A stretch of 64,000 nucleotides of DNA from Octopus vulgaris. Its lineage: Eukaryota. The position numbers and the translations under genes are program-made. The stretch covers positions 64,852,001 to 64,916,000 of the forward strand of contig OX597832.1 of the NCBI GenBank assembly GCA_951406725.2, in the 5' to 3' direction. Of the stretch, positions 1 to 64,000 are shown one piece after another; the stretch's first letter is position 1; each line of letters starts with the position of its first letter. The notes below the pieces were generated by a model. It made no database searches, had not been told where the DNA came from, and was given only the letters and a program-made list of their open reading frames with translations.

Positions 1-25862: not shown

Positions 25863-28019
25863 CGGAAGACACTTCTTGGGCCAAAGTTGAAGCGGTACGA
25901 TGTCTATCGTCCATCACGCAACGCTGGAGGTGGTGAATATCATGCACAGTTAAAATACAACGACCTCGTAGATGTGTTTTGCTTAGCCGTCCTGTAGCAT
26001 TGTACTTCTGAATTGCTTTGGCGACTGTGTTTACGCTAATATGTATATATACATATACAGTGAGGTGTATGTATGGGACAATACGAGTACAGAAGCGGAG
26101 CTCAAATAGTCATCTTTTTTTTTTCAAATTTAATTTGCTGAAGTTACAAATTGTCTTCACAGCTAAGATTTCGTGCATTGATACTTATCGAAGTCTGATA
26201 AGTTCCAATACATGAAACTCTCGTGCATCGGAATTTCTGATTAAATTATAAATGTGTGTGTGCGTGTGTGTATGTGTGTGTTGCAGAGAAAGAGAGAAAA
26301 GAGATTTCGTTGACTGTTAGAGTCAGTTAAAAGCATCGTAAAGAAAATTTGCATTCGTCTTTTACAATTCCATAAATAAAGAATCCAACTTGCCCTGGCG
26401 GTAGATTCTTCTCTATCTCTGACTCGTTCTATCTTTCTGTCTATTTTCGTGAAGTAAACGATTCTACTAATATCTGGAAAGTAATGGCCACTGCAAGGTC
26501 AAAAAAAATTCCAAGATGCGCCAGAAGTCCATTCCTACTGGATACTATAGACATCTTTCAAAAATTTGGGTTGTTTCTCGATCCTTTCCTCTCTTTCAAA
26601 AAGGTCAACCGGCCGTGATTTGAAGCTTGATATTCCAGAATTTTATTTAACGGTTTCTTGTTTAGTGTCACATTAGAAGAACACGTGTCTATTTTTTTTT
26701 TTTGACACATTTTCTCTTAGACTCCCAATATAAATGTCACCTGAACTGAGCCATACATATGGAATACAAGAAAGCGTGAAACAACTGTGTCAGTCGCTTG
26801 AAAACGGGTACGTGAAACACCAATAAGTATAACTCATGGAGAACTGACTTTTCATATAGCAAATGTTAATATCGAACAGTATTGAGTTCATTCTTTCGTT
26901 AACTTGCATAAACAATATCTATCTATCTATATATACATATATATATATATTATGCATACATGAACAAAGGAACACGTCTACAAACATACACCACACATAA
27001 TCAGACGTGCATACAATAGGAACCTAGACGAAAAACCTGCGTGCACCCTATAAATAGCTGGAGACATTCATGAGAAATGGAGCAGACTTTGTAAAATAAC
27101 AGAGTAGCGCCGACACAGCTCATTGTTTTATAACGTATTGATTAAAAGACGGAAGAATAACAGAATATAAGAGAGTCTAGTTCTGTTTGACAGAAGCGGA
27201 TGTGACTTTGTTTAGTTTACTCTGAATTACTTACACACACATGCACACACACACATAAATATACACATTACGCGGTAGAGAGGTAGGGTCCTCAGAGAAA
27301 CGTGGTGATGGAGAGATAATTTATATATGTTCTCAAATACATACATACATATAGCTCTTAAATATCTGATACAAATATATTTACACACACATGTATTACG
27401 TATATGTATATATACATTTAAGTTTAAAATCTCATGCATAGATATGTATATAAATCAACTATATATGTATAAATATATATCTAATTTTTCCTATGTTTTC
27501 TCACCATGTGTATGTTTCTGAAGGTGCACGCGTGCATACACAGACATACATACATATATGCATTCATAACACACACACATTATATATATATATATAAACC
27601 GATACAATCTTAGAAATACACTAGCAAGTCAGTGCACCGGCGTGTATTTATGTTTGCTGTACTTCGACAATAAATTACGATGAAGGTGGAGGACAGAAGG
27701 AAATGGGGGAAAAAAGGGAAACAAACTAAAAGAAAGCACAATAGAAGCCAAAGATAAACAATCAGACAAGAAAAGGTAACTGCGTCACACAAAAGACGCA
27801 TGCGTCATTTTGCTGTCATGAGAACCAATCATGTCCGTCCGTCCGTGTGTTTATATATATATATATTATTGTGTGTGTTTGGTTCTTTGTGTGAGAGCGT
27901 TGAGCTGGCTGTGATAGATGTCACAACAATGCGAAGTGAAAAGTCTGTCATTAATGACACGTAGAATGAGGAGAGGAAGGAGGTGACATTACACAAGAAG
28001 TAGAAGAATTTACCAGAGC

Positions 28020-28071
<52 letters not shown>

Positions 28072-28290
28072 GGAGAGAGAGCAGCAATAAGAAGACTATG
28101 AAATCTATATATAAAATAAGGAATAATTATGGGAGAACGGAAGAGAAGGGTAGGGTGGGGAGAAGATAAATAAGAGGGAGAGACGGAAAAGGGGGAAGAT
28201 GGAGATTTGAGAGAAAAAAGAGAGAGGAAGTGAGAGAGAGCGTAAGCAAGAGAGAGGGAGAGGAAGGGAGCTAGAAAGAAGAGAGGAAGC

Positions 28291-28339
<49 letters not shown>

Positions 28340-28434
28340 AGTGCGCGGGGGAGCGAGAATGGAAAGTAGAGCAGGAATGGAGAGAAAAAGAAAATAAATG
28401 AAGAGAGAGAGAAGGAGGAGTAAAGGAGGCAGAG

Positions 28435-28585
28435 TGTCAAGGAGAGAGAGAATGTGAAGGAGAGAGAGAGAGTGTGTGTGGAGGAGAGAGAGAGAGTGAA
28501 GGAGAGAGAGAGTGTGTGTGAAGGAGAGAGAGAGTGAAGGAGAGAGAGTGAGTGAAGGAGAGAGAGAGAGTGTGAAGGAGAGAAT
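28435..28585. repeat. Minisatellite GTGAAGGA(GA)n, ~8 units, within a purine-rich tract
   Basis: Direct reading. Confidence 0.8.
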
Positions 28586-30296
28586 GCGAGAGGAAAATAA
28601 GAGGAAGAGAAGGTGAGAAGTTTTAGTAATGACGTTTGAACATTATGGGCAAAACCAATGGGAATGAATGAAAACATTTAAATATGTCGTTAAAATAGGA
28701 TTATATAATGACAGCAGTAGTAGTAGTAGCAGCAGCAGTAGCAACTGCGATTGTAGTTATTCTAATAGTTATTGTAACCATAAGAGTAGTCTAATAAGCA
28801 GCACCTGATGCTATAAAACACTATCACCGCTACCACTACAGCCATCACCTTTTCTACTATTGTTATTTGTGTCACCTATTCCTACCTGCATTTTTGTATT
28901 TTAATTAATTCAGGAAACAACGCATTCTTTACACACACACACACACACACACAATGACAAAAACACACCAACATTCTCACACGGGACTTCAAGATGCTTG
29001 TTTAGTCTCGAACTCCCAATCTCCTTCAAGCTAGACTAATATCTTAAAAAGAAAGAAAAAAACAAAACAAGATAAAAAAAACATATAAAACGGGATGGTC
29101 ACAGTTGGAGCGAGTTCGATTATAGTGGCACACATTAAGGAACGACATGGAAAAGTGAATGCCTTTTTCTTGTTTTGTTTTTGTCCTGTTTCTTTCGATT
29201 ACTTGGAAATTGATAAAAATGCATGAAATGGACGAAAATATATTCAAAATAATATTTCCCATTATTCAATCGTTTCGTTCATTCATGGGTCCGCCATATT
29301 TCTAAAGAGGATATCTCACTGATATGGTTTACAGAGAGAAAACAAAATAGAGAGAGAAGAAAAAAAGCTCTATCTCATTTGTGCGATGGTGTTGCTGTTG
29401 AAATATCAACCCAATCACAATGGAAGCATTCGTCTAACTGGGTTCACTTCATTTCACCCTAACTGAATTTATTCTTTTTAATGGATTTCCAATGACATTA
29501 TCATGATTGGAGATGCTGGTTTTTCATTATCAACACGAAATTCCAAAGCATGATTAAACATTTTAAAAAGTGTTTACATGTATCGGACTACAATAAAACA
29601 CGAAAGTATTAAAGAATAAAGGCATTAACGAACGGATGTTTATAAATAATTAAAGTCTGACAGAAGCGAAATATTCAATAGCAAATAAGGACAAAAAGAA
29701 AATTGTCACATTTTTACATGTTGATTCTAAAAGTCTGTAGGTTTTAGACCAAACATCTCAGAATAACCAGCAGCAGCGGCAACAGCACTGCTGGTTACAA
29801 AAAATTCAGATAGAAGAAATTAGAAAACGCAGTTGTGATTAATCTCTGGTTAATTCTATGGAGTACGCCCGTAATCGAAAGCTTTCAGGCAGTAACTATT
29901 CTGCAGTATTATTGGCAAGTGCCGACCAATGACTTATGAGTGATTCAGACGGAAAGTGTGCGGAAGCTCGTCTCGTGTGTGTATATATCGCTTTGAGTCA
30001 CATCTCACTATTTGACAACCGGTTTTGCTTTGTATATGTTCCTGTAAGTTAGCTTTTCGAGAAAAATATCGAGAGAATAAGTATCGGACTTCAAGTAAAA
30101 GAAAAAAAAGGGTAACTACCAGGTTCGATTTGTTCAACTAAAACCCTTCAAAGTGGTCTCCCCCTCCTGGCCGCCGTCCAGTGACTGAAACAAGTGAAAG
30201 ATGTGCAATCATTCACTGCAGTAATTTGAGAAGATATTAAAACTTATGCAGTGAGTTCTAAAATGATTTAGTGTAACAACTTATGATTTACAAATA

Positions 30297-30299
<3 letters not shown>

Positions 30300-30363
<64 letters not shown>
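30300..30363. repeat. (GA)n microsatellite
   Basis: Direct reading. Confidence 0.97.
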
Positions 30364-30367
<4 letters not shown>

Positions 30368-32326
30368 AAATTTAGCCTACATGGAAAACTAACAGAAGGT
30401 TGCAACAAAGGAGGGATTATCTTGGCTAATCATATCAAACAGTTGCTGATTTGGAGAGACGATGAAACGATTTGGTAGAGGAGAATATTTACTCATATTC
30501 TATATTTGCCTAATGTACTATCTCTTTATCAATATCTCACAGACTTCTATCATAGTTTGCATATATTTCTTGTTATAACTACACCAGTGCTATATTTGAA
30601 GAATATCATAATCGGCTAGAAGATAATGGGCATTATTTCATTGATATGAGCGTATTATCACACAAATATTCTACACTTCCACACATACGTTTGCCGACAT
30701 AGAGAAAACATCAGAGTATATCGAATTGTCAACAATTCGAAAATTAAAAAAGTATTCCATAACGCAATAATATAACATATGATAGAGCAATTTAATTAAG
30801 TAAGTATATCTAGTTTTTCACTAAATCAGTTTTGTGATTAATGAAATTAATTCATTCGTATGTTCTATGGTATAATTTTTCACCAACATATAATATTCGA
30901 ATCTACATCACCTTGTGATTTATTCTGTATATTGATTATTGTGTAACACAGTTTGACTAAGATGGGTGGAGATGGAGATAGAGAGGTGGAGAGATAGAGA
31001 GAGAAAAAGAATAAAACAATGAGATGGAATAAAACTGAGAGACAGAAAGATAAATAGCAAGAGGCTGTGACTTAAATGCAGGAGTTGATAAGACCTAAAA
31101 AAGGTCTGCATTATGATCCATCGATTGTTCGAATTACGCGTCTTCTCTCGTCAGACTATATCAATAATTAATTATATGTTGGTATCTAATTTTGCAATTT
31201 GGTCTTGAAAAGTGTTAATTAATGAATTCCATAAAGTTTTACTAATACAACTTTAAAATAATTATAAATATTTATATAGGAAATAATTGTATATAAATAT
31301 TTCCTATTACTCTGAAGCTGATAGTATACCAAGTTCGAAATGTAATACTTCCGATGTAAAAGTCACACGTTGTTGTAAGTAGTTTTAACTCTAAAATTAG
31401 TTCAGAAGAAGATGGTGATGATGATGAAAAAATGCTTTGTATAATATATAGTTTGTTTTTACTTTCTTTTGTGTAAAACAGATTTGATTGCGTGTGCAGT
31501 AGCAGACAAACAAACGTCCATAGCATGGCACTCTGCCATTGAAATCAGTGGCAGGAAAAGTGCTATTAACTCGAAAGTGAAAGTCGTAAGTCTGCAGGAA
31601 CGACTAGGCAAACACACAGAGGTTTTCCAGAACATTTTTGCTAATTTTCTTGCAGTTTTCCATATACCCAAGCAGATTACTATTAAACATCATCTCGGTA
31701 TCAATCAGAAAGATTTCGGATTGACAAAATCTTTGAAGTACAGTCAAGTACCAGAATAACGGAATCTGGTGGTCTTGAGTGTATACAGCCAAAAGTCGAG
31801 AACAAAGTTGCATTCCATATTAATCTTTAATTCTATAAAGCTGTACCTAGCCAGAGCTTAACAAGGCCTTACGTAGGAACCAAAGTAGGTTCAAGAGAAA
31901 GGGAAGAATGATTGAACGGCCGGGAGAGTTATTGAAATGTTAGGGGCAAAAAGCCCCAGTCTTATTATCTGAACAATTCATTTAAATAAAAAAAAAGGTG
32001 GGGCTGTCAGTGTCGAAAATGTTGGGAAAAAATTATCTCTTATTATAAAATTATGTACCGAGAGTGAATATATCCAAAATCGTTATATTTTTATTTACCC
32101 AAGACTAGATCAGGTTTCGTTGTTAAACATGACTCATAATCAAAACAACTGCAAGCAAGACTACTTAGAAGCGGGGGAAAAAATCACTAATTTTGATATA
32201 TACATATGAAGATATGTTGTATACATATTTTATGATTCTAAATTATATTAATAATGCGATGCTCCGGCATCGATCTCTCTCATGTTGTGCATATAAATAT
32301 TTAATGAAGAATATTTTTTTATTTAA

Positions 32327-32357
<31 letters not shown>

Positions 32358-32369
32358 CATATACACATA

Positions 32370-32577
32370 CAGGGTTTATAGTAGGTTTATAGTTATTCAA
32401 CTATCTCTTTCGTATTCATATATTAAGAGTTTAGATCTTAATTATGAAAAAATGTGAAACCATTATTCTATCTTAAGTTAGTTAATTGTAAGATAGAAAT
32501 TTAAATGTATTAAAATGTTTTAAAAGAAATTTAAAGTACCTACGTGATAACTGTAAACCTACTATTGGGCCACCCTG
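32370..32577. mobile_element. Tc1/mariner-superfamily MITE (~208 bp)
   Basis: TA|CAGGGT..ATAGTAGGTTTATAGTTAT at left and ATAACTGTAAACCTACTATTGGGCCACCCTG|TA at right; the left TIR is partly deleted. Confidence 0.8.
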
Positions 32578-33304
32578 TATGTGAGAAAGAACCCGTACAG
32601 CTCTAATCGCATCTAAGCTGAAGTATAGCTTGAACTCAACATTATATGATTATTAAATCAGGATTATACATATTTCTGGGATTTTAGTCATACATTAATT
32701 TCTTAATTTCTATTTAAAATTGGTAACTGAGTGGGTGTGCTTCTGCCTGAAAACTATATGTGCGTGCATGTGTATGTGACTCACTAAGTCATCCCAAAAT
32801 ACGCTCGCACCAACTTATGCCTCTATAGAACTCACAAAAAAAGACAACCCCAAAACTTAACATCACACAGATAAACATCTTTCTAACATCTTGTACTGGA
32901 TGGACAGTTAATTTCAAGTTCGATAAATCCCTTGGTTACCATAGTGTAACTGGAGGCAGTAAAGTTTGGGAACTTCTGATCCTATACGAACATGTATTCC
33001 AGTAATTATTCTTTTATCTTGTTCACGTCATTGGACTGCGGACATGCTGGGACATCACCTTGAAGTGTTTAGTCAATCAAATTGCATCATAATCCCTAAA
33101 GCCTGGCAATTAATATTTCGGTCCGAACCATTTACATAAATAAACCAACAGCAGTTGTTAAGCAGGTGGGAGACAAAAACAAAGATACATAAGTCGAAGG
33201 CATAAGAATTTTATAATCATTTCGAAAGAATTCGTTTTAGAAACTCTGGCTCTCGAAGCACATCTATAAACAATATATATGAGATGTGTTTCGAGAACCA
33301 ATGT

Positions 33305-33368
<64 letters not shown>

Positions 33369-33392
33369 TTGCATCTACTCTCGTACACAATC

Positions 33393-33761
33393 ATATGTGG
33401 GGTGGGAAAGAATTTAGGCAGTACACTGCAAAGCACGCGGCCTCGGTTTCAGTCTCACTGCGCGGCGGCATACTTCTGTGTCTTCTAGTGTCGCTCCGGG
33501 CCTACCAAATCCACTTGTAAGGCTTTGATCAGCCCGAGGCTATAATAGAAGACACTTGCCCAGGGTGCCACGCAGTTGGACTGAACACGGAACCATATGG
33601 GCGGGCTTCTTTCAGTTTCCGTCTACCAAATCTACTTACAAGGTTTTGGTAGGCCCGGAGCGACACTAGAAGACACCGAAGTATGCCGCCGCGCAGTGAG
33701 ACTGAAACCGAGGCCGCGTGCTTTGCAGTGTACTGCCTAAATTCTTTCCCACCCCACATAT
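33393..33761. repeat. Near-perfect inverted duplication of a SINE A head (arms 33393-33509 and 33645-33761) around minus-strand SINE A sequence
   Basis: ~117 bp arms with one visible mismatch; the ORF track gives the same peptide (MWGGKEFRQYTAKHAASV...) on both strands. Confidence 0.95.
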
Positions 33762-35459
33762 ACTTGTGTGCGTGTATGGATGAAGGATTTTCGTGATCGA
33801 ATGCGTGTTGACATTTGCGTTTCGTTACGTTAAAAAGAAAAATCGAAGTCGTGCTTGAAGAATGCTGCGATGGTGATGTTTTTCAAGCAAAATGAAAATG
33901 GGAGTAGTGTACATCGATCCCGAGACACGGATATATAAATAGAAATACCAGCAAATAATGCACCCTCACCCTTTTTTACGACATGTAAAATCAAATCCGT
34001 CACACAGCGTATCGATTGCTCCACACCCTCGAAAGTATCACGTTCTACATGTTATTAGTAATATGATCTCTCCTTCTCTCTCTCTTTCTTTCTTTCTTTC
34101 ATTCTCTTGTTTTCTACGTTTCTGTGTTTAGCGCAGTCTGTCATGTTGATGTCTCTGCGCATGTAAAACATCACACCCACAACGCCCTCCAACACCATAC
34201 CCCCACCCACTTCTGATCCATGCAAATTTTCGCATTAGTCTCGATGCATTTTAAATACCTGCACCGACATAGCTGCAGAGGTAGAAAGTTTGGCTTCTTA
34301 ACCACGTGATTCCCAGTTCGAATCCATTATGTGGAATAAATTGAGCAAAATATCTTCTGCTATTGTTCCAAGTTGACTTATGCTTTGTGATTATAAAAGT
34401 TGAGAGGCGGAAACAGTACCGAAGTCTGTTGGATGTTGAGTGTGTGTGTGTACTCTGGCCGTGACCATCGTGTTCAGTTTTTGTTCTGGAGTATTTATTA
34501 TAATAGAGGTAGGACTTCAAATCCGGCAGTCTGAAAAATTGCCTATTGCCAAGACCCCGGAAACAGCTGGAATTTATCATCTTACTGTACAGCCTTACCA
34601 TCTCATTGTAGATACACGGGTGCGTGAGTATATGCAAGAGCAAAATTTGAAACTCAGAATACAAATAATCTTCTCAAAACCATAGTGTATCGGTATATGT
34701 TACTAGTTGAAATATGCCTGAGAGATTCGAACTTTTAAGAAAGCCAATCACTGCATCTTGCCATGACGAAAACTTCTCATTGATCATTTAAAAAGGTGTA
34801 AAGACACCAAATCAGTCCGGTGCACTCTCTACCCAGATCGATTAGCCCTCAACTCAGATTGATTAGCGCTTCTAATCCGTGTTGTATTGATGACGATAGA
34901 TTCAAATACCCGGGGATACAAATCGAATTTTTAAAATCAAAATATACATTAAAAAAAGAAGAAAAAAAGGAATGATCAATTTTGGAGGAACAAAAATTCC
35001 GTGGGAAATGAAAAATTTGGAAAGATTATGACGATGTTTGAATGTTTACACTAAATACTACCCCGACCTTTATACCCGAAAATACAATAATAGCCAAAGG
35101 ATTCATTCCTTGCGTAAAAACACTAGAGAGACTTTTGAAAGCGATTTTCTTGTTATATTTTTTTCCTTCTGTAACTCGTTCATTGTTCACATAAAAGCTC
35201 TGCGTATTATTTAAGTAGGAATAATATTTTGTGTAGCGTAAATAGATAAATAAAAATTAACAAAAGCAGGAAAGTACAATTTCGAAAAACCTGTCCTACC
35301 AGCTGTGAATAACTGTCAAAACATATGACTAAATATATAAAACTGTGATTCTAAAGTTACTCAGCAGGAACGCAAATATTTTCGGCGTTTGATTGGTTGG
35401 TGATTTTTCTGTTTTGTATTGGCTGGAGGAAGGTGGGAATTGAGGTGCGGAAGGCAGCT

Positions 35460-35860
35460 CTGTTGATTATGGTGGTGGAGGAAGTGTTCTTGCTGCTGCT
35501 GCTGGTGGTAATGATAGTAGCGTCGTGATTTTAGTTGAATTTCGTTGGCGATGGTGACATAAACTGTTGATATTTGTGGTGGTGATGGTGGCGGATGGTA
35601 GCAGTGGTTGTGAATATATTGTTTGTGATGTTAGTAGTGCTGGTGGTGGTTGAGGGGGTAGCGGAGATGATAATGATGGAGGGGGTACAGTTGGTGGGGA
35701 TAGTGGAGTTGATGGCGATGACAGAGTCAGTGACAATAGCGGTGGTTTTGAGAATGTTGCGGTTGTCAGTGATGATGATGGTGGGGATGGTGAAAACGGT
35801 GGTTTAATGTGTTGGTGGCGGTAGTGGGTGAGGGAGCAATAGTAGTGGTAGTGGTAGATG
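35460..35860. repeat. Degenerate (GGT/GAT)-rich low-complexity tract
   Basis: Direct reading. Confidence 0.8.
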
Positions 35861-36903
35861 TGAACTGATCCCGTTGTGGTGATGCTCGAAGAAATACCAC
35901 ACCCGACATTGTTCTTTAACTTGTTTAAACCCCCGAGTTCAATGCCATGTTAGATGTACCTTTCAATAAGTAAAATGTCGATGCCCTTGTCCAAGTTATT
36001 TTGATCGTGAGAAAGAAAATCGTGCGGTAGTTGTTGCAGAATTTCCTGTTCTGATTTCAAATCCTGACAAGATCAGCTTTTCTGGCAACGTTGTAGGAAG
36101 GTCAATAAATTAAGTAGATATTATAATATCAAGTGAGCTACCTCTTTGAAGTTAAATCTTTCACCTTTCTCTGTTGTGAAAACAAATGCCGATTCCTATC
36201 ACTGGTGTCCTCGTAGTGGCATTTGGATTCTTCACAACCTGGTTAGCAATGATAGATAGGCGCCAATGTCAAGTGAAGCGAGGCAGTGATTGTTGGAACC
36301 GTCCAGTTGCATCGATGTACTTGAACGTGAAAGTGGTTCAGAGCAGACACCAAAAGCAACTTTAGAAACCCGGCTCAACCAGACACAGTAACTCCATCAC
36401 ATAGTTAAGATACCGCAATGGTTACCAATCTTTTCATTATCAAGCACACAATGAATTATCCCCGCGCAGTCCAGGCTTCTGAAGGGCCTGTCTTGTTTTT
36501 ATGTTTTAATGAAGAGTGAAAAAGAAAAGGTGCTACCCGTGACACTTAACATGACCTTCACGACTGGTGGGTAGGAGCGAGAAATAGTATCCTCGACCGC
36601 AGACTTGTCCAGAAGGCTTGCAACAGAGTGGACTTTGTTAAAAAGCCCCAAGGTATCAGAATGGTGGACTTAAACAAGGTAAACGGTTATGTCTGCAACA
36701 AATTTAGCACTCAGACCACGAACCCCAAGGTGGAAACTTGGCACATGCGCTTATTGAATGTCAAGTACTCACTGATAACATCTAGTTGGTTGATATGAGT
36801 TCAATTCCTATGTTACTGAATCTACACATATTCAGTTTTAACAGGAACGAGCAAGCGGCCCTACATGTACAACAATAACAAATGCGACAATTTATAGGGT
36901 ATG

Positions 36904-37118
36904 AAGGCGGCGAGCTGGCAGAAACGTTAGCACACCGGGCGAAATGCTTAGAGGTACTTCGTCTGCCGTTACGATCTGAGTTCAAATTCCGCCGAGGTCG
37001 ACTTTGCCTTTCATCCTTTCGGGATCGATAAATTAAGTACCAGTTGCGTACTGGGGTCGATCAAATCGACTGACACCCTCCCCCAAAATTTCGGGCTTTG
37101 TGCCTAGAGTAGAAAAAA
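36904..37118 (+). mobile_element. SINE family B, well-preserved full-length copy
   Basis: AAGGCGGCGAGCTGGCAGAAACGTTAGC...GAGTTCAAATTCC (B-box-like)...GTGCCTAGAGTAGAAAA, flanked by GGTATGAA on both sides (candidate TSD). Confidence 0.92.
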
Positions 37119-37216
37119 TATCAGGTATGAATAACAGAATGAAATCAATCTAATAATAGGGATTAGATCCGGGTACTTTTCTGTCATCGGCAGCTAAATA
37201 TTTTTATTTACTAAAA

Positions 37217-37392
37217 GGCGAGGCTGTGTCGAAAAAAAGCTTGTTTTTCAACCATATAGTTCCAAGTTCAGCATAATGGGTCGGATTTTTTGCGTGAAAC
37301 ATTGCGCTAGTGGCTATATGGCATCGGGGCGACCAAAGCTTTGCGAGAGAATTTGGCAGACGGAAACTGAAAGAAGTTAGTCGTGTGTGTGC

Positions 37393-37434
<42 letters not shown>

Positions 37435-37590
37435 TTCGTGACAGGTGTTGTAGTGTTTACGTCTCCAAAACTTTTACGGTTCGGCAAAACAAACTAAAGA
37501 ATTAAAAAATAAATAAATAATGGCTCGATTCATTCGACTAAAAATTCTTCAAGGCGGTGCCCCAGTGTGGCCGCAGTAAATGACAAACAA
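37217..37590 (+). mobile_element. SINE family A, head-(GT)n-tail
   Basis: GACGGAAACTGAAAGAAG, internal (GT)n, tail TTCAAGGCGGTGCCCCAGTGTGGCCGCAG. Confidence 0.8.
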
Positions 37591-38409
37591 ATAACAGATA
37601 AAATGATTATTACATTCGTGAGACTGTTGGGGGGGGGGGGTGGCGGGGAGCTTTCGGAAAAGCTATCGCTACTTTTTGGAGAGGACAAAGAGCAAGGAAC
37701 TGGGTGATCATTTAATGATATATTTAGCAATTACATGAAAAGATATTGGCTGTCGATAACTGGTATCAGATAAAGGATCCGGGATTGGAAATCTGAGGAT
37801 ATTATCGATTACGAGAAGTACCTGAACAAGGCCAGAGGTTATAACGGCCGAAAAGTTTGGGTTACAACAAGTAAGATGAGGACACTCGTCCGAATAAATC
37901 AGTGAATAACAACACGAATTGGTCATCTCAGAAATTCAGACTAAATATATTGAATGAATCTATGATAATATTTGACCAAACATATTTGTCTTTATTTTTA
38001 TTTGTTTTTGTTTTTCAATAAAATATCCTCATCTCCCTCCTCTGTCATTACTTCTCTCCATTCCCCCCCTTCTTCTAGTTATTGACTTTCTTTTGTTTTT
38101 CTTTTATATCTCTTTTGTTTGTCATTCTGTAAAGTTCTTTCTTTCACTTTTATTTTTTCTATCCATTTCCCCCGTCAATCCTTCTTTCTTTCCATCTGTC
38201 TGTCATTTAGCCGTTATGTCTCCCTTCTTTCTTTCTTTCAGATTTGTTATCTTTGCCTCTCTATCTGCACCAATCAGACTTTATCGAAACACAGAAACAC
38301 CACATCGATCTCTATCTGGCGTTCTATCTAAATCAAATTATCGATACACCACATTCTCACACAGATATCAAAAACAAAACGAAAAATTACATGAAATAAA
38401 AAAAAGAAC

Positions 38410-38960
38410 ATCACCACCACTTCCATCAACACCACTGCCACCATCAACCGGCAGGTGCAATAACAGAAAGAACACAAGAACCGTCACTATACACCACCGC
38501 CACCACCAGACAGCCACAGCACCACTCCACCGATAGCATCCGTTACCGACAAGATCTCTAATATGAGATCCCCAGTCACTAGCGACCCCAGCGCCAACAA
38601 CAGCCCGAGCACTGCTCTTCCCATCCACCGTCATGAACAACGCCACGGAAAAGAACAACATCGCCGCTGTCGCTGCCACCGCTACCGTACTCATCGACAC
38701 CACACCATCGTCGCCATCACTGACAACACCAGCGACGGCACTAGTATCCCCATTAATCAACAACCCCCACAATAAACCCCCAATATAGACAGTCCCCACC
38801 ACAAAAACCAACACCAACGCCACCATCAATAACAGCACCAGAAGTGACGGTACCATCGTCGTCATCACTATCACTGACACTCCAACGAAAAATCCTCACC
38901 ACCGCTAACGACATCAGCACCATCTCCACCGCCAACTCCAAACAACTCCCTCAACGGCTA
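38410..38960. repeat. Degenerate (CAC/CAT)-rich low-complexity tract
   Basis: Direct reading; explains the Val/Gly-rich minus-strand ORFs. Confidence 0.8.
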
Positions 38961-39929
38961 ACAACATTAGAAAATAAATTACCTCCAACGAATACAGTAT
39001 TTATTTTACTTCATCAAATAAGCGACGCGATTCGTTATATTACTTAGTTATTTATTTTATTCAAAGGATAATATATTCACAGCCAAATCTGTTCGCTAAA
39101 AATTGGGTATAAATTCTATTTGAACTTTTGATTAGATTCTGAAATGTGTGAAACCAGGAATCCTACGTGATCGATTTTTTTCCTTCCTCTCCTTGACAGA
39201 AGTGCGAACGCAACTTCATTTCGTCTTCCACAAACATAGCAAAAAAAAAAAGCCAACAACTACAGAAAACAAAAAATCGTACTCAAATACAAGAACAGCG
39301 AAAAAAACAAAGAAGATAATAAAAGTAAAAGAAGAACAAAAATTAGTTCATCTTTAAAAATGGCGAAATATGGCGTTGTATTGTATCATTGGTTAGAAAA
39401 ACAAAATGAAGGCTTTTTTGCCAATGTTGCTGTCATGGCGAGCTCAAGGCAATCGTATCGTCTGCTTTTGTTTGCTCTTTTTCATCTGGATTTTAAGTTT
39501 AGATATTTTTTGTATCTTCTTGGTTTTTTTAATTTTATTTCCAGTATTGGACTTAAGCTGGCTGGTTATTTGTTGAACTGACAGTAGATCGTTCGATTCG
39601 GAGCGTGGCGGTGTGGGGAATAAATTCATCTGCTTGAAGGAGATTTTCTATATAGAATTAGGCCTCTATTATCTACTAATACAGTGATTATTCGATCAAC
39701 ATTGATCCGTTAAGTAATTTGTTTACATTACTATATTCTTCAGAATATATACCCTACGTATATCTACACACACAAGCACACATACACGTTTCGTTAAAAT
39801 CTCATAGAATCCGATGGAAATAACAACATCCCTCCCAATTGATTGTTTAAGGAATTCTTTGCGATTTGGCGTATTTACAATGTTAAGTTGAAAGCTAATA
39901 ACATTATACACACATAACCATAGACACAA

Positions 39930-40024
39930 ACACACACACACACGTACGCACATTATATGTAGACATGTAGATACATACATAGACATCTATAAATATGAAT
40001 GTGCGTGTAAGTATATACACGCAC

Positions 40025-40081
<57 letters not shown>

Positions 40082-40219
40082 TACACACGTATGTATACAT
40101 GTAGGTATATACACACGCACGCACGTATACGTGTAGCTATATATATATACACACACACGTATGCATATAGGTATACACACACACACACACACGGATACAT
40201 AGGTGGGTATATATATATT

Positions 40220-40282
<63 letters not shown>

Positions 40283-40440
40283 GTATACATATAGGTATAA
40301 ACGCATAGATAAATATACACAGGTACATATAGATATACATACATACAAATATACATACATACAACACATTCATACAGCTATGCACACGCACATAAATGTA
40401 CACACGCACACACACACACAAATATACACACGCTCACACG
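39930..40440. repeat. Compound TA/CA/GA microsatellite field
   Basis: Direct reading. Confidence 0.9.
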
Positions 40441-41036
40441 TCTACAGTACAGCAGTGATAAAAGAGGATTTCTATTTTTTATTCCGCCAGCCAATACACA
40501 ATAATGATTATTATGGTTTTTGTTGTTGTTGTCTTTATAAAATCGTGACATAGGTGAGACGAAAATGAGGAAAATACAAGAGATAATATCTGACATAAAT
40601 AGGACAACGAACAACAACAACAGCAAGCAGCACCACATCAACAAGTATCTCTCTCAAAAGTCAAGAGTCCACAAAATATTCTGTAAGTTCCCACCTCGCT
40701 GTTACCCACCATCCCCAAGACAGCCACAAGAATATAAAGACACAATGGAAGTAACATTAATGTTCCACTAATTTGTCTCGTCTCCTCATGATGATGGGTG
40801 TTACCAGAACATCTTAATAAAAGAAGAACACTATTAGAAGCTTGCCTATTCTATCTATATCTTCTGTCGGTGTTGAAATTATGCTGAGGGAGATGGATAG
40901 GGTGGCGGCGGTTTAGACGGGAGGGAGGAGATGGCGAGACGGGGCGGGGGAGGGGTAGAGAGCGAAAGTGATGGAAAAACAGGCGTATTTTATACAGCAA
41001 AAGCATTCAGGCTCTAGCCCCCCTTACACAATACGC

Positions 41037-41113
<77 letters not shown>

Positions 41114-42046
41114 TGTGTGTGTGTGTATGTGTGTGTATCTATCCGTTTCTCTCTCTTTTTCACACGCAAAATATCGTATTCAAAATATATATTCCATATA
41201 TACTTCCATGCAATAGCATCGCAAAATTATTGTAATCTAGCGATAAATAAAGAAAAAGAAAGACAGAAAGGAAGAAAGAGAACCATCTAGACCTGCATGT
41301 ATCTAAATTACAGAGTTTCGGCTTCTGACTTCCTTGATATTGAGTCATGTTTAATGACGAAACCAGAATTGGTGTTGAGAGTATAAAATATCCCTATTGA
41401 TTTCGGATATATTCATCTCTAGATATATATTTTTCCGACATTATTTTCTAATTATTCACTACTCTCGAACCGAACTTCCTCAGCTAACGCAACCAAATAT
41501 ATACTTGAGGCTTACGTTTTAAAGATTATTTAGAATTCGTGTGAATTTAACGTGATCGGCAACTTTGTCGTGTATTGAATTTTAAATATTCATGAGCTGC
41601 TTTATAACCGCCATTGCAGCACTCCTGTTTTATTTCAGTTACGGTTATATACGATAGTAGACAAATGTGTGTAACAAAATGGAGGAACCCTATCAATAGC
41701 AAAGAATCATGTCAAATGTTTTTTAGAAGTTCTGCAGTGAAGACTGAGTTGTTTTATATACATTGAACACCTGAACTTCTACATGGAAGCGATGCGTTCT
41801 GTCATTGCTGCCGCTCTATGATTCTTGTTTTTCTGCTAATGAATAATCTATAGAGACGAAACCTGACATATCTGTAAAAGACAGGATGCTCTCACCTGGA
41901 ATACTTGATATTTAACCCAAGGTCGCTCTCATAGGATCGACCAGGTGTTGACTATCTAAACAGTACTAACCAAAGAAAGAGCCTCTATGTAGTTGTTCGC
42001 CTGGCTGAATATAGCAGCTAAATCTCTTTCAATTTAAACTATCAAA

Positions 42047-42250
42047 TTCTGGCAGAAGGCCCGTAAGTTTGGGAGAAGGGTAAGATGATTACATCGACCT
42101 CAGTATTCGACTGGTACATATTTTATTGACTCTGAAAGGGATAAATGGCAAAGTCGACCTCGGCAGAATTTGAACTCGAAACAAAGATGGACGAAATACC
42201 GCTGAGCATTTTGCCCGGCGTACTAACGTTTCTGTCAACTCGCCGCCTTT
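42047..42250 (-). mobile_element. SINE family B copy
   Basis: GGCAAAGTCGACCTCGGCAGAATTTGAACTC...CTCGCCGCCTT. Confidence 0.88.
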
Positions 42251-43444
42251 CACTGTTCAACATATTAATAATAGGCATAGTATCTAGGCACAATATACAG
42301 GATGGTTGTGTTTGGAATGGTTTCATCCATAGGTATAATCGATTAGAATTGCCTGGGGGCTAAACGTCAACACATGTATATTTTGGTAGAACCGACAGGG
42401 AAGCTTCCGTGTGGCATCTTGCCCTGCGAGAAATAGTGCCAAAACCTTCTTTATATCATCTTAGAAAAAGCAAAAACAGAAAACTTTGGATTATATAGTC
42501 TTGTGTACGAAATATCTTAAAAGATGAGACGAATTGATTTGAGCACGGCTGGGAGTGTCTCGTTGAACATAGGTCTACAAATCCAGGATGACTTAAGGCT
42601 AAATATTAATTATATATTCCACTCTAAAGTATCACCATATTCGGTTGTTCTGAAATTCAACAGCTGAGCTCTTCATAATTCTGCGGAACCTCATTAAATT
42701 CCATATTTCTTTCGGCATGGAATAAGTCGCGGAAGAATTTATTTTCGAGTTCCTTACTGTGAAGTTGTGACGTATCTTAATGTAAAAGTTGCATACACAC
42801 ATACAAAGTATATATTCAGATACATGTACACATTCTTATGAACAACTGTGCGAGCGACACATATACATACGCATTAATATATAGTTCGTAAGTACAGAGG
42901 TTCTGTGATAAACAATAAGTATATTTTACACTTACACATTTAAACTTGTTTTTCATACATATATGCATTTATATATATATATATATATCACACGCTTACG
43001 CAGACTCATACAACAACTATATCACATATACACTCTTATGTACAAATGTGCATATTTATGCACATGCGTACTTCACACATATATGCATCTTTATATAATT
43101 CGCGCCTTACCACCTTCACAGCCACAAAAAACCTTTTCGTTCAGTGAATTGCTTTAAGCGAGAAATTTCGAATCGAAAGCACTTTATACTTTCACTTTGC
43201 AGGAATGGAGAGGAATCTGCAGATTTGGAAGAAACGAATCGAAACGTCCAACTGTAATATACACTACAACATTGTCGAGAGAGGTTTAAGTGAAATCTAG
43301 AAACGAAACGAAATAAATGTTGTACCTTGCTTAAAGGATTATCTGTGAATTAATGCAAGATCATGTAAAGTAGTTCTTTTTGTGTTTTTGTCTTTAAAAT
43401 GTTTTTTTTCATTCAATTCTGTAGTATGTAGCTTTTATCCTCAG

Positions 43445-43780
43445 TAACAATCACTGGATTGCGGCCATTATAGGACATGGCAGTGAAAGGCTTTTACTAA
43501 TCTGGTTATTAAGTCTGGAAATTATTCTATCAGCCATTTTTTTTTCAGAGCCGCTAAGTTGCGTGGATGCAAACAAAGCAACACTTGTTGTCAAGCCTTG
43601 TGGTGGACAAATAAAAACACAAAGACATACACAGATAGACGTAGAAACACAATGACCTTTCACACAGTTTCTATCTACCAAATTCACTCAAAAAGCATTG
43701 ATTATAGAAGAAGAAAGTGCGCCCCAAAGTGCCACAAATGGCTGCAAGGTGAGCTTTCTAAATTCACAGCTATCGTGGCG
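43445..43780 (-). mobile_element. SINE family A copy, diverged
   Basis: CCGCTAAGTT...CAGTTTCTATCTACCAAATTCACTCA...CCCAAAGTGCCAC. Confidence 0.7.
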
Positions 43781-44032
43781 CCTATAAATATCTTATGAAA
43801 ACAAAATGAAAGATGAAGCTGAAGAAACGCAGTGGAAAATGGAGGCAAAGATTGGGGAGTTGATGAATGACCACTTGTATATAATTTGGTACTCGTAAAA
43901 AATGCCAAACAGGTCACTTCTGAGATGTGTTTGTAACCACTGCCCTTAAGTGATCTTAAAAAGTCCGTACAGCATTAGACGAAATTAATATGTTATATTG
44001 ATTGCTATTTACAATATAGCCACCAATGGCAA

Positions 44033-44395
44033 TCATGGTCGAGCTTGCTCGGTCATGTTTAATCCGCACACGGTCCTGCATTAGTTGAGGGGGGTCTTCG
44101 GGGATGCATCTAGTGTCTCTACTGAGATGATCTCAATGCGTTGTAATCGGACGACCGCACGAGGACGGCCATGCCTTGGCATCCATAACTGTAGGTCAGT
44201 TTCCAGATTTTGTTTAGCTTGCCAGCAATGTCTCCCAAAGAGCAAACACATTCCCCTTATACTGGTGGAAAGAGGCAGGAGATTTCCATACAACTGTTTC
44301 TTAGTGGGATGAGTTCTCCAAGATATGTTTCAGACTGTTCTTAACATTCGCATGTAATTTCCTACGTTAATAAATGTTTCTAATGAAGGTGCAAA
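44033..44395 (-). mobile_element. 5'-truncated RTE-clade LINE, C-terminal end of the RT ORF
   Basis: Minus strand reads GNYMRMLRTV*NISWRTHPTKKQLYGNLLPLSTSIRG...FGRHCWQAKQNLETDLQLWMPRHGRP, matching the typical RTE pattern RMLR..LNISW..H.T...LYG.LP...RL.FAGHC.R.....LLW.P..G. Confidence 0.8.
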
Positions 44396-44618
44396 ACCAT
44401 TAGTTTCAGGGGAAACAGGGTGACGATATCTTCGATCCCTATATTTCACTGGACAGTGGTATTACTAAATCTTATCCTTAGTTTCGAGCACCGTTTTGTA
44501 TTTCTGATATTTCCGAGTGGTCACACTCTAAAATATTAATTTTACATATCTAATTAAATGAAATTCAGGTACCTGTACATCATTATAAATGATACAAGTT
44601 TATTAATTCTGTACAACA

Positions 44619-45167
44619 AAGGCGACGAGCTGGCAGAATCGTTAGCACGTCGGGTAAAATGCTTAGCGGCATTTTGTACGTTGCCAACCTTCTAAGTTCA
44701 AGGTCCGTCGAGGTCGACTTCGCCTTTCATCCTTCTAGGCTTGATAAAATAACGTATTAAACGAGCACTGGGGCTGATGTAATCGACCAGATCTTTCCTC
44801 CAAAATTTCAGGTGTCGGGGGCTATAGTAGAACGGATTCATACTGTAACCATTCAAGGTACCAGTACACAATTTTAGCGGCGGCTTGGCTGTTTATAAGG
44901 TTTCAGACCATCAGCGTCCCGAAAGTTGTACCTTCATTAATAATTAAAATACATATAAAGGCGGCGAGTAAACGGAATTGTCGGCACGCCGAACAATGTT
45001 TCACAGCGTTTTGTCCGCCTTTATGTTCTGAGTTCAAATTCCACAGAGGTCAATTTTGACTTTCATCCTCTCAGGGTCGATAAAATTAGTACCAGTTGAG
45101 CGCTAGGGCCGATTCAATTGACTTCTTCCTCCAAAATTGCTGGCCTTGTGCCAAAATTTGAAACCAA
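44619..45167 (+). mobile_element. Two SINE family B copies (44619-44835, 44958-45167)
   Basis: AAGGCG.CGAG starts; GAGGTC.A.TT.G.CTTTCATCC internally. Confidence 0.88.
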
Positions 45168-45642
45168 TAATTAGAATACAAGCATAGTCACACACACACA
45201 TCAAACAATAAAACAAAGCATTGCAGTTTCGATTCCGCTTTTGCAGTTTCTGGAATGCAAAGAAGCGTCTGAAAAATGCGAGGCAGTGAATTTCCTCGAG
45301 TTAGATTCACATTTTCATTTGTAGACAATAAAACAACAAAAGAGGAAAAAACGATCTTGCCCGGAAGACTTACAACATACTCTATGGTGCTCAATATTAA
45401 TTAAACGAAAGTTATAATATGCATGTAAAAATTTGATAATGGTGTAATTAGCAATGAATCGTGATTGGATAGCATCAGTTCTTCATGCTGATGGCTCATG
45501 TCTTGGAGATGAAAATTTACAGTTCCCAGAATTTATTTGTAAACCAAGATAAAGTATAGATTGAGAATTTTTCGTGTGTATATATATATATATAGTAAGG
45601 CAATAAGGTGTGTGCGTGTGTGTATCAATATCCGGAAAGTCG

Positions 45643-45720
<78 letters not shown>

Positions 45721-45994
45721 AACACGTACTCATGTATATACAAACACATTTACAGACATACGTACAAAGGCGTACACATGCATATTAACAGACAATAAAC
45801 AAATAAAAGTATTGTCTGTGTTAATTTAAAGGTCAAGCCACGTGACAGATTGTGTCACGCTGACACTAAAAGAGAATTAAGTTGTAAGTACATTTGTTCA
45901 ATCGTCTGTGGAATTTTCCCGCTAGTAACATGCTAAGTCGATGAACAGGTAATTCAGTGAAATATTTTACTCACTACCACAAATTTGTGTGTCC

Positions 45995-46420
45995 GTTGCT
46001 TGACCTTAATCAGTTGAGCATGTCCCTTAATGGCTACCGATATGTGCCTCGCTGATCACGATCAGAAGTAGTGGTGGTGGTGGTGCGGGGGGCGGGGGCA
46101 TCATGGTCATGTGTTGAGAGAAATTCTTTGGGGTTTGAATAATTCACTTTTGGAAACATGGTTATTTCATTCAACATTTTAAAATAATTTTTGAGTGGGA
46201 TGGGCTACTCGACCTGAAGAAAATTGTAATTGGGCCCACTTGCAAGGTCATGCGCTATTTATCTTGATAAGAGATCCCCATTCCGCGCACTTATGATTGT
46301 GATGCATGGGCCTGGTGTACCCTTCCCAGATGGGTAGTCATGATTGTTATACTGAACTTCGTATATTTGTACCCCAGTGTCACGTTGATGGCATGCACCG
46401 ATCCCTCAATAATAACAACA
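45995..46420 (+). repeat. Probable interspersed repeat (LINE 3' UTR-like) ending in an AAT/AAC tail
   Basis: Non-coding, moderately GC-rich block ending CTCAATAATAACAACAAC; resembles a common octopus repeat from memory; single copy here. Confidence 0.4.
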
Positions 46421-46612
46421 ACAATGCTGAACCAATATTGCAAGTGCTGGTTCTACTGCTATTACAACAACCAGCACGCTAGTCGTAGTTGCTGTGGAAC
46501 CAGCACATCCATAGATGCGGAAACTGTGGAAAACTCCATAAGTATCGCAGTGAAAGATTTGTTGTAAAATCGAAATCATCCAAGCTTTATATATGATGTA
46601 TATAAGGCATAG

Positions 46613-46830
46613 ACATCAGACATGAAATATTTGGAAATGTTTGTGCATTATATAATATAGATAGATATAAAAATGAAAGAAGACTCTACTCGCTAAGTAT
46701 AATAGAAGATTAACCAATAGGATTATATGAGAACGTCAAACCACAGCAATATTTTAACATGATTACGTATGTACAATTCAAAATACTAGATAATCCTATC
46801 ACTAACATGGATAGCTTCAAAATGGACGTT
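46613..46830 (+). repeat. Direct repeat, copy 1 (partner 48734-48944)
   Basis: Shared blocks ACATCAGACATGAAATATTT, AATAGAAGATTAA, ACAGCAATATTTTAAC, TGTACAATTCAAAATAC.AGATAATCCTAT.ACTAACATG, AAAATGGACGTT. Confidence 0.9.
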
Positions 46831-47154
46831 AACTACTACATCGATCATATATCTTCGTATATTATTTGTCTCCCATGAATGATCTTGGCTCTCTGAGCTG
46901 ATCAAGATTTTGACGTTGCTTTTCCTTGAAGATAAAAACATACGGTCAGTGATCTATTCCTCTGTATGAATTCTGTTATTGCTGTTGTTGTTGTTTACGT
47001 CTATGACTGCAATGACTCAGCAAATCTATGAAGAAAATAATCCCAAAATGACTATTCCTACTCATTTTGTCTAGGATTTAGGACCACATAATCCACTTTC
47101 CTTCTTTAAGACAGAGTGCGATTTACGCGAGATTTGTCTACTTTCAGGCATTAG

Positions 47155-47490
47155 ATTCCGGTCATCCTGGGGCACCGTTTTGAAGAGAATTACTCAAAGA
47201 AATCGATAATTAATTTTAAGTCCGGTACTCATTCTATCGATATGTTTTTGTTGAACCGCTATGTTACGAAGACGTAAGCAAATCAACACCGGTTGCAAAA
47301 TGTAAGAGAACAAACACAAACATGTACACAAATAGACAGGATTCCGCACAGTTTCTGGTCAACAAATTCCCCCATAAAGCCTGGGAGTATAGAACAAAAT
47401 ACTTGCACAAGGTACCACGGAGTGAAACTGAACCCGAAACTACGTGGTTGTAAATCAAGCTTCTTAAAAACACATCCACGCTTGCGCCTG
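47155..47490 (-). mobile_element. SINE family A copy, diverged
   Basis: GAACCGCTA.GTTAC...ACTTGCACAAGGTACCAC...ACTGAACCCGAAAC. Confidence 0.72.
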
Positions 47491-47596
47491 TGTTTGATAT
47501 TTCTAAACGATCAGATGACCGTTGTAGAGACTCAGTGTGATTATAAATGTAACGCATATTGTGGTTGTTATTGTCTCTTATGCCTGTATCTGAAGA

Positions 47597-47920
47597 GTCA
47601 AGTGGTTTAGTGGTTGGGACTTTCGGCTCAATACTGTAAGGTTTGTGAGTTCGATTCCCGACGACACATTCTGTCTTTGAGCAAGACACTTTATTTCACA
47701 TTACTCCAGTCCACTCAGCAGGTAAATGTGAGCTGTGCCTGTATTTCAAAGGGTCAGCCTAGTCACAGTCTGTGTCACGATGAATCTCCCTAACAACTAC
47801 CTTAAGAGTACGCGTGTCTGTGAAGTGCTCAGCTACTTGCACTTTAATTTCACGAGCAGGCTGTTTCATTGATCGGGTCAACTAGAACCTATATCGTCGT
47901 ATCGGGCGAAGAGCCAGTCT
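47597..47920 (+). mobile_element. SINE family C, long form
   Basis: GAGTTCGATTCCCG B box and TTGAGCAAGACACTT; colinear with 51248-51550. Confidence 0.85.
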
Positions 47921-48733
47921 ATCTCTCTATCCTGCCTGCACCAACAGGTTAGGTATAAGAATAAGCGACATCCTATTTGCGACTACGCATAGCCATCCAT
48001 TTTTATACACAGATAAGAGTACAATTTCAAAGAAGTCTTGGCCCTATATTTTACTGCGTATAGCAATGTCACAGAGAATAAGAAACGTTGGGTAAAATTA
48101 ATTGAAAAAGCAGCCATCAACTATTGGAAGCTAACTCAAACTACCTGAAACTTAACGTAATTCAAACCAATTGTAGAGTACAATCTCTGATTATGTTTGT
48201 AACCAGGATTATAACACAGTCTCTTATTATATTTTAATATGTCTTTAAACAATATTACTGCATAATTAGTGGGGAAGGTAATACTTATACCCCTTTACAG
48301 AACGCCCGTAACTCGTGGGAGGGAGAGAGGAAGATATTTTTAGACCGGAAGACAGGCTCAGATTATCGCAAGAGTGGACTCCATTTATGTACCCAAGTAT
48401 CTTATGCTAAGCCGGGTGTTGCATTAAGTTTAGTCACAGAGCAGACCATGGCAGGATTTGAATTCATGAACTAAAGAAGAGGAACAAATACACTCAGTCA
48501 GTCATTCGGTCTGTTCACTATCCCTAGACTGATACTTTATTTACCGACCCCAGAAGAATGAAAGGCAAAGGTGATCTGGATGGGCAGGAAGTGAACTTAA
48601 GACACATAAAATCGGATTTAAAACTGTTAGGTATTTTTGTCTAAAGCCCCAGTATTAAGATGTTCACAGTTATTTGCAACAAGCCACTATGAGATAATAT
48701 AACTATTCGTATACGTCAGTTATATGTACCGCA

Positions 48734-48944
48734 ACATCAGACATGAAATATTTAGAAATGTTCTTGGGTTGTATGATGTGCGCATAAAAACCACAGTAAC
48801 TATTTGCTAAGTACAATAGAAGATTAAGCAACAGGAACAATTCAGAACGACAAACTACAGCAATATTTTAACGTGATTATGCTTGTACAATTCAAAATAC
48901 AAGATAATCCTATAACTAACATGAAAAGATTTAAAATGGACGTT
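48734..48944 (+). repeat. Direct repeat, copy 2 (partner 46613-46830)
   Basis: Same shared blocks as copy 1. Confidence 0.9.
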
Positions 48945-50319
48945 TTGAACTATTATTTGCAACTAGCAATTATAATAAAACGGAAGTATTTATGTAGATC
49001 AGTTGGTAGGTGTCTTGTCTGTTGAATCCTGCTACTCCAATTAAATGCACGACAGCGGCATCTGCTGTTCATACCATAGAACAAGTTCGGTTCCTTTGTT
49101 TGTGTATTTATTCCTTAGTTGTAAAACACAAGACAAAATGTCTATGAGCGGTTTTCCTTCTCTTCATATTAACATTTAAAAGCAAATGAAGACGAAACAA
49201 ATCAAAATTGCATTCTAAATTTATTCATCACCTTATTTATTGTTTCATGTAGTTGTTTAAATGTTTGCTATTTTGATTAAAATCTATACACACACGTATA
49301 TTAATGAGCATTTGATGGTAACAAGCTAGCAGAATCGTTAGCACACATACATAAAACACACACGCATACATACACACACCAGCCTATTTCAGTTTCCATC
49401 TACAAAATCCACCCATGAAGCTTGTCCAAGGTGCCATGCAGTGGGAATGAACCAGGAACCATGTGATTGGAAGCAAACTTCTTATCACACAGCCACACAC
49501 ACGAAGCAGAGGAGACATTTCTTATAAAAATGTAACGTGGATCGAATCAGGCACGCTAGCCTGTCCCGTACCGCGATACGTTGATTGGTTTCATACTGCG
49601 TGAAATAGAGAAACGTAGTGTGGGACGGATCACTGGGCCCAGATTATCTCGCAGCATGTCGTGCTTTCCAGCACATTTAGAATCGATAAAATAACCTAAG
49701 TATAACCACTACACATGCTGGAAATAGCAGCGAAATCTCCGTCAAATAAAAGGTTAATAGTCTTATAAAATAAAGGAGCATTGCTGAAATTAGTCATAGA
49801 TATAGGTAAATAGTAAAACTTGGCTCTGATTGAATTGCTTTTGAATATAGGACTGATTCGGAGTTAAATAACATGAAAGAATAAATAGCAAGGAAAACGA
49901 AGAAATTCTAGAAGAGTTTAACTGACATAATCTGCTTTGACTTTTGGCACTTTTCCTGCAATTTTCTTCCGACAAGGTCGATGAATTAATATTATATTTA
50001 ACGCACATGTATCAACATTTTCTCTATTTATTTGCCCCGAACACCCCCAACTCACTACAGGACTTATGTTATTTCAGAACTAAATCTAGCGCATTAACAG
50101 ATTAAATGTTATTCAATTAATTGCTGGGATTTTGTCATCTGTTAAGTAACATATGCCAATTAAAGTAGAGGTTAATTACCGTTAATTATAATCTATCAGT
50201 AAACGAATATGAAGTGTATCACGTAAGAAACCAATTTTAAATGGAATTATTACTCATTCTACTACTAAATCAATGTCGATCGTTTGCAAAGAGGGAAAAT
50301 GACAAACGGTATATGATAA

Positions 50320-51225
50320 CAGGAATTTACATTCTGAGTTCAAGTTCTGACGCGATCAAATTTCATTAATGGGTCTAACTTAAAGTACTAGGCAAATAGT
50401 TAGGTTAATTTAATCGATTCCGTCCCCACAAATTTCAGGTTTCTGGGGGTACAAATTTAAAGAGCGGTAGACTAGCAGGATTGATAGAACATCGGATAAA
50501 AAGCCTTGAGGTATTTAATAACAGCTCAACCGAGGGACCATAACATAACATACCAGTTGAATACTGGTCCTTATTAAACCATCTCCTCTACCTAAATTTC
50601 ATGTCTTATACTGAAAAATTTAAAGAGCAGAAGTTTAACAGAATCACCAGATCGTCGGGGAAATATTCCACTGTATTATTTCCGGCTCTATATACGAAGT
50701 TCAAATACCATTATATCCTTTTTCATCACACGTGTATCGACAAAATGAAATACCAGTTATGTACCCGGATCGTTTGTATTGATAAATATCCACCCGCTGC
50801 CCAAAAGTGTTAGGCTCAGGGCCTAAATCTGAAATTATTATTAAAGCGGAGAAATGGTAAAAATGTTGGTTCAGAAAAAATTACTTGCAGTATATTTCGG
50901 GTTTTAACATTCTGAGGTTAACTTGGCTTTCCATAAAGTTGGGACCGATCAAATAAAGTGCTAAACAATTTAATGACCTTCTACCTAAATCATTATTATT
51001 ATTTGTAAAGGTAGGTGTGACTGGCAGAATCGTTAGCACAACGGACAAAATGCTCAGCGGCACTTCGTCTGTCTTTGCATTCTGAGTTCAATTTTTTCCG
51101 AGGTCAACTTTGCCTTTCATCCTTTCGGGGTCGATAAATTGATTACCTGTTATGCATTGGGGTTGATGAAATCGATTATCCCCCTCCCGCAAACTTTCAG
51201 GCCTCGCATCTATAGTAGAAAGGGT
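50320..51225 (+). mobile_element. Run of tandem SINE family B copies; decayed at 50320-50990, well preserved at 51012-51225
   Basis: Repeated TTCTGAG/GTTCAA motifs; the last copy has CTGGCAGAATCGTTAGCAC...GAGGTCAACTTTGCCTTTCATCCTTTCGGGGTCGATAAA. Confidence 0.75.
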
Positions 51226-51247
51226 TAATTGATAATTGGATTGCGAA

Positions 51248-51550
51248 GGCGGGTGGTTTGGTGGTTAGGGTATTCGACTCACGATCGGAAGGTCGTGAGT
51301 TCGATTCCCGGCGACATGTTGCGCCTTTGAGCCAGACACTTTACTTCACGTTGCTCCAGTCAACTCAGCTAGTAAAACTGAGTTGTACCTTTGTCACATT
51401 TTGTGTCAGGCTGAATCTCCCTAAGAACTGCGTGAGGGCTACACTTGTCTGCGGAGTACTCAGCCGCTCGCACGATAATCTCACAAGCAGACTGTTTTTG
51501 TTGATCGGATCAACTGGAACCCACGTCGTCGTAACCGACGGAGTTCCTGG
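51248..51550 (+). mobile_element. SINE family C, long form
   Basis: tRNA-like head GGTGGTTAGGGTATTCGACTCACGATC...GAGTTCGATTCCCGG; body colinear with 47597-47920. Confidence 0.88.
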
Positions 51551-51644
51551 TTATTGCACACTATTAATGCTACCACCACCACTACTACTACTGCTGCTGC
51601 TACTACTACTTCTACTACTACTGCTGCTACTACCACTACTGTTG

Positions 51645-51677
<33 letters not shown>

Positions 51678-51833
51678 ATACGGCACTTCGTGACAAATAT
51701 TCGTTCATCGCACAAAATGTGTTGTAGTATATAGTTACGATTCGTTACGGTGAGTATAGTCATTGGTTTTGTTGCTATCTTTAATATCGACATTATAATC
51801 AACGTTGACATCAGAAACATCATTATCACAAAT

Positions 51834-52008
51834 GCGGTCGTGTGGTAAGAAAACTGCTTCCCAACCACATCGTTCCGGGTTCAGTCCCACTGTGGGGCAG
51901 CTTGGGCAAGTGTCTACTATAGCACCGAGCCAACATAATTACTTATGAATGGATTTGGTAGGCAGAAACTGGAAGAAGCTCGTCGTATATATATATATAC
52001 ATACATAC

Positions 52009-52077
<69 letters not shown>

Positions 52078-52273
52078 CGTGTGTACCGGTGAAATCTACA
52101 AGTTCTTTTCATTCTTTCTGTGTTTATTTTCTCATTCCTTTCAGTTGAAGAGCGTAGGCTCGAAACGTAAAGAATTTTCTCACTTTCCCAAGCGTCAAAC
52201 TAATACACTTGCCTATTGTTCATACAGCTGTCTTCATCTTTTGTTTTTCTTTAAATTTCAACTAACTGTATAT

Positions 52274-52348
<75 letters not shown>

Positions 52349-52575
52349 ATTTCTGTGTGTGTGTGTGCGCGCGTTTGCACCCTCCTCCACACCGCTTTTC
52401 AACTGATGTTGGATTGTCTGTTCCTGTAACTTAGCGGTTCGGCAAAAATGAGACCGATTGTGTAAGTACCAGACACAAAAAGAAATAAGTACCAAGATCG
52501 ATTTGTTCGATTAAACCTTTCAAGGCGGTGCTCCAGCATGGCCGCAGTTAAAATGACTGAAACAAGTAAAAGAAA
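51834..52575 (+). mobile_element. SINE family A (head 51834-51985, tail 52376-52575) with an expanded internal SSR and a nested insert
   Basis: GTTCCGGGTTCAGTCCCACTG...CTTGGGCAAGTGTC head; GTAACTTAGCGGTTCGGCAAAA...GCTCCAGCATGGCCGCAG tail. Confidence 0.88.
52090..52270 (+). mobile_element. Penelope-like pseudo-LTR fragment with a degenerate hammerhead motif
   Basis: CAGTTGA-A-GAGC(GTAG)GCTC-GAAAC-GTA at 52142-52169: perfect 4-bp stem II and GAAAC-GT palindromic stem III, but the CUGANGA box is mutated. Confidence 0.5.
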
Positions 52576-52857
52576 AGAAAAGAAAGAATCATCAACAACA
52601 AAGCCGTCTTCATCATTCATAAAAGATTGACGAGCAGGAAAACGAAAATATACGTCGTAAAATATAACGAAATAATTTTGTCTCGACTCATTACTTATCT
52701 ATTCCTGGCCGATATCTCGATATTCTGAGTTCGTGTCTTGCTGAGGTCGACTTGCACTTTTCACTTTAAATTTATGTGTGTGTATGTGTATATATATATA
52801 TATATACGCGCGCATGCGCACATATATATTCATATATTCATATGCACTTATAAATGC

Positions 52858-52907
<50 letters not shown>

Positions 52908-53309
52908 ACATATATTTATAATCATTTATGCGTATATATATATATATAGATTACGTATATGAAGTGGTTCTTATTTGCATACATTATGTTCAAGCGCATA
53001 CATATATACGTGTGTGTGTGTGTGTGTGTGGATATACATAATACATAGCTGCACCTACAAGTACATAAATACTTTATAGTCTGAAGATATTTTCTTTCTA
53101 CTGGTTAATCCCAAGACATATCTATGACACACAGAGAATCGATTCGTATCTAAATGGCACCATCGTATTCTTCATGTGTTTTAAGAGATGGCGAGCGGGG
53201 TGAGGCCATGGGGGTGAGGGGTGCGAGTGATTTTAGATCCGTCTGAATATTTTCTGTTAGGTATTCAGAAATATATTTCTGAAGATTTAAAAAGATAAAG
53301 AACGTACTC

Positions 53310-53320
53310 TGAGAGAGAGC

Positions 53321-53400
<80 letters not shown>

Positions 53401-53840
53401 GAGAGATAATGAACAAGAAAGAGAGAGGTTGAGCGAGAGAAAGAGAGTGGGCGAGAGCGAGACAGAGAGACAGAAAGATAGACAGAAAGACTGAGAGAGA
53501 GGGGAGAAAGTGAGTGAGAGGGGACAAAGTAAGAGAGAGGGGAGAAAGTGAGCGAGAGGGGACAAAGTAAGAGAGAGGGGAGAAAAGTGAGAGAGAGAAA
53601 AAGAAAGTGAGAGAAAGGGAAAGTGAGAGAAAAGGAAAGTGAGAGAAAGCGACACAAAAAAATGTATAGAGAGAGTAAGAGAGATAGAGAGAGCGAGACA
53701 GATAGGTAGGGACAGATAAAGACAGAAAGAAAGAGAGAGCGAGACAGACCGACAGAGAGAAAGATAGCGAGAGAGAAAGAGAGGGGGGAGAGAGCGACAA
53801 AGAGATAGACAGAGAGATAGATAGATAAATAGATAGATAG
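53310..53840. repeat. Polypurine (GA)-rich tract with a 38-bp tandem duplication at ~53495-53590
   Basis: GAGAGAGGGGAGAAAGTGAG(T/C)GAGAGGGGACAAAGTAA twice, plus a partial third unit. Confidence 0.9.
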
Positions 53841-54207
53841 GGTGGTGGGGGTGGCCATCCGTGTAATTCTCTGTCTTTGAGTCACTTCGTAACTTCTGCC
53901 GCTTAAGATTTACACATACACATTTATAGGTACATAACTTGTGACGAGGGAGAGAATGAAATCAAAATTGAGAGGGAGGTATTGAGGAGGAGAGAGTGGG
54001 GATGAAAAAAGAGAGGGATATATAGAAAGTGTTATAGGGAGTGAGTCGCTCCTCGATTAATGTAAAAAAAATGATCGTCTTAAGACAGCTGCTTAGACAA
54101 GAAGTAACAAATTAACAACGCAAGTATTTGTAACTTCTGTCTTCAACATGCATCTCTCTCTCTCTCACTAGCGATATTGGATGTATCGAAGCGCAACTGG
54201 TAAAGCG

Positions 54208-54287
<80 letters not shown>

Positions 54288-54572
54288 GCAGGAGTGGTTG
54301 TGTTGTGAGTAGCTTACTTAGCAACCACATGGTTCCGGGTTCAGTTCCACTGCGCGGTAACTTGGGCAAGTGTCTTCTGCTATAGTTTCGGCCGACCAAA
54401 GCCTTGTGAGTGGATTTGGTAGACGGAAACTGAAAGAAGCTCGTCGTAAGATTTCTCTTGAATGAAAGAGTTCTAGTCCTGTAGAAGCTCCTTCTATATA
54501 ATAAATTAATTTTACTCTGCTATGTATTGAGTACCTTATTTACTGTGGTTAACCCCGAATCAACCCGGGACC

Positions 54573-54625
<53 letters not shown>

Positions 54626-54795
54626 GCATATGTTTGTGTGTCTGTGTTTACGCCTCCGTCACTTAGCGGTTCGGTACAAGAGACTAATAGAATACGTACT
54701 AGGCTTACAAAGAATAAGTCCTGGGGTCGATTTATTCGACTAAAGGCGGTGCTCCAGTATGGCCACTGTCAAATGACTGAAACATGTAAAGGAAT
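54288..54795 (+). mobile_element. SINE family A, head-insert-(TA)n-tail
   Basis: CAACCACATGGTTCCGGGTTCAGTTCCACTGCG...CTTGGGCAAGTGTCTTC...GGATTTGGTAGACGGAAACTGAAAGAAG; tail ACTTAGCGGTTCGG...GCTCCAGTATGGCC. Confidence 0.9.
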
Positions 54796-54924
54796 CAAAG
54801 AATATATTTATATCTTAATTACTGCCTGTATATATTTTTGATATTTTAAACAACACCGCCATCATCTTCATTTCTCTCTCTCTCTCTCTCCCTCTGTATG
54901 TGTATGTATGTGTGCGTGCCTTCT

Positions 54925-55287
54925 TGCTTCAGTGGTTAGACTGCGGTCATGCTGGAGCACCGCTTTGAATGATTGTTTTTTTATCGAACGAATGAATCTC
55001 AGTACTTTTCTTTCATAAAATCTGGTGCTTATTCTATCATTCTCTTTTGCCAAACTGCTAGAATACGAGGACGTAAAGACCCCAGCACCGGTGATGGGAC
55101 ACGCACACGCACACATGTATATACATGCACACACTTAACGCGCTTCTTTCATTTTCTGTCTACCAAATCCACTCATAAGGCTTTGGTCGGCCCGAGGTTA
55201 TAGAAGACACTTGCCCAAAGTGCCACGTAATGGGACTGAACCCGGAACCATGTGGATGGGAAGCAAACTTCCTATCGTACAGCCACG
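54925..55287 (-). mobile_element. SINE family A, full copy on the minus strand
   Basis: CTACCAAATCCACTCATAAGGCTTTGGTCGGCCCGAGG...GGGACTGAACCCGGAACCATGTGG. Confidence 0.9.
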
Positions 55288-55380
55288 ATATGCAACTGGT
55301 AAAGCACTCAGTACACACGTATAAGTAGATAAGAGTCACTTTTTAAGATCTTAGAAGCTTCACCGACCACATGATTCAAT

Positions 55381-55381
55381 G

Positions 55382-55446
<65 letters not shown>

Positions 55447-55615
55447 ACAGACAGACAGAGATAGCTGGCTTGATAAACAGAAAGAGAGAGAGGGAGATAA
55501 CTAGATATACAAACAGATAGACAGATAGAGATAGATAAGTAGAGAGATAAAGAGACGAATAGACAGACAGAGTTAGATACAGATAGAAAGATAGACAAAA
55601 AGACAGACAGATAGA
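55381..55615. repeat. (GATA)n/(GACA)n tract
   Basis: Direct reading. Confidence 0.93.
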
Positions 55616-56269
55616 TATTCCGACCTTTGTTCAGTTGTTTTTAACAAACATTCATATTAGATTTTCTAATGAATCGACATTTATTAATCACATCTTCCTG
55701 AAGATTCTCGTTGATTAATTTTTAATTATCCTTGGATTAGAGAGGAGAGAGAGAGAGAGGGGGGGAGAAAGAGAGAGGGAGAGAGAGGGGAGAAAAAGAA
55801 ATTATGAGAAAGTGAGAGTGGGGTAGACAGCAACAAAAATCTGGTTCGAATTAAAACTAATGAAGAAAAAACGCTTGTGCTGGATAGACCTGTTAGAAAT
55901 AGTAGTGAAGTCTGCAGCAAATCATCTCCAACATATGTCTGTAATAATTAGGATTGCATTACGCAACAGACATAATAATATGTCTGAATATAAGACAATG
56001 ATTAATACGGTTGAACTCTCTCAACTATTAATGTCGGCTAAGGCAGATGGAGTGAGAGGAGACAACAATAACAATATCGAAGCTGATTACAACAACAAGA
56101 TAAGCTGGTACTAAATTTAGTAATATAGCATAGATTAGATACATAATCTTTAATCCTATTGTTTGTATCGATTGATTTGAATAATTTTTGTTGGTCAATT
56201 CCATCTGATCACCTATCTGTTCAATTAAGTTTGATGTGTAGCACATCAACAACAGCATCGGATATATTC

Positions 56270-56895
56270 TTTTCTATTCTATTCACAAGGCCCGAAATTT
56301 TGGGGTAGGGGGCAAATCGGTTAGATCGACCCTAGTATGCAACTGGTACTTAATTTATCGACCCCGAAAGGGTGAAAGGCAAAGTCGATCGCGGAGAAAT
56401 TTGAACTTAGAACGTAAAGGCTAACGAAATACAGCTAAGCATTTCGCCCGGCGTGTTAACGTTCCTGACAGCCCGCCGCCTTAGCATCGGATATATTTAT
56501 TGCCCACTGTGGACTAAACATAAAGGGACAGACAGAGGGATTAAGTCGATAACATCGACCCCAATGCGTGACTGGTACTTATTTAATCGACCCCGAAAGG
56601 ATGAAAGACTAAGTCGACCACGGCGGAATTTGAACTCAGAACGTAGCGGCAGACGAAATACCTATTTCTTTACTGCTCACAAGAGGTTACACACAGAGGG
56701 GACAAACAAGGGCAGACAAACAGATTAAGTCGATTTTATTGACCCCAGTGCATAACTGGTACTTATTTAATCGACTCCGAAAGGATGAAAGGCAAAGTCG
56801 ACCTCAACAGAATTTGAACTCAGAACGTAGCGGCAAACGAAATACTGCTAAGCATTTCGCCCGTCGTGCTATCGATCCTGACCGCCTGCCGCCTT
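56270..56895 (-). mobile_element. Three tandem SINE family B-type copies with a repeated 15-bp target sequence
   Basis: Three ACTGGTACTT...TCGAC.CCGAAAGG.TGAAAG...AAGTCGA...TTTGAACT.AGAACGTA blocks; AGCATCGGATATATT at 56254, 56483 and 56896. Confidence 0.92.
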
Positions 56896-58028
56896 AGCAT
56901 CGGATATATTCTCGGCAACAATGCGATTTCTGTGAAAGTTTATTAGGGCGCGCAAGGAAACACACATCCACATACAAGTAACCGCAAATATAAACACAGA
57001 CCTGTATAAAATACTTATATACACCCATTTATCTATATCCATTTATGTTATATGAGTGTATAGACAATCAGGGTCATTTGATACCCTCTAATATTTCTCT
57101 CGTTCATTGTTTATGTGCATGAGCCTACTCCTCTATGTGTATGAAGAGAGGCAAAGTTGTGTTAATCGGTTTCAATAAAGAAATTGCAATGTCTATCTGA
57201 CCTTGGTGTCGGACCTGGTAGGACTGAGCGCAGGACTCCTTGATTGTGAAGTAGACTTCTTAATTATACAGCCTGCGTCTATAACCATGTCTGCACTTAG
57301 CAAACTGGAACGCTAATATACTCGATAGGAGAAGGAATTTGCTTCTAAGAGGAAACGTGATGCACCCAACTACAATCTCCCGTCTCTGCAACTGCAGAAG
57401 CTGCGATGTAGACATATGTATAAGCATATAGTTTCAAATCTTATTGTTATGTTTCATAACAAGAAGCAGGCATTGAACGATATTTTATATAGAAAAATCC
57501 AGGAGTATCTAGTTTAAAATCATTCTTGTGTTCCGGGGCCAAATAACGGTGTCATAAACAATAACTTCTGACACAATTCTGTTGGAGTTTGGAAGCAATA
57601 AAATAATAACACAAATAGATTTACGTTTCTTGTCAGAGTTTCTCGTTTGAAATGCATCGTTTTGTTGTTGTTGTTATAGTTTAGCTGCTGACCATCTTTG
57701 AACAGACATTTTTAGCAGTTTCAAACATAATGCTTTTTGTCTATTTTATAAGTATAGCATATCGAGGGCTACATTATCCAGTGTCTTATATTTTTAATTA
57801 ATGAGGGTGTAATTAGAAATATATATGGGGATCAGGGATTAATGCCAAATCTAATCAGTGGGAAAGGGTTTGGATTTAAATTGAAACCGAAAAAGAAGAG
57901 AAATATTAATGTACTTAGTATTAATTGATCAAAATTTCGATGAACGATCGAAGGAAAGAGTTTCAGTTTCTCGGACACGCAGTGTGCCTCGGTTAAGGTG
58001 TGTTATATGCCGGAATATTTGAATTGGT

Positions 58029-58068
<40 letters not shown>

Positions 58069-58718
58069 TTCATACGTATGTCACGAGCACTTTCCAAAAT
58101 TAAATCCTCAAAACACGAATATGCTGCAGAAAAATGTATGCACACACAAGCATAGCTATATCCAGTTAGCTGCAGTGAAAACTGATTGTTGGTATTAATC
58201 ATAAAAGAGACATAAAACCAAACCTTTTAGCTTTTAAAATTTTTGATAAAATGTTTAAATGAACGGCGATCATAAATATAAGTTGTTGGTATAATGGCTA
58301 CAGCACAATATTTAACTTAAACAAAAACTAAACAATATTTTCCTAAGAAAATAAAAAGAAATAATTAACTGTTAACGCGACACTTTTGAATATATTAATA
58401 AAAAAAAAATGTTATTATAATGGCCGCCGTTGCGGATTATCAGTTTTCCAAGCTGGGTTCACCATACGAAAGAGATGGGAACCGCTCTTACAGTAGAATT
58501 GCCGACAATAAAATCACTTGAGTGGCTCAAACAACAATGTTGCGCAAACTATCTCGAGAGGTCATCTTCCATTTTCATTTCTCGTGAAGCGGAGATCAAT
58601 AAAACTACAAAACTATTCAATCGGTTATAGTTCATATATTCTGAAAATTTGCTGATTGTGTCAATATGAGAAGGTGAGCGTGAGTATGTATGTGTGTGTC
58701 AGTGTGAGTGTATACACA

Positions 58719-58766
<48 letters not shown>

Positions 58767-61056
58767 ACGTTGCATGACCGAGCACTGCGTCACAATGTTC
58801 TAGTTTATATTCCTGATATTGAATTTAATTTATATCCTCATGAACTATTTTATTAAGATTTATGTTAGCCATGTTGTGCCAAAACAATATTTCTTTGTTC
58901 TTTTTCTTTCTTTCTGTTTTTGTTTGAATATGATGAATATGTCAGTAACAAGAGGTGACATTTGCGCTAATCTTCAGAGAGAAAAATTCTTTTCGGATGA
59001 AATTTAAAACAGTGAAAATACACAGACAACCTCGTGTACATTAGGTTGTGTTTCATACAGCAAAGAAGCAAGATCTACAGTCGTTCGAGCTATTCGAAAT
59101 AGTAACCATATCGGACCTGGATGTACACACTGCTGTCATAGAATAAAGGACAGATTAAATAATGTACAAGGTGCGACAGAAAACCTGCCTTAAAATTTTT
59201 TGCCTCACACGGCCGCTTGCGAAGTTAGGCAGTTGACAACAGTGTCTACATGTATCTTATGTTCCAGTTTCTTTTCTTATGATAGTTTGAAGCGGAGCTC
59301 ACATTTGTTTTTGAAATATTTACGAATAGTGTATCTGGGAGATTTTATCATACACCCCACCTTTTTTTGCATACTTTGTAGTTCTCTTGCGTTACTCTGC
59401 TTAACAGAAAACGAGAGGGACATTTATGGAATGCCGTTAATTCATGGGTTGTTACTAACTACAATTTCGATTCCTGTAAATAACTCACATAGTAGGATTT
59501 TAATAGCAACAGGAAATTAAAAAATGATATAAATTTTAGAATTATTATCCACAGTGTGGTCTACCTATCTAACCCAAATGCCTTGCATATGACACAATAT
59601 CGTCTTAGAATAGGATACGTTGGATGACACGGGACCTAGGTTCCTTGTATATAGGGAAATGAAGGGATCACCATGGCTAAGATACTTTCTTTCATAGGTC
59701 TAGTCGATCTCGGTTAACCTAGAGTTAAAGCAGCATACACCCCCCCAAAAAAAAAAACAGAAAACAAAAACAAAAACGAAAGTGGGTCTGTGCAAAGGAT
59801 TGAAACAAAATCTAGTAGCATATGAAGATACTAAGTTAAGTTATTCCCAATGTTGAAATGTTCATTTGCAGCTCCGATAATCCTTTCAACAAAGCTGTGG
59901 GACTTCCTAAAAGCACATGCACTTATGCGTTTATAAAAAGGCAACTTACAAAGGATTATATATACACACAAGCAAGCGAGCATGTGTATATAGTTACATA
60001 CACACATATACAAACAATATTTGCGCACGCACTAATGAGGGAAAGTAGGTGACCTCTTGTCCTGCTAGAAATAACTGTCAAATTTTTCCCATATCACAAC
60101 TTAACGTCTTAAAATATGAAAATATAAACTACTGGATTGTGTAGACAAGGTCAGTATGTCCCCTAGGAAGGATGGGGGTTTAATTCTGGGAGTAGGAAAG
60201 GATTTCAAACTAACTTGAGAAATTAGTATCTAAAATCAAAATGGCGTTATATTTGTTCAATGTTATGACGAACAAAGAGTTTTAAAGATGCAGAAACTTT
60301 TCTATTCAATAACAAGGAGGGAGGATTAGAGTAACATATGAAGATACTTTGGGGGTGGGGTGGGAGAGGGATGTATCTGAGGGTTTGTTAGTTTCAATAA
60401 CTAAGTAGAAGAAAATGCGATTGATCATAGCTGACCCAGGACTTCTGGGGTTAAACAACGCACTACACACACACACACACAAGCATATATATATAAGCAA
60501 ATCAAAATTAAACACAGGAAAGACAGCAAAAGTCAAACGGACGTACACAGTGTACGTATAGGACTGGCGCTCAGAGGAGTTTTAAAAGGGAAAAAAGTGA
60601 GGCTGTGACGTTACGAACATAGGTCTTCGTTAAAACGAGGTAAAAGGCCGGAGAGAAGGAAAGGAAGAATCCGAGAGAAGCATGTGTGTCGTTATATGGC
60701 TGAAATATAATATGTGTGTGTGTGTGTGTATTTAGATATACACACATAGTAAACACACTATTGTAAGTACACATAGCACATGTATATAGCCACATATATT
60801 GTATGAGCTTGCATGCATATCTTTCTATCTATCCATACACATAAAGTTATATATGTTAACATAGACTGCGACAGATTCACAAATGAAAAGCTATCTATAT
60901 AAATGTGTGTGCATATTTGTATGTATAAATATGAGAAGATGTGTGAGCGTACATATGTACATATCTGTGTGTACACACATACTTATTCTGTATTCCGTAG
61001 TTTTCATAAACTGATGTATGCATCGAAATAGATTTTATCACACCCACAACTATCTA

Positions 61057-61125
<69 letters not shown>

Positions 61126-62489
61126 CTTTTCTATTTTTTTATCTGTCTAAACACACGTTTATTCTTGAGTTAACTTTTACGAATGGCCTGCTCAAAAGCT
61201 TCTTACAATCGGGTACTTCATTTATCGTTTCCATTTTGTCGACTTGCTCAGTGTAACAAGAAATACATGTTTACACTGCTAAACATGCCTACACATACTG
61301 CTTCCTCAAAATTTCCATGCACCAAATTCAGCCACAAAACATTGGTAAACGCATGATAATAATAGAAATCACTTGTCTATGTTGCCGCGCATTTGGGTCG
61401 ATGGTCGGCCATGCACCTTTGTAGGGAAGTTCTGAACCACACAAATATGACTAAGTATATATGAACATGCACCATATATAGAATGTCCTCATGGGGACAC
61501 AGAGACAATTCTATATTCAAAGAAAAGGAGAGGAAGAGAAATAGTGACAGAGTAGAATCGTTAGAGCGCCGCGAATAGAAGTGGTGCCATTTGTGATATG
61601 TCTATATTCTGAGTTAAAATTCCGCAAAGGCCATCTTTGCCATTCATTCTCTGCGGCAGTCGATGGAATTTGGTACCAGTGATGTACTGGGTTAATGGCA
61701 TCGACTTTGCTCGTAATTCATGGTCATGTCTAAATCGGGAACGTTTATCATATTGGTCCTTGATCAAGGTTTCATAGCGAAACCTCAGAATTGGGAAAAG
61801 GCTAAATGGAGTCGCAATGAGGAGAGAGAGAGAGAGGGAGAGATACAGAGAGAGGGGGTGGAAGGAGAGCTGGGGGAAAAGGTGAGAGAGAAGGAGAAAG
61901 AAAATAGAGAGGGATATTGGAGGGAGACGGAGAGACGAGCGAGATGGAGGTAGAAAGGAAAAAGAGAGAGGGTCGGAGGTAGAAATGAGAGAGATAGAAA
62001 AGAGGAGGAGAAAAGAAAGAGAATGGAAAGAGAAAGAGGGGTATGGTTCGAGAATGATGGCCACTACGTAACTGGCAATGTAGCAATCTAGAATGGAAAG
62101 CAGTCTACCTCGGTAAGATTTTAATTCATGAGAGAAAGAGAGAAACTCTTATAAAATACAGCAAGTCCTGCTCTCCCCGATACTCTACCAACTCATTCGC
62201 CCACAGAGAAACATGTACAAAACCCATGTGCAGAGGCACGTCCACTTATATGTGTTTACAGAGATCTTCACATAATGCATTCATATATATATATGTGCGT
62301 GTGTGCTGTGTGGTAACCTTACAATCTTAATTTGTGCAATCGAGTTATTTATTCCCTGAGAGTGCTCTGCAACTAATTAGATTGGGGAGCTATGATCTAT
62401 GTCTTTCTGAAATTAATGAGCGGAAATAATGAATCTGGAACATACATAAAGAAAATGTTTCTGTCGCTATGTACATCTAGTGTGTGTGT

Positions 62490-62528
<39 letters not shown>

Positions 62529-63189
62529 CGTGTGTGTGTACGCGCATATATGAATCTCATACGTTGTGTATGAACGGATCGATGTATGGATCTTATGATT
62601 GATGATTCACGCCTGGAACTCGTTTTATGATACATAGGTCCGCGTGTTTAAGGCTGAGCTGGGACTTAGCTGCTGCTGGTGCTGCTGCTACTACATATGC
62701 TAACGCACATCGACACATACGCACACATAGCAGATAGCCACAGATGTATACTTTGAACAATATACAGTACTTATCAGCGAGTAAATAAGGGCGGCTGCGT
62801 GGTTACCCAGCATGCTGAAAGTAGTCCCAACATCTCCCTCAAGTTATACGCTACAGTCTCATAAAGAGAACGATTTATTAAATGATGCCATTATACACAC
62901 ACAAATGAGTTGACAAACGAAAGAAGCAGGCACTTAACACATTTAGTTGGGAGAAACATGTATTATCAAAAACAGTTTGATTCGGTTCCATGCAAGTTAC
63001 AGTTTCGTTGGCTCCTCACAGAAACCTAGTTCGTCGGTCAACGACTGCAACAAGAGTGTGTGTGTGTGTGTGTGCGTGCATGTGTATGTGTACGCGCGCG
63101 CTCGCACGCACTGCTGTATCAGCGCCAAGCAATATTTAAGCAGAAGCGAACTTTACGTTAAAATATGTTTGTGACATGTTGCAACTTGT

Positions 63190-63760
63190 ATGGGCAAATT
63201 TACTGCAGCAACCGTGGAGGAAAAAAACCTAAACATTCTCTAATCTGCCCAGTGGTGCCCTCTATCGGATTCCCACACCAATGAGAAATACCAAATATGG
63301 GAATCCGTCAGGATGCAACACTGCACGGATGAGGTGTTTTAATTCATTTTTGTCCTAAGAGAATTTTTTGCCTGCGGTAAACTGCAGTGAATTTCCCTTT
63401 AGAAGCTGAAATCTGTCAATAAACATTTTTGACTAAAGTTTGGTTATACCAAACCACAGCGGATACTGCTGAATTCCTTCCGTTCAGGCACTCCAATAGC
63501 GCAACTCAATGTTGTTGACTCCACTTTAGTTAAAGCTACAGCTGTATATCTGCCCAGAATTACCTCAATTGGGTTTCTACCATTGAGGAAGGCTGAAGAG
63601 CCAGGATCGCTGTGTCTGGGAATTCTATGAAGGGCAACACAGGGTAGACATTCTGTTTTTGCACTTGTTACTACAAGAGAGCTTTCCCTCCACTGTTACT
63701 GCACTAAATTCGACTTTAGAAGTTGATATCTGTCACAAATATTTAACTTTAGTTCGCACA
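63190..63760 (+). mobile_element. Hammerhead-delimited tandem element, locus 2
   Basis: Inverted partial unit ~63196-63275, collapsed HHR remnant ~63277-63297, 319-bp unit 63298-63616, HHR motif at 63583, partial next unit to ~63760. Colinear with 20850-21450. Confidence 0.68.
63572..63625 (+). ncRNA. Degenerate minimal type I hammerhead ribozyme motif
   Basis: TTCTACCA-TTGAGGA-A-GGCT(GAAG)AGCC-A-GGAT-CGCTGT-GTC^TGGGAAT. Stem II is perfect and a GUC triplet is present, but the GAAA box is mutated (likely inactive). Confidence 0.5.
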
Positions 63761-63761
63761 T

Positions 63762-63762
63762 C

Positions 63763-63810
<48 letters not shown>

Positions 63811-63821
63811 GTCTGTCTGCT

Positions 63822-63859
<38 letters not shown>

Positions 63860-63897
63860 TCTATCTGTCTATCTTCCCATCTATCTATCTATCTATC
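63762..63897. repeat. (TATC)n/(TGTC)n microsatellite
   Basis: Direct reading. Confidence 0.95.
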
Positions 63898-63914
63898 ACA
63901 TAACAATCTTGCCG

Positions 63915-64000
63915 CAGTCGTTGGCCTGCAGCCATGCTGGGGCATTTCCTTGAAGGGTTTAGTCGAACAAATCGACCCCAGTACTTATCTAAATTTGGTC
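63915..64000 (-). mobile_element. SINE family A tail, running off the window edge
   Basis: GCAGCCATGCTGGGGCA...TTGAAGGGTTTAGTCGAACAAATCGACCCCAGTAC is the reverse complement of the tails at 52490-52560 and 54715-54780. Confidence 0.75.

What the first reader, a model, noticed from the sequence alone, without database searches (positions are those of the whole stretch)
63190..63760. Second, independently diverged locus of the same hammerhead tandem element 42 kb away
Seen: 63298-63616 (319 bp) aligns end to end with 21072-21374. Shared blocks are GAATCCG, CACTG, AAGAGA..TTTGCC, GTAA.CT.CAGT.AATTT, AACAT.TTT, TGTTGACT, TAAA.CTAC.GCT, ATCTGC and the HHR. The HHR segment CCATTGAGGAAGGCTGAAGAGCCAG looks more conserved than the rest of the unit. 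Inference: the family is dispersed and was mobile, and the ribozyme core was under constraint while active. Units within a locus are also diverged, so these insertions look old.
Basis: partly seen in the sequence, partly recalled or inferred. Interest (0 to 1): 0.8.

Follow-up and report, generated by a model that had tools for sequence, protein, structure and literature searches.

The report
Old fossil Penelope-type hammerhead retrozyme copies
Two worn copies, 42 kb apart, of a roughly 310-base non-coding repeat with a damaged hammerhead-ribozyme motif belong to a family found at many places in this animal genome, and their back-to-back layout suggests that a Penelope-type jumping gene likely pasted them in long ago, which makes them an ordinary fossil of a known kind of genomic parasite.

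Summary
The homology is real: 63298-63616 and 21072-21374 are monomers of one repeat, from predicted cleavage site to cleavage site (0 of 500 shuffles score as high, also without the hammerhead). The family is dispersed: 86 and 97 contigs per DNA run carry the hammerhead stretch at 80% or more. Both loci are a partial tandem with an inverted, truncated arm, flanked by microsatellites. Two outer ends fall at one point of the unit and a third about 35 nt further, the Penelope "tail". This fits a non-autonomous, Penelope-mobilised retrozyme, now fossil. All arms, within and between loci, are equally diverged (50-72%), so most change likely came after insertion. "Core under constraint" is only partly supported: stem II is conserved (2 of 45 letters changed), but catalytic letters decayed near background (6 of 36), and locus 2's core has three substitutions. 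The extra A on both sides of stem II recurs in an unrelated array (L007) and once in a published alignment. This scan had already noted young families of this kind elsewhere in this genome. New member of a known kind; low interest.

The parts
63111..63275 (-). Locus 2 inverted arm: copy of the sequence 3' of the predicted cleavage site, including a roughly 35-nt outer extension (tail, about 63111-63145)
   Evidence: I1-I3; 0 of 500 shuffles
63276..63297 (.). 22-nt filler between the two arms; hammerhead-derived remnant with the core interior missing; strand ambiguous (16 of 22 on +, 15 of 22 on -)
   Evidence: (I3)
63298..63616 (+). Locus 2 full monomer (319 nt, 42% GC), from predicted cleavage site to predicted cleavage site
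63577..63622 (+). Locus 2 type I hammerhead motif: core 63583-63589, extra A 63590, stem II 63591-63602 (4 of 4 pairs), extra A 63603, predicted cut after 63616; broken at C3U (opposite G8), A13G, A15.1U
63617..63756 (+). Locus 2 terminal partial unit (140 nt), ending at the shorter of the two end points
   Evidence: (D2)
63056..63091 (.). (GT)n microsatellite, left flank of locus 2
63763..63897 (.). (ATCT)n microsatellite, right flank of locus 2
20850..20996 (-). Locus 1 inverted arm; its inner end carries the 3' half of a further hammerhead copy (20981-20996); outer end at the shorter end point
21000..21071 (+). Locus 1 end of a truncated unit with hammerhead copy 1 (core 21039-21045, U3-A8 form; A15.1G)
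21072..21374 (+). Locus 1 full monomer (303 nt, 38% GC)
   Evidence: (D4)
21336..21380 (+). Locus 1 hammerhead copy 2: all 12 core letters intact, palindromic 8-nt stem III region, one mismatch in stem II (21359) and mismatches in stem I
21375..21460 (+). Locus 1 terminal partial unit, heavily decayed; right end not resolved (weak likeness to about 21500)
20776..20843 (.). (GT)n(GA)n microsatellite, left flank of locus 1

Best explanation
The two loci are decayed copies of one roughly 310-nt non-coding repeat with a type I hammerhead motif, each laid out as a partial tandem plus an inverted arm between microsatellites, and they were likely written into the genome long ago by the reverse transcriptase-endonuclease of a Penelope-like element acting in trans on the repeat's RNA. 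Shown: homology, layout, arm end points, dispersal, damage to the cores. Inferred from published Penelope biology: the repeat was transcribed as multimers; its hammerheads would cut weakly as dimers through the palindromic stem III; the borrowed enzyme would nick both strands of a microsatellite and start copying at two fixed sites about 140 and 175 nt downstream of the cut site, giving two arms that meet inside the insertion and a tail at one end. After insertion the copies likely drifted neutrally (about 0.18-0.28 substitutions per site per copy). The locus-2 ribozyme is predicted to be dead.
For: Homology beyond chance with and without the hammerhead. Inverted arms at both loci, each 0 of 500 shuffles (I1-I3). 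The locus-2 right end and locus-1 left end map to the same point of the unit (63441-63442 in locus-2 unit coordinates); the locus-2 left end runs on to 63471, about 35 nt more of the arm. This matches the partial tandem, inverted 5'-truncated copy, 30-40 bp tail and microsatellite bias described for PLEs (PMC8557442 section 6) and the two RT start sites that define the tail (PMC11167929 passages). Ends lie 21, 6, 5 and 86 nt from microsatellites; 2.2%, 0.6%, 0.6% and 8.9% of unmasked positions are that close. The motif fits the PLE minimal-hammerhead consensus: unpaired base after A9, G10.1-C11.1, palindromic helix III, and the U3-A8 form known from Schistosoma (PMC4209133). Paralogous contigs restore the stem II pair at 21359 (37 and 38 contigs). 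86 and 97 contigs lie on the hammerhead stretch, 84 and 95 of them under 95% alike. Contigs from other loci join the unit's end back to its start (table 5). No RT or endonuclease family in 25 of 90 long frames scanned.
Against: No autonomous partner was found or could be sought (no genome held). Rfam has no hammerhead match at either locus. No copy folds into the hammerhead as its lowest-energy structure, and monomers fold no better than shuffles (z 0.19 and -1.03). The pair count on alignment A3 showed no covariation above shuffles (472 of 500 as high), though that alignment was one column off for the L007 rows. The tail rests on three ends, and the fourth is unresolved. Ends were set where alignment fades into microsatellites, so adjacency is partly circular. 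Stem II is better kept than pure neutral decay predicts, which this account explains only by chance, ascertainment or mixed templates.
Confidence: 0.75

Rival explanations
1. The loci are 5'-truncated ends (pseudo-LTRs) of an autonomous Penelope-like element, and the short tandem arose by local duplication or re-insertion rather than from a free-standing 310-nt RNA.
For: Every structural hallmark found is a PLE hallmark. Retrozymes and pLTRs are related, and this route is proposed in 10.64898/2026.07.22.740005.
Against: Both loci have the same 303-319 nt period with the same linker between arm and hammerhead. Other loci show the same end-to-start joint. No coding remnant was seen.
Confidence: 0.12
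2. Each locus is a MITE-like DNA transposon with terminal inverted repeats of about 140 nt; the hammerhead-like motif is a passenger.
For: Locus 2 begins and ends with inverted copies (63165-63224 / 63683-63742, 77% complementary).
Against: A third, direct copy of the same arm lies inside each locus. The two ends of locus 2 differ by about 35 nt. The locus-1 inverted arm runs on into a hammerhead half.
Confidence: 0.06
3. The hammerhead block is still, or was until recently, under selection at these loci (a domesticated ribozyme or a conserved stem-loop).
For: Stem II and flanking A's changed at 2 of 45 letters. Locus-1 copy 2 keeps 12 of 12 core letters. Among paralogous contigs the depth peaks over 21342-21357 and no core position is listed as differing in 10% or more.
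Against: Core letters changed at 6 of 36, like background. The locus-2 core has three substitutions, and its upstream copy lost its core. The profile is biased, because contigs must match well to be laid. In run X5 the distal arm block draws as much depth as the core.
Confidence: 0.04
4. The second locus is a local or segmental duplicate of the first, with no mobility involved.
For: The loci are only 42 kb apart and share the same overall layout.
Against: Flanks do not align. Inner junctions and outer ends differ. Same-position arms are no more alike than cross pairs. Dozens of other contigs hold the repeat.
Confidence: 0.03

Closest known systems
Animal non-LTR retrozymes (Cervera and de la Pena 2020, PMC7229834; Li, Clavereau and Pollet 2026, 10.64898/2026.07.22.740005)
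   Same: About 300-nt non-coding units of under 45% GC, one type I hammerhead per unit, short tandems, many dispersed copies; proposed to be non-autonomous PLE derivatives.
   Different: These copies are old and fail the 'active' criterion of two consecutive complete hammerheads. Expression, circles and cleavage were not shown. The inverted arm and tail did not appear in the parts of these papers that I read. The unit sequence matched nothing in the searches available.
Penelope-like element insertions and pseudo-LTRs (Craig et al. 2021, PMC8557442; Frangieh-type in vitro work on PAc, PMC11167929; first-author name recalled)
   Same: Partial tandem, inverted 5'-truncated copy, 30-40 bp tail at one end, microsatellite flanks, ends downstream of the hammerhead cut site.
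   Different: No RT or GIY-YIG frame; the whole insertion is about 650 nt.
Minimal PLE hammerheads (Cervera and de la Pena 2014, PMC4209133)
   Same: Core with an extra base after A9, G10.1-C11.1 pair, short helix I, palindromic helix III, U3-A8 form.
   Different: A second extra A lies between stem II and G12. In their alignment of 56 motifs this occurs in 1, which by row order in the extracted PDF text is the Cotesia bracovirus PLE. Stem II here is short (3-4 bp).
Young hammerhead retrozyme families noted earlier by this scan in the same genome (e1-8672319, e1-8670273, e1-8662707; unchecked AI notes)
   Same: Two back-to-back arms from two fixed points, microsatellite targets, Penelope-type footprint.
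   Different: Those are young 359-495 nt families. This one is about 310 nt, strongly diverged, and gave no sequence look-alike in the scan index.

Membership tests
Animal non-LTR retrozyme | Head-to-tail units of a few hundred nt, each with a type I hammerhead motif | tested here: met
   Periods of 303 and 319 nt; two motifs at locus 1, one motif and one remnant at locus 2
Animal non-LTR retrozyme | Non-coding, GC under 45% | tested here: met
   38% and 42% GC; no frame of 90 aa or more at locus 2; the one frame over locus 1 that was scanned gave only a sub-threshold Spo7 hit
Animal non-LTR retrozyme | Dispersed, multi-copy | tested here: met
   86 and 97 contigs at 80% or more on a 98-nt stretch; no true copy number available
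Animal non-LTR retrozyme (active) | Two consecutive units with complete hammerhead cores | tested here: not met
   Only 1 of 3 full motifs keeps all 12 core letters; these are fossil copies
Animal non-LTR retrozyme | Highly self-paired monomer RNA | tested here: inconclusive
   Circular folding z 0.19 and -1.03 against 60 shuffles; the copies are too decayed to judge the ancestor
Animal non-LTR retrozyme | Self-cleavage and circular RNA in vivo | not testable with these tools
   No run on record as RNA holds the stretch; contigs cannot show circles or ends
PLE-type insertion | Inverted 5'-truncated copy next to a partial tandem | tested here: met
   Both loci; 0 of 500 shuffles in each of four comparisons
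PLE-type insertion | 30-40 bp tail at one end | tested here: met
   Two ends at one point and a third about 35 nt further; fourth end unresolved
PLE-type insertion | Microsatellite target bias | tested here: inconclusive
   3 of 4 ends within 21 nt of a microsatellite, but the ends were partly defined by those repeats; target duplications were not tested
Autonomous PLE | RT plus GIY-YIG endonuclease ORF | tested here: not met
   None within either insertion; none in 25 of 90 long frames of the window scanned
PLE derivative | Sequence homology to the pLTR of an autonomous PLE in the same genome | not testable with these tools
   No genome held; no repeat library available
Minimal type I hammerhead of PLEs | Core CUGANGA and GAAA...UH, extra base after A9, G10.1-C11.1, palindromic helix III, helix I | tested here: met
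   All present in locus-1 copy 2, with stem II pair restored in paralogs and stem I imperfect; broken at locus 2; no Rfam match

The most novel reading that the evidence does not exclude
Locus 2 is a fossil of the ribozyme cutting in vivo. Both arms stop at the predicted cleavage nucleotide (63275 on the minus strand and 63298 on the plus strand) and are joined by 22 nt of hammerhead-derived sequence lacking the core interior. This would mean the Penelope enzyme ran off the 5' end of self-cleaved linear RNA and built multimers by imprecise end-to-end template jumps rather than by rolling round a circle. The A-flanked short stem II, shared with an unrelated array (L007), would then be a working in vivo variant. 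The case rests on one decayed locus; locus 1 reads through the cut site.
Probability: 0.15. Interest if true: 0.55.

Novelty: new member of a known kind. Interest (0 to 1): 0.2.

Why it matters
By itself it matters little. It adds an old family to the many hammerhead repeats of this genome and suggests that Penelope-type mobilisation of small ribozyme repeats was already running tens of millions of years ago. That date assumes the genome is an octopus, as the scan's notes say, and uses the calibration in PMC13282606, where a PLE expansion at JC 0.2 is put at 56 My. It is also a caution: an eye-catching conserved block in two dead copies does not show selection on catalysis. It would matter more if a genome-wide count showed arm ends piling up at the cleavage site, which would be genomic evidence that these weak ribozymes cut in vivo and would bear on circle versus linear templates.

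Tried and rejected
Whole-genome copy count: no genome is held. Rfam: no hammerhead family for either locus or for L007; the 150 rows shown of 279 for the whole window were microsatellite-driven and none was a hammerhead family. Pattern scan of viral contigs: 0 hits. Pattern scan of metagenome contigs: 17 loci, of which 16 lack hammerhead flanks by my reading of the context and were set aside as chance; L007 was kept. L007 as a member of this family was rejected: its non-hammerhead part does not align (12, 233, 128 and 216 of 500 shuffles as high). Positional orthology (a fixed heterodimer master) was not supported: same-position arms are 51-64% alike and cross pairs 50-67%. The first pair count used a mis-registered structure; the repeat showed no covariation above shuffles, on an alignment one column off for L007. 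A script on L007 stopped with an error after printing its alignment. No RNA holder is listed. Two runs only guessed to be RNA hold 1 and 3 contigs on the hammerhead stretch and were not used as evidence of expression. The scan index gave no look-alikes. Lunse et al. (PMC5785218) and Arkhipova et al. 2017 (PMC5850863) were not available, nor the supplement of PMC7229834; these may describe the A-flanked stem II. Searches for an octopus or cephalopod retrozyme in print found none (Creative Commons PMC and bioRxiv only).

Full report
1. Observation. The stretch 63298-63616 aligns with 21072-21374 far above chance: local score 440 against 226 +/- 20 (maximum 293), global 433 against 193 +/- 24, in 500 dinucleotide shuffles. 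Without the hammerhead the match holds (78.4 against 36.9 +/- 6.1; 0 of 500). It is loose: 200 of 362 columns are identical, and the middle falls to 2-13 identities per 25 columns. Both stretches run from the base after one predicted cleavage site to the next C17. The masked self-comparison of the window showed no third locus at E 1e-4; a weak 52-nt match at 34682-34733 (E 0.002) was not followed.

2. Each locus has an inverted copy of the unit's first part on its left. Locus 2 is: inverted arm 63111-63275, a 22-nt filler, a full monomer 63298-63616, and a partial unit 63617-63756. Locus 1 is: inverted arm 20850-20996, a unit end with hammerhead 1 (21000-21071), a full monomer 21072-21374, and a decayed partial unit from 21375. 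Each of four arm comparisons beat all 500 shuffles. The right end of locus 2 and the left end of locus 1 map to the same point of the unit, 63441-63442 in locus-2 coordinates. The left end of locus 2 runs on to 63471, about 35 nt more of the arm; the right end of locus 1 is unresolved. The four ends lie 21, 6, 5 and 86 nt from microsatellites, with the caveat that alignment necessarily stops there. Craig et al. describe this set for Penelope-like elements: partial tandem, adjacent inverted 5'-truncated copy, and a 30-40 bp tail at one end (PMC8557442, section 6 read), with microsatellite bias (passages). In vitro work ties the tail to two reverse-transcription start sites downstream of the hammerhead cut (PMC11167929, passages). 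The idea of checking for two fixed end points came from earlier scan notes on other families; the measurement is mine.

3. The ribozyme motif. The copies read: stem I, core C3-A9, an extra A, a 4-bp stem II with a 4-nt loop, a second extra A, G12-A15.1, a short palindromic stem III region, U16.1-C17. The position labels are the standard hammerhead numbering, assigned by me. Locus-1 copy 2 keeps 12 of 12 core letters. Copy 1 has U3-A8 and A15.1G. The locus-2 copy has C3U opposite G8, A13G and A15.1U, so it is predicted inactive from established core requirements. Among paralogous contigs the stem II mismatch at 21359 is restored (37 and 38 contigs, about 82% of depth), and the variable letters cluster at 21367-21371, partly in the pattern of CpG decay (my inference). 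The motif fits the minimal PLE hammerheads of Cervera and de la Pena: unpaired base after A9, G10.1-C11.1, palindromic helix III, a U3-A8 form, and low activity as dimers (PMC4209133, main text parts 1-2 of 4). The second extra A is rare but not new. In their supplementary alignment of 56 motifs one entry reads AGAAA, by row order the Cotesia bracovirus PLE (parts 1-2 of 3 of the file; the column order in the extracted PDF is an assumption). The same layout occurs in L007, a metagenome record with nine noisy units of 249-275 nt spacing, in which 7 of 9 show the motif's stem II-A-GAAA letters exactly. Its unit is otherwise unrelated. Against: Rfam finds no hammerhead, no copy folds into it as its lowest-energy structure, and the pair count showed no excess covariation.

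4. Is the core more conserved? The quoted 25-nt block is the best window (22 of 25). Neutral simulations gave a best window this good in 30-73% of 400 runs per setting, and in 0.25-2% at a fixed place. For the motif defined in advance, identity is 36 of 47 against 164 of 230 elsewhere (P=0.59); it has fewer gaps (P=0.003 with gaps). Over the three full copies, catalytic positions departed at 6 of 36 against a background of 184 of 792 in the arms (141 of 661 without the worst row), P 0.24-0.33. Stem II, its loop and the flanking A's departed at 2 of 45, P 0.0007-0.002. That count leaves out the half copy in the locus-1 arm and the badly damaged locus-2 filler, and the background may be inflated by misalignment, so the effect is real-looking but modest. 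In one search depth peaks over 21342-21357, but contigs must match well to be laid. In run X5 the distal arm block draws as much depth (7,500-9,200) as the core (about 6,800), as expected if every insertion carries that block at both ends. So the well-kept part is not the catalytic part, and constraint during activity is neither shown nor excluded.

5. Dispersal and age. laid 86 (X4) and 97 (X5) contigs on a 98-nt stretch, with 0 at 99% or more and 2 each at 95-99%, the locus itself among them. laid 351-631 records per run on a 1.2-kb stretch that also holds other repeats. These are contig counts, not copy numbers. Contigs from other loci join the unit's end back to its start (table 5). Locus 2 is present almost unchanged in a run with another organism label (X8: 63112-63654, 2 differences, 1 gap). 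All arm pairs are 50-67% alike in one alignment and 61-72% in another, with no excess likeness within a locus or between same-position arms. This star pattern implies mostly post-insertion decay, about 0.18-0.28 substitutions per site per copy. If the genome is an octopus, as unchecked scan notes say, this falls at or beyond the PLE expansion put at JC 0.2, about 56 My (PMC13282606, section 7 read). A few positions draw very high depth per contig in some runs (63181 in X5: 18,058 over 51 contigs), so a younger relative sharing the distal block may exist; I could not retrieve it.

6. Mechanism. Shown: homology, layout, end points, dispersal, damage. Inferred: a multimeric transcript of the 310-nt unit was copied by a Penelope-like RT-endonuclease in trans, primed from both nicked strands of a microsatellite at two fixed sites about 140 and 175 nt downstream of the cut site. 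The two cDNAs met near a hammerhead, and the insertion then decayed. Confidence 0.75. Rivals: truncated pLTRs of an autonomous element (0.12), a MITE (0.06), a locus still under selection (0.04), a local duplicate (0.03). One detail may record cleavage. At locus 2 both arms stop at the predicted cut (63275 and 63298), with 22 nt between them that match the hammerhead's 5' side about equally on either strand (16 of 22 and 15 of 22). At locus 1 the inverted arm reads through the cut. One case cannot separate template jumping on cleaved RNA from a later deletion.

7. Comparison and verdict. It works like an animal non-LTR retrozyme (PMC7229834, passages and section 14; 10.64898/2026.07.22.740005, parts 1-3 of 5) with a PLE insertion footprint. 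It meets the structural criteria, fails the criterion for an active copy, and cleavage, circles and a partner element are untested. Searches for octopus or cephalopod retrozymes in the held library found no description. Other papers were seen as passages only: PMC6765202, PMC6155905, PMC3088659, PMC8967140. Lunse et al. and the Terminon paper were not available. This scan already holds many notes on young families of the same kind in this genome (249 notes fit the words; 8 shown). Verdict: new, old member of a known kind; interest 0.2.

Noticed in passing
window 62895-63050, minus strand: A separate high-copy repeat abuts locus 2 across the GT microsatellite (summed depth up to about 9,000 against 51-56 for single copy). 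It has a hammerhead-like layout with a variant first core half at 63037, a long stem II and GAAA; paralog letters improve the stem III-UH end. Probably another PLE or retrozyme family.
   Followed up: partly
L007:1-2390, minus strand: Metagenome record that is a head-to-tail array of nine roughly 260-nt units with the same A-flanked short stem II hammerhead. The indel-rich differences look like long-read noise, so the array may be young. Unit unrelated to this family.
   Followed up: partly
window 21326-21348 and 21025-21043: The sequence upstream of the core can pair with the core's 5' half and forms the lowest-energy hairpin in both locus-1 copies. The partner of position 3 changes with it (G-C in copy 2, A-U in copy 1), and copy 1 also has A8. 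Possibly an inhibitory alternative fold with coordinated changes.
   Followed up: partly
window 63157-63200 and 63380-63440: The distal block of the arm is the most often matched part of locus 2 in four runs, with some very deep contigs; candidate signal for the borrowed reverse transcriptase, possibly shared with a younger family.
   Followed up: no
window 4527-4910, 5120-6040, 7489-7720, 14603-14840, 36860-37120, 42040-42290, 44570-45180, 50990-51230, 56285-56920, 61540-61740: A frequent roughly 220-nt dispersed repeat, in places tandem or inverted, 60-86% alike between copies.
   Followed up: no
window 17011-17276 and 33372-33782: Two long imperfect palindromes (73% and 82% self-complementary); the second is built from another dispersed repeat.
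   Followed up: no
window 9184-11438: A 2.2-kb AT-rich microsatellite array that produces long spurious open frames and Rfam miRNA hits.
   Followed up: no
window 34682-34733, minus strand: Weak 52-nt match to the locus-1 inverted arm (73%, E 0.002); may be a third small fragment of the family.
   Followed up: no
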